A model generated the notes under the pieces. That model did no database searches and was not told the origin of the DNA. It saw nothing but the letters and a program-made list of their open reading frames with translations. From a virus, in the IMG/VR virus record IMGVR_UViG_3300020411_000003: 64,000 nt of DNA; one strand, given 5' to 3'. The stretch's first letter is position 1; every line of letters starts with the position of its first letter. This document shows positions 1-64,000 of the stretch, one piece after another. The position numbers were made by a program, and so were the translations under genes.

Positions 1-3000
1 ACCTACCTCAACTCCCTGAACGTCAGTCTTGTTGAATCGAACCCACCTAGTCCAGAAGTTTCTAGTAGTAGCGTTGGTAGCAGTAATGTTAGAACCACCA
101 GCACTCCAGTTAGCACTAGATCCAGATGCAATCTGAGCAAATGATGGTTGTCCACCTTCACCAGATGTATTCAAACCACCCCAAGTAATGTCAGCAGGGT
201 TTGTTGGATAGTTAATCGGGTTTAGAATTCCTTCAACGATAACTCCCTGAGAAGAACTACCACCCTGTGTAGTAATTTCTACACTCTTCAGTAGCAACTG
301 CGCCCTGTTGATTAGTTCTCTCTCACCCAAGTCACCAGTCAGTGCGTTAGACACACTAGGTGATAGACGGATTAGGAAGACCGTATACGGCGTAACTGAG
401 ATTTCAATCTCAGATTCCTGATAGTTGAAGAGGTATCCTCTATCTTCATCGAAGCCACCGTCTGTTAGATATGCAGAACCCCAGTGGTTAATCTGTGGTG
501 TTGCAGTAGTGGTGAGTAGGATAACACCCTCGTTCTTAGTATAACTAGCTGCTGCACCAGCAGTGTATGTTCTGTTTGCTCCAGCAGTATAGTTGTTTAA
601 GTTTGCTTCTCTTGTAAGACCAACAAGTCTATTAAGTGATGTATTTCTAGAAGAATAACGAATCAATTCGTTACCGACATAAACAACACCTGTTTCTGGG
701 AATAGAGTTACATCTTGAATTGGAAGATACTCAACCATTGTATCTGCTACAGCAGTTGTCAACTTAGATCTTGGTCCTTCATTCAGAACCTCATACCTAA
801 CAGGTAAGTTACCTGAACGCATGAAAGCTTCTCTGTTTCTGTTGTTGTTCTTAAGTCTGTGTGCGAACACGAAGTTACCAGACGGACCTCTAAACATCCA
901 GTCAATAAATCCTGCACCATACCATGTATACTGGAATCCGATCATCTGCATGGTGTTGATCTGTAGTTGATATCCTGATTTACCAGTACCATCACACTTG
1001 TCAATGTTCCACTGTGATTGTGGAATAATAATATCCTTAGTCAATGCTGCCTTTGTATTAACTGCACCAACCGCACCTCTATAGTCAGGGTTGACCGTTA
1101 ATGCTGTATCACTAATAATAGAACTAACAACATGACTCATTCCACGAATAACCAATCTGTCACCAGTAGTTAACTGTTCAGTAAATTTGGTATTGTTTCC
1201 TTGTATAAGGTTACTATCTGGAGTAGCACTTACAGTACCAGCAATCTGGAATGTAGAAGATCTTAGACCAACAGATAGGTTAGTTCCATCATACTGGAAG
1301 AAGATACCATTCTGATCATCAAATGCACCAGATCTTACAGTAGAACCTTTCCACTTATACAAAGATATACTTGGTTGTTGACCGAATTCACCAGTAGTAC
1401 CACCAAGTGTTTGTACTGCTAGAACTGTTAATGTAATTTCATTAACGATACTTGCAACAATATAATGACCATTATATCCAGAAGTTGTTATACCATTAAG
1501 AGCGATCTCAGCACCAACTTGTAGACCATGATCAACGTCATCAGTAGTTACAGTAATAATACTACCTACAGCAGTACCATCAGCAGTAACTGATCTCAAG
1601 TCATATGAAGGAGCGAATAAAGCACCAGTAGTATACTGAATACCTTTACCTGACTGGTATCTAATGTACTTCTTAGATTGACGAATCGCCTGAGCACCAT
1701 GTGAAGGTGAACCTGTTCCTAGTTGCACACCACCGTCAAATGGTCTGTGTGTATAGAAACAGTCTGGTCTAGTATAGAGTTCACCAGCTAAAGTAACACC
1801 AGTATCAATAGTACCAGTTGATCTTGTAGTATAAACAAACTTGTCTAAACTTGGAACTTCTTCAATAAAGAATGGTCCTGAAGCAAGATCATGGTTATTA
1901 CCATTAGAACTAATAGCAGCAAGAATTGTATTTCCTGGAACCAATCCATGATTACTAGAGAAGGTTGCACTAATTCTTGCAATAGCAGAGTAGGTTATAT
2001 TGCTACCATTATTAATAGCAGCAGATGTAGTTGAAGATAAAGATACAGCTGGATAGAATGCAATACTCTCTCCTGATACTGGACTACCAGAAGCACTGAT
2101 AGCAGTGATCTCTCCAGTTAAGTAATCGATGTTGGTGACAGTGATAGTCATATCGTTGACACCAGCAATACCACCAAGTTCTTGACCACCTATACTGAAC
2201 TGATAACCAATCTGGTATCCACTACCACCATTGGCAATTTCAGGAGCATAGTTACCGCCAATAATCTTAGGTAAGAATGTTGCGTTAAATGCTGTGTTGT
2301 TTGCAGTAAGTGACTGGAATGTTGCATTACCATCTGCTGCTGTACCACCAATACTGAATGCAGTGATCTCACCAGATGCACCAACACTGGTTACAGTAAC
2401 AGTCAAATCGTTAGTAGCAGTTTCACCACCTAAGATTCCACCATCAATAATAACAGTGTCATTTGGTTGGAAACTAGAACCTGGATTGGTTATAACAGCA
2501 CTATATGTTGGAGTAGTTGTTGTGTTCTCGTTAGGAGTAAAGTTTGTTGTGGTTATTGTTTGACCATCAGCACTTCCACCACCACCTTCTGCTGTAGCAA
2601 CACCTATTGTAAATTCTTGACCTGGTGTTTTTGCTGTGAGTGATAACTTAGCATAAGTTTCATCAGTTGGGTTAGCAGCAGCTGCAAATACAAATTGGCT
2701 TCCAGTTGTCAGATCATTAATGAGATTAATCAATCCATTTCTAACTTCTATAATACCATCACCAATCACAGCAGTATAAACAAGTGTTTGAACTGTACTT
2801 GTTGTTACATCTGTTATTGTAACTGAGAAAGTATCATCAGTTTCAATATCTCCACCAATTTCAACCCAATCTATCTGAGCAATCTTACTACCAGAACCTA
2901 CTCTAGTAACATTGAACGATGCGTTAATACCTACACCAGTTCCAACAGCTCCAGATACGTTGGTGTATTCTTGAGTAGAGAATATACCTTGACCAATAGA

Positions 3001-4695
3001 AGTGAAGGTAAGAATCTCACCAGCAGCACCAACAGTATTAATAAAGATATTCAAATCGTTTGTTGGAGATTGTCCACCAAGAACGTTACCGTAAATAACA
3101 ATCTTTTCACCAACTTCATATCCAGTACCAGCATAAGGAGTTCCTTCTGCTGCTGTACCACTAGGAGTAATAGTTTGAATCTGACCATTAACATCGACCG
3201 CATCGATTGTAATCGTCAAGTCGTTAGCTGGTGAAGTACCACCTAAGTTAGTACCTAAGATAACAATTGTTTCTGACTGAGAGTAGGTAGTACCAGTGTT
3301 AGATACAAATACATTCGAATAAGATGCTGAACCAGGTGTACCATCTCTTTCAATGTTAAAGGTAGCATTGCTTCCTAATCCAGAATATGTATCTCCTTGT
3401 ACATCGTTATAATATACTGTCTGGTTAATATCTACACCGTTGTATGCACCAGAAGTTCTAGTAATATTAAATGTTGCTCCATTACCATTACCAAAGTTGA
3501 CTGTACTTGGTGATGTCGGTGTGGAGATGAAACTGTTACCAGTTCTGTCTGCTGTATATGGTGCAGATAGAGATATAGTATTTGTTTCAATGTTTGTAAC
3601 AAAGATTGTAGTTCCATTACCATTATCTAAAGCAGCACCGATATCGATTCCTGTTGTATCGTTAAGAACGATCTGAGAAACAGGTGCTGTAAATGATGTT
3701 GTAATATTAATAGATGTATTGGAAGCTACGTAACCAGTTACCTGTGTACCAGCTTGTAATCCAGATCCAGAAAGAGGAGCACCAATAGGAGGAGGAGATC
3801 CTGGAACAGTAATACCAATTCTTCCAGATCCAGCTGCTGTATTACCTCTAGTGGTTATCTGACCAGAAGCACCATTAGATTCTACTGCTAGAGTAGGGTT
3901 TCCTAATGAAGCACCAGTATAGAAACCTGCTTTTCTTAATTGTACAAATCCAGATAATAGACTGGTAGCAGGGGATGTACCTACTTTACCTTTTGCATAG
4001 AAGGTAAACTGTGACGGATCTGGTACAGTACTGATAATGAAAGAACCTTCTGCTTTAGCAAATCCTTCTACACCATCATTAACACCCTTAAGTGTAATAG
4101 GATCTCCAACAACAAATCCATGTTCCAACTCAGTATCTACTGTAATAAGAGAAGGACCTATGCCACCACTACCTTGTGAAGCATCTGTTGTGAGAGCAGA
4201 AACAGAAACATCAGCACCTGGATACTCGAAGGAAGATGGATATCCACGTACTAAGTCAATGGTCTGCCATTTAGTTGGCTGAATACCATACTCAAAGTCA
4301 GCATCAAGCATACTAAGAGGCTCAGCAAAACGCATACGTTCGATAGCGTCTGTACCGAAGTCGTATGGTCTCATCTTAACTTCATCACCTTCGATGAAGA
4401 TCATCATCTCATCGGAAGATGAATACGTTGAAGTATCAAACAGGAATGTAATCGTAGTTACACCGTTTGATAACGTACTAGCGAAGGGGAAGTCTGGATC
4501 TTGTCCATCAGATGTCTCTGTGAATGCTGCCGATATCTGATTAACACTATCAGCAAAGTTGTACATTACAACGTTGGCAGTCGCATTGGTGATCAAGAGA
4601 ATCTGATCAGCACTGACTTTATCCAGAACTTTTAATGTTCCAACACCAGAAAGACCAGGTGAAAAAACATAGTCTCTTATTTGCCTTTTAGCCAT
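1..4695 (-). CDS. Large virion structural / tail-associated protein (partial, runs off the left edge, >1565 aa)
   Basis: Not in the ORF track because it has no stop inside the window. ATG at 4695 reads MAKRQIRDYVFSPGLSGVGTLKVLDK...; the same frame is open at the window edge (...KTDVQGVEVG at 1-30). The sequence is G/T/S/V-rich and beta-strand-like, typical of cyanomyovirus structural proteins. I did not check every internal codon. Confidence 0.8.
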   Translation of the reverse strand, partial: MAKRQIRDYVFSPGLSGVGTLKVLDKVSADQILLITNATANVVMYNFADSVNQISAAFTETSDGQDPDFPFASTLSNGVTTITFLFDTSTYSSSDEMMIFIEGDEVKMRPYDFGTDAIERMRFAEPLSMLDADFEYGIQPTKWQTIDLVRGYPSSFEYPGADVSVSALTTDASQGSGGIGPSLITVDTELEHGFVVGDPITLKGVNDGVEGFAKAEGSFIISTVPDPSQFTFYAKGKVGTSPATSLLSGFVQLRKAGFYTGASLGNPTLAVESNGASGQITTRGNTAAGSGRIGITVPGSPPPIGAPLSGSGLQAGTQVTGYVASNTSINITTSFTAPVSQIVLNDTTGIDIGAALDNGNGTTIFVTNIETNTISLSAPYTADRTGNSFISTPTSPSTVNFGNGNGATFNITRTSGAYNGVDINQTVYYNDVQGDTYSGLGSNATFNIERDGTPGSASYSNVFVSNTGTTYSQSETIVILGTNLGGTSPANDLTITIDAVDVNGQIQTITPSGTAAEGTPYAGTGYEVGEKIVIYGNVLGGQSPTNDLNIFINTVGAAGEILTFTSIGQGIFSTQEYTNVSGAVGTGVGINASFNVTRVGSGSKIAQIDWVEIGGDIETDDTFSVTITDVTTSTVQTLVYTAVIGDGIIEVRNGLINLINDLTTGSQFVFAAAANPTDETYAKLSLTAKTPGQEFTIGVATAEGGGGSADGQTITTTNFTPNENTTTTPTYSAVITNPGSSFQPNDTVIIDGGILGGETATNDLTVTVTSVGASGEITAFSIGGTAADGNATFQSLTANNTAFNATFLPKIIGGNYAPEIANGGSGYQIGYQFSIGGQELGGIAGVNDMTITVTNIDYLTGEITAISASGSPVSGESIAFYPAVSLSSTTSAAINNGSNITYSAIARISATFSSNHGLVPGNTILAAISSNGNNHDLASGPFFIEEVPSLDKFVYTTRSTGTIDTGVTLAGELYTRPDCFYTHRPFDGGVQLGTGSPSHGAQAIRQSKKYIRYQSGKGIQYTTGALFAPSYDLRSVTADGTAVGSIITVTTDDVDHGLQVGAEIALNGITTSGYNGHYIVASIVNEITLTVLAVQTLGGTTGEFGQQPSISLYKWKGSTVRSGAFDDQNGIFFQYDGTNLSVGLRSSTFQIAGTVSATPDSNLIQGNNTKFTEQLTTGDRLVIRGMSHVVSSIISDTALTVNPDYRGAVGAVNTKAALTKDIIIPQSQWNIDKCDGTGKSGYQLQINTMQMIGFQYTWYGAGFIDWMFRGPSGNFVFAHRLKNNNRNREAFMRSGNLPVRYEVLNEGPRSKLTTAVADTMVEYLPIQDVTLFPETGVVYVGNELIRYSSRNTSLNRLVGLTREANLNNYTAGANRTYTAGAAASYTKNEGVILLTTTATPQINHWGSAYLTDGGFDEDRGYLFNYQESEIEISVTPYTVFLIRLSPSVSNALTGDLGERELINRAQLLLKSVEITTQGGSSSQGVIVEGILNPINYPTNPADITWGGLNTSGEGGQPSFAQIASGSSANWSAGGSNITATNATTRNFWTRWVRFNKTDVQGVEVG

Positions 4696-4716
4696 TTAAA
4701 ATTTCCCTCGATCTTT

Positions 4717-5850
4717 TTATGAAAGCGCAATTGCTAATGCAGTTACTTGGGAGTCTACAGCACTCTTGGACATTGCATCTCCTGGCGCAGTAGCTCTACC
4801 TAGATTCGTTATTTTATTATTTAGAAGACTTAGATCAGCACCAACTCCAGTATTGACACCTAAAGTCCCTGCTACGATAGTGTTACCGTTAGCATCAACT
4901 GTAAACTTATTACTACCAACACCAAACGTAGTACCAGCAGCGACAGCAGCGTTAAATGCAGCACTCTCTCCTATGACAGCACCAGCAGCATCAACACTGA
5001 ATGTGGGAGCAGTTAGATCAGCACCAGCTTTGATACCATTATTAACTCCAAGTTCCCCTTCCACAGTTGTGTTAGTACCCTTAAGAGTTGCGTCTCCCAC
5101 AACTTCAAGATCTCCACCAACATCAACATTACCCTGTAGATCTGAATCTTGTACAACAGTGAAGTTACCGTTAACAGAGAAGTCAGTAGCAATGATGTTA
5201 TACTTAAACTTACCATATACAGCAAAACTCAGACAGTTTGCATCCTCTGCCCATACTATGATTTGATCATCACCTGTTGCTTTTATGTCAGTTCTTTGAT
5301 AGAATGTGCGTGGAAATAGTTTTGTGTTATAATTTAAGTAGTTAGATGTTGGTAAAGTAGCCTGTCCAGCCTCCAAGATTCCAATTCTGAATCTAGTTGG
5401 TTGTGAACTCTGGTTAGAGATGAAGATCGAAAGTTCTACATCCTCTCCAGTAGGTACTGTATACAAACTTGTATTCGTTTTGGCATTCGTGACCAATAAA
5501 GAATTTAAGAATCCAGAAGAAACTGGGTTATCTACTACCTCTCCATGCACCAAGAAGGACGTAGACTCGAAATCACTATATACAACTAGACTTTGCTCAT
5601 TGGCATAGTACATAGTTTGTGTTTCGTATGTCTCTCCTGCTGCAATCTCTAAATCATATAAGATATAATTAGATGGAGCAAATGCTAACAATGCACCACT
5701 AGAAACCCCAACTCTGACTCGTACAGGATACGGACTCTGGTGTGCAATTGAAATCTTCGCTTCTACTAGCTTGCCAGCTGGAGCAACATGGAGAACTGTT
5801 CTGGTTTTAACCTGTGGAACAATTGCTGCTAGAGCACCATAAGTAGCCAT
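4717..5850 (-). CDS. Virion structural protein: two tandem small beta-domains (like 18511-18834) plus a fibre-like G/V/D/N repeat segment
   Basis: 377-aa ORF. The duplicated motif YTVP..ISI.NQS..P.R.RIG resembles the 107-aa ORF at 18511-18834. The C-terminus is KSAVDSQVTALAIALS, and a late promoter lies directly upstream. Confidence 0.75.
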   Translation of the reverse strand: MATYGALAAIVPQVKTRTVLHVAPAGKLVEAKISIAHQSPYPVRVRVGVSSGALLAFAPSNYILYDLEIAAGETYETQTMYYANEQSLVVYSDFESTSFLVHGEVVDNPVSSGFLNSLLVTNAKTNTSLYTVPTGEDVELSIFISNQSSQPTRFRIGILEAGQATLPTSNYLNYNTKLFPRTFYQRTDIKATGDDQIIVWAEDANCLSFAVYGKFKYNIIATDFSVNGNFTVVQDSDLQGNVDVGGDLEVVGDATLKGTNTTVEGELGVNNGIKAGADLTAPTFSVDAAGAVIGESAAFNAAVAAGTTFGVGSNKFTVDANGNTIVAGTLGVNTGVGADLSLLNNKITNLGRATAPGDAMSKSAVDSQVTALAIALS

Positions 5851-5879
5851 AACTTTAGGGTTTATATTACAATCATGTT

Positions 5880-5887
5880 TATTTATA
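5880..5887 (-). promoter_or_regulatory. T4-type late promoter TATAAATA
   Basis: tatttata on + equals TATAAATA on -, 30 nt upstream of the ATG at 5850. Confidence 0.75.
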
Positions 5888-5899
5888 AGTTAGACTGAA

Positions 5900-6724
5900 A
5901 TGAAAATTCTTACTGGATTTAATGGATTTATTGGAAAGAAGTTTGCCGATAAGCTTGGAAGAGACTATATCGGAATTGAACAGAAGAATTGTTTTCAGTT
6001 AATTGATAGTTTACCTATCTGGGATAAGGTCACAGAGATCATCCACATGGGAGCAATCTCCTCGACAACTGAAAACAACATCGCAGACCTCACAGTATAT
6101 AACGTAGAGTTCACTCTTCGTCTGTTCAACAAAGCAATTGAATATGGTATCCCTGTCAAGTATGCTTCCTCCGCATCAGTATATGGAAACCAACCAGGTG
6201 AGATGAATCCATTAAACTTCTATGCAATTTCAAAATTGCAAGTTGATTACTGGGTTTATGACAATATTGAAAAATTTAAAAACATTCAAGGGTTTAGATT
6301 CTTTAATGTATATGGAGAAGGTGAAGAGCATAAAGGAAACCAACGTAGTCCTATTAGCAAATTTGTCTCCGAAGCAAAGATGTCAAAGAAAATTAAAATC
6401 TTCAAGAATTCTGAGAAGATGGTGAGAGACTTTATCTACGTAGATGATGTAGTGGATCTTGTTCTAAACAACAAGGGAGGATCAGGAATGTATGATGTTG
6501 GTACAGGACACCCACACTCCTTTAGAGATATTGCTGAAATTGTTTCAAAGAAATATGGTGCAAAGATAGAAGAGATTGATTTCCCAGAACATTTACAAGG
6601 AAAGTATCAATACTATACCTGTGCAGATATGAACTGGGTAGATGGTTATGAGTTTACTAATGTAGAGGAATATATCAATCGCCCCGAACCACCCGATACG
6701 AGTCTTCTTCAAAGTGCTCGGTAG
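5900..6724 (+). CDS. hldD: ADP-L-glycero-D-manno-heptose 6-epimerase-like extended SDR
   Basis: Contains TGFNGFIG (GxxGxxG), HMGAISSTT, YASSASVYG, YAISK (YxxxK), FRFFNVYG and RDFIYVDD, and sits next to HldE-like genes. Confidence 0.8.
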   Translation: MKILTGFNGFIGKKFADKLGRDYIGIEQKNCFQLIDSLPIWDKVTEIIHMGAISSTTENNIADLTVYNVEFTLRLFNKAIEYGIPVKYASSASVYGNQPGEMNPLNFYAISKLQVDYWVYDNIEKFKNIQGFRFFNVYGEGEEHKGNQRSPISKFVSEAKMSKKIKIFKNSEKMVRDFIYVDDVVDLVLNNKGGSGMYDVGTGHPHSFRDIAEIVSKKYGAKIEEIDFPEHLQGKYQYYTCADMNWVDGYEFTNVEEYINRPEPPDTSLLQSAR

Positions 6725-7016
6725 AAAATTCGAATAGTTCTACGTCTGTGATGCCTTCCATCATATGTCTAAGACCAGGAGGTATGTAAAACTTATCTCC
6801 TGGTTTTAATATAATGGTGTCTGCATCAATGAAATCATCTCTATAACCATAGGTCATCTTTAATTCACCACTATGGACATAGAATGTTTCATCTTTAATT
6901 TTGTGATAATGGTATGAGCACTTCTTACCAGCATTAAAAAATAGAAGTTTTCCGCAATACTTTTCAGAATTGCAGATCCACTTCTCATATCCCCAACCTT
7001 TCTGTACAATTTTCAT
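6675..7016 (-). CDS. Cupin, mannose-6-phosphate isomerase (type II C-terminal)-like
   Basis: Motifs KGWGYEKW, CSYHYHKIKDETFY and PPGLRH match a cupin metal-binding pattern. Confidence 0.75.
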   Translation of the reverse strand: MKIVQKGWGYEKWICNSEKYCGKLLFFNAGKKCSYHYHKIKDETFYVHSGELKMTYGYRDDFIDADTIILKPGDKFYIPPGLRHMMEGITDVELFEFSTEHFEEDSYRVVRGD

Positions 7017-7330
7017 GCAAAGAAGTCCTCAGAATTAATACCTTTGTCATCAATGAAATAAGTTGCATGGAATTTACCCATGTGCAACTCATCAAACTTA
7101 CAACCCCATGACTTAAGTTGATTATAGGTTAGGTCATAAAATGCTTCGTGTGCTTTAATCCCATCACCTTTAAATCTACCCATGCCTCTGGCAGTATAGA
7201 AAATAATACTATTACCTTCGTCGTATATTTTATTTAACTTCTCTATCCGATCCATCATTGGTTCGGATTTTTCGTACTGTCCTACAGGAGTATCACAGAT
7301 AGTCCCATCAATATCAACTACGTATATCAT
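7013..7330 (-). CDS. Small HAD-superfamily phosphatase (capsule-biosynthesis phosphatase type)
   Basis: Motifs DIDGT (DxDGT), YTARG, K and FIDDK. Confidence 0.8.
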   Translation of the reverse strand: MIYVVDIDGTICDTPVGQYEKSEPMMDRIEKLNKIYDEGNSIIFYTARGMGRFKGDGIKAHEAFYDLTYNQLKSWGCKFDELHMGKFHATYFIDDKGINSEDFFA

Positions 7331-8153
7331 CTATGTCATCTCCAGAAAGAACGTATGTACCATGATTTTGAACTGCTATAGCAGCAGCCTTATTAGCATA
7401 AGGAATTGCTTTTTCTATTTTACCATACTCTAAGTAAAAGTAAACCAAAGCACAAAGGAATGTATCTCCTGCACCTGCTACATCAAAACAAGGAACTGCT
7501 TCACCTGGATATATCTTTCCTTTATACTCAGCACCAGCAGAACCTTTAGTAACAATTTTATTTCTGTATATACCTTTTAACTTAGAATCTTCTAACTCAT
7601 TGATCTTGATGAAGCATCCTTTCTTAGGAAGTTTATTTTTCTTACTGTCTATGAATACAGGACCATTGAATGCTTCTACCAATTCAAAGATCTTTTCTTC
7701 TGATAAAAATCCTTTGTCATAATCAGATATGATCATGGCATCAAATGGTTCACCAATAGGTTCTGTATGTGGTGTGCTAGTAGGATAAGTATCACCAGTT
7801 GGTAACTCCCATCCATAGTCAGCAACTTCATCATTTTCATCCAATCTCATTAGTTGTTGATTTGAACGTTCATCAACATACCTAGTCTTGACTGGTTTTA
7901 ATTCATTGGTCATCAAATATACATTCACACCAAATGACAAGAGGTTTTGTCTTACGTTACTTGCCATTCCGTCTGCTGTTTCAGTACGAATGTATTCCAT
8001 TACTGGTACAGGTGCTTCAGGACTTAACCTAGTACACCTACCATAAACATATTTGTCAATACATGTCTCGCCTATAACGATGACCTTGTATTGTTTTTGT
8101 TGTGGAATATTCTCCGATCCTATCGAAGAACTCAACTCTTTTTGCATACTCAC
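7314..8153 (-). CDS. hldE: Heptose-7-phosphate kinase (PfkB family, HldE domain I / RfaE1-like); start uncertain
   Basis: Motifs VIVIGETCIDKYVYG..RLSPEAPVP, ISDYDKG, FIDSKK, KINE and DVAGAGDTF (PfkB signature). Confidence 0.85.
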   Translation of the reverse strand: MSMQKELSSSIGSENIPQQKQYKVIVIGETCIDKYVYGRCTRLSPEAPVPVMEYIRTETADGMASNVRQNLLSFGVNVYLMTNELKPVKTRYVDERSNQQLMRLDENDEVADYGWELPTGDTYPTSTPHTEPIGEPFDAMIISDYDKGFLSEEKIFELVEAFNGPVFIDSKKNKLPKKGCFIKINELEDSKLKGIYRNKIVTKGSAGAEYKGKIYPGEAVPCFDVAGAGDTFLCALVYFYLEYGKIEKAIPYANKAAAIAVQNHGTYVLSGDDIDDIRS

Positions 8154-8463
8154 GTCCTACTACGTCTCCGTTTTTCCAGTCGGAACCTACTACTAGTATA
8201 TCAGGGTTTATGATTTTAATCAATTCTTCAAGCTCTTGTCTTGAATCGAACGTATGGATTACGTCCACTGCTTTCAAAGAACTCAGTTGATACTTTCTAT
8301 CCTCTAATGGATAGATGGGTCTATCTGGTCCTTTGTCTTGCCTGACCTTTCTATCAGTATCGATACCCACTATAAGCATAGATCCTAAAGATCTAGCATA
8401 GTTTAGCAATTCAAAATGTCCTCTATGAAGAACATCAAAGCAACCATTAACCCAAATAATCAT
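8056..8463 (-). CDS. hldE: Heptose-1-phosphate nucleotidyltransferase (HldE domain II / RfaE2-like)
   Basis: Motifs NGCFDVLHRGH (HxGH), VGIDTD, KGPDRP, VVGSDW and YSTT. Confidence 0.85.
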   Translation of the reverse strand: MIIWVNGCFDVLHRGHFELLNYARSLGSMLIVGIDTDRKVRQDKGPDRPIYPLEDRKYQLSSLKAVDVIHTFDSRQELEELIKIINPDILVVGSDWKNGDVVGREYAKRVEFFDRIGEYSTTKTIQGHRYRRDMY

Positions 8464-9098
8464 GTGTATTTTTTGTAAAGATTGCCATGCATTTGATTTG
8501 GATGCTGATTTTGTTTTAGATGTGGTGCATCAATATCAGCACAGAAGAAAGCAGTTACGATATGCTTTGAATCCATTGTAGATTTGTTACCTCTGTGTGG
8601 ATATAACTGATTGCAGGGGAAGATTAAAAGTTTACCTTGTTCAGCTTCACATTTGTAATCTAGATCAGGAAACTCAGTTTCCCCACCACCTCTGACATTA
8701 TCCAAGTAAATGATCATGGCATAGAGTCTTGATAATAATAGTGGATCCATTGGGGATATGTCAATATGATCCCTAAACCATCCATTATTTTTATCATAGC
8801 ATCTAATAGAATGATCGTAAGATACTAGAGGTGCTCTCCAAAGAAGTTTGTCTTTAGCACCCCATTTATAGAAATGATTAATAGCACGATCAGTTTCAAT
8901 TGCTAACTGACACCAAAAATCTTGTCCAACGATAGGAACTACTTGTCTACATTTTTTATGTACATGGTCAACTTCACCCATTCCAACACCACCTTCCTCA
9001 TGGAATCTAGTATTAGTCCAGAACCAATCTTTCCATGCTTCACAATCTTCTGCTGGCAGAAAATTCTTTTCTTCGTATATAAGATCTGTTAATTTCAT
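8460..9098 (-). CDS. 2OG-Fe(II) oxygenase (prolyl-hydroxylase-like)
   Basis: HID (HxD), YLDNV..GGETEF, GKLLIFP and YPHRG (distal His). Confidence 0.85.
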   Translation of the reverse strand: MKLTDLIYEEKNFLPAEDCEAWKDWFWTNTRFHEEGGVGMGEVDHVHKKCRQVVPIVGQDFWCQLAIETDRAINHFYKWGAKDKLLWRAPLVSYDHSIRCYDKNNGWFRDHIDISPMDPLLLSRLYAMIIYLDNVRGGGETEFPDLDYKCEAEQGKLLIFPCNQLYPHRGNKSTMDSKHIVTAFFCADIDAPHLKQNQHPNQMHGNLYKKYT

Positions 9099-10798
9099 AG
9101 TAGTTGTTTTAGGTCTCTTTTAGATAATCTTTCTTCTGATCTTTCCACTGAATTTGGAATGAATAACAGTTCTGCTCTTTCTGGTAAGTAGAGATATTGA
9201 ATCTCACTTTCTCGCATAGTTTTTAATGCATCGTCTATAGTTTCAACTATAGTATCTCCAGCTAGATTGAAAGATGTGTTAAACAATATAGGCACATCTG
9301 TTATGTGATAGAATGCCTCTATTAATTTATAGTAGTTTGGATTCTGTTCTTCTGATAAAGTTTGAATCCTACATGTATCATCAACATGAGTAATACAAGG
9401 TATCCTTTCAGGTTGTAATACATCTACTGCATACATCATATATGGTGATTCAGATAATCTATCCATATCAAACCATTCATGTGCATGGTCAGCAAGTACT
9501 GTTCCAGCAAAAGGTCTCCAGTGTTCTCTCTTCTTTACTGTATTGACTTTATCCTTTCCAGTAGGATCACGAGGATCATATAATATAGATCTGTTACCAA
9601 GAGCACGAGGACCATTCTCAGATCTACCTTGAGCAATAGCAACTATATGACCTTGACTAATTAAATCAGCAACACTTTCAGGAACAACCTCAGATACTTT
9701 AAACTCATCATCTTTTAACTGATAATCATATTCCAATGATTGTCCAAAGTATACATTGGTCAATGGTTTTATTTTTTTCTTTCTATATTGTTTGGGGCAT
9801 TCTCTTGCATAGGTTATATACGCTGCACCCATAGAAGTACCACAGTCACTAGACATAGGTTCTACATATAGATTAATATCTTTAGGTAGTCTTTTTAATA
9901 CTCTATAGTTACCAACACAATTTAAAGCACAACCACCAGTAAAGATAACATTAGAACATTTAGTTAATTCAACTGCTTTTAAAATATTTCTATAGATATA
10001 TTCTTCAAAATCTTTTTGTAATTTATAACAAAGATCTGCATGACGTTGAAACTTATCTTGTTCATTCTTAGAATATGAAATGTAATCCCATGGCCGTACT
10101 CTTGCCATAACATTCTTATGCTCATTATAATCTGCTAGAGCAAATACTTCTGGGTTACCACCCATCTCAGAAAGTATAGGTTTAATTCTATCATTAGTAT
10201 TTCCATAAGAGGAAAGACCCATTGTTTTACCACACTCTAAACTATCCCATCCTAAAAATTCTGTAATACCAGAATAAGCAAAACCTACACCAATACTTTT
10301 TGTGGGATGTACAAATGGTGGTGCTCCTTTGACAGTTTGATTATTATATCCAATAACTTTTTGATGTAAACATCTTGTAGCATTAGGATCTTGATTGAAA
10401 TAAAAGATACTTTCATTCTCCTTACCCCAATCATAATCAGCACCTGCACCATCTATAACAAGAACAGCTGCATCATTAAATCCTGAATTATAAAACGCAC
10501 ATGAGGCATGTAGAGAATGGTGGTAGTCCTTTGCTTCTACATACCTCTTAACTTTAATCCCGATCTTTTTAATATATTTAAAGTATGGACCAAAATCATT
10601 CTTGGTATTGTACAAATGTGTGTAAGCACATAAGTCAATCTCCTTAGTGTATTTGGCTACTAGATCCAGAGCATGAAATACTTCTCTGTCATATTTGACA
10701 TGTGTTAATCTCTCTTCTTGTATTGACAATACAACTTCATTGTCTTTCATGAGACAAATAGAAGCATCATGAGATCTATTAACACCAAGTATCCACAT
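9095..10798 (-). CDS. O-carbamoyltransferase (NodU/CmcH/TobZ family), copy 2
   Basis: Motifs EERLT, HHSLHA, GKTMGLSSYG, GGCALNC, GRSENGPRALGNRSIL, VKKREHWRPFA and NTSFN. Confidence 0.92.
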   Translation of the reverse strand: MWILGVNRSHDASICLMKDNEVVLSIQEERLTHVKYDREVFHALDLVAKYTKEIDLCAYTHLYNTKNDFGPYFKYIKKIGIKVKRYVEAKDYHHSLHASCAFYNSGFNDAAVLVIDGAGADYDWGKENESIFYFNQDPNATRCLHQKVIGYNNQTVKGAPPFVHPTKSIGVGFAYSGITEFLGWDSLECGKTMGLSSYGNTNDRIKPILSEMGGNPEVFALADYNEHKNVMARVRPWDYISYSKNEQDKFQRHADLCYKLQKDFEEYIYRNILKAVELTKCSNVIFTGGCALNCVGNYRVLKRLPKDINLYVEPMSSDCGTSMGAAYITYARECPKQYRKKKIKPLTNVYFGQSLEYDYQLKDDEFKVSEVVPESVADLISQGHIVAIAQGRSENGPRALGNRSILYDPRDPTGKDKVNTVKKREHWRPFAGTVLADHAHEWFDMDRLSESPYMMYAVDVLQPERIPCITHVDDTCRIQTLSEEQNPNYYKLIEAFYHITDVPILFNTSFNLAGDTIVETIDDALKTMRESEIQYLYLPERAELLFIPNSVERSEERLSKRDLKQLL

Positions 10799-10800
10799 AA

Positions 10801-11442
10801 TTAAGCAGGATTAAAATTAATATTTAAAACTATACGTTCAGTTGTGCTCTCTGGATAGCGAGAGGCATGATATCTTCGACCATCAAATAAGACTAATCTA
10901 CCTTGTTTAGGTTTAACAGTCTTAGCAACAGTAAAGAGACTGGGGTCATACCCATTAATAAACCTCTTGACCTCAAGATCTAGAAATTCATTAAAGAAAT
11001 GTGTTTCTCCATCACTATCATTAAGGTAATAAATTGCCGTGTATTTCAATCCATCACCTTGATAATCAACATGTGGAACATGATGAGGTTGTTTGTTCTT
11101 GTTCAATGTAAAGAGACCCAATCTTAATTGAACAAGATCCTTGATAGTCATGTTAATTTTTTCTTCCATCGAATACAGAAGAGGAACGAAGATATCATAC
11201 CACTCAGAATCTTTTCCCTCTCTGCCCCAAAGGATGTGCATGAACCCAGTAAACGAAGAATCCTCCACATCAATCTTAGAATCATTAAGTTTATTCTGTT
11301 CCCAGTACCATAATGGTGATGTTATGTCACGATTAAAGTACCATGGAAACTTAGAATCCATGACTGTTTGCTTCAGATGCTCCTGATATCTAGGATTGAT
11401 TACATCATCAATAACTAGTATATCTTCAAAGTGGTCAGTCAT
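10801..11442 (-). CDS. 2OG-Fe(II) oxygenase superfamily protein
   Basis: PHVD (HxD), TAIYYLNDSDGETHFF and PKQGRLVLFDGRRYHAS. Confidence 0.85.
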   Translation of the reverse strand: MTDHFEDILVIDDVINPRYQEHLKQTVMDSKFPWYFNRDITSPLWYWEQNKLNDSKIDVEDSSFTGFMHILWGREGKDSEWYDIFVPLLYSMEEKINMTIKDLVQLRLGLFTLNKNKQPHHVPHVDYQGDGLKYTAIYYLNDSDGETHFFNEFLDLEVKRFINGYDPSLFTVAKTVKPKQGRLVLFDGRRYHASRYPESTTERIVLNINFNPA

Positions 11443-13135
11443 CAGACTTGTTAGGAACCTTGACTAACTTTTGAATTTCTGGGAGATACATATATTCGAT
11501 CTCGCTTGTTTCTAATGTCTCTAACGCATCATGAATTGTTTCAACCAGAGGTTCACCTCCAAGATTGAAACTAGTGTTAAAGAGTATAGGTACACCTGTA
11601 ATCTTATCGAAAGCATCAATAAGTTTATAGTAGTGATCATTCTGTTCCTCCGTCACAGTTTGAATACGACATGTTCCATCAACATGAATAACTGACGGAA
11701 TCTTGTCTTCCACACCTTCATGACATCTAACTGCATACATCATGTGTGGAGTTTCTTCTCTTCCTTGAAGATCAAACCAATCATGAACATTCTCTTTCTT
11801 AATAGAACATGCAAATGGTCTAAACCACTCACGATGTTTAACACCATTAACAATATCCTTACCATCTTTAACAGTAGGATCAAAGAGAATAGATCTATTA
11901 CCTAAAGCACGAGGACCACCTTCAGATCTTCCTTGGAAGATAGTTACAATATTACCTTCACGAATAAGTGCAGCAACATCATCATAGGTAGTATCTTTTA
12001 CATCTAAACCAGCAATAGCTTCTTCATAAGTTGCAGGATCATACTGAGGACCATAGTAAACAGATGCTTGCTTTCTAGGTTCTTCATTATCAGTAAGTTG
12101 ATGTAACTTATAAAGTGCTCCACCGATAGATGTACCACCATCATGTGAGATAGGTTCACAATAGATGTTTAGATCAGGGAAGCGTTCCCAATACTTATAG
12201 TTTGCAACACAGTTAAGACCATAACCACCACAAACTACAATATTCTTTTCACCAGTTAACTCAACTGCTTTCTCAATCAACTGACACATACGTTCAGAAG
12301 TTTCTTCTTGAATCTTATATGCCATATCCTTTTGGATATCTGTATGATCAAGTCTCTCACCCTTTTGATGATATTTCATATCCTCAGAAAGGATAGGGAA
12401 TCTTGCTGCATTGATTTGAGCAGCATTAGGATATGTCGGTACAATTAGATCTCTATTACCCCAACCATCCCTAAAGAATGAAGGTAACTTATCATTTGGT
12501 TTACCATATGGAGCAAGACCCATAAGTTTACCTGCTTCAATAGCAGGGAACCCACAATACTGTGTTACTGCTTCATACATTTTAGTATGACCAGGATATT
12601 CAGTAATGAATGTATTAGGTTCTGGTTCATGGAAACCAATAGCAGCTTTAGTTCCTACATGCTTCCATACTTGCTCAAACTCTTCTGGATACTCTGCATG
12701 GAATATAGTTTCAAATTCATACAAGGTATCTGGAACCTCACTCATTTGTAAGAAACTTCCAGCACCATCAGCAATGACACAAGCAGCAGTTTCAAAACCA
12801 GAATTATAGAAACCACATGCAGCATGCATTTCATGGTGGTTTAAATCAATGTAAGTTGTTTCAAACGTAAATTTCTTACGAGCAATCTTCCTTACAAGAC
12901 CCTCATACATATGTTCACCAGTCCAATCAAGATTAGGACCAGATCTATGTGTATGGCAAACAACTAAGTGATCAATATGATCAACATATTCAAATGCCTT
13001 GAGGATACCTAACATAGGAGATCCATCATACTTAAATCTACTAAGTCTTTCTTCTTCGAGATAGAAAACTATCTCACCGTCTACCATTAGACAGGTACTA
13101 CCGTTGTGTCCACGTGCAACCGCTAAAATAATCAT
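11435..13135 (-). CDS. O-carbamoyltransferase (NodU/CmcH/TobZ family), copy 1
   Basis: Motifs EERLSR, HHEMHA, GKLMGLAPYG, GGYGLNC, GRSEGGPRALGNRSIL, VKHREWFRPFA and NTSFN. Confidence 0.92.
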   Translation of the reverse strand: MIILAVARGHNGSTCLMVDGEIVFYLEEERLSRFKYDGSPMLGILKAFEYVDHIDHLVVCHTHRSGPNLDWTGEHMYEGLVRKIARKKFTFETTYIDLNHHEMHAACGFYNSGFETAACVIADGAGSFLQMSEVPDTLYEFETIFHAEYPEEFEQVWKHVGTKAAIGFHEPEPNTFITEYPGHTKMYEAVTQYCGFPAIEAGKLMGLAPYGKPNDKLPSFFRDGWGNRDLIVPTYPNAAQINAARFPILSEDMKYHQKGERLDHTDIQKDMAYKIQEETSERMCQLIEKAVELTGEKNIVVCGGYGLNCVANYKYWERFPDLNIYCEPISHDGGTSIGGALYKLHQLTDNEEPRKQASVYYGPQYDPATYEEAIAGLDVKDTTYDDVAALIREGNIVTIFQGRSEGGPRALGNRSILFDPTVKDGKDIVNGVKHREWFRPFACSIKKENVHDWFDLQGREETPHMMYAVRCHEGVEDKIPSVIHVDGTCRIQTVTEEQNDHYYKLIDAFDKITGVPILFNTSFNLGGEPLVETIHDALETLETSEIEYMYLPEIQKLVKVPNKSDD

Positions 13136-13141
13136 GTTACC

Positions 13142-14329
13142 TCACTTAGTTTTTATTACATCAGCAAACCCTGAAGGGGTCTTACTCAATGGTTTAATAT
13201 CACATTGATCAGCCATCAATGCTGGAATCAGATTTGGATTGTTAGATTTCTTTGGTTCTTTTGAACCTAAAGATGGCATAGGCATCATCCCGTTAGCCTT
13301 CTGTTTCTTCATCTCTTCTTCCATCTGTAGAGTATAATCTACTTGTTGCTGCATCTCATCAGGAAGTCTGATAACTTTATCAGAAGCTTTATAATACTTC
13401 TTCATAAGTTTATCAACCTCTTGCATGATAACAGCTTCAACCTTATCATTCATCGCCATAATACGATCATTGACTCTGTTGGTGTATTCATCAATGGTGA
13501 TACGAATGGGATCGTATACTCTTAAACCTTCACCCATATCAAGAACAGTGAACTTCTTATCATCTGGGTAACTAATGTTTTCTTTGAATGTAGATCCAAC
13601 AACTACAACTGCTGGTTTATCAAATGCTTTCGCAATGTGTTGTCCAACAGAATCACAACCAACAAACAAATCAGCTGCTTTAATAGCACCAGCAAGTTCC
13701 CTTAAAGATCTACCTTGAGGATGAGATACAGTTTCTGTAAATCCTTCCTTCTCAAAATCAATTGTTAATTCTGATAGAAGAATAAGAGAATATTTCTTCT
13801 GTAACTTCTTCATGATACTGATTACATTATTAAATTCGAAACTTCTTCCAGAAGTATCCATAATAATATTACCAGCAGTCTGAACTCCTCTACCAAATGG
13901 TTGGAAGACTACAGTTTTCTTTTTCTTAGTTCTTTGTCTGACCTCTTCTACAATAAAGATTCCAGTTGTTTCTTCTTCTCTGGAAAGTTTAATTGTTGGT
14001 TTAGGCAACTCTCTTGGTTCAGACAAACCATTGATCTCAATATCAAATGCTTGAGAGAGGTTGCATTTTTGATTATAGTAATGCCAGATTCTATATGGTT
14101 CTGGTGTAACTATATCTGTGTGTTTAATCTTGTCTTCGAAAAGATCTTTATGCCAATGGTCGTAGCATTTCCTGTGTAGAGAAGGATGACCTTTAAAAAA
14201 ATCTGTACCACCTTCACAGACAATTACAAAGTCTTCGTCTGGGTGTTCTTCTTGATATTTTTCGAAAGCAGGGATGGAGCAGAGTACACGTCCTGCACCA
14301 CCATTTATAAAAAATGATTTGGGTCTCAT
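13142..14329 (-). CDS. GT9-like (ADP-heptose heptosyltransferase-like) glycosyltransferase
   Basis: GGAGRVLCSIPA near the N-terminus; LRELAGAIKAADLFVGCDSVGQHIAKAFDKPAVVVVGST matches the GT9 DSG..H.A.A...P.V..G motif. Start moved to the ATG at 14329 (MRPKS). Confidence 0.75.
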   Translation of the reverse strand: MRPKSFFINGGAGRVLCSIPAFEKYQEEHPDEDFVIVCEGGTDFFKGHPSLHRKCYDHWHKDLFEDKIKHTDIVTPEPYRIWHYYNQKCNLSQAFDIEINGLSEPRELPKPTIKLSREEETTGIFIVEEVRQRTKKKKTVVFQPFGRGVQTAGNIIMDTSGRSFEFNNVISIMKKLQKKYSLILLSELTIDFEKEGFTETVSHPQGRSLRELAGAIKAADLFVGCDSVGQHIAKAFDKPAVVVVGSTFKENISYPDDKKFTVLDMGEGLRVYDPIRITIDEYTNRVNDRIMAMNDKVEAVIMQEVDKLMKKYYKASDKVIRLPDEMQQQVDYTLQMEEEMKKQKANGMMPMPSLGSKEPKKSNNPNLIPALMADQCDIKPLSKTPSGFADVIKTK

Positions 14330-14377
14330 AATATGTTTAATATAGAATGATATAGAAGATTTATTCAACTTCGCTAC

Positions 14378-14385
14378 TATTTATA
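14378..14385 (-). promoter_or_regulatory. T4-type late promoter TATAAATA driving the GT9-carbamoyltransferase-heptose cassette
   Basis: Exact TATAAATA on -, just downstream of a terminator and upstream of the GT9 gene. Confidence 0.8.
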
Positions 14386-14390
14386 CGCAT

Positions 14391-14418
14391 AAAAAAGGAC
14401 GGATATTACTCCGTCCTT
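14391..14418 (-). terminator. Intrinsic terminator
   Basis: Stem AAGGACGGA/TCCGTCCTT (9 bp), 6-nt loop, then a U-run on -. Confidence 0.85.
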
Positions 14419-14439
14419 CCGATCCATCTCGAACTTTTT

Positions 14440-15279
14440 TTAACCTCTCAGAACCTGTGGTTGTGCGTTCTCAATATTTGTAGGATCTGGAGTCTCTAGA
14501 GACTTGGTTAATCCTGTAGCAGCATCGATCAACTCATCGTAGTCAGTAACACGATAGTCATATCCATCGATCCAAGGAGTACGAGGATCATCAGGGAATG
14601 GAATCATGTGAGGTCCCCAACCATCAGCAGCAGGGAACTTAGTATAGAGTTGATTTAATTCTGCAATGAAAGATGTAAGAGCAGCTCTTTGCTGATCAGT
14701 AAGGTTACCCTGACCACCATTTTCAGTTGCTTCTGCATCTAAGACTGCTTGAGCATCATTCATTAATGTATCACGAGCAGCTTGATGTTGCTCCATTGTG
14801 ATCCAAGGCTTGAACCAAGGAAGAGGAGACTTCCAAGCACCTGCTGCTTGATCATACTCAATCTCGTCAGCTGCATAGGCATGGTCAGGTGAGATAGGGT
14901 CAGGACGCTCATAATAAACTGTGTCATCACCAGCAATTTTATATTCTTTCTGAGGATAACCAGCTGCTTTACCAGTATCTTTACCGAAGTAAATTGCACC
15001 GATGATTGCTTCCTCATCAGTAGGAGAGTTCATATCAATGAGAACTGCAATCTCATCTACTCCAGCACGAATGTTTGCATTCTCTGTATCTTCAGCAGAT
15101 GGTTGTCTGTTGAATGCGATGCAAGACTGAGATGGAAGCAACTTACCACTTGCTTTATCGACAAACACAAACATCCAACGTGGACCTTCGTATGTCCAAC
15201 TAGCAGTAAGACCTAGTGCATCCGTTTGCGCCAAGTAATCGTCTGGCACTTTATAAGTGAATGTTTTTGAAAAAGCCAT
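14440..15279 (-). CDS. Hypothetical protein (acidic, 279 aa), possibly a fibre-assembly accessory
   Basis: Clean ORF between its own late promoter and a terminator; no family recognised. Confidence 0.7.
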   Translation of the reverse strand: MAFSKTFTYKVPDDYLAQTDALGLTASWTYEGPRWMFVFVDKASGKLLPSQSCIAFNRQPSAEDTENANIRAGVDEIAVLIDMNSPTDEEAIIGAIYFGKDTGKAAGYPQKEYKIAGDDTVYYERPDPISPDHAYAADEIEYDQAAGAWKSPLPWFKPWITMEQHQAARDTLMNDAQAVLDAEATENGGQGNLTDQQRAALTSFIAELNQLYTKFPAADGWGPHMIPFPDDPRTPWIDGYDYRVTDYDELIDAATGLTKSLETPDPTNIENAQPQVLRG

Positions 15280-15303
15280 AACCTTAGTTTACCTATACCT
15301 TGT

Positions 15304-15311
15304 TATTTATA
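15304..15311 (-). promoter_or_regulatory. T4-type late promoter TATAAATA
   Basis: Exact match, 25 nt upstream of the ATG at 15279. Confidence 0.75.
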
Positions 15312-15319
15312 CAATTTGA

Positions 15320-16222
15320 TTAGTTTTCGTCGTACTTGTAATTGATACGGATCATACCAGAAGTACCATTTTGACCGTAGCAGCATCCACCACCACAAGT
15401 CCATCCAGAAGGACCACCAACACCAGGAACAAAGTTGTGATCAGAGAATGATCCACCCCATCCTAATTGTGCAGTTGACCAATGAAGTAAGCAATAACCA
15501 CATCCACTGTTTTCACATTGGATACCAGTCATCCATCCACCCTTACCGTTAACTAATCCAGCAGGATAAGGAACATGTTGCTTATTATAGCAATGCTGAT
15601 TATAACAGAAGAGATAAGCAGCACCAGGAACACCATATGCTCCACCGTCTGCACCGTGATAAGTTGCACAGCAACCACCAGGACAACTACTTAAACACAT
15701 ACTATTCCATGTGCAGCAGCATTGGAAGCAGCAAGAGCATCCTCCTCCACCACCTCTAGCACAGAAGTTACTTAAGTTTGGTCCAGTAATGTAGGTTGAG
15801 TTACCTTGATTACCACACTGACTACCAGTTCTACCGCAACCAGGAGTACCAACGCAAAGATCGTAAACGCAATTTGCTAATACGTTCTTATCACATTGAA
15901 TACGTTTCCAAGCATATGCACCAGCACCAGCAGGAATACCACGTGAGCAGCAGCATGAAGAACCACCGCCTCCACCAGCACCCCAGATCTCAAAGATAAC
16001 ATCACAAACCCCAGTTGGAACACACCATTGAGGATATCTATAGTAGTTGTAATTTGTAGAAAATTCACTACATGTAGATCCACAAGCACCAACAAAGTAC
16101 TGAACACAATAACCTTCAGAAGGTAATTTTGCTAGTTTTGTTGTAGCGTCAGGAGCAGAAAGTCCTTCTAACGAATCTGACGTGACGAATCCTAATAGAT
16201 CTCGTAAATTAGTGTTTGGCAT
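15320..16222 (-). CDS. Cys/Gly-rich protein, paralogue 3 (glycine-rich fibre-tip-like domain)
   Basis: 300 aa with about 32 Cys; NLRDLL N-terminus, WCVP..FEIWGAGGGGG.SCCC, PYPAGL and CGGGCCYG...G.IRI.Y. Confidence 0.8.
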   Translation of the reverse strand: MPNTNLRDLLGFVTSDSLEGLSAPDATTKLAKLPSEGYCVQYFVGACGSTCSEFSTNYNYYRYPQWCVPTGVCDVIFEIWGAGGGGGSSCCCSRGIPAGAGAYAWKRIQCDKNVLANCVYDLCVGTPGCGRTGSQCGNQGNSTYITGPNLSNFCARGGGGGCSCCFQCCCTWNSMCLSSCPGGCCATYHGADGGAYGVPGAAYLFCYNQHCYNKQHVPYPAGLVNGKGGWMTGIQCENSGCGYCLLHWSTAQLGWGGSFSDHNFVPGVGGPSGWTCGGGCCYGQNGTSGMIRINYKYDEN

Positions 16223-16246
16223 TCTTAAGTTCCTCTATCCTCTTAT

Positions 16247-17185
16247 TTAGTTAAAGTAGTACCAAGCGCAGTCTTCATTCGAAGTTTCTGACTTTAACCA
16301 GCAGGAGCAGTAAGTGATTCTAATTAGACCACCGCCTCCACGCCATCCGTAACAGCATCCACCGCCACAAGCAGTAGCAGAAGGTGAACCAACACCAGGA
16401 AGACCTGGACCACCGTTACAGTTAATGTTGTATGCCCAAGGAGTTGTACCTGTGCAATACATGTATTCATGGATGCATGCATTACCCTGATAGTTCTGAG
16501 TAATATGTCCACCCAAGTTGTTAATCAAACCAGCAGGATAAGGCATCATACCTTTAGCCCAACAGTTATTACCATCACAAGCATTGTACATAAATCCAGG
16601 TTTACCCTTGATCATGCAATCTCCACCGTAGGAACATGCACCATCACTATGGAGGTTCCATCCACCACATCCACCCCAAGAAACTTTATCTTGGCATCTA
16701 TATGTTGAGTTCCAGAATGCCCAGCAGCATGTCTTACCAGGAAGTCCACCATCAGCACAGAGGTTACTTAAGTTGCAACCACCAACCCATGTCTTACATC
16801 CTCTAATACCACAGCAGCATCTAGAGCAACAAGTTGTTGATGCAACGCAAAGTTGATAACACCAACCACCTCGTATTTGGGGATACTCTAAAGTCTTACG
16901 TACATATCCACCAGCACCACCAGGAATACCCTGTTGACAGCAGCAAGCACCACCGCCTGAACCGCCACCACCCCACAACTCGAAGGTTGCTTGAGTAGTT
17001 CCACAAGGAACGCACCAATATTGAATACAATAGTTTCTGTAACTATTGTCACAGTTACCTTGTGTACAATAAGGGTGGAATAAGAACACCCTACCTTCGT
17101 GATTCCTTTCTAACGCAGTATTTTCTGCTACGGTTTGATCGATTGTTGAGGCAAACTCTCTGCCTAATAGTTCTCGTAAATTCAT
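16247..17185 (-). CDS. Cys/Gly-rich protein, paralogue 2
   Basis: 312 aa with about 35 Cys; NLRELL, WCVP..FELWGGGGSGGGACCC, PYPAGL and CGGGCCYG. Confidence 0.8.
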   Translation of the reverse strand: MNLRELLGREFASTIDQTVAENTALERNHEGRVFLFHPYCTQGNCDNSYRNYCIQYWCVPCGTTQATFELWGGGGSGGGACCCQQGIPGGAGGYVRKTLEYPQIRGGWCYQLCVASTTCCSRCCCGIRGCKTWVGGCNLSNLCADGGLPGKTCCWAFWNSTYRCQDKVSWGGCGGWNLHSDGACSYGGDCMIKGKPGFMYNACDGNNCWAKGMMPYPAGLINNLGGHITQNYQGNACIHEYMYCTGTTPWAYNINCNGGPGLPGVGSPSATACGGGCCYGWRGGGGLIRITYCSCWLKSETSNEDCAWYYFN

Positions 17186-17204
17186 TGTACTCTTATATCT
17201 CCTA

Positions 17205-18131
17205 TTAGGTCTTGCAGAATAATGTTACTCTCACGAGACCGTGAGCACCCTCAGAGGAGCAGCAGCAACCGCCACCAAACACCTGAGCAGATGTACCACC
17301 AGAACCAGGAACACCGTTTCTCCAACAGTCTCCTGATAGTCCACCATTGTTACCACTCATCCATAATGTTTGTCTTCTACCACAAGATGCCATATCAGGT
17401 TTTCTTGCAGCATTAACAACACCATAACGAGCACCAAACATAGGAGGGTTAGGATGATAATCCTTCTTCATGCACCAGTTACCGCAACCAGGGTTGCAAT
17501 CATAATGAATGTATGGTGAAAGACCGTTCCAATACCACTTACCAGCTCTCTCACATGATTCCATGCAATCGCTGCTCTTAAGGTCATAATGCTCATACTG
17601 TCCTCTACAGCAAGCAGGACCACATTGATGTATCCTTGTCCTACAAGCGAAGTATGAATCAACCCAGTGACAACAGTTCCAACCGTGACAACCACCACAA
17701 GCACAGAAGTCACTTAATCCAGGACCACTAATGTATGACTTACATCCGTCAAAACCACCTCTAGATGGGTGACGACATGTACCACCTGCTACACAGATGT
17801 CATAACAGCATCCATCTAATTGGGAGACTCCTTGTACTTGAGCACAAACTGTACATGATTGATACTGTCCAGAGAACCCGTTCCAAGCAATTGAACAACA
17901 ACATGTACCAGAGCCTCCTCCTCCACCGCCCCAGAGTTCGAACTTAACTTTACAAATGCAGCAGTTTGGAACGCACCATCTTATACGCTGCCAGTCATAG
18001 TTGTAAGAACTTCCGAACTCCCAACAGTGGTTGCCTCTGTAATATAATTGATGTTGCCCACCACCCATATAAGTCTGAATAGGGACTATATTGGCATCAG
18101 GTACATCTAATAAATCTCGTAAACTTGACAT
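17205..18131 (-). CDS. Cys/Gly-rich protein, paralogue 1
   Basis: 308 aa with about 35 Cys; SLRDLL, WCVP..FELWGGGGGGSGTCCC and FGGGCCC...GLVRVT. Confidence 0.8.
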   Translation of the reverse strand: MSSLRDLLDVPDANIVPIQTYMGGGQHQLYYRGNHCWEFGSSYNYDWQRIRWCVPNCCICKVKFELWGGGGGGSGTCCCSIAWNGFSGQYQSCTVCAQVQGVSQLDGCCYDICVAGGTCRHPSRGGFDGCKSYISGPGLSDFCACGGCHGWNCCHWVDSYFACRTRIHQCGPACCRGQYEHYDLKSSDCMESCERAGKWYWNGLSPYIHYDCNPGCGNWCMKKDYHPNPPMFGARYGVVNAARKPDMASCGRRQTLWMSGNNGGLSGDCWRNGVPGSGGTSAQVFGGGCCCSSEGAHGLVRVTLFCKT

Positions 18132-18152
18132 TTCGGCTACCCGTTATTTTTA

Positions 18153-18476
18153 TTAGTTGGACAGTATGGACCATCCGTAAGCAGAGCCTGTATAGATCAG
18201 TTCAAGTGAAGCATTTTTAATGTCGAAATCTAAGTTTTCTGCTAAGTTAGCAATTTTGTGACCATTGCGATCAACTGTTACTTTATTAGTGTCACAATTT
18301 CCAGCAGCATCAATTAAATTGATACGATCACCAATCTTACCATTTGCAGGTAAAGTAATTGTGAATGCTGATCCTGTTGTGTCAAGTAATAATATTTGTC
18401 CAGCTAAAACTGAATGAGCAGATGTAACTGCTACAGTTTCTCTTGTGTCAGATACTGGTGTAAGGTTGCGTCCCAT
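18153..18476 (-). CDS. Small tail-fibre-associated protein
   Basis: LDTTGSAFTITLPA..IGD.I..ID....DTN.VTV...G..I, a domain common in T4-like fibre proteins; similar to the C-terminal half of 23396-23857. Confidence 0.7.
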   Translation of the reverse strand: MGRNLTPVSDTRETVAVTSAHSVLAGQILLLDTTGSAFTITLPANGKIGDRINLIDAAGNCDTNKVTVDRNGHKIANLAENLDFDIKNASLELIYTGSAYGWSILSN

Positions 18477-18510
18477 TTTTCTAATATCTCCGTGTGTTTC
18501 TATTTATTAA

Positions 18511-18834
18511 TTAGGAAGTTGTTTCTTCAACACCGTAAGCAGAGATACTCACGCCAGTTGTGTCTGAGAAAGCAACAAGTTTCTTACCCGTTTGCATGGC
18601 GAATCCCGTTCTTTCAAGAACTCCATATCCTCCAATCTCAGCATTGTACTCAACATACTCAGCAGCAGTTGGTGTATCAGCAGCCGCAATAGCGACTCTT
18701 ACATCAACTGGGGTTGCATTAGTATTAACAATGTTGAAATTACAATATGCTACTGTACTTGCTGGTACAGTATATATTGTTGTTAATGTGTTTGCGGCTA
18801 GGGATGCTTGAGTCCCCAAAATTCCAGAAGCCAT
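18511..18834 (-). CDS. Small virion structural protein
   Basis: 107-aa beta-rich ORF (TIYTVPA...N.VN...VRVAI), similar to the duplicated domains of 4717-5850. Confidence 0.7.
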   Translation of the reverse strand: MASGILGTQASLAANTLTTIYTVPASTVAYCNFNIVNTNATPVDVRVAIAAADTPTAAEYVEYNAEIGGYGVLERTGFAMQTGKKLVAFSDTTGVSISAYGVEETTS

Positions 18835-18873
18835 TTATCTATTCTCCGTGTAGCAGATGTAGTGGTTATATGA

Positions 18874-18881
18874 TATTTATA
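18874..18881 (-). promoter_or_regulatory. T4-type late promoter TATAAATA
   Basis: Exact match in the intergenic gap upstream of 18834. Confidence 0.75.
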
Positions 18882-18891
18882 AAGTGGGGGA

Positions 18892-21800
18892 TCAAACAGA
18901 CCCTGCCCAGAAGACGTATCCTTTAGTCGTACGTGTTGTATCGACGTAAGTCTTAACAGCACGTTGTGTAGGAACTTTTTGGTTTGAGTTAGCAGAAAGT
19001 GTAACGTCAGAAGAGAATTCTGTGATACTTTCACCCAACTGAGCACCGATAGAACCCAATCTCAAGGATGACAGACCAGATAGGTCAAAGGATGATGCGT
19101 TCAATGTAGTTGAACCAGTTGCCTGGTTGACCTTGAAGTAACGTCCAACAGTGAAGTTACCATCTTGGTCTGTTGATACAAAGAATACACGTCCTGGGAA
19201 GTCCTCAGTAACTTCATTACCTGGTGCTGGATCCACTAATGGATCTCCAGGCCAGTTAGTTTGTATTTTGTTTCCTGTACCTAAGTCTAGGAAGTCATGA
19301 CCAGTTAGACGAACCTGACTGTAACCATATCTGATCTTATAGTCCTGTCCATCAAAGGTTCTTGTAGGTTTCTCAGCAGCAAGAACAATTAGTGCAGTAC
19401 CAGTTGTATCTGTCTGTGAGTTTGTCACCTGCATGAACTCATTATCAATCTTGATGTAGTCGTTGATATTGAAACCAGAAGCATCAGTGATACGGATATC
19501 TGTCTGAGAGTTATTAATATCTCTCAAGGTATCTGTCTGATCGACAACTTTAATTTCAATAGCACGAACTGAATCGCCACTGGTATGAGCAGTAGCATTA
19601 GTTCCTTCAACTCCACGAGTAACATCCATAGATGTTGCTGTTGGGAATGAAGTGATTGACATCATTTCATCATTGATAATACAATATGCTCCGATTGAGA
19701 ATCCACTAATTGTATTAACATAGATTGTTGTGTCTGAAGCACTGTTAACAGCAGAACTCAAGTTAGTAGCACCACCGTACTGATATCTGGTAATTAATTC
19801 CAAACCATCATGTGCAGCAGCTGCACTACCTAGAAGTCCTCTAGTAGCAGTCAAGTTACCTCTTCCAGCAGGAGCAGTGTAAGAAGAGTTAGCAATAACG
19901 AATGTAAATGGTTCTTCACCAAGTCCACCAGCACCAGTAACGAATTCAACTGAACCACCTGGAACAGGAGCAGATCCTCTACCAGTTATGGCAAGTACGA
20001 ATCCATTCTGTCCACCGACAGCATCAGCATTGTTAACTAGGTTACCTTGAACTCCAGAAGTTTGACCATCAATAACTTCGTTTTGTACGAATGTTCCTTT
20101 GAAAGGTCTATAAAGAATCTTAGAAACACCTGCTTGTACTGAGATGATTTCTCCCACAGCACCAGATGTTAATCCGATAACTCTTTCACCTGTCAACCAA
20201 ATACCATCGGTTGCACCAGGAACGATTGTTGATTCATCATATTCAAGTGATAAACCATCGATCTTACCATCGAGAGTTGTTTCATTAGTATCGAATCCAG
20301 AAGAAACAATACCGTATGTACCCCAAGAACTGTTACCAGCAAGAGATCTGATTCTTCCACCTCTGGTAGAAGCATAAGAAACATGACAGTAGTAAGTGAA
20401 GCAAGATACAATTTCAGCACCTGCCTTGTTAGTACACCAGAAACCAACTCCACCATCTTCGTGGATTTGTGTCCAAGAGTCAAACACCATTGTTTTGTTT
20501 GATCTATTATCAAACGTAACAGCATTTGCAGAAGCACTTACAAATGTATGTGCATACTGATCAGCAGGAGCAGCAATACCTACGTTAACTGTAATAGTTG
20601 TTGCATCTGCTGCGGTGATTAGAAGTTCCTTACCAAATGCAGGGTCAGTTGTACGTGGATATGCATGGTTAGATGCACCACCGTTCTTAGTACAATTGAA
20701 TGTAATAGATGCTTGTGCTAACTGAATACTAGATCCAGTAGTAAGTCCATGACCTGAACCAAGAGTAAGAGTTAAATCACCAGTCGAAGGATTGTAAGTA
20801 GCACCAGTTGGTGTAAACTGTGCGGTATTATCCCACTTAGCGTGAACGTCACCATCAATAACAGCACCAACACCTGTTGCACCGAAGCAAGAACAGTTAG
20901 AGACATAAGGTGATCTCTTAATTGGTGAGTTAGGATCTAGACGTACATAAACACCACCAATTGTAGCAGTGTTAAGATCTTTAGGATCAGACAAAGAAGG
21001 AACGAATCCAACCATTCCGTCCATAACCATGTCCTTAAGCATAGTGGTGCTTCCTAGCATCCACATAGTTAAGTTTTCGTTGTTGATAGGTGTTACACTA
21101 CTGATAGCGATATCTGTAGCACCTGCTTCATATGTGTCTGAAGTTGTCCAGAGGTTAGCATTAGCTTCTCTAGTTACACTTCCAAGTCCTGAAGATAATC
21201 CAGTTGTTGCAACTGTAACTAATGTGTTAATAGCAGCATCTTGAACAACACAGGTTGCCTGTCCATAATTATTGATATCTGTAATAGTCTCGTTCTTAAC
21301 CTGACCTAATCCATGTGTACCTTGTACAGTAATGGTTGTATTGTTAATTACATCTTGAGCAAGAGGAGTAAAGTATCCTAAGACAGAAACAACTTCTGCT
21401 TCGTTACCATTCCAGTAGTTAGTAGTAATCCAATCATCAACTGTATCATAAACACGGTCGTTACCACCATAACCTAAGTTAGCAGTGATATCCTGAACAA
21501 GAGTAGCAAGTTTGCTCTCAAATACAGAAGCATCTCCACCAGGAGGGTTAGTAATAGTAACACCACCAGCAGCAGCTTGTGCAATAGTTTCTTTGACAAG
21601 GAACTGTGTGTTAGATGTTAATAAGTTATATGCGTCACCAGTTTTGTTATTAACAAATCCATCGGTCTGAACATAAATGTCAGAACCACCTTCTCTAACG
21701 TCAATAACTTCACCAGTCTTACTTCCATCACCAGATGTGATACTAGAACCAAGAACTCTATACTGAGCATCAGGTACTTGTGCAAGAGTAAGTTTAACAA

Positions 21801-22983
21801 CACTTGAAGGTTCACCAGCTCTTGCTTGAATCCTTGAGGTTCTTAGGTTATCACCAACGATACCTACACCTTCAGGAACCCTCATTGGAAGGATTTCGTT
21901 ATATGTACCTGCTTTAACGTAAATTGTTGCAGGACCAGTTACATTATCTACAGCGTGACGAACTGTTTTCCATGCTGCTGTAATACTATTACCAGCATTA
22001 AGGTCAGAACCTTCTGGAGTAACATAATAAACTTTATGTGTAACGTGACTCTCTTTCCATGATGGATATCCTGTTGAGTCAACAGTTAAAACTTTATTCT
22101 CTGTACCAATAGGCAATCTAGCAGGACCAGCACCACCTTGATAAAGAACGTCACCAGATGTTGTTAGAACGTTTGCTGATGCTCCTTCTGCTAATGAATT
22201 CCAATATGTACCATTAGTATCTGTTTCTGGAGCCTGTGCAGAGTTTTCTGTAACACAAATATGTGAGTTACTATTTCTAGTAACAGCATCACCTGGATAA
22301 TAAGTTGTACCTACATCCCAAGTACCTCTCCATGTGAATCCTCCAACAATGAAATCCCAATCACTTGGATTACTGGAAGGAGAACTATTAATGTTTGTTG
22401 TTTTAGCAACGTAAGAGTTACCACCTAAGAGAACAACATCACCTGGAGCATATGTTGTAGTAGAATTCCAGTTACCAACAACCTTGAAACCTGTGGTTAG
22501 GATATCCCACTGGACACCGATACCGTTATTTGGCTGAATAGCGGTACTAGTTTGAAGAGCGATGTATGAATAACCACCGTATGTTACGATGTCACCTTTC
22601 TGATACTCTGTGGCAGAATCCCAAGTATCTTCAAACTTAAGACCATCCAAGTAGGCAGAGAACTTAGCAGGATCGAAAGTTGCCGTTGATGTGTGAGGAG
22701 TAGTAGTTCGATAAAGAACGTTACCGTATTTTACGATATCATTGTTTTTATAGAACGTAGTAGCAGCCCATTCACCAGCATTGTAAATCCCTTCGGTGTG
22801 AAGCGACCAACTTCCAGCGTCAGTTCCGTACCATTGAGATGCCGTCGAAACCGATGTGTGGTTTACGGTAGCAACATAAGTGTTAGCACCAAATTTAACA
22901 ATGTCATCGATGACATAAGCAGTGTTAGCTGCCCAGTCACCTCGCCAGTTAAATTTTAGTCTTCCAAGTCTAAAATCTGCCAT
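18892..22983 (-). CDS. Tail fibre / receptor-binding protein with N-terminal Trp/Tyr carbohydrate-binding-like repeats
   Basis: About five repeats of G.W...T.Y...D.V.YGG..Y, followed by a pectin-lyase-like segment (ATIYVKAGTYNE.LP..VP). Confidence 0.75.
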   Translation of the reverse strand: MADFRLGRLKFNWRGDWAANTAYVIDDIVKFGANTYVATVNHTSVSTASQWYGTDAGSWSLHTEGIYNAGEWAATTFYKNNDIVKYGNVLYRTTTPHTSTATFDPAKFSAYLDGLKFEDTWDSATEYQKGDIVTYGGYSYIALQTSTAIQPNNGIGVQWDILTTGFKVVGNWNSTTTYAPGDVVLLGGNSYVAKTTNINSSPSSNPSDWDFIVGGFTWRGTWDVGTTYYPGDAVTRNSNSHICVTENSAQAPETDTNGTYWNSLAEGASANVLTTSGDVLYQGGAGPARLPIGTENKVLTVDSTGYPSWKESHVTHKVYYVTPEGSDLNAGNSITAAWKTVRHAVDNVTGPATIYVKAGTYNEILPMRVPEGVGIVGDNLRTSRIQARAGEPSSVVKLTLAQVPDAQYRVLGSSITSGDGSKTGEVIDVREGGSDIYVQTDGFVNNKTGDAYNLLTSNTQFLVKETIAQAAAGGVTITNPPGGDASVFESKLATLVQDITANLGYGGNDRVYDTVDDWITTNYWNGNEAEVVSVLGYFTPLAQDVINNTTITVQGTHGLGQVKNETITDINNYGQATCVVQDAAINTLVTVATTGLSSGLGSVTREANANLWTTSDTYEAGATDIAISSVTPINNENLTMWMLGSTTMLKDMVMDGMVGFVPSLSDPKDLNTATIGGVYVRLDPNSPIKRSPYVSNCSCFGATGVGAVIDGDVHAKWDNTAQFTPTGATYNPSTGDLTLTLGSGHGLTTGSSIQLAQASITFNCTKNGGASNHAYPRTTDPAFGKELLITAADATTITVNVGIAAPADQYAHTFVSASANAVTFDNRSNKTMVFDSWTQIHEDGGVGFWCTNKAGAEIVSCFTYYCHVSYASTRGGRIRSLAGNSSWGTYGIVSSGFDTNETTLDGKIDGLSLEYDESTIVPGATDGIWLTGERVIGLTSGAVGEIISVQAGVSKILYRPFKGTFVQNEVIDGQTSGVQGNLVNNADAVGGQNGFVLAITGRGSAPVPGGSVEFVTGAGGLGEEPFTFVIANSSYTAPAGRGNLTATRGLLGSAAAAHDGLELITRYQYGGATNLSSAVNSASDTTIYVNTISGFSIGAYCIINDEMMSITSFPTATSMDVTRGVEGTNATAHTSGDSVRAIEIKVVDQTDTLRDINNSQTDIRITDASGFNINDYIKIDNEFMQVTNSQTDTTGTALIVLAAEKPTRTFDGQDYKIRYGYSQVRLTGHDFLDLGTGNKIQTNWPGDPLVDPAPGNEVTEDFPGRVFFVSTDQDGNFTVGRYFKVNQATGSTTLNASSFDLSGLSSLRLGSIGAQLGESITEFSSDVTLSANSNQKVPTQRAVKTYVDTTRTTKGYVFWAGSV

Positions 22984-22994
22984 TTGTTTTTCCT

Positions 22995-23399
22995 TTACTT
23001 AGGTCCCTCGGTTGTATAATCGTAAGTTTCATTAAAACGAACAGTAAAATATCCGTTATCATCTATAAAGTAGGTTACTTTTCTACTGTCAAATCTGTAT
23101 TGTTGATATTGATCTTGTGGATGATTCACATATGATTTAGATTCTGTAGTTTCTTCTACGTAATCTGTCATTCCAGTTGCAATATCTAGGTACGGAGTAC
23201 CGTCTTTACGATGGAAAGTTACTACATCGTCATCAATACTTCTGATTTTAGTGTAGTTAAGCATGCCATCAGCATCTCTGCTTAAAGCATGTATGGTGAA
23301 ATCGTTTCCAAGATCATAGTTGTTGCTGGCAAAACCGCCACCACCACCGCCAGTGCTAGTGCCACCGCCTCTAAAACTATCGCTAATGTACATTGTCAT
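22995..23399 (-). CDS. Hypothetical virion-associated protein
   Basis: Start moved to the ATG at 23399, which overlaps the upstream stop (ATGA); N-terminal Gly tract. Confidence 0.7.
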   Translation of the reverse strand: MTMYISDSFRGGGTSTGGGGGGFASNNYDLGNDFTIHALSRDADGMLNYTKIRSIDDDVVTFHRKDGTPYLDIATGMTDYVEETTESKSYVNHPQDQYQQYRFDSRKVTYFIDDNGYFTVRFNETYDYTTEGPK

Positions 23400-23857
23400 G
23401 TGACAATAACCCTCCAGTAAACTCCTTCCCAAATAAGTTGAACACCTGCGCCTTTAACGTCAAATACCAGTGGCGATGAAATTACACCAAACGTATTTTG
23501 AAATTGTCGTCCGATAGGGTCCGTCAGAGTAACATTATTTATATCCCAACTAAACTTTACATCAATAAACTCAATTACGTCTCCAGACTTAGGGACTAAT
23601 TGATTATTGTAAAGTGGAAGTGTTAACGAGAGAGGACCGTTAGATGAATCAACGAGATAACGAAGGCTTGTTCCTAGAGTTTGATTAGAATTAATATATT
23701 CCCATCGTGCTCTAAAAACGTCAAATCCACCAGTGGTGGTTCCGTCATGAATGACGGCCATATTTTTATCAGTATCAATCGTCAGTTCACCTTGCGCACC
23801 AGTAAAAAGTGCATGTTCAGCTGTAGTACCTCTTCGGAATTGAACCTGAGTTGTCAT
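23396..23857 (-). CDS. Protein with a major tropism determinant N-terminal-like domain
   Basis: MTTQVQFRRGTTAEH..FTGA.GELTIDTDK..AVIHDG.T.GG resembles Mtd_N; a fibre-associated domain follows. Confidence 0.75.
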   Translation of the reverse strand: MTTQVQFRRGTTAEHALFTGAQGELTIDTDKNMAVIHDGTTTGGFDVFRARWEYINSNQTLGTSLRYLVDSSNGPLSLTLPLYNNQLVPKSGDVIEFIDVKFSWDINNVTLTDPIGRQFQNTFGVISSPLVFDVKGAGVQLIWEGVYWRVIVT

Positions 23858-23891
23858 CAGTGATTATTCGATACCAAGTATATTTATGAGA

Positions 23892-23899
23892 TATTTATA
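23892..23899 (-). promoter_or_regulatory. T4-type late promoter TATAAATA (with a CATAAATA variant at 23881-23888)
   Basis: Exact match immediately after the stop at 23900. Confidence 0.75.
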
Positions 23900-26800
23900 T
23901 TAGATGATCCAACCATAAGATCTTGGTGGTGCAACTTGTATGCGTCTTGTGTCAGCATCACCAACGTGTAGAATAATTCCACCTTCGGATACAAATCTCT
24001 GATAAGGTGCAATAACTGTAGTTGAAACGTCAATCTCAATTGGGCAGTGTCCGTCGTAACTGAAGACACGGAGGACTTCTGCACTTGAGAGAGAAGGTAT
24101 GTTGCCTGAACCAACAAATGCCTTGACAATAAGAGGAACATTGTCCTCTTCGAAGACATCGATTCTTCCTGTACCCTCTTCGATTCTTGTGATACTGGAA
24201 GCAGATTCTCCATAAATTTGTGCGGAACCTTCTCCAACATATCCTTTCCTTGTGAAGGATTCTGCACCTGATCCTCTGACCTCGACAGTAACATCTGTAA
24301 GAATGTTTCTTGTAACTGCCTGTCTTGCAACACCCAAGAAGTCGAAGATTGCAACATTCTCGACTGCAATTGCTCTGGATTCGGATGCATTGTTCCATGT
24401 GAAGAATGATCCAGTTCCAACTGTGACTCTTGTTCTTGGAGTATCCGCAGCACCAAATACATGTACAACTCCATAGAGTTCTGGAGAGAATGTAATTGTT
24501 TCTGCTGCACCAGAGAAGTTGTATAGATTTCCAAATCCTGAGTATGCTTCTGTATGTTTCTCGTCTGCAACACCAGAAATAGTAAGATTGACTTGAGAAG
24601 TCCAGTCAAATGTGCGACGTTCAATACTAGTGACGAAGTTGAATAGATTTCCGAATCCAACTTCTGCGTATGTTGTTGCTTCCTCTGCACGACCCTTGAA
24701 TGTAAAGAGTCCTGTTGCTTCTGGTACAACTCCAACACTTTCCGAAGCACCAGAGAATGCAAAGAGTGTACCAAATACAATCTCTCTTCTGACAACAACC
24801 TGACTTGAAACACCACCAATAGAGAATAGTGCGGTAGTCTCGTCTGGGTTGACAGTGAAACTCTCTGAAGCACCACTGATGTTGAAGATACGTCCTTCTC
24901 CAACAAAGTCCTTTGCAATACGTTCGGATGTATCGACATCGACGTAGATAGTACCAGAACCAATATTGTTTGGTGTAAATCTCTCGAATGCCTCTCCAGT
25001 AATATCGAGTGGTACTGGTACTTCGTCTGGACTCCATACAACATTTTCTGTTGCCCTTGTGCCACCAATAGAGAATAGTAACTGTCTCTCTTCTGGATTG
25101 AAGGTAACACTTTCGGATGCACCACTGATATTGAAGATGCGTCCTTCTCCAATAAAGATTTTGGTACGAGAGAATGTTGAAGTAACATCGATTGTTGTAG
25201 TACCAGAACCAATCCAGTTTGGAATGTACTTGACACTTGCTGTACCACGTACTTTGGATTCGATGGTGAATCTTTCGCTGAAGGTTTGTTTGAATGAACC
25301 AAACCCTTTGAACACCATGTCTGCCTGGAATTCTGGCAGAACGAATGTAACAGACTCTGATGCACCACTGATACTGAAGATTCGACCTTCGCCAACCCAA
25401 ACCTTCGTCTTGGATGAAGTACCAGCACCATAGATATCGACTTCGATTCTTGGTTGCTCTGCAAATGTGAGGATTGGTTCTGTAACTTCTCCAAAGATTT
25501 GAAGATTTGCTTGACCAATCTCTCTGTATGTGGCACTGATACCTGCTTTCTCTGGACGGAATGCAATATCTGCTTGGAATGCAGGTATCTTGATTGTAAT
25601 AGCTTCGTCTGCTGCTCCAATAGAGAACAGTCCACCTTCTCCAAAGTGAATATCGACGTTGACAACAATCGCATCTCCACTGAGATAGATGTCTCCAAGT
25701 GGTTGTTCTGCGAATGTAAGTAGTGGATCCGCAATCTCTCCAAAGACTGTGAACGAACCAAATCCAATATTGCCACCAAAGGTGAAGCTCTGAGTGACAG
25801 CACCCTTGAGAACTGCGTCTGCTGTAAACTCTGGAAGTTTGAGAGTAAAGGATTCTGCTGCACCACCAACAGAGAAGACCTGACCATCTCCTGTGTAAGC
25901 GTGTGTCCTGAGAATATCTGCTTGACCGTATACTTCTGTACGACCAAATGGTTGCTCTGCGAATGTAAGTATTGCAGGACTTGCTGTTCCACGTACTTCT
26001 GTGTGAACCAGACCAGCAATAGCAATTGCACGACTCTCGTCGAGACGACCTGTAAAGTCGAATAGTGCTCCAAGTTCGAGTGGGTTGAATGTAACCGCTT
26101 CGACTGCACCACTGAAGTTGAAGATTCGACCTTCGCCAGTCCAATGCTTCGTAATAAGTGGTACGACAGAAACGTTGAATATCTCTGTATGAGATTGACC
26201 AACCCAATCGTCTGTCTGTCTTTCGATTGCAGTACCAGAAAGATCGATATCGACAGTAAACTGTTCTGAAGCAGTAAACTTCTGACTTGCAAGTCCACCA
26301 AATGTAAGATCTGCTTGGAATGCAGGTATGTCGATTGTAATCGCTTCTGCACTCTGACCAATAGTGAATAGGTTTCCAGATCCATGGAAGTGGAGACTGA
26401 AACTTTCGGCCGCAGTACCAGAAACATCTGTAACAACGAATCTGAATACGTCTGATACAACTGCCTCTTGACAAGTACCAGATAGTTCCATATGAGCAGA
26501 ACCAACTTCTGCTGTGATGAACTTGAGATCTGTGTAACCACCAGCAAACTTGAATAATGGTGGTGTTGTTGGAGGAATAACAACAGTACATTCTGCTGCA
26601 CCACTCCAAGTCCAAAGTGTTGGATCGTTGGTAACCCACTGAGGTGGTACACGAACTTCTCCTTCGGCACGAATCTTGATCGCATGATCCCATTCGGTAG
26701 CATCCGATATAAAGATCTTGGTCTGAGAATCGTGTGCAAGAGAAGTAAAGCTGACAAGTTTTCCAAATGGGTATTCGGAAACTTTTGTACGGATGGAACT

Positions 26801-29353
26801 GATGACAGAAGTAAATCCGTAATCCTCTCTTACCGTTGCACCAGGATCTGTAATCGATCCACAATCGTGGATTGTTGTTGCTCCACCTGAGAGCCAAGGA
26901 TCGATTTCGTATGTCTGACCAAGAGGTATGGTTGCAACAACACCATTGAGACCAATTCTGATAATAGAAGTTGGTGATGTACCAGAGATATTCTGACTTG
27001 GTGTGATCTCGGTAATAGTACCGACACCAGGTAGACTTGCATAATCTCTGTACTCGTATAGATTCGTGGAAGAATCGTTGTAAGAGTAAGTTCTTCTCTT
27101 CTCTGTACTGATAAGAGTAGGTAGAACACCTGTACCTTCGTAAGCAAAGGATCTAAGTACAGGTTCTGCCGTTCCATCAGAAGCCCAAAGAGTACCAAAG
27201 GCATTCCAGTTAGGTGCGAATCTAACGTCAGCAACACCTCTAATTGGGAATAGAGCCTGTTTCTCATCTGGATTGAAGGATACAGATTCAACTGCTCCAC
27301 CAATCTTGTAAATCTGACCTTCACCAACGTAGTCAAATACACGTGAAGCTTCAGCATATACAATACTAAAGGCACGACCTTCACCGATGTATGGTCTAGT
27401 AACACTATAGGTTGCCTCACCAGTAACATCAATTGGAATAAATCCATTCCACTGTGGGTTGATACGTACCCAAGTCTCGGAACGAATCTTGATCGCTGCA
27501 TCGAATGTAATCTCTGCAACAAATCCTTTGGTTTGTGATGTATGTGTATTGCCAGTATAAAGGAATCCACCAAAAGGATACTGCCATACTGTCTGAGAAA
27601 TATATCCCCAATCAATATTTCCAGAGTAACCTTCAGCAACACTACCGTAATCAAAGGTAGAACCTGGTGTGTAATTAGATACAAGAGATACAGTGTATTC
27701 TGGATCTACTACCGCAACAACACCAACGTTGATTCTGACAACGGATCCTGTAGATGTACCTGAGAGGATCGTATTTGTAGTGATCTCCTCGATAGTAGCA
27801 GTTCCTGGTAACGGACCGAAGTCTGTATAACCAAATGGAACGATAGAACTATCGTTGTAATCCCATGTAACTCTCTCGTGGTATGCATCTCCAGTAAATA
27901 CAGGAATGACACCAAATGGTTGCTCACCAAATGTTCTCTTGACATTAGTGACTTCACCTGTGACAGGTATAGTACCAGAACCTCTCCAGTTAGGTACAAA
28001 GTTAACCTTGACGTTAGATTGTAGTGGAGCAATACCACCAGTACCAACGTAATCTGTGGTAACTCTCTCTTCACCACCACCAATTTTGTATAGGTTACCA
28101 GTACCCTCATAAGAGAATACAAATGCCTCGTCTGCTCTGGAGAAGTTGAACAGTACACCAGATCCAATTTCATTAGCAGTGATTCTCTCTGTGAGAACAC
28201 CACGAACCATACTCCTGACGAATCCATTCCATCTAGGTTTGGTTCTTCCTCTACCTTCACCCTGTACCTTGATTTCACCACGACCAATCCAATTAGGTAC
28301 GTAGTTTTGTTTAGCAGTACCCTTAAGTTGACCGATACCGTATGGGAACAGAGTACCAGTGATACTAAGATAACCCCAGTCAAGGTTGGTTGTCTTACCA
28401 ACAGATACTGGAGCATGTTCAATCGCAGTGGTATATGTACCAGAATGCGGTGCAACCTTAAATCCACCTGGATCTACAGTTGCAGTTATTGTAGGATTAA
28501 CTTGTACAACAGAACCAGTACTTATACCTGACAGTACTTGGTTTGTAGTAATGATTTGATAGGACTGTATCGGAATCGTTCCGTAGTCCTCATATTCGAA
28601 TGGAACAACAGCAGAACTATTATATGCGTATGTTCTTCTGTTATCTTCGCTATTAATATTAGGTAGAGTACCTGAACCCTCAAATCCAAATGTACGCTTA
28701 ACTTCTGAGACTTCTCCAGATATCTGGGCTGTACCTGATCCCACCCAGTTAGGTCTAAAGGAAACCCCTGCGTTACTTCTGAATCTGAATAGTCCTTTGG
28801 ACTCAATAGCAATACTTCTAGTAACTGTACCAGAACCAATCTTGTACAGTTCACCTTCACCAACTTCATTCTTCGCAAAAGATTCAGTAGTGAGGGACTG
28901 GATCCCAAACAGTCCAAAGACTTCGATGTCTGGAACCCAGTGTGTAACCGCACTGCCTGTAACTCGTACTGTACCAGTAACGATCCAAGGAGCCACCAGA
29001 CGATAGTAGGTGTCTCCCATTTCGAAGACAGTACCAGAACCAACCCATGCATGTAGTACTGTCCACTGTGTCGCAGTTTTCGGTCTGATAGTACCGAACG
29101 GACGGACAATATCCGTGTAAATTATTCTACCCCAATCATCAACTTCTACAGCTTCTACATCGTTGATAGATCCACCGTCAATAACGGTAGTGGGTGTTAA
29201 TGCTAATGAATTTAAACCGTAATCAAGTTCTATAAACGGTTCAATGCATGAAGGATCCCATGTATATGATGCTCTCTCACCACTAAAAATACGCAGCGCA
29301 AAACTAGACCCATAAGGTCCACCTATACCAGTTGTATAGACATGCGTTGCCAT
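23900..29353 (-). CDS. Large repetitive virion structural protein (1817 aa)
   Basis: Many degenerate repeats such as F.GEGRIFNISGASES.TF.P and TFAEQP; higher GC than the neighbouring genes. Its 3' half is essentially free of off-frame stops (see findings). Confidence 0.85.
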   Translation of the reverse strand: MATHVYTTGIGGPYGSSFALRIFSGERASYTWDPSCIEPFIELDYGLNSLALTPTTVIDGGSINDVEAVEVDDWGRIIYTDIVRPFGTIRPKTATQWTVLHAWVGSGTVFEMGDTYYRLVAPWIVTGTVRVTGSAVTHWVPDIEVFGLFGIQSLTTESFAKNEVGEGELYKIGSGTVTRSIAIESKGLFRFRSNAGVSFRPNWVGSGTAQISGEVSEVKRTFGFEGSGTLPNINSEDNRRTYAYNSSAVVPFEYEDYGTIPIQSYQIITTNQVLSGISTGSVVQVNPTITATVDPGGFKVAPHSGTYTTAIEHAPVSVGKTTNLDWGYLSITGTLFPYGIGQLKGTAKQNYVPNWIGRGEIKVQGEGRGRTKPRWNGFVRSMVRGVLTERITANEIGSGVLFNFSRADEAFVFSYEGTGNLYKIGGGEERVTTDYVGTGGIAPLQSNVKVNFVPNWRGSGTIPVTGEVTNVKRTFGEQPFGVIPVFTGDAYHERVTWDYNDSSIVPFGYTDFGPLPGTATIEEITTNTILSGTSTGSVVRINVGVVAVVDPEYTVSLVSNYTPGSTFDYGSVAEGYSGNIDWGYISQTVWQYPFGGFLYTGNTHTSQTKGFVAEITFDAAIKIRSETWVRINPQWNGFIPIDVTGEATYSVTRPYIGEGRAFSIVYAEASRVFDYVGEGQIYKIGGAVESVSFNPDEKQALFPIRGVADVRFAPNWNAFGTLWASDGTAEPVLRSFAYEGTGVLPTLISTEKRRTYSYNDSSTNLYEYRDYASLPGVGTITEITPSQNISGTSPTSIIRIGLNGVVATIPLGQTYEIDPWLSGGATTIHDCGSITDPGATVREDYGFTSVISSIRTKVSEYPFGKLVSFTSLAHDSQTKIFISDATEWDHAIKIRAEGEVRVPPQWVTNDPTLWTWSGAAECTVVIPPTTPPLFKFAGGYTDLKFITAEVGSAHMELSGTCQEAVVSDVFRFVVTDVSGTAAESFSLHFHGSGNLFTIGQSAEAITIDIPAFQADLTFGGLASQKFTASEQFTVDIDLSGTAIERQTDDWVGQSHTEIFNVSVVPLITKHWTGEGRIFNFSGAVEAVTFNPLELGALFDFTGRLDESRAIAIAGLVHTEVRGTASPAILTFAEQPFGRTEVYGQADILRTHAYTGDGQVFSVGGAAESFTLKLPEFTADAVLKGAVTQSFTFGGNIGFGSFTVFGEIADPLLTFAEQPLGDIYLSGDAIVVNVDIHFGEGGLFSIGAADEAITIKIPAFQADIAFRPEKAGISATYREIGQANLQIFGEVTEPILTFAEQPRIEVDIYGAGTSSKTKVWVGEGRIFSISGASESVTFVLPEFQADMVFKGFGSFKQTFSERFTIESKVRGTASVKYIPNWIGSGTTTIDVTSTFSRTKIFIGEGRIFNISGASESVTFNPEERQLLFSIGGTRATENVVWSPDEVPVPLDITGEAFERFTPNNIGSGTIYVDVDTSERIAKDFVGEGRIFNISGASESFTVNPDETTALFSIGGVSSQVVVRREIVFGTLFAFSGASESVGVVPEATGLFTFKGRAEEATTYAEVGFGNLFNFVTSIERRTFDWTSQVNLTISGVADEKHTEAYSGFGNLYNFSGAAETITFSPELYGVVHVFGAADTPRTRVTVGTGSFFTWNNASESRAIAVENVAIFDFLGVARQAVTRNILTDVTVEVRGSGAESFTRKGYVGEGSAQIYGESASSITRIEEGTGRIDVFEEDNVPLIVKAFVGSGNIPSLSSAEVLRVFSYDGHCPIEIDVSTTVIAPYQRFVSEGGIILHVGDADTRRIQVAPPRSYGWII

Positions 29354-29374
29354 TAATTCAAATACCCTCCACTA

Positions 29375-29407
29375 AAATAAAAAAGGGGATCCAGTAATGA
29401 ATCCCCT
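29375..29407 (-). terminator. Intrinsic terminator
   Basis: On -: GGGGAUUC-AUUACU-GGAUCCCC followed by UUUUUUAUUUU. Confidence 0.8.
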
Positions 29408-29438
29408 CACACATAATAATGAATTCAATTCGAACCAA

Positions 29439-30827
29439 TCAGTCGAGGCTGACGTTCAAGGTTACTTTAATTTGGTCACCTGCGTTCTGAATAGCGTAAG
29501 GACCATTCGTGAATCTCTCAGCGAAGAATATCGCATCATAGAGCGTCACAGAACCTGTACCATCAAGTGCTTTAGTAGTTGTGAAGGTATTTGCATCAGG
29601 TACTTCAAATACAATGTAAGTACCAGCAGTAGTTGTGGTATTACCTGTTCCCTGATCGATATAAACTGCATCGCCAGGAACTAATCCATGACCTGTAGCA
29701 GTTACTTTACTAAAGTCAAACTTAACAACATCATTACCGTTAGAAGTCTGAATGTTTTCAATCAGAACGTTATTGAGGTAAACAGTAACTGTTCCGTCTG
29801 CGTCATCAGTCTCATAATCGATACCAGTAATGACTGTGTTGGCATCAATACCATTAGGTGTAGTTGTTTGAGAAACTCTCATTCCAAGAGCAAGGTCTTC
29901 AGCGACATTTGCTTGGAATACTAAGTCACCACTAACAGCACCACCGTTTGCTTTGCTTAGATAAACTGTAGTACCAACGATTCCAGTAACACGTGCTCCC
30001 TGAGCAACGTTAGTTCCTGTAACACGCTGATCAACAGCAACACCAGTTGTAGATGTAACAACAACTTCGAACTCACCAGCAGTACCAGTAGCAGCAGTAG
30101 TAGCAGCAACAGCAGCAAGAGTAATGTAGTTGTTACCGATAGTTCCTCTTACACCAGACTTAGAAATCTGTGTTCCAGTAGCAGCAGTACCAGCATCAGC
30201 CACACCGTGAATGGTTGTAGGCATGTTGTTAGCACGTGAGAGGAAATAACCGTATACGTTACCAGCAGGACCATCAAAGGTAAATGTTTGCTCAGGATAA
30301 GAAGCAGTTGTTCTACCTCTACCAAAACTCAATGGTTGTGCAGTGAAGTTACCAGTGTTCTTAACACTTAAGTTAAGTGTAGTACCATCAATGTCTACAA
30401 CGTATGCACCAGTGCCGACAGAACCACCAGTAACATAGTCACCTTTTTTAATACCTGTGTTAGAAGCAACCGTAACTAGGTATGTACCAGATGTACCATC
30501 ACCATTAGTTGTAGTGACCGCAGTAGGCTCAGTTTCGATGCCCCAACGGTTACCGTTTAAAAGGATACCATACTGCTGTGCATAATCCTGATCAGTTCTA
30601 TTATTGATGATGCCAGGATAACCTGTAGTAGGTGCTCCACCATAACCGTTAGTGTTATTTTCGGTGTATGGTTCGAAATATCTTGTTTGAGAGGGAGTAT
30701 CACTCTCAGCAGGATATGTATCTGTTGTAAACAGCTTCAGAATAAGGTTTCTGGGAATGTTTTGAGAATAATTCAGCAGATTCCTTAAAGAATCAATTTC
30801 GCCGTTGTCGGTTACTAAGAGTGCCAT
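29439..30827 (-). CDS. Virion structural protein (462 aa)
   Basis: T/G/V-rich with an internal repeat (V.STTG...G..VTG..V..GA.V..I.GTT..LS..N.G); preceded by tandem late promoters. Confidence 0.8.
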   Translation of the reverse strand: MALLVTDNGEIDSLRNLLNYSQNIPRNLILKLFTTDTYPAESDTPSQTRYFEPYTENNTNGYGGAPTTGYPGIINNRTDQDYAQQYGILLNGNRWGIETEPTAVTTTNGDGTSGTYLVTVASNTGIKKGDYVTGGSVGTGAYVVDIDGTTLNLSVKNTGNFTAQPLSFGRGRTTASYPEQTFTFDGPAGNVYGYFLSRANNMPTTIHGVADAGTAATGTQISKSGVRGTIGNNYITLAAVAATTAATGTAGEFEVVVTSTTGVAVDQRVTGTNVAQGARVTGIVGTTVYLSKANGGAVSGDLVFQANVAEDLALGMRVSQTTTPNGIDANTVITGIDYETDDADGTVTVYLNNVLIENIQTSNGNDVVKFDFSKVTATGHGLVPGDAVYIDQGTGNTTTTAGTYIVFEVPDANTFTTTKALDGTGSVTLYDAIFFAERFTNGPYAIQNAGDQIKVTLNVSLD

Positions 30828-30863
30828 TGGTTAACCTTTCCTAATTACGTTGCTATGTATGAT

Positions 30864-30888
30864 TATTTATAACCACGAGGTATTTATA
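30864..30888 (-). promoter_or_regulatory. Two tandem late promoters TATAAATA (30864-30871, 30881-30888)
   Basis: Two exact matches. Confidence 0.75.
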
Positions 30889-31603
30889 GTTTTATCCTTA
30901 GTGCAACGCTAGCTTTACTGATGTTCAGCACATGGTTTACGTTGAATCTAAAGATGTCACCAGCATTAACTGTGGTGTTCCAAGTCGAAAGATTATCATC
31001 TTTCGCTTTTATTTCTGTAGAGGTATTTAGTACACCTAACTTTGGTGTTTCTGTACCTGTTATTGAAGTGAAATTCGGATAATCATCATACGCACACTTC
31101 AATATATCTATCTCAATATTACCTGCAATGTCTGCTACTAGAATCCAAGACTCGATAGTACCAGTAACATCAATTGCCATATCACCCTTTGGTCCAATTG
31201 CCATTGGGAATGATCCAGCATCGATAACAAAATTGAGAGTTCTAGTTAAATCTGCTGTTGTAACTAAAGCAACACCAGAAAATCTATGACCAGAAGTAGG
31301 AGGAGTACTAAAAACAATTTGATCGTTTGAAACGATATAGTCTGTATTTGGTTTCAGAACTACATCATTAATAGAGATCAATAATTGTTGTTCATCTATT
31401 GGTGTATATGGTGATCCGTCAACGGAAAGACTGAATGTGTCTTGTGTACCATCAAATCCACCAGAGATATCATCAAGAATTAAGTTTGTATACTGTGTAG
31501 ACTTGGTTGGAATCTGATAATTAACATCCAAGTTATACGCAGGGTTCTCTCTTAGAGCAACACTATGTTGCTGAGATCCAACTCTGACGGTATACTCTGC
31601 CAT
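30884..31603 (-). CDS. Virion structural protein
   Basis: LDDISGGFDG...FSL..DG....P..EQQLLISIN.V...P..DY, a module typical of cyanomyovirus tail-associated proteins. Confidence 0.75.
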   Translation of the reverse strand: MAEYTVRVGSQQHSVALRENPAYNLDVNYQIPTKSTQYTNLILDDISGGFDGTQDTFSLSVDGSPYTPIDEQQLLISINDVVLKPNTDYIVSNDQIVFSTPPTSGHRFSGVALVTTADLTRTLNFVIDAGSFPMAIGPKGDMAIDVTGTIESWILVADIAGNIEIDILKCAYDDYPNFTSITGTETPKLGVLNTSTEIKAKDDNLSTWNTTVNAGDIFRFNVNHVLNISKASVALRIKL

Positions 31604-31938
31604 TAGGAAGATACTCCAGGAGTTACTTCAACTAATCCTTCAATAACTCTTGTCTTATATCCAGTTGGAGCAGTCAAGAGAATGTCATAGACATATCTTC
31701 TACGGTCTAACGCACCTGTTTCTGTACTATTCATGGAGATACCAATCTCACCTGAAGTTCTATTAACAAAAACAAGAGGTACAGCAATAGCATTCGCTGA
31801 TGCATGACTAGTTTTAAAATTAGCCTCACCAGTATATCCTGTCATGTTTAGTGGCGTACCATCTTTATTTGTGATAAAGAAAGTCACGTCAAAATTTGCA
31901 TGACGGTCAACGACTATATTTACAGGTATCGCTGCCAT
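31603..31938 (-). CDS. Small Ig-like virion protein (baseplate/fibre adaptor-like)
   Basis: DGTPLNMTGYT...GEI.ISM...ET..L...RYVYDI.LT....KTRVIEG...V.PGV. Confidence 0.7.
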   Translation of the reverse strand: MAAIPVNIVVDRHANFDVTFFITNKDGTPLNMTGYTGEANFKTSHASANAIAVPLVFVNRTSGEIGISMNSTETGALDRRRYVYDILLTAPTGYKTRVIEGLVEVTPGVSS

Positions 31939-31957
31939 TAGACTCTAGAATTTAATC

Positions 31958-32173
31958 TTATTTAGTAGGTTTTTTAGGCGGTAATGGTTTTCCACCATTA
32001 GCCGCAAGTTCATCTGGGTCAGGAGATTCTAAAAGATCTAGTGTCTCCAATCCACCGATGATTTTAATTCTATACTCTTTCAACTCATTTAGACTTTTTT
32101 CTGTAGTAGAAATCTTAGTTTCAGTCTCAGATAATTGTCTGGTAAATTCTGAACGTATTTTAGCAGCTTCCAT
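31958..32173 (-). CDS. Small coiled-coil hypothetical protein (possible fibre chaperone)
   Basis: 71 aa with a heptad pattern; directly follows the long fibre gene. Confidence 0.65.
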   Translation of the reverse strand: MEAAKIRSEFTRQLSETETKISTTEKSLNELKEYRIKIIGGLETLDLLESPDPDELAANGGKPLPPKKPTK

Positions 32174-32199
32174 AATAAAAATGCATATAAACTATTTAT

Positions 32200-35100
32200 T
32201 TAAGTCTTCATGATGTAGCATAGAGCATAGTACTTAGGCATAACGTTCAACGCAGATCCACCTCCAGTACCTGTGGTGGATCCAGATGTAGCTCCTGTGT
32301 TAGTGCTGCTAACAGTACTTGTGCTTGGTGATGCACTACCAGTATTTCCACTACCAGCACCAGTGGTTCCACTTATGCTAACCGTTGTAGTATGAGTATG
32401 GTCTTCACTAACTCCTAAAGTATCGAAGTAGTGTGCGTGAGTTCCTGCATCTCCAGTTGTAGCAGCAACGTTACCCATGTTAGCATTTACTGCCTCAGTG
32501 TGATAGTCACCTGTGAATAAAGAACTGTGAGTAACATAACTGTGGTTATGAAGACCAGCATCAGATGTGTTTCCACTGTGATAATGGTTATCACTTTGTA
32601 CTCCACTAGTTCCAGTTCCTGATCCACTGAATGAGTGAGTATGACTTCCAATACTGTGAGTATGACTTGATACAGTGTGACTGTGAGAAGGAAGTGAGTG
32701 AGAGTGACTATTAACTGTATGAGTATGAGAAGGCATATTCGAAGTTGATATGCTTACAGTCTCAGAACCACCTGTATCACCAACACTATAACTGCTACCA
32801 GCACCAAGAACAAATCTATCTCTTAAGTCAGGAGTACTGTTGTTACCATCACAAAGAACCCATCCAGAAGGAATATTAGATTGTGATCCAGACCACATTA
32901 TGATACCACCAGAAGGGAATGCACTACCTTGTGAAGATCCAGTCTGTGCTTGATTAGTCCACTTACTAGATGCACTATCCCAAGCAAGAACATCATTATC
33001 ATTAGGAGAACCAGTAATATTAGTATCTGTTAAATCTCCAACAGCTAAATCAGGTGTAGGAGCATCAATCCATTCTAACTGAGGTGTTGCACCACCAGTA
33101 GTACTTAAAATCTGCCCAGCTTCACCAACCTCATCATCTTTATCTAAGAGACCACCATGAATCTTAACTACACCATCCCCAGTTTCAAATCTAAGTGTAT
33201 TTGCATAGTATAAAGCACATTCAGCACCTTGCACAAACCTTGCCATTGTTGTGGATACACTATCAAGTTGGATAGTGGTTCCACTACCAGGAATTCCTAT
33301 ATGGAAAGTACTATCAGCATAACTGTAGAGATACGTTGAACTATTATTATTTCTAATTTCAGTTCTCTTAGAGTTATTACCCACTAATAGGTAAGAATCA
33401 GAATCTGCGTTACCTATCTTAAGTTTGTTATTTGAGTTATCCCATGTTAGAGAAGCATCTCCACCAAAGGAATCAGAATCATTAAACTGTACATGTGTAT
33501 CAGAACCACCAGGATCTGTACTACCAGCACCAGCAGCATCTGCTTGGTTAGTCCACTTACTTGTAGCAGCATTCCACTTAAGTACCTGACCACTAGAAGG
33601 AGATCCAGTAATAACAACATCATTCAAATCTGCAATAACAGAAGATCCAGTTAGATAAGAACTTAGATCTGGTGGAGTATATTTGAATACACCATTAGCA
33701 TTATTATAAGAAATAGCACCAGTTCCAGAAGCAGTATTTGGTGATCCTACTGATATACTTCCAAGTGATATGAAAGTACTAAGGTCAGGAGGAGTATATG
33801 AGAATACACCAGTAGCATTGTTATAAGATAATGCTGCTGTACCTGCTGTGTTAGTGTTTACAGAAAGATCTGATAATGCAATACCACTTGCAGCAGCAAC
33901 CCAATCATAATCTGTACCATTCCAACTAAGAACTTCACCAGAAGAAGCAGTGCTCTTATTCAGATGAACATCAACAGCAGCATTGATAGTACCTGACAAT
34001 CCAGAAATAGATGCTCCACTGAAACTAATGGTAGCACTTTGGAAGTCTACAGAGGTTCCTGCTGCGTTAAGATTACCACCCGTATCAATATCAACACCAT
34101 CAGTAGTTGCAACCTTACCAGTAACATTTACACCCTGTGCAGAGTCTACAATATTTGATAGATGTTGTGTTTCATCAGTCTGTGCTTCCCATCTACCGTT
34201 AGTACCACTATATTTTAATACATCTCCATCAGATATAGTTCCAGTAGTTACATCAGTAAGATCATTTAGAGCAACAGAAGTTAAGTAACTACTTAAATCT
34301 TGAGGAGTAAATGAGAATACACCAGTGGAGTTGTTATATGACATTCCACCAGTAGAAGTTGCACCATTATTAGGACCAACAGAAAATGCTGTTAGGTCTG
34401 TACTTACAGCAGAAAGATCTGGAGGAGTATATGAGAATACACCAGTACCATTATTATATGATAATGCTGCTGTACCTGCTGCGTTAGTGGTTACAGAAAG
34501 ATCTGTTAGTGCAATACCAGAACCACTTGATGCTGTTTGGTCAGGAGCAGAAATCCATTTACTTGTACCAGAATCCCATTTTAATACATGTCCGTCTGTA
34601 GGGGTTCCAGTATTAACGTCAGCAAGATCATTAATATTTGAACTAGCAAGACTTATTGAAGTTAGATATGTATTACTATCAACAGAACCATCTGCTTTTA
34701 AGAATTGAGATGATGTTCCACTTGTCTTGACAAATTTGTTACCAGTTATATCACCAGTAGATCCATCGATGGTTGCTCTCCATACGTTAGTAGCAAGGTT
34801 ACCAATGGATAAACCAATACCATCAGCAGTATTGATTCCAACACCCTGAGTAGCATTTAAACTAATAGCATAGTTTCCATTATTCTGTACATCCAACCTA
34901 CCAGGATTACCAGATGATCCTGCAAATGTAGCGTTGCTGGTTGTAATACCACCTCTTCCAACTACATCATTAAGGGTATCTGTTTCGGTATATCCAGTTA
35001 GATAACCACTTAGATCTGGTGGAGTGTATGTGAATACACCAGTAGAATTATCATAGGCAACTCCACCACCACCTGAAGCAGCAGCATTAGAACCTACAGA

Positions 35101-36720
35101 AAGATCTGTCAATCCAATTCCAGCAGCAGTACCAGTAATAGTAAGTGATCCAGTTCCACCACCTTGTCCGAAGGTGATTCCAGTACCAGCTATAAGATTT
35201 AATGTGTATGGAGTACCAGCACCATTATTTGTATAGATTATTTGAGATGTAGTTGCATTAGCATGGTTAAATGCAAGACTATTATCTGCTGCTGGTGTAA
35301 ATGTAAATTGACCAGTTAAATTATTATATGCTAATCCACCATTACCACTAGGTGAACCTTCAGTACCTACACTAAGATCTCCTAATGCAATACCACCACC
35401 AGAACCACCACTGTCAAGAGCATTAACCCATGAACTACCATCCCATTTTAAAATCTGATTGGTCTGTATAGAACTGATATTAACATTACTAATATTCTCT
35501 AGAGTTCTAGTTTTCCACTCTACAGTAGTTCCATTCGAAGTTAATACCTGATCTGCTGTACCTTTTGATCCAGTACTATCTTTTAAACCAGCATTAGGAT
35601 AGAAGTATAAACAAGAATTTGCTTTCTCCCATTTAAGATCATAGTTATTAGCACCTTTGAATACAACATCGCCATCGACTGTTAATTCATCAGTAGTGAG
35701 CTTACCAGAAATATCTGCACCAATAGAAGAGGTCGAAATTCTAGTGCTACTACCATGATAAAGTTGAACAGGTCCACCATCAATGAATGTAATAAAGGTA
35801 TCACTTGGAGTAGACTTTGGTCTGAAAATCATCTGATCAGACTCAAGGAATGAAGTTACAATACCTGTATTTCCATCATAATATATTTGAAGATCGTCAT
35901 GCGCTCCAAATTTTAACCTATTATTAGTTGCACCAGAACTATCACCAAATTCAATAATCTTACTATTAACATCAAGATTACCACCAAGTTGAGGTGTGAG
36001 GTCGTCAACTATATTAATAGCAGCAGCACCACTATCATCAGCAATAACAAATTTAGATACTGAAGCATCATATTTAAGTATCTTACCATCTGCTACTCCA
36101 GTTGTATCAACATCACTATGATCATCAATACTATGAGTTGGTAATGATGTTATAAAGCTTGATAAATCTGGTGGAGTATATGATAGTACACCTGTACTAT
36201 TATTGTATGAAAGACCTGCTGTTCCTGCTGATTGAGTAGATACAGAAAGATCTGATAATGTTATAAAGTTGCTAACATCAGATGGTGTGTAAGTAAATAT
36301 ACCAGTAACATTATTATAACTTAAACTTGAATTACCAGGAGAATTATTAGTTACCTGTATATCGGTAAGAGCAATTCTTGATGATAAATTATCTGTGACT
36401 ACACTATAGTTACCAGAACCATCAGTTTTCATCAGACCAGCACTAGGGAAGTCTGCATCCTGAATAGCATCACCAATTGATGTAATAAAATTACTTAAAT
36501 CAGGTGGTGTATATGTGATTGTACCAGTAGAGTTATCATATACTAAGTTACCTCCAGCAGATGCTGAATTGACAACAGCACTGATATCTGTCAGAGTAAT
36601 GTAAGTCGCATTCAGACCAATCTGAGTACCACTAAAAGTATGGAGGTCGTAACCTATCTGATTAATCTTCTGCCTTTGTACCTCAAAGGTATCGGACTTA
36701 TTTACTATGACTTGTGCCAT
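32200..36720 (-). CDS. Long tail fibre with a collar domain and a His-rich (HxH) needle tip
   Basis: Collar motif FPSGGIIMWSG...IPSGWVLCDG...PDLRDRFVLGAG; nine HxH motifs; C-terminus NVMPKYYALCYIMKT; internal repeats. Confidence 0.88.
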   Translation of the reverse strand: MAQVIVNKSDTFEVQRQKINQIGYDLHTFSGTQIGLNATYITLTDISAVVNSASAGGNLVYDNSTGTITYTPPDLSNFITSIGDAIQDADFPSAGLMKTDGSGNYSVVTDNLSSRIALTDIQVTNNSPGNSSLSYNNVTGIFTYTPSDVSNFITLSDLSVSTQSAGTAGLSYNNSTGVLSYTPPDLSSFITSLPTHSIDDHSDVDTTGVADGKILKYDASVSKFVIADDSGAAAINIVDDLTPQLGGNLDVNSKIIEFGDSSGATNNRLKFGAHDDLQIYYDGNTGIVTSFLESDQMIFRPKSTPSDTFITFIDGGPVQLYHGSSTRISTSSIGADISGKLTTDELTVDGDVVFKGANNYDLKWEKANSCLYFYPNAGLKDSTGSKGTADQVLTSNGTTVEWKTRTLENISNVNISSIQTNQILKWDGSSWVNALDSGGSGGGIALGDLSVGTEGSPSGNGGLAYNNLTGQFTFTPAADNSLAFNHANATTSQIIYTNNGAGTPYTLNLIAGTGITFGQGGGTGSLTITGTAAGIGLTDLSVGSNAAASGGGGVAYDNSTGVFTYTPPDLSGYLTGYTETDTLNDVVGRGGITTSNATFAGSSGNPGRLDVQNNGNYAISLNATQGVGINTADGIGLSIGNLATNVWRATIDGSTGDITGNKFVKTSGTSSQFLKADGSVDSNTYLTSISLASSNINDLADVNTGTPTDGHVLKWDSGTSKWISAPDQTASSGSGIALTDLSVTTNAAGTAALSYNNGTGVFSYTPPDLSAVSTDLTAFSVGPNNGATSTGGMSYNNSTGVFSFTPQDLSSYLTSVALNDLTDVTTGTISDGDVLKYSGTNGRWEAQTDETQHLSNIVDSAQGVNVTGKVATTDGVDIDTGGNLNAAGTSVDFQSATISFSGASISGLSGTINAAVDVHLNKSTASSGEVLSWNGTDYDWVAAASGIALSDLSVNTNTAGTAALSYNNATGVFSYTPPDLSTFISLGSISVGSPNTASGTGAISYNNANGVFKYTPPDLSSYLTGSSVIADLNDVVITGSPSSGQVLKWNAATSKWTNQADAAGAGSTDPGGSDTHVQFNDSDSFGGDASLTWDNSNNKLKIGNADSDSYLLVGNNSKRTEIRNNNSSTYLYSYADSTFHIGIPGSGTTIQLDSVSTTMARFVQGAECALYYANTLRFETGDGVVKIHGGLLDKDDEVGEAGQILSTTGGATPQLEWIDAPTPDLAVGDLTDTNITGSPNDNDVLAWDSASSKWTNQAQTGSSQGSAFPSGGIIMWSGSQSNIPSGWVLCDGNNSTPDLRDRFVLGAGSSYSVGDTGGSETVSISTSNMPSHTHTVNSHSHSLPSHSHTVSSHTHSIGSHTHSFSGSGTGTSGVQSDNHYHSGNTSDAGLHNHSYVTHSSLFTGDYHTEAVNANMGNVAATTGDAGTHAHYFDTLGVSEDHTHTTTVSISGTTGAGSGNTGSASPSTSTVSSTNTGATSGSTTGTGGGSALNVMPKYYALCYIMKT
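33660..36600 (-). repeat. Intragenic coding repeats of the tail fibre: 9 copies of the L.D.SV...YNN.TGVF.YTPPDLS module, interleaved with about 7 copies of the L.DL.DV...DG.VLKW...KW module
   Basis: Counted in the translation; the copies at about 33785-33885 and 34420-34520 are near-identical in DNA (about 7 differences in about 100 nt). Confidence 0.85.
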
Positions 36721-36919
36721 TACTTTCTATCAATTGTTTTAGTAGGGTCTTGAGTTCACTAAGTTCACTTTTAACATAGTCCAATTCATACTCCATACTC
36801 CTTTGTTTGTTTCTGGATGCTTTATATTTGGCAAATGAAGACCTATCGGTATTTATTATTGCACCTGTATTTACATCACGATATAAATGATCTTGATCCT
36901 TAACCTTTAGACTATCCAT
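36698..36919 (-). CDS. Small hypothetical protein with a C-terminal coiled coil
   Basis: LKVKD..HLYRD..TGAIINTD...Y; coupled to the upstream gene by a TAATG overlap. Confidence 0.75.
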   Translation of the reverse strand: MDSLKVKDQDHLYRDVNTGAIINTDRSSFAKYKASRNKQRSMEYELDYVKSELSELKTLLKQLIESNGTSHSK

Positions 36920-39900
36920 TAATATGAAGCAACTGCCCTCATATCCTGAATCTTAGGAACAAACGCAGGGTTATTAGATTTCATAACAATCTTAACTGCA
37001 TAAGAAGAGAATTCTGGTAGATTCTCTATGCTGTAAGATAGTTCTTGATATGATGATTGTTTCTCTGTAATACCACTAATAGCATTTTCAGATGAAGCAA
37101 CAGTATCAACATCAGGTTCACCTGATTCATTAAAGTATATCCATTCAATATCTTCGAAGTTCTCTTGTGAGGAAGACTTCTTGATCTTATAAAGAATTTG
37201 TAAGTTCTTAGTATCAGTTACATTAGCAGTAAGTTTTACATCAATGGAAGTAGCAGGATTTTCAATAGCAATTTCTTTAGTCACATACTTAGCAATTCCA
37301 GAACTATTCTTAGATTCTGTCTCAGAAATATAATCAACACCATTAGAATATGATACTGTTGCAATTTCAATGAAACTTGCCTCATCAACTGGTTGATTTG
37401 GATATGAAATCAAATCACCAACTCTAAAGATATCATTCAACTGATCATCTACATTAGCATTTCTATCAAAACTACTACTATCAATAAGTCTTCCAGTATA
37501 ATCATTATTAATTGGTTGCTTATCATTAACTGTAGTTAATTCACCAGACTTAGTATTCCACAATACTATCTTACCAGAAATCTTATTGTCGTATGTCTGA
37601 GCAACAACAGATGGATTTCTTGCAGTAACGTATGTTGGAGGTGTAGTAGTATTTGGAATATCAAAAGTAAACTTAGTAAGACCTGTTGTACCAACAGTAA
37701 TAGTACCAGCAAATGTCTGACCACTGAATGTTACAGTCTCACCAGCAACAAAGGTGTTGACTGTAGTAACTTTAACATAAACTGTACTTCCATTTACTTT
37801 AACAATAGAACCTTCTGCCTTAGAAGTAACTCCAACAAGGGTCTGATTAGTATTAATAACTTCAGCACCTTGAAGACCAGATGCAGTGAATGAAAATACT
37901 GGTAAGAAAGTTACAACTTGATTTCTTCTACCATAACGATCTTCAGAACCTGAAGCAGATTCAACACGGTTACTAATAGTTTTAACTGATGCTCTAGACA
38001 AATCAATCACTGGACTCAAATGAGACACAGTAGACGATAGATCTAATTTATATGATAATGAATTATCAATACCATTAGCAGTTTCGTTAATCTTAGAAGC
38101 AACAATCTTCTGATTAATGAAATAGAAGTCTTCGTTTAAGAAAGTCTTCTCATAATCAGTCTGTGAATATGAGGTGAAAGTATTAACGTTATCATCTACA
38201 GGAGAAACATTTGTTGTTTTAACGAAACTATCAATCTTAGTTTGACTGAATGTTAAGTTTGCTATAGAAGCGTATACTTTTTCAAACTTTCTATTGTATG
38301 TTGCTAGTACACTTGTACCACCACCAAAGGAATTACCAGATGCTCTAGTAGATCCAGTGATATTGTAATAGTCAACACCAGTGTTAGAAACCTTATAAAG
38401 ATTGCTATTAAGTGAGGAAGCAGTTACACCACCAACATCATCTGCATTCTTGAAGTAAACCCATGACTTATCAAGATCAAATCCATTATCTCTATGGTTA
38501 ACTTTAACAATGTAATTGTTATTCTTAAACAATGTTGATGTAGCAGTAGTATTTGCTTCTGCATTAGTTTCAATAGGATGATGATCAAGTGGTTCAAATC
38601 CTAGAACATCATTGGATAGTAAGAGACTTGCAGTTCTACTAATATCAAATTCTGCACGATTCAATACAAACTTAATATCTTCAAATAGATCTTCTGTCCA
38701 AGCATTAGTATTCTGAGACTTGAATAGAGAACCTAAAGCAGGTTGTGTTGTAACAATTTGACTAGTAGCAACTTCAACTCCACCTAATGTAGATGCCCAC
38801 ATCTCATAATCAATAGAATCTGTTTCAATAGCAAGAGCATATTCTTGATCATTCTCAAGATATACAGGGAAGTCAAATGCAAACTTAGTAGGAGTTATAG
38901 ATTGTGTCTCTCCATCAACATCAATAGCGATACCCATTCTTACTGCTGGAGTATCAATAGTAATTTCAGATTCAATTATTGCACCAGCATTACCTGATCC
39001 TGTTCCTCTGAGGACAATGGATGGAGGTTCGGTATATCCTGAACCAGCAAGGGATATTTCTGCATCATAAACAAGACCTTGCGAAACTCTAACTGTAGCA
39101 GTAGCATTACCACCACCAGGAAGTTGAGGACTTTCAATTGTGATAATTGCAGATTCATAACCACTACCTGTGTTAGAAACGTTTAATCCAGTTACACGAC
39201 CAGAATCCTTAGCAATAGTAAGTGTGAATTGTGTATTATTAGCATTATTAGATTGTGTAATAGATGTAACATCTAATAGTTCATCTTGAACAAAACTCTT
39301 ACCATTGTTATTATCTAATACAACTGTATATACTTGATCATTTGTTAATGTAAATGTACCTGTTGTACTAGCAACTAATTCAATATTGTTCTTATCAATA
39401 ACTTTACTAATAGGACCAGAAGCATTAGATTTAGATCCTGTTACATTTTCACCCTTACTAATCGTAAGTGTATCACTTGCGACTACTTTTAAGAATGTCT
39501 CAGGTGTCAATACTTTCTGTGTGCCAGGAATAATATTCTTACCTGGTTTACCACTAACAACATCAGTTAGATAAACTCTTAATGGAATATTATCACTCTT
39601 CTTATTGAAGAAGAGATCCAAACTTGTTACAAATACACCACCATCAAATCCATCAACTTTAAATGTCTGAGCGAATGGATTAGGTCTAATTGGATTCTCA
39701 GTATTGCTATCCACAACCTGTGTACCTTCATTCGCTTTAAAGAATGAAGGTCTTGTAGATACAATAGAAGAAGGATTCTCTGGAACTATACCTGTAGCAT
39801 AGAACTTAACTTCAGCAAATGTTTCTACTTCATCAGTAGCAGCATCAGTAGAACTTGATGTAAATCTAATAGTCTTAACACCTGTGCTGAATCTTAATTC

Positions 39901-42900
39901 ATCAGCATCTGTATCATATGATACAGTATCAACACTTCCAGACCATACAGCATTCTCTCTAGGTGGTATTCCAGCAGGTACTAAGATAATACCACTAGCA
40001 TTACCATTATTATCTGTAGTAATAGTACCATTGAATGCAGATAGAGAGTTTCCTGCAATACCAGTATACTTAAGATCAGGATTAACCCATCTAGCAATAT
40101 CTCTGCCTTCCATAAAGACATAGACTCTAGTATTTGGTTTTAATCTATTGATCTTAAACTTAACAGGAATACTTCTAGCAAAGTAAGATAGAGATGTAAC
40201 AACAACATTAGATCCTACACCCTTAGTTACTAATCCCTTACCAACTTCATTATTCTGTGGACTAATATTTGAAGATGTTCCTACAGTAGCAGTAGCAACA
40301 TTAGAATCAGCAATATTAGAATTAACTTCTGCAAAAGATCCAATATTATAAAATGCTTGGTTAGCACCAATCCAATTAACCTTATATGAATTGTAAAGAC
40401 TTGAGAATGCTTCCTTCAAGTTTTCCTTAGCAAGGAAAATAGAATATAGATTAGTATTATTATCTGTTACCAAAGGTTCTACACTATCATCATACCAAGA
40501 ATCTACGTTAGGTCCAATAAAGGAATCACCAACATATTGAAGAACAACAAATGGATTAGGATTAACTGTCTTAGTAGCAAAGTCATTTCCTAACAGTTCT
40601 AATTCTGTATATGGTAGAGTAACTATATCACCAGTCTTCTGATAACCAGCAACAGATCTTTGATCATCTCTAGTATTAATTTCAACTAGATCAATAGAAT
40701 CTTCTTTTGCTTGAGGACGTAATACAGACTGTTGTGTATCAACAGCACACTTGTAATCAATTGATTTAAGAGATCCAATCCTATGAGTCTCAAAATTGTC
40801 TACAATGAAACCACTCTTAAAGCGATTAACACCACTAGCATCTGTAATCTGCATATTAAGAGCTTGTTGCTCAAGAATGCTTAACGTAGTGTAATATTCC
40901 AGTCTCTCAATACGCTTCTCTAACTTACCGATATCACGCATTGTATAACGACGATTATCGACAGGAGTAATCCTTACATCCTTACCTGTTTGTGTGAATG
41001 CAGGAATGTACATATAGTACAATGCAATAGCATCACTAATAACATCAGGTTTAGATGGGTTAAGTGAAGAGTTACCTTGTTTAATAATAAATTGACCCTT
41101 CTTATTCAAGAACAATCCATCAATCCTATCAAGGTATTGTGTCTGTGTGAATGAGAAAGTATATTCAAGATTTGAATCAGGAGCAGGAGTACTAGAAACA
41201 ATACCACCTGTACCTGTAAATGATCTACTATTAGGTGAAGATAATAATGATGTATTTTGGAATCCACCAATGATTGCATCATTATCAACTTTAGGTCTAA
41301 AGTCTAATACATCTTTAAGAGATACTTTACCTAATACAGGTGAGTTGAATGAAGGAATCTCTTCAGGACCAACACCTGCTTCATGTAAATAAGAATCAAC
41401 AGTAATGAAATCACCAGAAGTATGATCGAAGTAATCGAAAGCAATTACTAACTGACCTGTTGGTGCTTCAAAACCTGGTTTAATAACAAGTCTAGAGATA
41501 TCATATATTGTATCTCTTTGACCATCGTCAAATGTAAATCTATTAGTAACATCAGTACCAGTAACAAGGTTACCTGCTTTATCTACTACAGGAGGTGTAG
41601 ATGAAGAACCTTCATAAACATACCTTAAATTAAATGCATCAGCATAACTGTATACATCTAATGACTCAGTATCATAGTCTCTACCTCTGAAAGGTATAAC
41701 TTTATCACCAGCAGACTCAACAATAATTCTCTTATTTAAGTTTGCTGTCTTAAGTCTTGGTTTTGCCTTAGTAACTTCTAAGGTAGCAGTTAATTTTAAT
41801 GTAGGATATGTTGTATATGATGCAGATCCAAAATAGTTTGCAGGTAGATTCAACTTAACACTACCAGATGTCAAACCACTAGCAGCATCAGTAGATGCCT
41901 TTATCTCAACTTGATCTGAAGTAATATAAACTACATCACCAGCAGCAACGTCAGGAGCATCACCTGGATCAAGGATTGTGATTAAGAAGTTGCTTTCACT
42001 AAATGATACAAATCTTTGAGTTCCAAATGGGAGTTGAGCAGCAAAAGTAATAGAACCAGAACCACCAGAACCAGTAGATATAAAGTCTCTTCTGAGATAG
42101 TAGGTAATCTTGGAATCATCAGCAGTTGCAACTATAGAACTTATCTGATTAGAACCAGTCTTATAAAGAAGAGTTCCCTGATTAAAGTTCTCGATAGATG
42201 GTCTTACTCTAACAACACTTGCATTAGTAACATCATTAGGTAATGACCTATCTAAGTAAATTCTTGATTTATATACACCAGCAGGTTTAGTAGACTGTTG
42301 TACAACACCTCTTACAAGATTTCCAGAATCATCTGTAAACTGAACCAAATCTCCATGTATAACAAATGTGGTAGAGTCTCCACCAAATCCTGTACATTCA
42401 ATATACTTTCTACCCTTACCTCCACTAAAAGTAAAGTCAGTTACAGAAACAATCTCAGCATACTTCTCTTTGTTAATTTCAATGTCTGCTGTAAATGTAT
42501 TAGAATTACCAGATCCAAATTGAGAGTAGAATGACTTAACATTCTGTGGTGTATATGTTGTAACAGCATTTCTTACTAGAACAGGTACAACAACTGCTTG
42601 TGCAGTAGCACCACTGTCAACAATTTCAACTAAAGGTGGTTGAGAGTATTCAACTTGAGCAGAATCTCTATCAACAATTTCCACCTTATAAACTAACTGA
42701 TCTCCACTAACATTAACAAGTATTTTAGAGTTATCATACTCAACACCATCAATTCTAATTGTTGCACTAGTAGAATGATTTGCTCCTCTGTTAGTAACAA
42801 CAAAGTGAGAGATAGTATTGTCTTTTGCAATCCTTAATGTATTACCAGATTCATCAGCAATAACTTCACCACTCTTAAATACACCAAATAACCCTTTAAC

Positions 42901-45024
42901 CATAAGGGTCTTGTTAGAAGTATATGATCCTGTGGCAGTACCTTCTACTACTCCATACGCACCACTGCTAAGACCTCTAACATATTGTCCTGGAGTAAAA
43001 CTACCAGAAACAGAAATCTTATCATCTAATTGAATCTTAGTAAAGAAATTAGGATCAAAATAAGAGAATCCAAATGTACTGTTATATGTTGCATCACCAT
43101 TAGATAATCTACCTTTGGAGATAACAATATCAGTATCAGGATTAAATCCAATTCCTCTATCTAATAATGTATAGTTACTTGGTTTTGCTATTCCAACAAC
43201 AGGAGTAATTGTCTCGTTATAATCAATAACTTTTCCGAAAGGAACAGAACCAGGTGTCTCAGCATCATTCTCATTGATATAGATGTATCTAATCTTATTA
43301 GGATCAGTATCATCATATTCAATAAGGAAATCATCTAGAAGATCTTTCTGTGCAGTTACAGTGATTTCTAAGAAAGTAACAGAAGTATCTGGATTAGATT
43401 CTACTCTAGGAACTCTAGAATAAGAAAGAACTTCAAAACTATTTGCTATAATAGTAGTTCCACGTGATTGAATATACCAAAGAGTTGGAATACCATCAGC
43501 AGTAGTTCTAAAATTAGCACCAGTAAGACCTGCTACACGTGTTGCATAGTTATTATCAACTTCAATGTAGATAGTCTTAATACCAGTATTAATATCAAAG
43601 AAAGAACCTCTCCTATTAATAGTTTGCTTAGGATCAGTTTCTGCCTCAGTATTATTCATACCAATAGATCCATCATTAAAGACAGAAGACAGATACACAT
43701 TAGGATATGATGTAAGTTCAGATCCTTCTGAGTTTACTGGTAATGAACTATAATTGTTAGTAATTCTGTAAGTAGGAAGACCTTTTGTTTTAAGACGTAT
43801 ATCTTCTCTGTTTAAAGTTTCTCTTGCTTTATCTACATCAATATACTTGGTCTCTTTATTAACAACCTCATAACCTTTAACGTATGCTTTACCTGGACCA
43901 ACACTAGCAACTAACTTCTTACTAGCATCAGATTCAGAAATACCATTTACTAAACCTTCTGAATCTTTTCCATAGATACCAAGATTACCATTCTTTTGTA
44001 GATACTCTCTTACATCAAGTGAGAAGTTATCAACAACATAATCACCAGACTCATCATAAGTTCTACGTGCAAGAGTCTGCTCAAGAAGATTGTAGTCCGT
44101 TTGTACTACTTGAGTTTGTACTACTCCATTCTTGATCTGAAGTAGTTTAATGAAATTCTTATCTGTCTTCTCGTCTAATGAATATACAACGAGACTCAAT
44201 GTGAGACTTAACCTATGTGCTCCTGGTGCTGAGTAATTTGAAGATCCAATAGAATTGTCATATAGACTTGCATCTTCTTCAGGAGTTACAATACTCTCAT
44301 TAATTTTAAATCCAACTTTAGCAGATGGAGAATCATAATACTTGTCAATAACAAGTAACTGATTTGAGTTTCTTACAAAATATCCATTAACAAAGTAAAT
44401 ACCTTCTTCTACCTTAACAGCAGAAGCATATCCCATTGCAGGACTCTCTAATGCTGTTGTCTCTCGTGTATCAGGATTAGTAACAGAAATAGAAGTAGGA
44501 AGTACGCTTCCATCGGTTCCAACCACCATAAGTGGTGTGTTAACACCGTCTACGACCTCTAGAGTCTCACCTTGACGGAATGTGTCCTCATTTCCAGCAT
44601 CACCACTATTTGTGTAGTTGACATAGAGAACATCTGATTCTGTCTCTGTTGCAATACCAGCTTGTACAATAGTAGCAATAACACCAGATGTTAATCCCTT
44701 AACTTGGCGATCAACTAATTGTGTTACATCATATTTTTTATAAACTATCTGACCATCTTGGTTTGTAGGTATCTCAGATACCGAAGATAGTTTAACAAAA
44801 TTGAGTTTATTATTAAAACCTATTTCACCAGGAATGACTAACTCACCCTGTTTAAATGCATACTTACCAAACTGCTCAATTTGATTTTGCAGTAAAGACT
44901 GTAGCTGCGTTAACTCTCTCGCCTGAACTGAATATCCAGGTCGAAAGAGTACTTTGTAAAAGTTTTTGTCAGTGTCAAAATCGTCGTAATATGGTGCGAC
45001 ATTAAGATTCGTCTTTTGAGGCAT
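36919..45024 (-). CDS. Very large virion structural protein (DUF4815 / VrlC-like, 2701 aa)
   Basis: N-terminus MPQKTNLNVAPYYDDFD..KNFYKVLFRPG..VQARELTQLQS.LQNQIE; RLEYYTTLSILEQ..FKSGFIVDNF; C-terminus VPKIQDMRAVA. Confidence 0.85.
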   Translation of the reverse strand: MPQKTNLNVAPYYDDFDTDKNFYKVLFRPGYSVQARELTQLQSLLQNQIEQFGKYAFKQGELVIPGEIGFNNKLNFVKLSSVSEIPTNQDGQIVYKKYDVTQLVDRQVKGLTSGVIATIVQAGIATETESDVLYVNYTNSGDAGNEDTFRQGETLEVVDGVNTPLMVVGTDGSVLPTSISVTNPDTRETTALESPAMGYASAVKVEEGIYFVNGYFVRNSNQLLVIDKYYDSPSAKVGFKINESIVTPEEDASLYDNSIGSSNYSAPGAHRLSLTLSLVVYSLDEKTDKNFIKLLQIKNGVVQTQVVQTDYNLLEQTLARRTYDESGDYVVDNFSLDVREYLQKNGNLGIYGKDSEGLVNGISESDASKKLVASVGPGKAYVKGYEVVNKETKYIDVDKARETLNREDIRLKTKGLPTYRITNNYSSLPVNSEGSELTSYPNVYLSSVFNDGSIGMNNTEAETDPKQTINRRGSFFDINTGIKTIYIEVDNNYATRVAGLTGANFRTTADGIPTLWYIQSRGTTIIANSFEVLSYSRVPRVESNPDTSVTFLEITVTAQKDLLDDFLIEYDDTDPNKIRYIYINENDAETPGSVPFGKVIDYNETITPVVGIAKPSNYTLLDRGIGFNPDTDIVISKGRLSNGDATYNSTFGFSYFDPNFFTKIQLDDKISVSGSFTPGQYVRGLSSGAYGVVEGTATGSYTSNKTLMVKGLFGVFKSGEVIADESGNTLRIAKDNTISHFVVTNRGANHSTSATIRIDGVEYDNSKILVNVSGDQLVYKVEIVDRDSAQVEYSQPPLVEIVDSGATAQAVVVPVLVRNAVTTYTPQNVKSFYSQFGSGNSNTFTADIEINKEKYAEIVSVTDFTFSGGKGRKYIECTGFGGDSTTFVIHGDLVQFTDDSGNLVRGVVQQSTKPAGVYKSRIYLDRSLPNDVTNASVVRVRPSIENFNQGTLLYKTGSNQISSIVATADDSKITYYLRRDFISTGSGGSGSITFAAQLPFGTQRFVSFSESNFLITILDPGDAPDVAAGDVVYITSDQVEIKASTDAASGLTSGSVKLNLPANYFGSASYTTYPTLKLTATLEVTKAKPRLKTANLNKRIIVESAGDKVIPFRGRDYDTESLDVYSYADAFNLRYVYEGSSSTPPVVDKAGNLVTGTDVTNRFTFDDGQRDTIYDISRLVIKPGFEAPTGQLVIAFDYFDHTSGDFITVDSYLHEAGVGPEEIPSFNSPVLGKVSLKDVLDFRPKVDNDAIIGGFQNTSLLSSPNSRSFTGTGGIVSSTPAPDSNLEYTFSFTQTQYLDRIDGLFLNKKGQFIIKQGNSSLNPSKPDVISDAIALYYMYIPAFTQTGKDVRITPVDNRRYTMRDIGKLEKRIERLEYYTTLSILEQQALNMQITDASGVNRFKSGFIVDNFETHRIGSLKSIDYKCAVDTQQSVLRPQAKEDSIDLVEINTRDDQRSVAGYQKTGDIVTLPYTELELLGNDFATKTVNPNPFVVLQYVGDSFIGPNVDSWYDDSVEPLVTDNNTNLYSIFLAKENLKEAFSSLYNSYKVNWIGANQAFYNIGSFAEVNSNIADSNVATATVGTSSNISPQNNEVGKGLVTKGVGSNVVVTSLSYFARSIPVKFKINRLKPNTRVYVFMEGRDIARWVNPDLKYTGIAGNSLSAFNGTITTDNNGNASGIILVPAGIPPRENAVWSGSVDTVSYDTDADELRFSTGVKTIRFTSSSTDAATDEVETFAEVKFYATGIVPENPSSIVSTRPSFFKANEGTQVVDSNTENPIRPNPFAQTFKVDGFDGGVFVTSLDLFFNKKSDNIPLRVYLTDVVSGKPGKNIIPGTQKVLTPETFLKVVASDTLTISKGENVTGSKSNASGPISKVIDKNNIELVASTTGTFTLTNDQVYTVVLDNNNGKSFVQDELLDVTSITQSNNANNTQFTLTIAKDSGRVTGLNVSNTGSGYESAIITIESPQLPGGGNATATVRVSQGLVYDAEISLAGSGYTEPPSIVLRGTGSGNAGAIIESEITIDTPAVRMGIAIDVDGETQSITPTKFAFDFPVYLENDQEYALAIETDSIDYEMWASTLGGVEVATSQIVTTQPALGSLFKSQNTNAWTEDLFEDIKFVLNRAEFDISRTASLLLSNDVLGFEPLDHHPIETNAEANTTATSTLFKNNNYIVKVNHRDNGFDLDKSWVYFKNADDVGGVTASSLNSNLYKVSNTGVDYYNITGSTRASGNSFGGGTSVLATYNRKFEKVYASIANLTFSQTKIDSFVKTTNVSPVDDNVNTFTSYSQTDYEKTFLNEDFYFINQKIVASKINETANGIDNSLSYKLDLSSTVSHLSPVIDLSRASVKTISNRVESASGSEDRYGRRNQVVTFLPVFSFTASGLQGAEVINTNQTLVGVTSKAEGSIVKVNGSTVYVKVTTVNTFVAGETVTFSGQTFAGTITVGTTGLTKFTFDIPNTTTPPTYVTARNPSVVAQTYDNKISGKIVLWNTKSGELTTVNDKQPINNDYTGRLIDSSSFDRNANVDDQLNDIFRVGDLISYPNQPVDEASFIEIATVSYSNGVDYISETESKNSSGIAKYVTKEIAIENPATSIDVKLTANVTDTKNLQILYKIKKSSSQENFEDIEWIYFNESGEPDVDTVASSENAISGITEKQSSYQELSYSIENLPEFSSYAVKIVMKSNNPAFVPKIQDMRAVASY

Positions 45025-45054
45025 TGCAACCAGTCTCTAATAACGGTGGGTAAA

Positions 45055-46815
45055 TTAGAATTCGATTACTAGTTTGATGTCCTCAATCTGGTCAGCAGCT
45101 CTAGTAATTTGTCTTCTGTTCTCTATGTATACGATTTCGCCAGAGTTTGCAGCGATTTCGGGGGATGCTAGACCGCCTGTAAACGTAATACCAGACACAG
45201 CACCAGTAGCACCAGTATCGATATTTCCACTTGCTGTGGACGCTTGTCCGACGACTGCATTAGCAGCATTTGATTCAAATGCTCTTACGACACCAGAGTC
45301 ACTATGTAATTCTGGTGATTGATAATACTTAAGGATACCAGTACCTGAATCCCAAGATACAACTTTACCGTATGCTGTTCCACCAGTTACTGATTGGAAG
45401 ATATCTTCGTCAACAGTATAATCTGATGTTGCTCCATTAACCTTTAGTACAGCTGTACCACGTAATGTAGAAGCAGAAGCATAATTTGTTGTACCATAAT
45501 CAAATGGGTCTTGAATGATACCGATACGACGGAAATCATTATCGACAGGGAAGTCACCTGAACCCTCATCATAAGTCAAACGAATGTTTGTCATGACTCT
45601 CTTAGAGAACAGTTCGCTTTCAGCATCAGAACCATGTCCTCCACTAGGAGAAATAACAACCTCAATAGAAGCCTTACCAGTGAAGCTGCTTGCAGCAGAG
45701 GTAAGACCAGCATCAGTAAATACTTTACCAGTTTCTAGAATTGTGGATCCATAAGTGTATCCAGTACCTGCTGCTTCCATTTCAGCAGTGGTAATGCTTC
45801 CAGAACCGTCTGTAGTGAATTTAACAATAGCATTGCTACCATCACCATATACAGGAGTGTAAAGTGTTGCTGTAGCAGGAAGAGCAGTACCTGCATCTTC
45901 AACTACGGCTACATGTACACCACCAACAACTGCTTGACCTTCAACAGTTACACGACTTGCTTCAGTCTTCTCAACGATAGGTAAGAAGTCTGTAGAAAGG
46001 AATGAAAGAACGTCTGCTGTAGGAAGTGTAAACATGTGCTTCCAAATATATCCAGCAGTACCAGAAGGTTCTGTGTAGATACCATTAGAAAATGCACCTT
46101 GTCCACCAGCAGGTTGTGACTTAGGCTCATAAGTAGCATTTTGTCCTGTTGGATTAGCAGGATTCTCACCATTATAAAGACACTTAAAGACCTCATAGTT
46201 AGAGTTCATTACATAGAACTTACCATCTGAGAGACTTGTTTGACCAGTAGCAGTTGACTTACCAACAGCACCACCGCCACCTGGAGTAGGAGCGTATGAT
46301 GGACGGTACATGTCAAACTTAGGATTTAGTGAGATGTTCCAGTTGTAACGTGGAATAACAAGACGTGCGAATGGTCCTGTAATACGCTTGGCAGCAATCA
46401 GTTCATTATAAATTGCTATCTTCTCGGAATAGTTGTCAATAGGAGCAGGAGGTGCTTCTTCAGTAGCGTATCTATACACACCAGACTTAGCAGTGGCAGA
46501 AGATGTTCCACCAGTGATAGTAGTACCGAAAGAAGGTGTAGTTGTCGCAGTAGGAAGGACGTTGTTAACTAAAAGACTATTCTCATTAACTTCAGCAACA
46601 GTTGCTGACCATCCACCACCCGAAACAGTTTCACCTGCTGCGAAAGTACCGTCCACATTGAATACTTCAATGTAAGCGTCCCATTTTGCAGATCTTCCTA
46701 CGAAGAAATACATTCTAGTTCGAGCTGCATCCGCATCGTTTGCGCCTTCGCTCAATGACTCTAGGAATTGCTTCGCATTGAAGATCCTAAATTTTTCTGA
46801 AATAATAGCTGCCAT
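45055..46815 (-). CDS. gp8: Baseplate wedge subunit gp8
   Basis: MAAIISEKFRIFNAKQFLESL, YFFVGR, KFYVMNS.YEVFKCLYNG, YIWK.MFT, FPVDNDFRRIGII and IVYIENRRQITRA.DQIEDIKLVIEF. Confidence 0.88.
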   Translation of the reverse strand: MAAIISEKFRIFNAKQFLESLSEGANDADAARTRMYFFVGRSAKWDAYIEVFNVDGTFAAGETVSGGGWSATVAEVNENSLLVNNVLPTATTTPSFGTTITGGTSSATAKSGVYRYATEEAPPAPIDNYSEKIAIYNELIAAKRITGPFARLVIPRYNWNISLNPKFDMYRPSYAPTPGGGGAVGKSTATGQTSLSDGKFYVMNSNYEVFKCLYNGENPANPTGQNATYEPKSQPAGGQGAFSNGIYTEPSGTAGYIWKHMFTLPTADVLSFLSTDFLPIVEKTEASRVTVEGQAVVGGVHVAVVEDAGTALPATATLYTPVYGDGSNAIVKFTTDGSGSITTAEMEAAGTGYTYGSTILETGKVFTDAGLTSAASSFTGKASIEVVISPSGGHGSDAESELFSKRVMTNIRLTYDEGSGDFPVDNDFRRIGIIQDPFDYGTTNYASASTLRGTAVLKVNGATSDYTVDEDIFQSVTGGTAYGKVVSWDSGTGILKYYQSPELHSDSGVVRAFESNAANAVVGQASTASGNIDTGATGAVSGITFTGGLASPEIAANSGEIVYIENRRQITRAADQIEDIKLVIEF

Positions 46816-46853
46816 AGCACTGGTCTCTAAATGTTATAAGACTAAATCCGAGT

Positions 46854-46871
46854 TATTTATATTTATTTATA
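46854..46871 (-). promoter_or_regulatory. Two tandem late promoters TATAAATA (46854-46861, 46864-46871)
   Basis: Two exact matches at the gp7/gp8 junction. Confidence 0.75.
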
Positions 46872-49800
46872 GGGCGTTTCTGATGTACTCTCCGATGAGG
46901 TGTTCCTCAATCGGACTGTTATCAACGCCTCTTTCGCATCCTGTAAAACGATCACTCAACTTGCCAGTATAACTGATCTTCTCACGCCCAACAAAAATGG
47001 TTCCTGATGATGCAAAGTTAGTAGTATTTGCATAAACAATACCACCTGTTGCTACATACCCTGCTCCATTAGCATCTGGCAAATCTGCTGTGTTCAACTG
47101 ACTTATATAGTAGTTTATGGATGGGTTAACAAAGTTCCACTTTATGTTACCAACATACTGAGTACCGACTGCATCGTTGATCTCTTCAATAGAGAAATTC
47201 CATACACTGATCTCTTCCAACGTATACTCGGAAACGGGAATGCCACCTGTGGAAAGAACATCACCTAGATCTAATTGACCACCAACGGTGCTGTAACTGA
47301 CACGGTTAAATGTCTGTGGAGTAGGTCCTAAAACTGCGGAACTATATGTGTTGTTGTAAGCAAAATAATTATCTACGCAACCAGTAACAATATATTTAAC
47401 TAATTGCTGTTTGAGATTTACATCAAGTAAAGCTGTAGATCTTATGGTTCTGGTTTTTTCAATTTCAATTTCAACTGACGATCCCATAGGAGCAGATGTA
47501 ACTGAAGTTGGCCATGATACAATTATCTCTTGTCCAACATTAAATTCACCAATATTGTGAACTAACTGGAATGTGGAAACGACCTTTGGTTTATTCTCAG
47601 TAACTGGATAAGTACCAGCACCTTGACCACCGCCTTGGCCGCCACCGCCACCTCCTCCACCAGGACCACCAGGTACAACACCACCAATCAACTCGATACC
47701 CTTAATAGGAACGATTTCGGATGTTATACTAGAAGGAGATTGCTTTAATATATTAGTAGAGAATATTAACCCAACTAAACTATCAACTTTTCTATCACGT
47801 CTCTTGATTCTAGTGTATCTTCTAGCAACACTAACTTTAGGTTCTTTAGTATAACCAGAACCACCATGTATAAGTTTGATATCAATAATTTGACCCTTAC
47901 TTACGATCACTTCAGCATGTGCTCCACCTCCAGCACCATCTTCAGGAATGAAGTGTAATACTGGTGGTGTTTCATAACCATAAGCAGTAGTTGGTTCAAT
48001 AATACCTTTCTCATAATATAATTGAAGACTCTTCTTATTCCAATCTAAAGAAGTTACTTTACCACCTTCAATAGTACAAGTGACACTTAAACCAACACCT
48101 TTAATGTCACCACTATAATTTGTAGTTAATATAGAACCAAAATACTTAGAAGATATTTCAGCACCAGCTCTATAATCTTTAGGATTTACATATCTGGGTA
48201 ATCCCTGTACATCCCTATAAGAATCTTCACCATCAATTTTAATTACATCTCCCTCATTAAGATAGGAAAGTAAATTCTTAGTTACATAGAATGATTCATC
48301 TGCCTTTTTACTATCATATAACCATGCAGATGAATTTCTCTGCATCTTGTAGTTGTTATACTCATCCTTTTGGAATACAAGTGTACTAGGTACATTTACT
48401 TCAAGTTCATCATCACCTGTGGAGAAGTATAATGGTTCAGAACCATTAAACACAGGATTATTACCAGCAATGACTAATTTAACAGATCTATCACTAAGAG
48501 TCTCAATAGTCTTAATATCACCTATTGCATTTTTAAGAAGTCCATTCTTTTGATAGACATATCTTGGGTTATCATAGTTTGTATTAAACCAACTATACAA
48601 TGAAGTAAATGCATTAGCATTAGTATCTGTAATTGTTAATTCTAATCTATTGTAATATGTACCAGGTTGGAAATCGTGGAAAGTTATGGACTGTTGCATG
48701 TCTCTACCATACAACAACATAATCTCTACATTATTATTAGCAAATATCTTTCTAGTAAATCTAATTGCAGGACCATTGATACTATATGAATCAGTATCTC
48801 TCTGTAATACACCATCTATGAACACAAATGCATAGTCAGCATCATCTATCTTCTTAACTTCTTTAGTAGCACTATCAAGTATAATGAAAGGACCAGCAGA
48901 TCCAGTTAATATACCTGAAGTCTCAAGTTCACATCTGATATAGTTACCAATACCATGTAGAGCAATATTATCTACTGCTAATGGTTCTTGAACAGTTTTA
49001 AGATTTTCTCTCTGTTGCCAGATAGGTGCTCCAGTAAATACAATCTTATTTGGTACAGTAGTCTTATCAATACTATAAGACCTATCATCTTGTACAACAC
49101 CACCTATTGAAACCATAAGGTTCTCATTAGCATCAGTAACTACTTCCTCACCATCATCATAATATAGATCAAATATCTTATTCTCGTTGTTAACGTAATC
49201 AGGTAATGATGTTGTAGCAGTTCCAGGACCAGTAATAAGTGTTACCTTAAGATTCTCATATAAAGAATCTAAAGCAGACTCTACATCTGCACACTTAGGA
49301 GTGAAAGGACTACCTGTGCGAATATTCAAATTAATATATGGATCTAATGTTGTATATTCACCAGCAGTCAAGGTATTCCTCATTGCTTTGACAGCAAGGT
49401 CTTTTGCTTTCTCAAATGCCTTAATAGTAGGTTCAATCTCACCAGTAATGAAATCTAAAATGTCATTATTGTAATATGCTTCACCAGCAAGAATTGACTT
49501 CTGGTTACCACCAAATCTTAAATCATGCTCATAAGCATCTACAACTAGACCAATATCTCTATGACATGTTGGACCTAATGTACCCCATGTAAGATCTGGG
49601 TATTGTGCTTTAATCCAACCTAATGTCTCTGATTGAATATATGCTCTATTCATTGACAACTGGTTAGCAGCGTCAATCCAAGTACCAGATCTCTGATGTA
49701 TATTTCTTAGTTTCTTGAGATACCTAGCATTCAATTCAGCAGTCTTAAATTCAAACCATCTACCATAGAATCTAACCTGTGGTATATTCTGACCATCTTG

Positions 49801-52800
49801 AAGTCTAGGACCTAATGGAGGAGAAGAGAATGTAATATTACTACCATTGATAGCATATGCTGAACCAGGTTCTTGCATCACACCATCAAGTGTAATAGTT
49901 AATGCTTGTGCATTATATGGTGATACTGAATCACCGTTACCATCTACAAGTACAAATGTAGTCTGTCCTTCAAGGTTGCCCTTATCAGTAAATGCACCAC
50001 TGAAGTCAGCATTAAGATATACCTGCTTTGCTCTAATCTCTTCAGTAGAGAATGTATCACGTGATACAGAACCTAATCCTTCCTCAATATGTAATTGCTC
50101 TGTCTTAATAATAGAAGTACTAATTTGCTTAGTAGTACTAACAACAGTAATCTTATTCTTCTCTGGATCCCATAATTGAATTCTAGTAGAATGATCACTA
50201 GATGTCACAGGTGACATTCTAGCATTTGAATCAGATTCAATAACAATCTCACCAAACAACTGGAATCCAGCAGGATGAGTAGTTGCTTTAATTAAATCTC
50301 TCCAAACACCGATTGATGTCTTAGATTTAATAACATAAGAATAATCTTGATAGTAGTAAGTATCAGTAATCTTCTGATTAGATGAACTTACTATACCTTG
50401 ATCATCACTATACGATCCAAGATTATCAAAATATGTTTTAATCTCTGGTGTAAACTCTGTATATGAAATACTATCAAGAGTAGCAGTATTACCTCTAGCA
50501 AGACCCTTGATAGTCTTATTCTCTCTAAAGAGACCAGTTAAATCTTTAACAGATAAAATGTTAGATCCTTTTCTCCATGCTGTAACTGTTGCTCTAGCAT
50601 TATCTCCTTGAACTATAGTCTCACCAATTTTAAATGCATCATCCTCAAAATTAGATAATGTAAGAATATAATTTGATCTAATAGTAGAACTTAACGTATT
50701 GTCATTGTGATAAGCACCACCATTATTGATAATACGTATATTTCTAGGAACACCTATATCAGTACTTGAAAGATATACCTTAACATCAGTTTCTACAATT
50801 CTAACTTCTGGAGCAGTAGTATATCCAGATCCAGCATCTGCAATGAGTATACCAGTAATGATACCATTATCTGATACTACGTCCAATACAGCATCACCAT
50901 CTACGTATGCTTTTGGTTTTGAATATTGTGTGCCAGCATTAGTAACAGTAACACTATCAATCTTACCATCTACAATCTCAGTGGTAGCAGTCGCTTTCAG
51001 CGAATCATCTGGTTGAACACCAACAACTATTGGAAGTTTCTTATACTCACTACCAATATTGATAATATTGATATGATCAATAGCACCAATAGAGAACTTA
51101 GACTGTGATGTGTATGTGACAGTTCCAGAACCGTCATGTGGTGCAGTTACACCAGTGTCATATACAATAGAATCACTTGTTACATACAATGCTGTCTTCT
51201 TACCCTGAAGTGGATCAGATACAACATTCAAGAACCCTGTCTCACGCTCTGTAACACCGTTTTTATCAAAATAATAATACTTGGAGTACCTTAGTGGTAC
51301 TTTTGTACTATAGGTGTTTGTAGCGACTCTAGGACCGAATCCTAACTTAAGATCAACATTACTATTAGTATCAATCTTCTCAGGAGTGTTGATGTTGTAA
51401 TTGATACTAGGAGATATATCAAATTCCCTGTCTCTCATTGAAGTATGAGATACATCAAAGTCGTATCTATAGAATTCCTTAATGTTTAATACAGGATTTC
51501 TGGCGAAATTTATTTGGTCTGTGGAAAACTCAAATATCTCAATTGGAGGAGAGACTTCAACAACTGTCACAAGCCTCTTATCCTCACTTGTATCATAGAA
51601 TATGGTACTTAGAGTAATACTGTTAATATCATCTATTGATGAGTTATAATCCCATACCACCTCTGCTTTCTGGGTGACTGGATCATAAGTCTGAATAGTT
51701 GCATCACCAGCAAGGTCACCAATCTTATAACCCCTATCAAGTGTATATCCAGGAACATACAGTGTGACAGTTGCCCCAGTAAAATGGTCAACTGGCACAC
51801 TCCCCCTCTTAACTGTGAAGGTATTTCCAGTTTTGTTTAAGATTTCTAATACCTCGTCACCAACCTGTATAAGATCGTTGTCACTAAACCCAATACCACT
51901 ACTTACATTAAGAGTAGTCTCACTGAGTCCAAAACCAATATGATCTACCTCTAACTGTAGTACAGGTGTACTACTGTCTGTCTTAGATAAATCAGCATCA
52001 CCAACGGTAAGGACATCAAACTTCAGATATCCAGTACCCTTATTCTTAATTGTAACATTTGTTACACTTCCAGAAGGATCTACAACAAAGTCTGCTGTTG
52101 CATCACTTCCTGTACCACCTTTAAGAGCAACATCAAGATATGTACCAGCTGTATAATCCTCACCACCATTCAATATAGTAGTTCTACCAATACCTGTGTC
52201 ATTAATTGTTGTAGTAGCACCTGGTGCTTCAAATGTGACTTCTTGATAGATTCTGCTTCTTACGTACTGTGTAGTAGTTGTAGTAGTATCATCAGGATTA
52301 ATATCAATATCAATAGTATCACCAATACCAACACCATGACTACCATTGGTCTTAAGTATTGCTACGTGGTCATTGATAGTAAAGATATTAAGACCAGCAC
52401 TTAGTGAATTAGTACTAATGAGTTTAGAACCAACACTATCGATTAAATTACTACTTCTAATGAAGTAATCATCAGTAACAACAAAATCACCAGTTGTTAC
52501 TTTAACTTTAACTGTATTCTTACTTGAAGTGCTTTCTAATACTTCTCCAATAGCAATAGTAGTAGCAACACCATCTGTGTATGCTAGATTCGCTCCTTTG
52601 GTGTAAGATGAATTTTCATCAAGTATTAAAGTTACAACTGTAGTATTAGAGTATAATTGATCTGTAGATGTGAATACACCAGTGACATCTCTCAATGCAA
52701 GTTGTTGACCACTGAACACGTTACCGACCAACTTACCAGTTGCACCAGTAACAGATTGTGTAATAGTGTCACCATCAAACAGATATGCAGTATTTGATAG

Positions 52801-55452
52801 ATTGATTAATAATGCTTTAGTCTCTTGAGACTCTATAGATGCTACTGTCTTACCTTTAACAGAAGATACTTCCGCAGTAACGCCTTTACCTTCAGTTCCT
52901 TTATTATTAATCTCTAATTGAGATCCAACTGAGAATGTTGAGACACTGGATACTACATTAGCACCAGATATCGTACCTCTTGTGACTTCATCTACTATAA
53001 GTGTAGTTTTATCACCATTCTTAGCAATATCAGCAGTTCTTAAGCGAGTAGCTGTTTTAGGTATATCGGTGTGACTTAGTGATTGTACGTAGTTAGAATC
53101 TCTAGGAACTGCGTAGTAATTGTCACCTATGATATAAGGGAATACAGGATCGTTGCTATCATTAACAGTTATGAAGTAAGCATAGACACCATTAGGATAC
53201 TCAGGTGTTAAGCAATAACGACCATTGTTCTGATCTAGTGTTCCTGACTTATGTGTATACTTGTAATCCTCAAAGAATGTACCTAATGAGTACGCAGCCT
53301 TGGAAGGTCCTTGCGATCTTCCCAAATTCAATGAGTAACTAGAAGTCATCCGACTGATAGTACTCGTGCTATCTAGTGGGTTGCTATATCCGTAAGCACC
53401 ATAGATAGGGTTCCCATCATAAGCATACCCCAGAATAGGACTATGGTTTGTACCATCGTCGCCACTACGCAATGCAGAAGGAACAGGATTTGTTTGAGTT
53501 AACTTATACCTATCCTTAGTCCATGTGCGAATAGTCGCAACGGCCTGGGCGCCCGCACCAACAGGAATAATATCGATACGAATATTACCATTGGTATAAC
53601 CACTACCAGGAGTTACTAGGTCACATGCAGTGAGTTCACCATTATTTGATACTTGTGCCTTATACTCCGCAAATCTTCCTTTACCTGCTAAGTCTAAAAT
53701 TCTAATAACTGGAGGTGAGGAGTAATATTCACCTGGATCCGTTACCACCATACTGGTGATAGCACCATTGGTTATAACTGGAGTAACTACTGCACCTCTA
53801 CCAGAAGTAATCTCTACAGTGGGTGTAGAGGTGTACAACATTGGTGTATCAATAATAACTGATTCGACTACCTGACCTGCTAACTTTGCTCTTGCAAGGG
53901 TAGGAGAGTTGTTTATAAGAACAAAGGGTTCTCTAGCATATCCGCTACCTCTATGAGTAACGTCAATTTTCTGAATTGCACCATTGAGTACAGTATCAGT
54001 GTGCTTTACACCCATAGCAAGACTGCCATCAAGGAAAACACCAATATCTTTATTGTTACTCTTATAGATCTCAGTGGTTAGAGTAGGCAGTTTAGGGATA
54101 ATGCGTAACTGATTGTTTGGTGATGCAATATAGTAATCATCACCATCCTCAAAGATTGCGGATATGTTAGTTAGATCCCATCTGATATTATTAGAGGAAT
54201 CAAAAATCTTTACGTCTGTATTGACAAAACCAGGATCTGATATCTCAAGTCTCTCTCCTACATTAGCATAAGGACTTGAACTAGAAGGTGTAGCACTGTA
54301 TAATACACCTAAGATGAGTACAGAGTTAGTACCAACACTCGCACTAGTAGCGTCATATACCAAATCACCAACATAATGAGAAGATGCTGCTGATCTAGTC
54401 TTAATAACGAACTGATCTATAGTCTTTTCTTCAAAAGTGAAGGTTTCATTGTTGATATTGAACTTTCCTGTGTCACTCCACCCCATTGTGGAGAATACAT
54501 CAACTACAGTACTAGTATTATCGATATCCGCACTCAAAGTAGTCTTTGCGGATAATATGAACTGACCATTAACAGTTTCTTCCGCAAGTATCAATTCGTA
54601 CAAATCGACACCATCATGCCTTCCACTGAAGAGGACGTTATCTATGACCGCAGAAGCGTAGGCCCCGTCTACGTTTTGGACGATCTCTTTTCCGATAAAT
54701 GACTCTGGAGTACCAGAAAGGATTTTTGCCTTAAGAGAATAATTTTTGATCCAAGTAGACTCAGAAGACTTGATCGTTTGCTCTCTAGGGTATTTTACCT
54801 CTGGAGCAGGATCATCCTTGACCAGACATTTGAATAAAAACTTGATTGATTGAGCAGTACCCTTCGATTTATAGAAATCTGCAATATTTTTGACTAAAGT
54901 ACGCTGATCAACGCTATCATTAAGATAAGCAACAGGAAAATCAGGTAAATACTGAGATTCGAAACTCTTTATAAGTGCAAAGAGAAAAAGATTGCTAATA
55001 TTATGGACTTTTGCAGGAACAGTGTGATCTGCTGCCTGAGTAGTAACAAATGTAGACTCTTGATATAGATCTCCCAGCTGGGTGTTACCAGAGACTCCTC
55101 TACTGACCTCTAAGAACTGTGTAGAAGATTTAGACTTATAGAAACATATCTCATCATCAATGTGCAAGTAACCACTCTCAGGGAATGCACTGGTGTCCTG
55201 GACCGTTATCGACAGATCCGTTGATTGTACAAACTGGGTTAACTGTGTATTCTGTTTAAGGATACTCTCGTCATAAAAATCAATATCACGATATGTTGCA
55301 AGGTGATTTGCAATATCCAGAGGTTGACCCTGTAATTCTAATTGCTCATAGTACTTTTGTATGAACTTTCCAAACAGTTCATACTCCTCGCTGATAAACG
55401 AAGCGAGTTGATTCTCTATTAATAGTGAGGTCTTCCTTGCAGTCTTTGGCAC
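46867..55452 (-). CDS. gp7: Baseplate wedge initiator gp7-like (2861 aa)
   Basis: Lies between gp6 and gp8; motifs IENQL.SFI.EEY..F.KF..KYYE, LVKNI.DFYKSKGT..SIKFLF, and YYQDYSYVIKS...WRDLIK...HPAGF.LFGE. Confidence 0.82.
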   Translation of the reverse strand: MPKTARKTSLLIENQLASFISEEYELFGKFIQKYYEQLELQGQPLDIANHLATYRDIDFYDESILKQNTQLTQFVQSTDLSITVQDTSAFPESGYLHIDDEICFYKSKSSTQFLEVSRGVSGNTQLGDLYQESTFVTTQAADHTVPAKVHNISNLFLFALIKSFESQYLPDFPVAYLNDSVDQRTLVKNIADFYKSKGTAQSIKFLFKCLVKDDPAPEVKYPREQTIKSSESTWIKNYSLKAKILSGTPESFIGKEIVQNVDGAYASAVIDNVLFSGRHDGVDLYELILAEETVNGQFILSAKTTLSADIDNTSTVVDVFSTMGWSDTGKFNINNETFTFEEKTIDQFVIKTRSAASSHYVGDLVYDATSASVGTNSVLILGVLYSATPSSSSPYANVGERLEISDPGFVNTDVKIFDSSNNIRWDLTNISAIFEDGDDYYIASPNNQLRIIPKLPTLTTEIYKSNNKDIGVFLDGSLAMGVKHTDTVLNGAIQKIDVTHRGSGYAREPFVLINNSPTLARAKLAGQVVESVIIDTPMLYTSTPTVEITSGRGAVVTPVITNGAITSMVVTDPGEYYSSPPVIRILDLAGKGRFAEYKAQVSNNGELTACDLVTPGSGYTNGNIRIDIIPVGAGAQAVATIRTWTKDRYKLTQTNPVPSALRSGDDGTNHSPILGYAYDGNPIYGAYGYSNPLDSTSTISRMTSSYSLNLGRSQGPSKAAYSLGTFFEDYKYTHKSGTLDQNNGRYCLTPEYPNGVYAYFITVNDSNDPVFPYIIGDNYYAVPRDSNYVQSLSHTDIPKTATRLRTADIAKNGDKTTLIVDEVTRGTISGANVVSSVSTFSVGSQLEINNKGTEGKGVTAEVSSVKGKTVASIESQETKALLINLSNTAYLFDGDTITQSVTGATGKLVGNVFSGQQLALRDVTGVFTSTDQLYSNTTVVTLILDENSSYTKGANLAYTDGVATTIAIGEVLESTSSKNTVKVKVTTGDFVVTDDYFIRSSNLIDSVGSKLISTNSLSAGLNIFTINDHVAILKTNGSHGVGIGDTIDIDINPDDTTTTTTQYVRSRIYQEVTFEAPGATTTINDTGIGRTTILNGGEDYTAGTYLDVALKGGTGSDATADFVVDPSGSVTNVTIKNKGTGYLKFDVLTVGDADLSKTDSSTPVLQLEVDHIGFGLSETTLNVSSGIGFSDNDLIQVGDEVLEILNKTGNTFTVKRGSVPVDHFTGATVTLYVPGYTLDRGYKIGDLAGDATIQTYDPVTQKAEVVWDYNSSIDDINSITLSTIFYDTSEDKRLVTVVEVSPPIEIFEFSTDQINFARNPVLNIKEFYRYDFDVSHTSMRDREFDISPSINYNINTPEKIDTNSNVDLKLGFGPRVATNTYSTKVPLRYSKYYYFDKNGVTERETGFLNVVSDPLQGKKTALYVTSDSIVYDTGVTAPHDGSGTVTYTSQSKFSIGAIDHINIINIGSEYKKLPIVVGVQPDDSLKATATTEIVDGKIDSVTVTNAGTQYSKPKAYVDGDAVLDVVSDNGIITGILIADAGSGYTTAPEVRIVETDVKVYLSSTDIGVPRNIRIINNGGAYHNDNTLSSTIRSNYILTLSNFEDDAFKIGETIVQGDNARATVTAWRKGSNILSVKDLTGLFRENKTIKGLARGNTATLDSISYTEFTPEIKTYFDNLGSYSDDQGIVSSSNQKITDTYYYQDYSYVIKSKTSIGVWRDLIKATTHPAGFQLFGEIVIESDSNARMSPVTSSDHSTRIQLWDPEKNKITVVSTTKQISTSIIKTEQLHIEEGLGSVSRDTFSTEEIRAKQVYLNADFSGAFTDKGNLEGQTTFVLVDGNGDSVSPYNAQALTITLDGVMQEPGSAYAINGSNITFSSPPLGPRLQDGQNIPQVRFYGRWFEFKTAELNARYLKKLRNIHQRSGTWIDAANQLSMNRAYIQSETLGWIKAQYPDLTWGTLGPTCHRDIGLVVDAYEHDLRFGGNQKSILAGEAYYNNDILDFITGEIEPTIKAFEKAKDLAVKAMRNTLTAGEYTTLDPYINLNIRTGSPFTPKCADVESALDSLYENLKVTLITGPGTATTSLPDYVNNENKIFDLYYDDGEEVVTDANENLMVSIGGVVQDDRSYSIDKTTVPNKIVFTGAPIWQQRENLKTVQEPLAVDNIALHGIGNYIRCELETSGILTGSAGPFIILDSATKEVKKIDDADYAFVFIDGVLQRDTDSYSINGPAIRFTRKIFANNNVEIMLLYGRDMQQSITFHDFQPGTYYNRLELTITDTNANAFTSLYSWFNTNYDNPRYVYQKNGLLKNAIGDIKTIETLSDRSVKLVIAGNNPVFNGSEPLYFSTGDDELEVNVPSTLVFQKDEYNNYKMQRNSSAWLYDSKKADESFYVTKNLLSYLNEGDVIKIDGEDSYRDVQGLPRYVNPKDYRAGAEISSKYFGSILTTNYSGDIKGVGLSVTCTIEGGKVTSLDWNKKSLQLYYEKGIIEPTTAYGYETPPVLHFIPEDGAGGGAHAEVIVSKGQIIDIKLIHGGSGYTKEPKVSVARRYTRIKRRDRKVDSLVGLIFSTNILKQSPSSITSEIVPIKGIELIGGVVPGGPGGGGGGGGQGGGQGAGTYPVTENKPKVVSTFQLVHNIGEFNVGQEIIVSWPTSVTSAPMGSSVEIEIEKTRTIRSTALLDVNLKQQLVKYIVTGCVDNYFAYNNTYSSAVLGPTPQTFNRVSYSTVGGQLDLGDVLSTGGIPVSEYTLEEISVWNFSIEEINDAVGTQYVGNIKWNFVNPSINYYISQLNTADLPDANGAGYVATGGIVYANTTNFASSGTIFVGREKISYTGKLSDRFTGCERGVDNSPIEEHLIGEYIRNAL

Positions 55453-57257
55453 TATTCTTTAGTCGCTGTAAATTTGCTCTTTGCTACATCTACGTCAAGA
55501 TATACTTCTCTAAGTACAGTGACATCGTTAGATGCAGGTTTCACACGCAGTTCAATACGATTATCAGAAAAACTTCCTTGAATGATTGTCAAGTCATACA
55601 ACATGATCTCACCTTTGGCATAATCTATATCACCCAAAGAGTCATTTAGGACAATTTTGTCGCCTGACACTGGATCTAGTCTATATAGGACTATTTTTCC
55701 AGATCGATCCTCCAAATACGTGGTATAGTTTGGATATTCTAAGGTTATGAAACCTGTTGAAGAGACCACTGGATTATCACAATCTGTAGCAAACTCATTC
55801 TGATAACAGATCTCATAGAATGTAGATGAATTCAACTGTGCAATAAAATCTTTTCTGAGTGTGACTGAGGTTAGGTTAGATTTGATTGCTCTATCCGACT
55901 CGTCAATGACACTCACAAATTTAGAATATCTGAACTTACCATTGAATTTCTCAGTCTGAGAAGTCTTCAAATATTCTGTGATACCCTTAGCAGCATTACC
56001 TGCTACTTGTTGCGGAAGTAGTTCTGTCTTATTTCCATCAAAGAAGATTTTCGAATCTAATTCAACATAAAGAATAGAAGGATCCACCAATACTGGTCTA
56101 ATCGATCCAATAGAATACTTCTTCAGATCATTCACAATCTGATTCTTAGTATATGCAGAAAGGAATGACGCATCAGTAGGTTTGATAGCAATAAAGACCT
56201 TACCATAGTCAGGTGGTACTTGCTCCTCTCCACCAAATACAATAATATCACTAATTGCAGGATATACGTTACGTGCAATCACTTCATAGTCAGAACTTGT
56301 GACTGCTCTGTTCTGTGAAGAGAAGAACTTAGGTGCAAGATACTTGATCTTATCAACACTCTCAATATCCTCTCCACCTTCTGCTTTCTGTAAAGTTGTG
56401 ATTCCACTGACACTGAAAGGAACCGTTAATGTACCTCCACCATCGTCTAGAACGCCACCAAACGTAAATGTCTTAGCACCATTAACATCTTTGCCGTGAG
56501 TGACCACATAGGAGATCTCAACGACGTTTCCGTTATCTAGTGATTTACCTAATACACCATCTCCAAAGATAATCTCATAAGACTCATCTTCAATCTCATT
56601 CACAAAATAGATTAATGAATCAGCATTCACACCAGGATCTAGAATATTATCTGCTTTCTTCCACTCCTCGAAGTCTGTGCTGTTTGAGCTATTGTATACT
56701 TTTATCGTTAAAGTGTTGATATCTGCCTTACTATTCTCAATTTTGAACTTCTGTCCTTTTAAGGCTGTGGAAAACGCCGTTCTAGTTGTGATTAACGTAC
56801 CCTCAACTATCTGGATATCCTCAAATTGTGCAACACCGTTTGCGACTTCTGCCTTAAAGTCCTTTGTTGCTACAAATTGATAGTTAGTATCGTCAAAATT
56901 AGTTAAGAATCCTGTTCCTGCTTTTAGAAGAACATAATCAGGAGCGTTATTCGGAATATTAACGTTAAAACTAAGTCTCGCTGTCGATGCTGTAATTGAC
57001 TTGGGAGTATAACCTAACTGTTTCGCCAGAGACACCACATTGTCCCTCAGAGACGCAGAATCTAGAAACAGTTCATTCACTACCATATTGGTATTAAATG
57101 CTGTATAGTACGTATTATAAGCAAGTACGTCTAAAAGTTGACTCAGGGTAGATCCTTCGAAGTCATAATCGGTAAAATCTGTTTCTGCTCTCAAATAATC
57201 CTTGAGAGATGACTTTATATCTTTAAAGTCAAGATTGGCGAGTTGTGTGTAAGGCAT
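55452..57257 (-). CDS. gp6: Baseplate wedge subunit gp6
   Basis: LDFKDIK.SLKDYL....FTDYDFEGS.LS.LLDVLAYNTYY.AFN.NM..NE.FLDSA.LR.NVVS.AK.LGY and QNRAVT..DYE. Confidence 0.93.
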   Translation of the reverse strand: MPYTQLANLDFKDIKSSLKDYLRAETDFTDYDFEGSTLSQLLDVLAYNTYYTAFNTNMVVNELFLDSASLRDNVVSLAKQLGYTPKSITASTARLSFNVNIPNNAPDYVLLKAGTGFLTNFDDTNYQFVATKDFKAEVANGVAQFEDIQIVEGTLITTRTAFSTALKGQKFKIENSKADINTLTIKVYNSSNSTDFEEWKKADNILDPGVNADSLIYFVNEIEDESYEIIFGDGVLGKSLDNGNVVEISYVVTHGKDVNGAKTFTFGGVLDDGGGTLTVPFSVSGITTLQKAEGGEDIESVDKIKYLAPKFFSSQNRAVTSSDYEVIARNVYPAISDIIVFGGEEQVPPDYGKVFIAIKPTDASFLSAYTKNQIVNDLKKYSIGSIRPVLVDPSILYVELDSKIFFDGNKTELLPQQVAGNAAKGITEYLKTSQTEKFNGKFRYSKFVSVIDESDRAIKSNLTSVTLRKDFIAQLNSSTFYEICYQNEFATDCDNPVVSSTGFITLEYPNYTTYLEDRSGKIVLYRLDPVSGDKIVLNDSLGDIDYAKGEIMLYDLTIIQGSFSDNRIELRVKPASNDVTVLREVYLDVDVAKSKFTATKE

Positions 57258-57655
57258 TATCGTGTACGGCTCAAGAAGAAGTCTACTGTAACAGGAGGTT
57301 GTCTAAGTCCTAAAATCTTATAACTCATCTCTACATCAAATCCATCATCGGAATGATTTGGTTCAATGGACAATGATGTAATCGCAACTCTTGGTTCATA
57401 CTCTTGTATAGAACTCATGATTGCAGACTTGATTAAACTTGCAGTAGCGTAATCTAACGGTTCAAATAAAAAACGGCGAAGACTGCTACCCAATTCGGGT
57501 TGAAACAGTCTTTCGCCTTTATTAGTTAACAAAAGTGTTGTGATAGATTGTTGAATGGCAGCAGCGTTCTTAGTAACCAACAAATCGTCAGTTACAGGAT
57601 GCTTTTTAAACGTAAGTGATAAATCCTTGAAGGATTGTGTAAACTTAGTAGCCAC
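57257..57655 (-). CDS. gp25: Baseplate wedge subunit gp25
   Basis: FKDLSL.F..HPVT.DL...KN..AI.QSI..L..T..GER.F.P.LGS...LFEP and EPRV. Confidence 0.93.
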   Translation of the reverse strand: MATKFTQSFKDLSLTFKKHPVTDDLLVTKNAAAIQQSITTLLLTNKGERLFQPELGSSLRRFLFEPLDYATASLIKSAIMSSIQEYEPRVAITSLSIEPNHSDDGFDVEMSYKILGLRQPPVTVDFFLSRTR

Positions 57656-57683
57656 TCAAACAAATTAGAATACTCCAATTTAT

Positions 57684-57977
57684 TTAGACGCTATAAAATG
57701 TATATTTAAGGAACAACTCCTCTCCTTTCTTAATAGGTCGGATCGTCATCATATGATAGATCTTACCCCACTCCTCTTGCTTATACCCTTTTACACAGTT
57801 TGGATCATCGGAATGATTCACAAATCCCCCTAAAGGAGTTCTCATAATATCATTATCCACTACGACATGAGAAATACCCAGATAAACATTATCTGGTATA
57901 TCCTGAGTCGCAAAAAGACCTTGCCCTGCGACGGGACTGTCTTTAACATGTAGATAACTTGGTAGTGCTTGATACAT
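57684..57977 (-). CDS. Minimal SET-domain protein (putative lysine methyltransferase, 97 aa)
   Basis: SPVAGQGLFATQDI, GFVNHSDDPNC and RPIKKGEELFLKY are SET signatures. Start moved to the ATG at 57977. Confidence 0.8.
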   Translation of the reverse strand: MYQALPSYLHVKDSPVAGQGLFATQDIPDNVYLGISHVVVDNDIMRTPLGGFVNHSDDPNCVKGYKQEEWGKIYHMMTIRPIKKGEELFLKYTFYSV

Positions 57978-58023
57978 TTTAACTATTCCTTTCGGAGATT
58001 TCGGCGTTTCGGAGCACCGCCCT

Positions 58024-58170
58024 CTAACGTCCTTGACCTCGATACCTCTTAGGTGCTTTATTCCTAGAAGATGCAGAATACTTCGTATGCTGTCCTTTTC
58101 CCTGACGAGTCTTCTTCGGAATTGCTTCAACGTAGCTTCCACCACTCAAAGTTTTTTTACGGATTGCCAT
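58024..58170 (-). CDS. Small highly basic protein (48 aa)
   Basis: Below the ORF-track cutoff. Hand translation: MAIRKKTLSGGSYVEAIPKKTRQGKGQHTKYSASSRNKAPKRYRGQGR; GGAG upstream. Confidence 0.7.
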   Translation of the reverse strand: MAIRKKTLSGGSYVEAIPKKTRQGKGQHTKYSASSRNKAPKRYRGQGR

Positions 58171-58209
58171 AGTAATTAACTAACTCCTTTCATTATAACA
58201 CAAGACTCG

Positions 58210-58506
58210 CTAACCGACAACCACACGGTCATATCCTCCAGTAATTGTTCCCTGACATGCAGAGTCCCCTGAACGTGCGAGTGGTTCTCCACCTACCTCG
58301 ACAGTTGAGGATCCTGCGTTTACCGCAGTGACATGTGGAACACAGTCTTTGCCAACTAGATGGGTATGTGATTCTAGGGCAGAACCTTCAACTGCTGCTG
58401 CTTTACCGCCTATCATCACAGAGTCGTCTCCAGATGCAATAGTCGTTGTACTTTCACAGGAGTGTCCAGTACTTACTTGGTCTCCTTTTCTTGCTGCTGC
58501 TGGCAT
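58210..58506 (-). CDS. PAAR-domain spike tip protein (gp5.4-like)
   Basis: MPAAARKGD...GH.C, SHTH..C.PH, GS.TV.VGG.PLAR.GD..C; adjacent to gp25. Confidence 0.88.
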   Translation of the reverse strand: MPAAARKGDQVSTGHSCESTTTIASGDDSVMIGGKAAAVEGSALESHTHLVGKDCVPHVTAVNAGSSTVEVGGEPLARSGDSACQGTITGGYDRVVVG

Positions 58507-58611
58507 TCTTCTAAAGCTATTTGTACACTCTCAACATATTTACCCATAGAAAGATGTAGAGTGTTTATCGATATAGTGTCATGAATGAACAGAATATCTC
58601 TATGCATTGAT

Positions 58612-58830
58612 TCATCCACCTGTATATCTCCCTAATATATCAATCTTATTGTAGATGTCATTCAACGTCTGCGTCAATGTCCAATACTCCTTCGACATGG
58701 GTGGCTTGTACATTAATTGGAGGTTCTCTAAACTCTTCACTCTCTGTTCCAAGTTCGTCAATTTCTGCGACAACTGCTGGAGTTGCTCGTTCAACTGTTT
58801 TAGTGTCAATTGTTGCTGTGGATCCATCAT
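58612..58830 (-). CDS. Small coiled-coil hypothetical protein
   Basis: LEQRVKSLENLQLMYKPP...TL.QTLNDIYNKI; overlaps 58658-58933 in another frame. Confidence 0.6.
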   Translation of the reverse strand: MMDPQQQLTLKQLNEQLQQLSQKLTNLEQRVKSLENLQLMYKPPMSKEYWTLTQTLNDIYNKIDILGRYTGG

Positions 58831-58933
58831 CTACTCCTTGAAAGCGTTTGTTAGCAGCATTCTCAAATTCATCACAGAAATGTTCAAAATCATTCAATGC
58901 TTTCTCATAATAGTTTAAGTTCTCTTTGGTCAT
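58658..58933 (-). CDS. Small acidic hypothetical protein
   Basis: MTKENLNYYEKALNDFEHFCDEFENAA; ATGA-coupled to the upstream stop at 58930. Confidence 0.65.
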   Translation of the reverse strand: MTKENLNYYEKALNDFEHFCDEFENAANKRFQGVDDGSTATIDTKTVERATPAVVAEIDELGTESEEFREPPINVQATHVEGVLDIDADVE

Positions 58934-59163
58934 AGTCCCATGCTCTTCCCAAAACTTGATACTGGTTTACCTCCAGACATACCTGGAAGATCCCCAATGG
59001 GGTCATTTGCTGGATCACTCTTAAACCTTGCGTCTAATTCGAATTGTTCGAATCGTTTCTCAAGATGACTGATACGGCGTTCTAGCGTTTTTTCCATATC
59101 CCCTACCCGACTCTGCAATTGCATTAACTGCATCAGGATTTCACTTGTTGTAACTCTTGCCAT
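58930..59163 (-). CDS. Small coiled-coil hypothetical protein (77 aa)
   Basis: Start moved to the ATG at 59163, 2 nt after the upstream stop. Confidence 0.65.
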   Translation of the reverse strand: MARVTTSEILMQLMQLQSRVGDMEKTLERRISHLEKRFEQFELDARFKSDPANDPIGDLPGMSGGKPVSSFGKSMGL

Positions 59164-59165
59164 GC

Positions 59166-59351
59166 TTATAAAATGATTATAGTAATTATAACACCTTCTG
59201 CGAATGCTAACCACTGTATTTGATAGTTTGATAACCCAGTTTTCTTTTGGAACCATCGGATACTTTTCTTATGCAGCATCGCAGTTCCGATTCTTCGTTG
59301 ATTAAACCACCTCGCAACCTTCTCTGCTTTGCTTAATTCTCTATATGCCAT
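59166..59351 (-). CDS. Small basic protein with a C-terminal hydrophobic (membrane) segment (61 aa)
   Basis: Start moved to the ATG at 59351; ends WLAFAEGVIITIIIL. Confidence 0.6.
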   Translation of the reverse strand: MAYRELSKAEKVARWFNQRRIGTAMLHKKSIRWFQKKTGLSNYQIQWLAFAEGVIITIIIL

Positions 59352-59511
59352 AACGAACCTTTTTGGGGAAATTTTTGCTGGAAAATTTTTTTGGAATTCA
59401 AGGTTTTGAATTTCTAATTTTGTAATTATATTTATCACGCTCTGGGAAACGTTTGTAGGTTAGAAAGGTTCCACGTTTTTCGCTCGGCAACCCCATCGGT
59501 CGGGGGATCAC

Positions 59512-59538
59512 AAAAAAACCCTGTCTCAGGGACAGGGT
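59512..59538 (-). terminator. Intrinsic terminator closing the early-type cluster
   Basis: ACCCTGTC-CCTGA-GACAGGGT followed by a U-run on -. Confidence 0.85.
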
Positions 59539-59550
59539 GTGCTAGACTGT

Positions 59551-59814
59551 TTAGTAGTAGCAACCGTTGCGACTCTCGCCCCAACCGTTCCTAAAATACT
59601 CCTCACGTTCTCGATCCCTACACTGTGGGTCGCCTAGATCATCCATGACATCTTGTAAGAAATTCACGGGTGAGACTTCGACTGTGTGAGGTGCGATACC
59701 TGCACATGCTCTGTCATGCTCGGCAGTCATCTGAGCAAGGATTGATTTCATAGCAGCAATGACAACGGGGTCTTTACGTGCTGCTTCGTTTGTGATGAAG
59801 ATGTTTTGATTCAT
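59551..59814 (-). CDS. Early-type hypothetical protein (87 aa), probably leaderless
   Basis: The ATG at 59814 lies exactly 7 nt from the TATAAT at 59821-59826. Confidence 0.65.
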   Translation of the reverse strand: MNQNIFITNEAARKDPVVIAAMKSILAQMTAEHDRACAGIAPHTVEVSPVNFLQDVMDDLGDPQCRDREREEYFRNGWGESRNGCYY

Positions 59815-59820
59815 GCTCTT

Positions 59821-59856
59821 ATTATAGAGGATGAGGGGACGGATGCCCATCCCCTC
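59821..59856 (-). promoter_or_regulatory. Sigma70-like early promoter: TATAAT with a GC-rich hairpin over the -35 position
   Basis: TATAAT at 59821-59826; inverted repeat GAGGGGA/TCCCCTC at 59833-59856; TGGGCA at 17-nt spacing. Confidence 0.65.
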
Positions 59857-59863
59857 TTAACAA

Positions 59864-59995
59864 TCAGTAACACAACTCGCATCGGATGCCAGCACCTTGA
59901 TAGAATGCCAACATCTCAAGTGCTTTCGCTTCGGTGCTGAAAGAAATCTTTCTAGCGTTGCGTTGGTCGTTGGGTGTCCAGTAGCGAATAGTCAT
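59864..59995 (-). CDS. Small early-type hypothetical protein (43 aa)
   Basis: Hand translation: MTIRYWTPNDQRNARKISFSTEAKALEMLAFYQGAGIRCELCY; TAATG coupling to the upstream gene. Confidence 0.65.
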   Translation of the reverse strand: MTIRYWTPNDQRNARKISFSTEAKALEMLAFYQGAGIRCELCY

Positions 59996-60300
59996 TAATT
60001 AAAAATGGCGTTGGTTTGCACTTGTGAGATGAGAACAGATTCTTGACTGAACTGTTTCTTATATGCTGCTGCTATGCAGTTGAGTGATATCATGTGATCA
60101 TCAACCTCAGAGTCAGGGCATTCAAGATAGAAAATCTTGGTCTGTTCAAGTGTACCTTTCCAGAGACCCTCACCGTCTATGAATGTGCCATACTCGAAGT
60201 GTGGCATAATCTCACGGCGAATAAACTCATCCATCATGTAATCAGTAACTGTGCCATTGTTGGGAATGTCACGACCCATGATGAGTTCAAGTCTTTTCAA
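59995..60300 (-). CDS. DUF3574-like / phage SAM-lyase-like small ferredoxin-fold protein
   Basis: L.MGR.IP...F....GTFIDGEGLWKG..EQT.IF...IAAAYKKQFSQESVL; TTG start with a GGAG RBS. Confidence 0.6.
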   Translation of the reverse strand: MKRLELIMGRDIPNNGTVTDYMMDEFIRREIMPHFEYGTFIDGEGLWKGTLEQTKIFYLECPDSEVDDHMISLNCIAAAYKKQFSQESVLISQVQTNAIFN

Positions 60301-60326
60301 AAGTGCTCCTTTGTGTGTACTCTCTT

Positions 60327-60384
60327 ATTATACACAAAAAAAGACCCCGTGCTAGGGGTCTTGGGACACTTTGTGAACTGTCAC
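60327..60384 (-). promoter_or_regulatory. Early promoter module: 22-bp palindromic box + terminator-like hairpin + TATAAT
   Basis: Box GTGACAGTT-CACA-AAGTGTCCC (60363-60384); stem AAGACCCC/GGGGTCTT (60341-60362) with a U-run; TATAAT at 60327-60332. Confidence 0.75.
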
Positions 60385-60626
60385 CCAGTAATAAAACAAT
60401 CGGGTGGGTTCTTGCCATAATGGGTTGAGATGATCTCGTCTGCTGTCTCTTCGAATTCTTGATCATTGATGTGATCAATTAATTCTCTCTCAGACATTGA
60501 ACCGAAATACTCAGTAAGACTAGAGCGAATGTATCGCTCCATGTCGTTGTTGTTCATTCGGTCGAGTTCGATTTCAACGTAGTCTTTGACTAACCAATCG
60601 AAGGTGCAATCATTCGCTTCGGGCAT
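60381..60626 (-). CDS. Acidic early-type hypothetical protein (81 aa)
   Basis: Start moved to the ATG at 60626 (TAATG overlap). Confidence 0.6.
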   Translation of the reverse strand: MPEANDCTFDWLVKDYVEIELDRMNNNDMERYIRSSLTEYFGSMSERELIDHINDQEFEETADEIISTHYGKNPPDCFITG

Positions 60627-60772
60627 TATTGGCACATGTCCTCGAATCTTTGACGGACAGCGAATTCGATGTCGTCTGAATTGCACATAGCGATGTCACC
60701 TGTTTCGGTGAGTTCGCTGATGACCTCTTCGTAAAGAGATTCTAAAATTGATTCGTGATGAAGTGTGCTCAT
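60626..60772 (-). CDS. Acidic early-type hypothetical protein (48 aa, MSTLHHESILE...)
   Basis: Start moved to the ATG at 60772 (TAATG overlap). Confidence 0.65.
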   Translation of the reverse strand: MSTLHHESILESLYEEVISELTETGDIAMCNSDDIEFAVRQRFEDMCQ

Positions 60773-60927
60773 TAGTCGTAGCAAAATGGGGTTGGATTGA
60801 AAATGATCTCGCATGCAGCGTCGAAGTCTGCTTCGTTGATGTGATCGGGTACACCCAAATCCATTAACATTACAAGAGCGTCTGCGAGTGCGGTCTCTTG
60901 TGCTTCGGTGAGTTTGATGTTTCTCAT
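60772..60927 (-). CDS. Early-type hypothetical protein (51 aa), probably leaderless
   Basis: The ATG at 60927 lies exactly 7 nt from the TATAAT at 60934-60939. Confidence 0.6.
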   Translation of the reverse strand: MRNIKLTEAQETALADALVMLMDLGVPDHINEADFDAACEIIFNPTPFCYD

Positions 60928-60933
60928 GTGCTT

Positions 60934-61010
60934 ATTATAATCCGTCTGCATGAACAATCAAGCAAATGTAACGGATTACAACAACGATGAGGACAGTTCA
61001 ATAACTGACC
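60934..61010 (-). promoter_or_regulatory. Early promoter with a TGTAA-N4-TTACA palindrome and an upstream CAGTT-N4-AACTG box
   Basis: TATAAT at 60934-60939; tgtaacggattaca at 60967-60980; ggacagtt-caat-aactgacc at 60991-61010. Confidence 0.6.
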
Positions 61011-61129
61011 GTGTAATCAAGATCCAAAGCGACAAATGAATTAGAATGCGCTTCTATAATGTAGTCATCCTCTTCGGGGTGCTCATCATAGTATTTTAAT
61101 TCATTGTCTACGTACTCTTCCCAGGTCAT
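60998..61129 (-). CDS. Small acidic hypothetical protein (43 aa)
   Basis: Hand translation: MTWEEYVDNELKYYDEHPEEDDYIIEAHSNSFVALDLDYTVSY; GAGGGAG RBS and a TATAAT at 61155-61160 upstream. Confidence 0.5.
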   Translation of the reverse strand: MTWEEYVDNELKYYDEHPEEDDYIIEAHSNSFVALDLDYTVSY

Positions 61130-61359
61130 CGGCAGCTCCCTCGCAGTACTTGTAATTATAACATGAATAGCACATCTTCACAAAAGTCTTTGCATAAAGA
61201 AACAATGCATAAGGCAGCAACGTTTCATTGCATTGCGAAGCAATGTAGCGCAATTGGATTTCTCTCCTATAGGTATAAAAAAAGAGGGCGGTCCGTTGGT
61301 GGCGTGTTGCGTTACGGACCTTTAATAATAATAGTAAACCTAATTAACCCTTACGGATA

Positions 61360-61674
61360 TCACCTGACTATGGTGTATCCGTCGAAAAATGGGGTGTTAC
61401 GGTCTCCAATGTACCAGGTCCAGTCATGCTGGAAGATACGTAGACCATACCCGAAAAAGTTCTCAAGTAGAGCATTTAGACGTGACTTGGTTGTGACTGT
61501 CTCCCAACCTGCACTGCTCAATTGCAAATCGCCATTGTCATGGACCACAGCGATTAGATTGTTATGCAAATACACCTCTGAACGGTTTCCCATTCTGTCA
61601 ACACGTGTGTTGCTGTTGTGCCATGATACACGGTTGTTAACGGCGTTGTTCATTTGCTTTTCAATCTTTCTCAT
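61360..61674 (-). CDS. Early-type hypothetical protein (MRKIEKQM...VYLH.N.IA...GW.T.TTKSRLNA family)
   Basis: Clean ORF downstream of the promoter module at 61700-61757. Confidence 0.75.
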   Translation of the reverse strand: MRKIEKQMNNAVNNRVSWHNSNTRVDRMGNRSEVYLHNNLIAVVHDNGDLQLSSAGWETVTTKSRLNALLENFFGYGLRIFQHDWTWYIGDRNTPFFDGYTIVR

Positions 61675-61699
61675 AGATGCTTTGGTTGAGTACTCCTTA

Positions 61700-61757
61700 A
61701 TTATAGGGCGTGGGGTGCATAATGCAATGCACCCTGTGCCACTTTTTCAACTGGTTT
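61700..61757 (-). promoter_or_regulatory. Early promoter module: 22-bp box + hairpin + TATAAT
   Basis: Box AAACCAGTT-GAAA-AAGTGGCAC (61736-61757); inverted repeat GGGTGCAT/ATGCACCC (61713-61734); TATAAT at 61700-61705. Confidence 0.72.
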
Positions 61758-61941
61758 GACTATCGTAATAGTCGTGGACGAGTGTGACAGAATTAATATC
61801 CCACTCGCTCACATATTCATCAATGACATCAAATGAATTAATGTCAGCGTGTGCAAGTTCTCTCGCTGCGTCCTCTGACTCAGCATCAACCTCAATGGTG
61901 AAATAGTTCACCTCGCAACACTCAATTAAAAATGTTTTCAT
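61747..61941 (-). CDS. Small acidic hypothetical protein
   Basis: 64 aa, with a TIEVDAESEDAARELA motif; coupled to the upstream gene. Confidence 0.65.
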   Translation of the reverse strand: MKTFLIECCEVNYFTIEVDAESEDAARELAHADINSFDVIDEYVSEWDINSVTLVHDYYDSQTS

Positions 61942-62390
61942 TGTCCTAGATAACCAGCGAACATCATTCCTGGTTCATCATAAAACCAAGTGCAGTCAAC
62001 ATCTGGGTATTGTTCACGAAGTTCATAATAGATCCCCTCTGGTGGTGCCCAGGCAGTTTCGAATTCACATTCAAAACTGTATTCGTCACCATCACAATCA
62101 GGTTGATCTATATCCCACTTCGTACCCCAGTTGTTCACGTTCCAATCATACCAGCGATCATCATTTTTACCATCTGGGAAATCATACGTTGTCCACATGA
62201 TAGACCCATCTGGATTTTTCATCTCTCGCTTGACTGGTAATTCGCCTGCCTCGTTTGGTGTATTTTTCCAATCAGGACTAGGTTTGATCTGATTGAATAC
62301 ATTATCACTTTCAAAGATCTTCCGAAGTTTAGCAATTTGCTCTGTGTCTTCAGAATAGAATGAAACACGATTGTTGCACCAATTAGGCAT
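61938..62390 (-). CDS. DUF1281/YubB-like ferredoxin-fold protein
   Basis: MPNWCNN, WYDWN..NWGTKWD, FETAWAPP and YDEPGM.FAG. Confidence 0.78.
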   Translation of the reverse strand: MPNWCNNRVSFYSEDTEQIAKLRKIFESDNVFNQIKPSPDWKNTPNEAGELPVKREMKNPDGSIMWTTYDFPDGKNDDRWYDWNVNNWGTKWDIDQPDCDGDEYSFECEFETAWAPPEGIYYELREQYPDVDCTWFYDEPGMMFAGYLGQ

Positions 62391-62490
62391 AGACTCTCCA
62401 TTTAGGTTTGATGTGGACGAGGTTCAAATTAAAGGCGTGTTCTACATAACTTAATTGAAGGTCTCCGCCACCCGTGCCGTCCACATATTC

Positions 62491-62548
62491 ATTATAGACA
62501 AAAAAAGACCCCTGTTAAGGGGTCTTGTGACACTAATTAAATTGACAC
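62491..62548 (-). promoter_or_regulatory. Early promoter module: 22-bp box + terminator-like hairpin + TATAAT
   Basis: Box GTGTCAATT-TAAT-TAGTGTCAC (62527-62548); stem AAGACCCC/GGGGTCTT (62505-62526) whose loop reads TTAACA on -; TATAAT at 62491-62496. Confidence 0.75.
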
Positions 62549-62797
62549 ACTCTGCACGTATTTCAACGTTGCATCGTATACAGTGCGAACATCCTTGACT
62601 AATTCCTGGACCTCGTACTGATGGATTGCCCATCGTGCCTTTATGTCCTTGATGTATCGATCAGCAGTGATTAGTCTTGCTGATGATGGACGGGAAGACT
62701 TAACAACTGTTTTTGTTGGTGTCTTCTTTACTGCGGTGACCTTGCGTGTGCGTCTCTTACGAGGTGCTTTTGCTGGTGCTGTTGCAGTTGCTGTCAT
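62537..62797 (-). CDS. Early-type protein with a basic, histone-tail-like N-terminus
   Basis: TATATAPAKAPRKRRTRKVTAVKKTPTK...; start moved to the ATG at 62797 (the one at 62827 overlaps the -10 box). Confidence 0.7.
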   Translation of the reverse strand: MTATATAPAKAPRKRRTRKVTAVKKTPTKTVVKSSRPSSARLITADRYIKDIKARWAIHQYEVQELVKDVRTVYDATLKYVQSVSI

Positions 62798-62825
62798 AAA
62801 TGAATCAAATTTGATTGACTGATTC

Positions 62826-62902
62826 ATTATAGAGGGTGGCAGTTGACAAAATCACGAGTGTTAAGAGATTGTTGTAAAAAAGTCCAGTTTATCAACTGTC
62901 CA
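62826..62902 (-). promoter_or_regulatory. Early promoter with an upstream CAGTT-N4-AACTG box
   Basis: TATAAT at 62826-62831; agtccagtt-tatc-aactgtcca at 62881-62902. Confidence 0.55.
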
Positions 62903-62911
62903 CCAATTGTC

Positions 62912-63082
62912 CTATGTCATATGGTCGTCATGATAGAATGCATATTCATCTTTTTTAAACTTGGATACTTTCTTTTTCTTATTCCTCCTTACATTTTTGA
63001 TATCAAATCCATAATCATCGAAGTCATTAACATATACATCCTTAATATTGGACGATTTGTTATACTTACTGTGTTTTGCCAT
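62912..63082 (-). CDS. Small basic hypothetical protein (56 aa)
   Basis: Below the ORF-track cutoff. Hand translation: MAKHSKYNKSSNIKDVYVNDFDDYGFDIKNVRRNKKKKVSKFKKDEYAFYHDDHMT. Confidence 0.6.
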   Translation of the reverse strand: MAKHSKYNKSSNIKDVYVNDFDDYGFDIKNVRRNKKKKVSKFKKDEYAFYHDDHMT

Positions 63083-63103
63083 TGTGACAGCGAGCGTGGT
63101 GGT

Positions 63104-63352
63104 TTATTTATTCTCTACCAGGACACCTGATTTGATGGACTGATTAATAAATCGTCCCACAGATCCCCCTTCTAATTGTAATTCATGAGATGTAAGGGTT
63201 TCACATAGTTTATCAACAAATTGTTGTACATTTTGACAATTAAAGACATATTCTTTGTCTATATTGCTATTATAGACGATTTTCACAGTGTTGTCAAGTG
63301 TTTCGACTGATTTAATCGCACTTGATGTGAATTTATCGTAAATCATTGACAT
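63104..63352 (-). CDS. KTSC-like small domain protein
   Basis: SSAIKSV.....VKIVY.S..DKEY.F...SVGRFIN..IK resembles the KTSC pattern. Confidence 0.55.
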   Translation of the reverse strand: MSMIYDKFTSSAIKSVETLDNTVKIVYNSNIDKEYVFNCQNVQQFVDKLCETLTSHELQLEGGSVGRFINQSIKSGVLVENK

Positions 63353-63468
63353 TTTAGGGCGTTTGCATTAAGTTTAACTCGAAAAAACTCGAAAAAACGC
63401 AAAAATACACTTTTTAACCTTTTTAAAGTTCTTAAAAAGTCAAAAAAGTCAAATTTCGTGCTTTTTCG

Positions 63469-63706
63469 TTTTCCACAGGTTGTGAAAAACTCAAAAAGTG
63501 CTGTTTTTGCTGTTTTCCTCGCTTCTCCCCATATTATAGAGGATCTTCGAGTGTTTTCGAGTCTTTTTGTGACACTTTGGGAACTGGCACAAGGGGACTT
63601 GACAAACGGTAGGGCGCAGCCTAAGACGACATCTCTAGAGCACCTTACATATATTTTTTAAATGATTTAAAAAGTTTTCCACAACACCTCTAAAAACTGT
63701 GGAAAA
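63469..63706. other. Cluster of four DnaA-box matches (TTWTNCACA) arranged as two inverted pairs
   Basis: TTTTCCACA at 63469-63477 (+), TTTTTCACA at 63481-63489 (-), TTTTCCACA at 63675-63683 (+) and TTTTCCACA at 63698-63706 (-), all in non-coding AT-rich DNA. Confidence 0.6.
63533..63590 (-). promoter_or_regulatory. Early promoter module: 22-bp box + TATAAT
   Basis: Box GTGCCAGTT-CCCA-AAGTGTCAC (63569-63590); TATAAT at 63533-63538, 30 nt away. Confidence 0.7.
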
Positions 63707-63734
63707 CTCAGTTGTACCAGTGTGCGGAGTGTCA

Positions 63735-63920
63735 TCAATCCAACCCCAATCCAGGTAGATTGTCTCTAGACTGTTCATAGACTGCATACTGTCTTTTTAC
63801 GATAGATTTCATGTCATTTAGATATGATTGCATGATACATTCATCACTGTTTGATTTAATTAAATCTTGTATGTGTAGTATGTGTTCTGCTATGAATAAC
63901 AGTTTAGTTTGGTTGTTCAT
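63735..63920 (-). CDS. Small hypothetical protein (61 aa)
   Basis: MNNQTKLLFIAEHILHIQDLI...; ATG at 63920 (alternative GTG at 63926). Confidence 0.6.
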   Translation of the reverse strand: MNNQTKLLFIAEHILHIQDLIKSNSDECIMQSYLNDMKSIVKRQYAVYEQSRDNLPGLGLD

Positions 63921-64000
63921 TCTCACAATAGTCTATGTCAATTTCACATAAGATGTCATTTCTATCTTGTACGATAGGTTTAAAGTATTCAATCATTGTT

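What the first reader, a model, noticed from the sequence alone, without database searches (positions are those of the whole stretch)
24039..27152. Stop codons purged from all three coding-strand frames over kilobases of a structural gene
Seen: scanning every line, 24630-26829 (2200 bp) has no TAA, TAG or TGA on the minus strand in any frame. The wider 24039-27152 span (3114 bp) has only four: three clustered at 24606-24629 in the -1 frame and one at 26830 in the +1 frame. This produces the 960-aa (+1) and 756-aa (-1) same-strand shadow ORFs. A rough base-composition estimate predicts several tens of off-frame stops in the 2200 bp. The same gene has 11 in just 27153-27353, and other genes here are full of them. 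Avoidance is context-specific: the 3' half writes Gly-Glu as GGA/GGC GAA while the 5' half uses GGT GAA, and TTA/CTA appear only before pyrimidines (CAG TTA CTA TTC, 25073-25084). TGG, TAC and TAT are common off-frame and the plus strand has many stops, so the constraint is strand- and stop-specific. The alternative-frame translations look compositionally odd (L/S/Q-rich; R/C/W/S-rich) and I saw no obvious slippery heptamer. Inference: selection acts on translation or RNA. Options are programmed frame-switching giving alternative long C-termini, true triple coding, frameshift-tolerant repeat shuffling, or evasion of a factor that recognises stop triplets regardless of frame. This is the opposite of the usual ambush-stop enrichment.
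Basis: partly seen in the sequence, partly recalled or inferred. Interest (0 to 1): 0.92.

Follow-up and report, generated by a model that had tools for sequence, protein, structure and literature searches.

The report
Frameshift-proofed cyanophage tail gene
A giant tail-region gene of marine cyanophages has removed both the sequences that make ribosomes slip and the out-of-frame stop codons that would end a slipped ribosome early, the reverse of the textbook 'ambush' rule, most likely because a cleanly shortened copy of this protein is more harmful than one with a long nonsense tail.

Summary
Confirmed. The stretch lies in a 1817-aa gene (23900-29353, minus strand) in the tail region of a T4-like cyanophage related to S-CAM1/S-CAM3. 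It holds 4 off-frame stops where synonymous shuffles give about 106. The purge is family-wide (47 lineages): +1 frame O/E 0.08, -1 frame 0.51 and tracking GC3, neighbouring genes 1.0. It is ongoing, and unique among 49 S-CAM1 genes tested. The extra frames do not look like genes: no amino-acid constraint, 39 of 63 long -1 runs lack any start codon, and isolated stops persist. The gene also purges ribosomal slip junctions, in phase (UUU_Y, U_UUC, U_UUU, A_AAG, C_CCU: about 0.2 of neighbours, matching the E. coli hierarchy). Surviving -1 slip sites avoid having a -1 stop within 30-40 codons ahead. A cost that fades over about 35 codons fits both frames. Best reading (0.6): error-proofing in which short-tailed frameshift products poison assembly. 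The poisoning step is inferred, not shown.

The parts
23900..29353 (-). Main gene, 1817 aa, phrog_11522 (unknown function); orthologue of S-CAM1 gene 99 and S-CAM3 gene 94. The 5' part has ~250-290-aa units with acidic DYG/DWG loops; the 3' part has ~41/83-aa Gly-rich repeats.
24630..26829 (-). Core with no stop triplet in any of the three sense frames
   Evidence: 76 expected
24627..27152 (-). -1 frame open run, 841 codons; shadow peptide rich in R/S/Y/C/W, net charge +112; no sequence constraint
23884..26829 (-). +1 frame open run, 981 codons; L/S/Q/V-rich; ends just past the main stop
24606..24629 (-). -1 stop island (codons 1575-1582); 1-4 stops in every close relative, individual stops turn over
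24036..24605 (-). Second -1 open run, 189 codons
26830..26832 (-). Single +1 stop (codon 841) in the last DYG loop segment; present in all close relatives that cover it
26830..29121 (-). Three further +1 open runs in the 5' half (291, 254 and 199 codons), about one per repeat unit
26399..26404 (-). Residual -1 slip junction U_UUC; next -1 stop 591 codons ahead. The only other two in the 3' half are at 24916 (A_AAG, 95 ahead) and 24862 (U_UUC, 77 ahead).
29373..29408 (-). GC hairpin plus U tract (intrinsic-terminator-like) just before the start codon; present in all 18 lineages examined; no TAAATA late-promoter motif between it and the ATG
23881..23897 (-). Two TAAATA late-promoter-like motifs serving the next gene; the +1 run ends inside one
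23396..23857 (-). Downstream neighbour, Mtd_N-domain tail protein (PF18454, phrog_9648)
29439..30827 (-). Upstream neighbour, 462 aa (phrog_10467), same position in relatives; ordinary off-frame stops (20/17 and 57/54)

Best explanation
The gene is error-proofed against accidental ribosomal frameshifting in two ways. (1) Prevention: codon junctions at which a tRNA can re-pair one base away are purged. (2) Mitigation, opposite to ambush: off-frame stops are purged so that a ribosome which slips anyway adds at least ~35 junk residues before release. The extra frames encode nothing useful. Selection per isolated stop is moderate (log-odds about 4 for +1 and 6-8 for -1). That keeps the sparse +1 frame open almost everywhere, but keeps the stop-dense -1 frame open only in GC3-richer lineages and in stretches where the protein offers few chances for a stop. 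SHOWN from sequence: both purges, their phase specificity, their interaction and the length scale. INFERRED: a cleanly truncated, untagged N-terminal fragment of this long repeat protein joins and spoils a low-copy virion structure, whereas a chain with a long junk tail is degraded or excluded. That the protein is in the virion is itself inferred from gene neighbourhood.
For: Stops: O/E against neighbour codon usage in 47 lineages has medians 1.02/0.98 (neighbours) and 0.08/0.51 (last 1000 codons); -1 O/E vs GC3 rho -0.81. Ongoing: in 9 close relatives, new -1 stops at 0 of 185 one-step sites against 27 of 57 in the 5' half. Slip junctions in the last 800 codons: TTT|C 0/43, T|TTC 0.13, TT|TC 0.52; A|AAG 0.17, AA|AG 0.83, AAA|G 1.06. 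The four most purged of 16 Z_ZZN tetramers (0.19-0.29 of neighbours) are four of the five top-ranked in E. coli (A_AAG, U_UUC, U_UUU, C_CCU; PMC4066793); Spearman -0.66, p=0.005. In S-CAM1 this gene is the extreme outlier of 49 for stops (0.35; next 0.74) and for slip motifs (0.09; next 0.23). Interaction: -1 slip sites with a -1 stop under 30 codons ahead number 52 vs 90 expected within lineages (z -5.9; 33 of 43 lineages), 35 vs 54 in 28 lineages under 60% identity; the effect is weak for stops behind (z -1.9, -0.7) and fades beyond 40-60 codons. A tail-length cost fits L=27-37 codons in both frames separately. All-or-none ORF controls give 70-80 (-1) and 43-54 (+1); must-reach-anchor simulations give 81-136. 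With uniform harm and no anchors, simulation predicts where the -1 frame is open (rho positive in 14 of 14 lineages, mean 0.44).
Against: No direct evidence of frameshift products, their fate or their toxicity. The -1 run ends within a few codons of one motif, 67 codons before the main stop, in most of 28 lineages, more sharply than some simulations give; that could mark a real endpoint. The A_AAG part of the interaction is inflated by stop avoidance itself (control A_AAY also falls, ratio 0.85), so the U_UUY part (43 vs 67) carries the test. The interaction is absent in the 5' half (z -0.7). The slip hierarchy comes from E. coli, not Synechococcus. The simulation uses protein sequences that may themselves have adapted. 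Lineages are related, so p-values are optimistic. Rare +1 stops are not enriched in -1-closed zones (22 vs 22.5). In-frame near-stop codons are not clearly avoided.
Confidence: 0.6

Rival explanations
1. Useful transframe or overprinted products: one or both extra frames make polypeptides whose function needs length or bulk but not sequence (ruler, stuffer, polycation), entered at signals I did not find.
For: Open runs of 500-1260 codons are kept at 26-50% main-protein identity. Run 3' ends are stable: a stop within 30 codons in 95% of pair comparisons, and the single -1 stop of the S-CAM1 clade is replaced 8 codons away in L065/L069. Synonymous divergence is about 30% lower in the open region of close relatives.
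Against: No excess of synonymous or conservative change in either frame. Composition is unselected apart from stops. 39 of 63 long -1 runs have no ATG/GTG/TTG. No conserved slippery heptamer or run, and entry motifs are purged. The -1 frame is closed in AT-rich lineages, and isolated +1 stops persist. Gap lengths are graded rather than all-or-none.
Confidence: 0.17
2. Translation itself is the function, as proposed for ambigrammatic narnaviruses: off-frame ribosomes must keep moving to cover the mRNA, avoid collisions or preserve downstream expression.
For: Openness without protein conservation is the narnavirus pattern (PMC8316113). The gene sits behind a terminator-like hairpin and is probably sparsely translated. 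Its mRNA folds more stably than synonymous shuffles.
Against: The next gene has its own late-promoter motifs, and the +1 run ends anywhere from 25 codons before to 61 nt after the main stop. Off-frame ribosomes should be rare because entry is suppressed. Folding excess is similar in other tail genes.
Confidence: 0.1
3. Slipped ribosomes must reach fixed sites (a re-phasing shift, a coupled restart or an encoded degron), giving 3'-anchored catchments.
For: Sawtooth -1 profile, with sharp 3' ends and 5' edges that vary between lineages.
Against: No conserved shifty-stop context, restart codon, C-terminal peptide or synonymous-site conservation at run ends. Anchor simulations give length scales of 81-136 against 33 observed. 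The anchor-free model already places the islands roughly correctly.
Confidence: 0.08
4. DNA-level frameshift tolerance: indels or out-of-register repeat recombination swap segments between frames.
For: The gene is a repeat array, 1450-2700 aa in marine members.
Against: No shifted-frame translation matches any of about 220 main-frame relatives at E<0.01. Close relatives are colinear.
Confidence: 0.03
5. Evasion of a factor that recognises stop triplets regardless of frame.
For: All three triplets are absent over 2.2 kb.
Against: The two frames behave differently at the same positions: after the -67 site TAA, TAG and TGA are plentiful in -1 but absent in +1.
Confidence: 0.02

Closest known systems
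Ambush / hidden-stop selection (PMC2996987; bioRxiv 10.1101/2025.10.02.679949)
   Same: Synonymous codons are shaped by the fate of accidentally frameshifted ribosomes, and shifty motifs are under-represented.
   Different: The sign is reversed. Those papers report excess off-frame stops and shorter products at slip-prone sites; here stops are removed and slip sites avoid a nearby stop. The effect is 10-30-fold and confined to one gene family.
Avoidance of -1 frameshift motifs in bacterial genes (PMC4066793)
   Same: The same tetramers in the same phase: A_AAG, U_UUC, U_UUU, C_CCU.
   Different: About fourfold stronger here than in neighbouring phage genes, and coupled to stop removal.
Ambigrammatic narnaviruses (PMC8316113)
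   Same: A kilobase frame kept open with no conserved protein.
   Different: Antisense strand, one frame, RNA virus, and the reverse ORF is translated and required. Here two sense frames in a DNA phage, graded, with no start codon in most -1 runs.
Programmed frameshifts in phage tail genes, lambda gpG/gpGT (PMC5009743)
   Same: Tail region; alternative-frame C-terminus.
   Different: Those have one conserved slippery site and a conserved transframe domain. Neither is present here.
Overprinted same-strand genes (phiX174 B/K/E, lambda Rz1, MS2 L; from my own knowledge)
   Same: Long ORF nested in another frame.
   Different: Those have a start or a coupling site, and usually suppress synonymous change; neither was found here.

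Membership tests
phrog_11522 / S-CAM1 gene 99 family (Kyanoviridae-like) | Full-length homology and conserved synteny | tested here: met
   E 1e-268; 30% identity over 96% to S-CAM1; same neighbours
Virion fibre / structural protein | Present in purified virions | not testable with these tools
   Only neighbourhood: between baseplate wedge, tail fibre and (in relatives) gp13 genes
Virion fibre / structural protein | Known fibre fold or oligomer | tested here: inconclusive
   AlphaFold2 monomers pLDDT 29 and 34; no meaningful PDB or Pfam hit; complex prediction unavailable
Overlapping (overprinted) gene | Alternative ORF longer than chance and conserved | tested here: met
Overlapping (overprinted) gene | Purifying selection on the alternative protein | tested here: not met
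Overlapping (overprinted) gene | Conserved start codon | tested here: not met
   39 of 63 -1 runs have none; no conserved +1 start seen
Overlapping (overprinted) gene | Product detected | not testable with these tools
   no proteomics or ribosome profiling found
Programmed ribosomal frameshift | Conserved slippery site at the head of the open frame | tested here: not met
Ambush selection | Off-frame stops enriched, especially after slip-prone sites | tested here: not met
   opposite sign
Ambigrammatic genome | Open frame on the antisense strand | tested here: not met
   plus strand has 23-31 stops per 500 nt here

The most novel reading that the evidence does not exclude
The first natural 'anti-ambush' gene: kilobases of synonymous sites tuned so that slipped ribosomes never release a short-tailed product. 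It would show that a junk tail of about 35 residues works as a quality-control mark, and that frameshift errors select at measurable strength in wild phage populations. A less likely but more striking version is that all three sense frames are deliberately translated over 2-3 kb into length-only products.
Probability: 0.65. Interest if true: 0.9.

Novelty: categorically new. Interest (0 to 1): 0.82.

Why it matters
Whether off-frame stops are under selection at all has been argued from genome-wide excesses. This gene family gives a 10-30-fold, frame-resolved signal in the opposite direction, with a fitted length scale, in a cultured phage (S-CAM1 on Synechococcus WH7803), so single silent changes can test it. 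It also shows that a long conserved alternative ORF is not by itself proof of an overlapping gene. The same pair of signatures (slip-motif purge plus stop purge) could be used to find other proteins whose truncated forms are poisonous.

Tried and rejected
No whole genome was held for the window; S-CAM1 served as the genome-wide control. PDB, Pfam and ESM Atlas gave nothing informative. The -1 translation had no hit among proteins of similar length. RNA and DNA contigs laid on an S-CAM1-like copy were shallow and patchy and showed no indels or joints; this neither supports nor excludes transcriptional slippage. I first read the -1 sawtooth as proof of fixed anchors. The up/down asymmetry fit turned out to have no power to tell the models apart; only the length scale does. 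Considered and dropped: selection against off-frame start codons (O/E near 1); protamine-like selection for Arg; coupling of the +1 run to the next gene (variable ends); an assembly artefact (seen in 101 loci and in cultured isolates); TA-dinucleotide or homopolymer avoidance alone (TAT/TAC enriched; CTT|T 0.95 and AAA|G 1.09). Ten literature searches found no description of this pattern or gene; the library lacks most subscription journals.

Full report
Observation. The minus strand has no TAA, TAG or TGA in 24630-26829 and four in 24039-27152. Shuffling the region's own synonymous codons gives 76 off-frame stops in the core (never fewer than 9 and 44 per frame in 2000 shuffles) and 106 in the wider span. 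The depletion is stop-specific: TGG is enriched in the -1 frame and TAT and TAC in the +1 frame. The other window genes tested sit at O/E near 1.

What the gene is. The stretch is the 3' part of a 1817-aa gene, phrog_11522, among baseplate and tail-fibre genes of a T4-like cyanophage. Cultured relatives are S-CAM1 gene 99 and S-CAM3 gene 94, at 25-30% identity with the same neighbours. A profile search finds 407 clusters at 50% identity. The protein is a Gly-rich repeat array with no meaningful PDB or Pfam match and no confident monomer model. A terminator-like hairpin precedes its start in all 18 lineages examined, and the next gene has its own late-promoter motifs. I infer a low-copy virion protein; that is not shown.

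The purge is family-wide, graded and current. Across 101 loci the +1 frame is open over the last 800-1100 codons almost everywhere, and the -1 frame is open in one or two long runs. Against the codon usage of neighbouring genes in 47 lineages, median O/E is 1.02 and 0.98 in neighbours, 0.64 and 0.81 in the 5' part, and 0.08 and 0.51 in the last 1000 codons. The -1 value tracks GC3 (rho -0.81). In nine close relatives no new -1 stop arose at 185 one-step sites, against 27 new ones at 57 such sites in the 5' half. In the complete S-CAM1 genome the two longest three-frame open stretches (1684 and 1473 nt) are in this gene, and it is the outlier among 49 genes. Distant homologues, such as the 2200-3800-aa proteins of L178-L183, show the signal weakly or not at all.

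The extra frames do not behave as genes. In 17 genome pairs, substitutions are no more synonymous or conservative in the open frames than in closed regions. Third-base choice in contexts with no stop risk is nearly the same in open and closed regions. Divergence does not drop near run ends. Of 63 long -1 runs, 39 contain no ATG, GTG or TTG, including both S-CAM1 runs. There is no conserved heptamer or homopolymer. No shifted-frame segment occurs in any relative's main protein.

The gene also avoids slipping. In the last 800 codons TTT followed by a pyrimidine is absent (0 of 256 expected), T|TTC is at 0.13 and A|AAG at 0.17. The same letters in phases that do not allow tRNA re-pairing are at 0.52, 0.83 and 1.06. 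Of the 16 Z_ZZN tetramers, the four most purged relative to neighbours are A_AAG, U_UUC, U_UUU and C_CCU. These head the measured E. coli hierarchy, in which C_CCC ties with C_CCU (PMC4066793); C_CCC is rare here and not strongly purged. Phase dependence points to the ribosome rather than RNA polymerase. A gene that profited from its other frames would be expected to keep entry sites; this one removes them more than any other gene tested in the window or in S-CAM1.

The two purges interact. In the 3' part, surviving -1 slip sites are rarer when a -1 stop lies under 30 codons ahead (52 vs 90 expected within lineages; 35 vs 54 in a set under 60% identity). The effect is much weaker for stops behind and fades beyond 40-60 codons. 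The A_AAG share is partly a by-product of stop avoidance; the U_UUY share (43 vs 67) has flat controls. Published bacterial data show the reverse, shorter products at slip-prone sites (bioRxiv 10.1101/2025.10.02.679949; PMC2996987).

A length scale. A model in which each slip costs less the longer its tail fits L = 27-37 codons in both frames separately. All-or-none ORF controls give 70-80 and 43-54, and must-reach-anchor simulations give 81-136. With uniform harm and no anchors, the model predicts where the -1 frame is open in 14 of 14 lineages (mean rho 0.44), because open stretches form where the protein offers few stop opportunities. The fitted strength per isolated stop, log-odds 3-4 for +1 and 6-8 for -1, is what a small error cost would give, not an essential second gene. 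Caveats: lineages are related, the protein sequences may have adapted too, and the very sharp -1 end 67 codons before the main stop in most of 28 lineages is only partly reproduced.

Mechanism. Shown: prevention, stop removal, their interaction, and a scale of about 35 codons. Inferred: a slip followed by a near stop releases a clean, untagged fragment that enters and spoils a virion structure, while a longer junk tail gets the chain degraded or excluded. From my own knowledge, 30-40 residues is about the length of the ribosomal exit tunnel, and tmRNA tags stalled chains but not chains released at a stop. An accessible 10-20-residue stretch is cited for mitochondrial AAA+ proteases (PMC5095350). 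None of this was tested for the phage. I put the reading at 0.6, useful length-only transframe products at 0.17, translation-as-function at 0.10 and fixed anchors at 0.08.

Novelty. The nearest known things are ambush selection (opposite sign), motif avoidance in E. coli (weaker, not coupled to stop loss), ambigrammatic narnaviruses (antisense, translated and required) and programmed tail frameshifts. It fails the defining tests for each. Ten searches of the open literature found no description. Two earlier notes of this scan reported the same family on other genomes and also found no encoded protein; they are not independent support. I reached the family-level result before reading them and took the narnavirus comparison from one.

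Noticed in passing
window 29373-29408 (-): Terminator-like GC hairpin plus U tract 5-30 nt before the start codon in all 18 lineages examined; the gene may be expressed only by read-through.
   Followed up: partly
window, codon 45 of the main gene (about 29215-29221, -): A T_TTA_AAY heptamer occurs within the first ~20-250 codons in about a dozen lineages, where the -1 frame closes quickly; possibly only Gly/Phe-Leu-Asn coding.
   Followed up: no
window 15320-18131 (-): Three tandem paralogues of phrog_4205 (300-312 aa, unknown function); the one at 15320 also has few slip motifs (1 of 8.4 expected).
   Followed up: no
window 5900-6724 (+): The longest plus-strand ORF (274 aa) in an otherwise minus-strand region; S-CAM1 has a lone reversed ADP-heptose epimerase gene at the equivalent place. 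Identity not checked.
   Followed up: no
L165 (about 665-570 codons before the main stop): In this AT-rich lineage a block has several +1 stops while the -1 frame is open, the reverse of the usual pattern; possibly a recombined segment.
   Followed up: no
L090 (last 80 codons of the gene): The -1 frame has a stop 80 codons before the end and is then open to the end, unlike the 27 related lineages examined.
   Followed up: partly
L178-L183: Homologous repeat proteins of 2200-3800 aa, three next to gp13 with the same upstream gene trio; slip and stop depletion weak (absent in L181, GC 0.52, different context).
   Followed up: partly
window 28886-29124 (-): A further three-frame stop-free gap of about 235 nt near the 5' end of the same gene; close relatives have -1 stops there, so it is not conserved.
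   Followed up: yes
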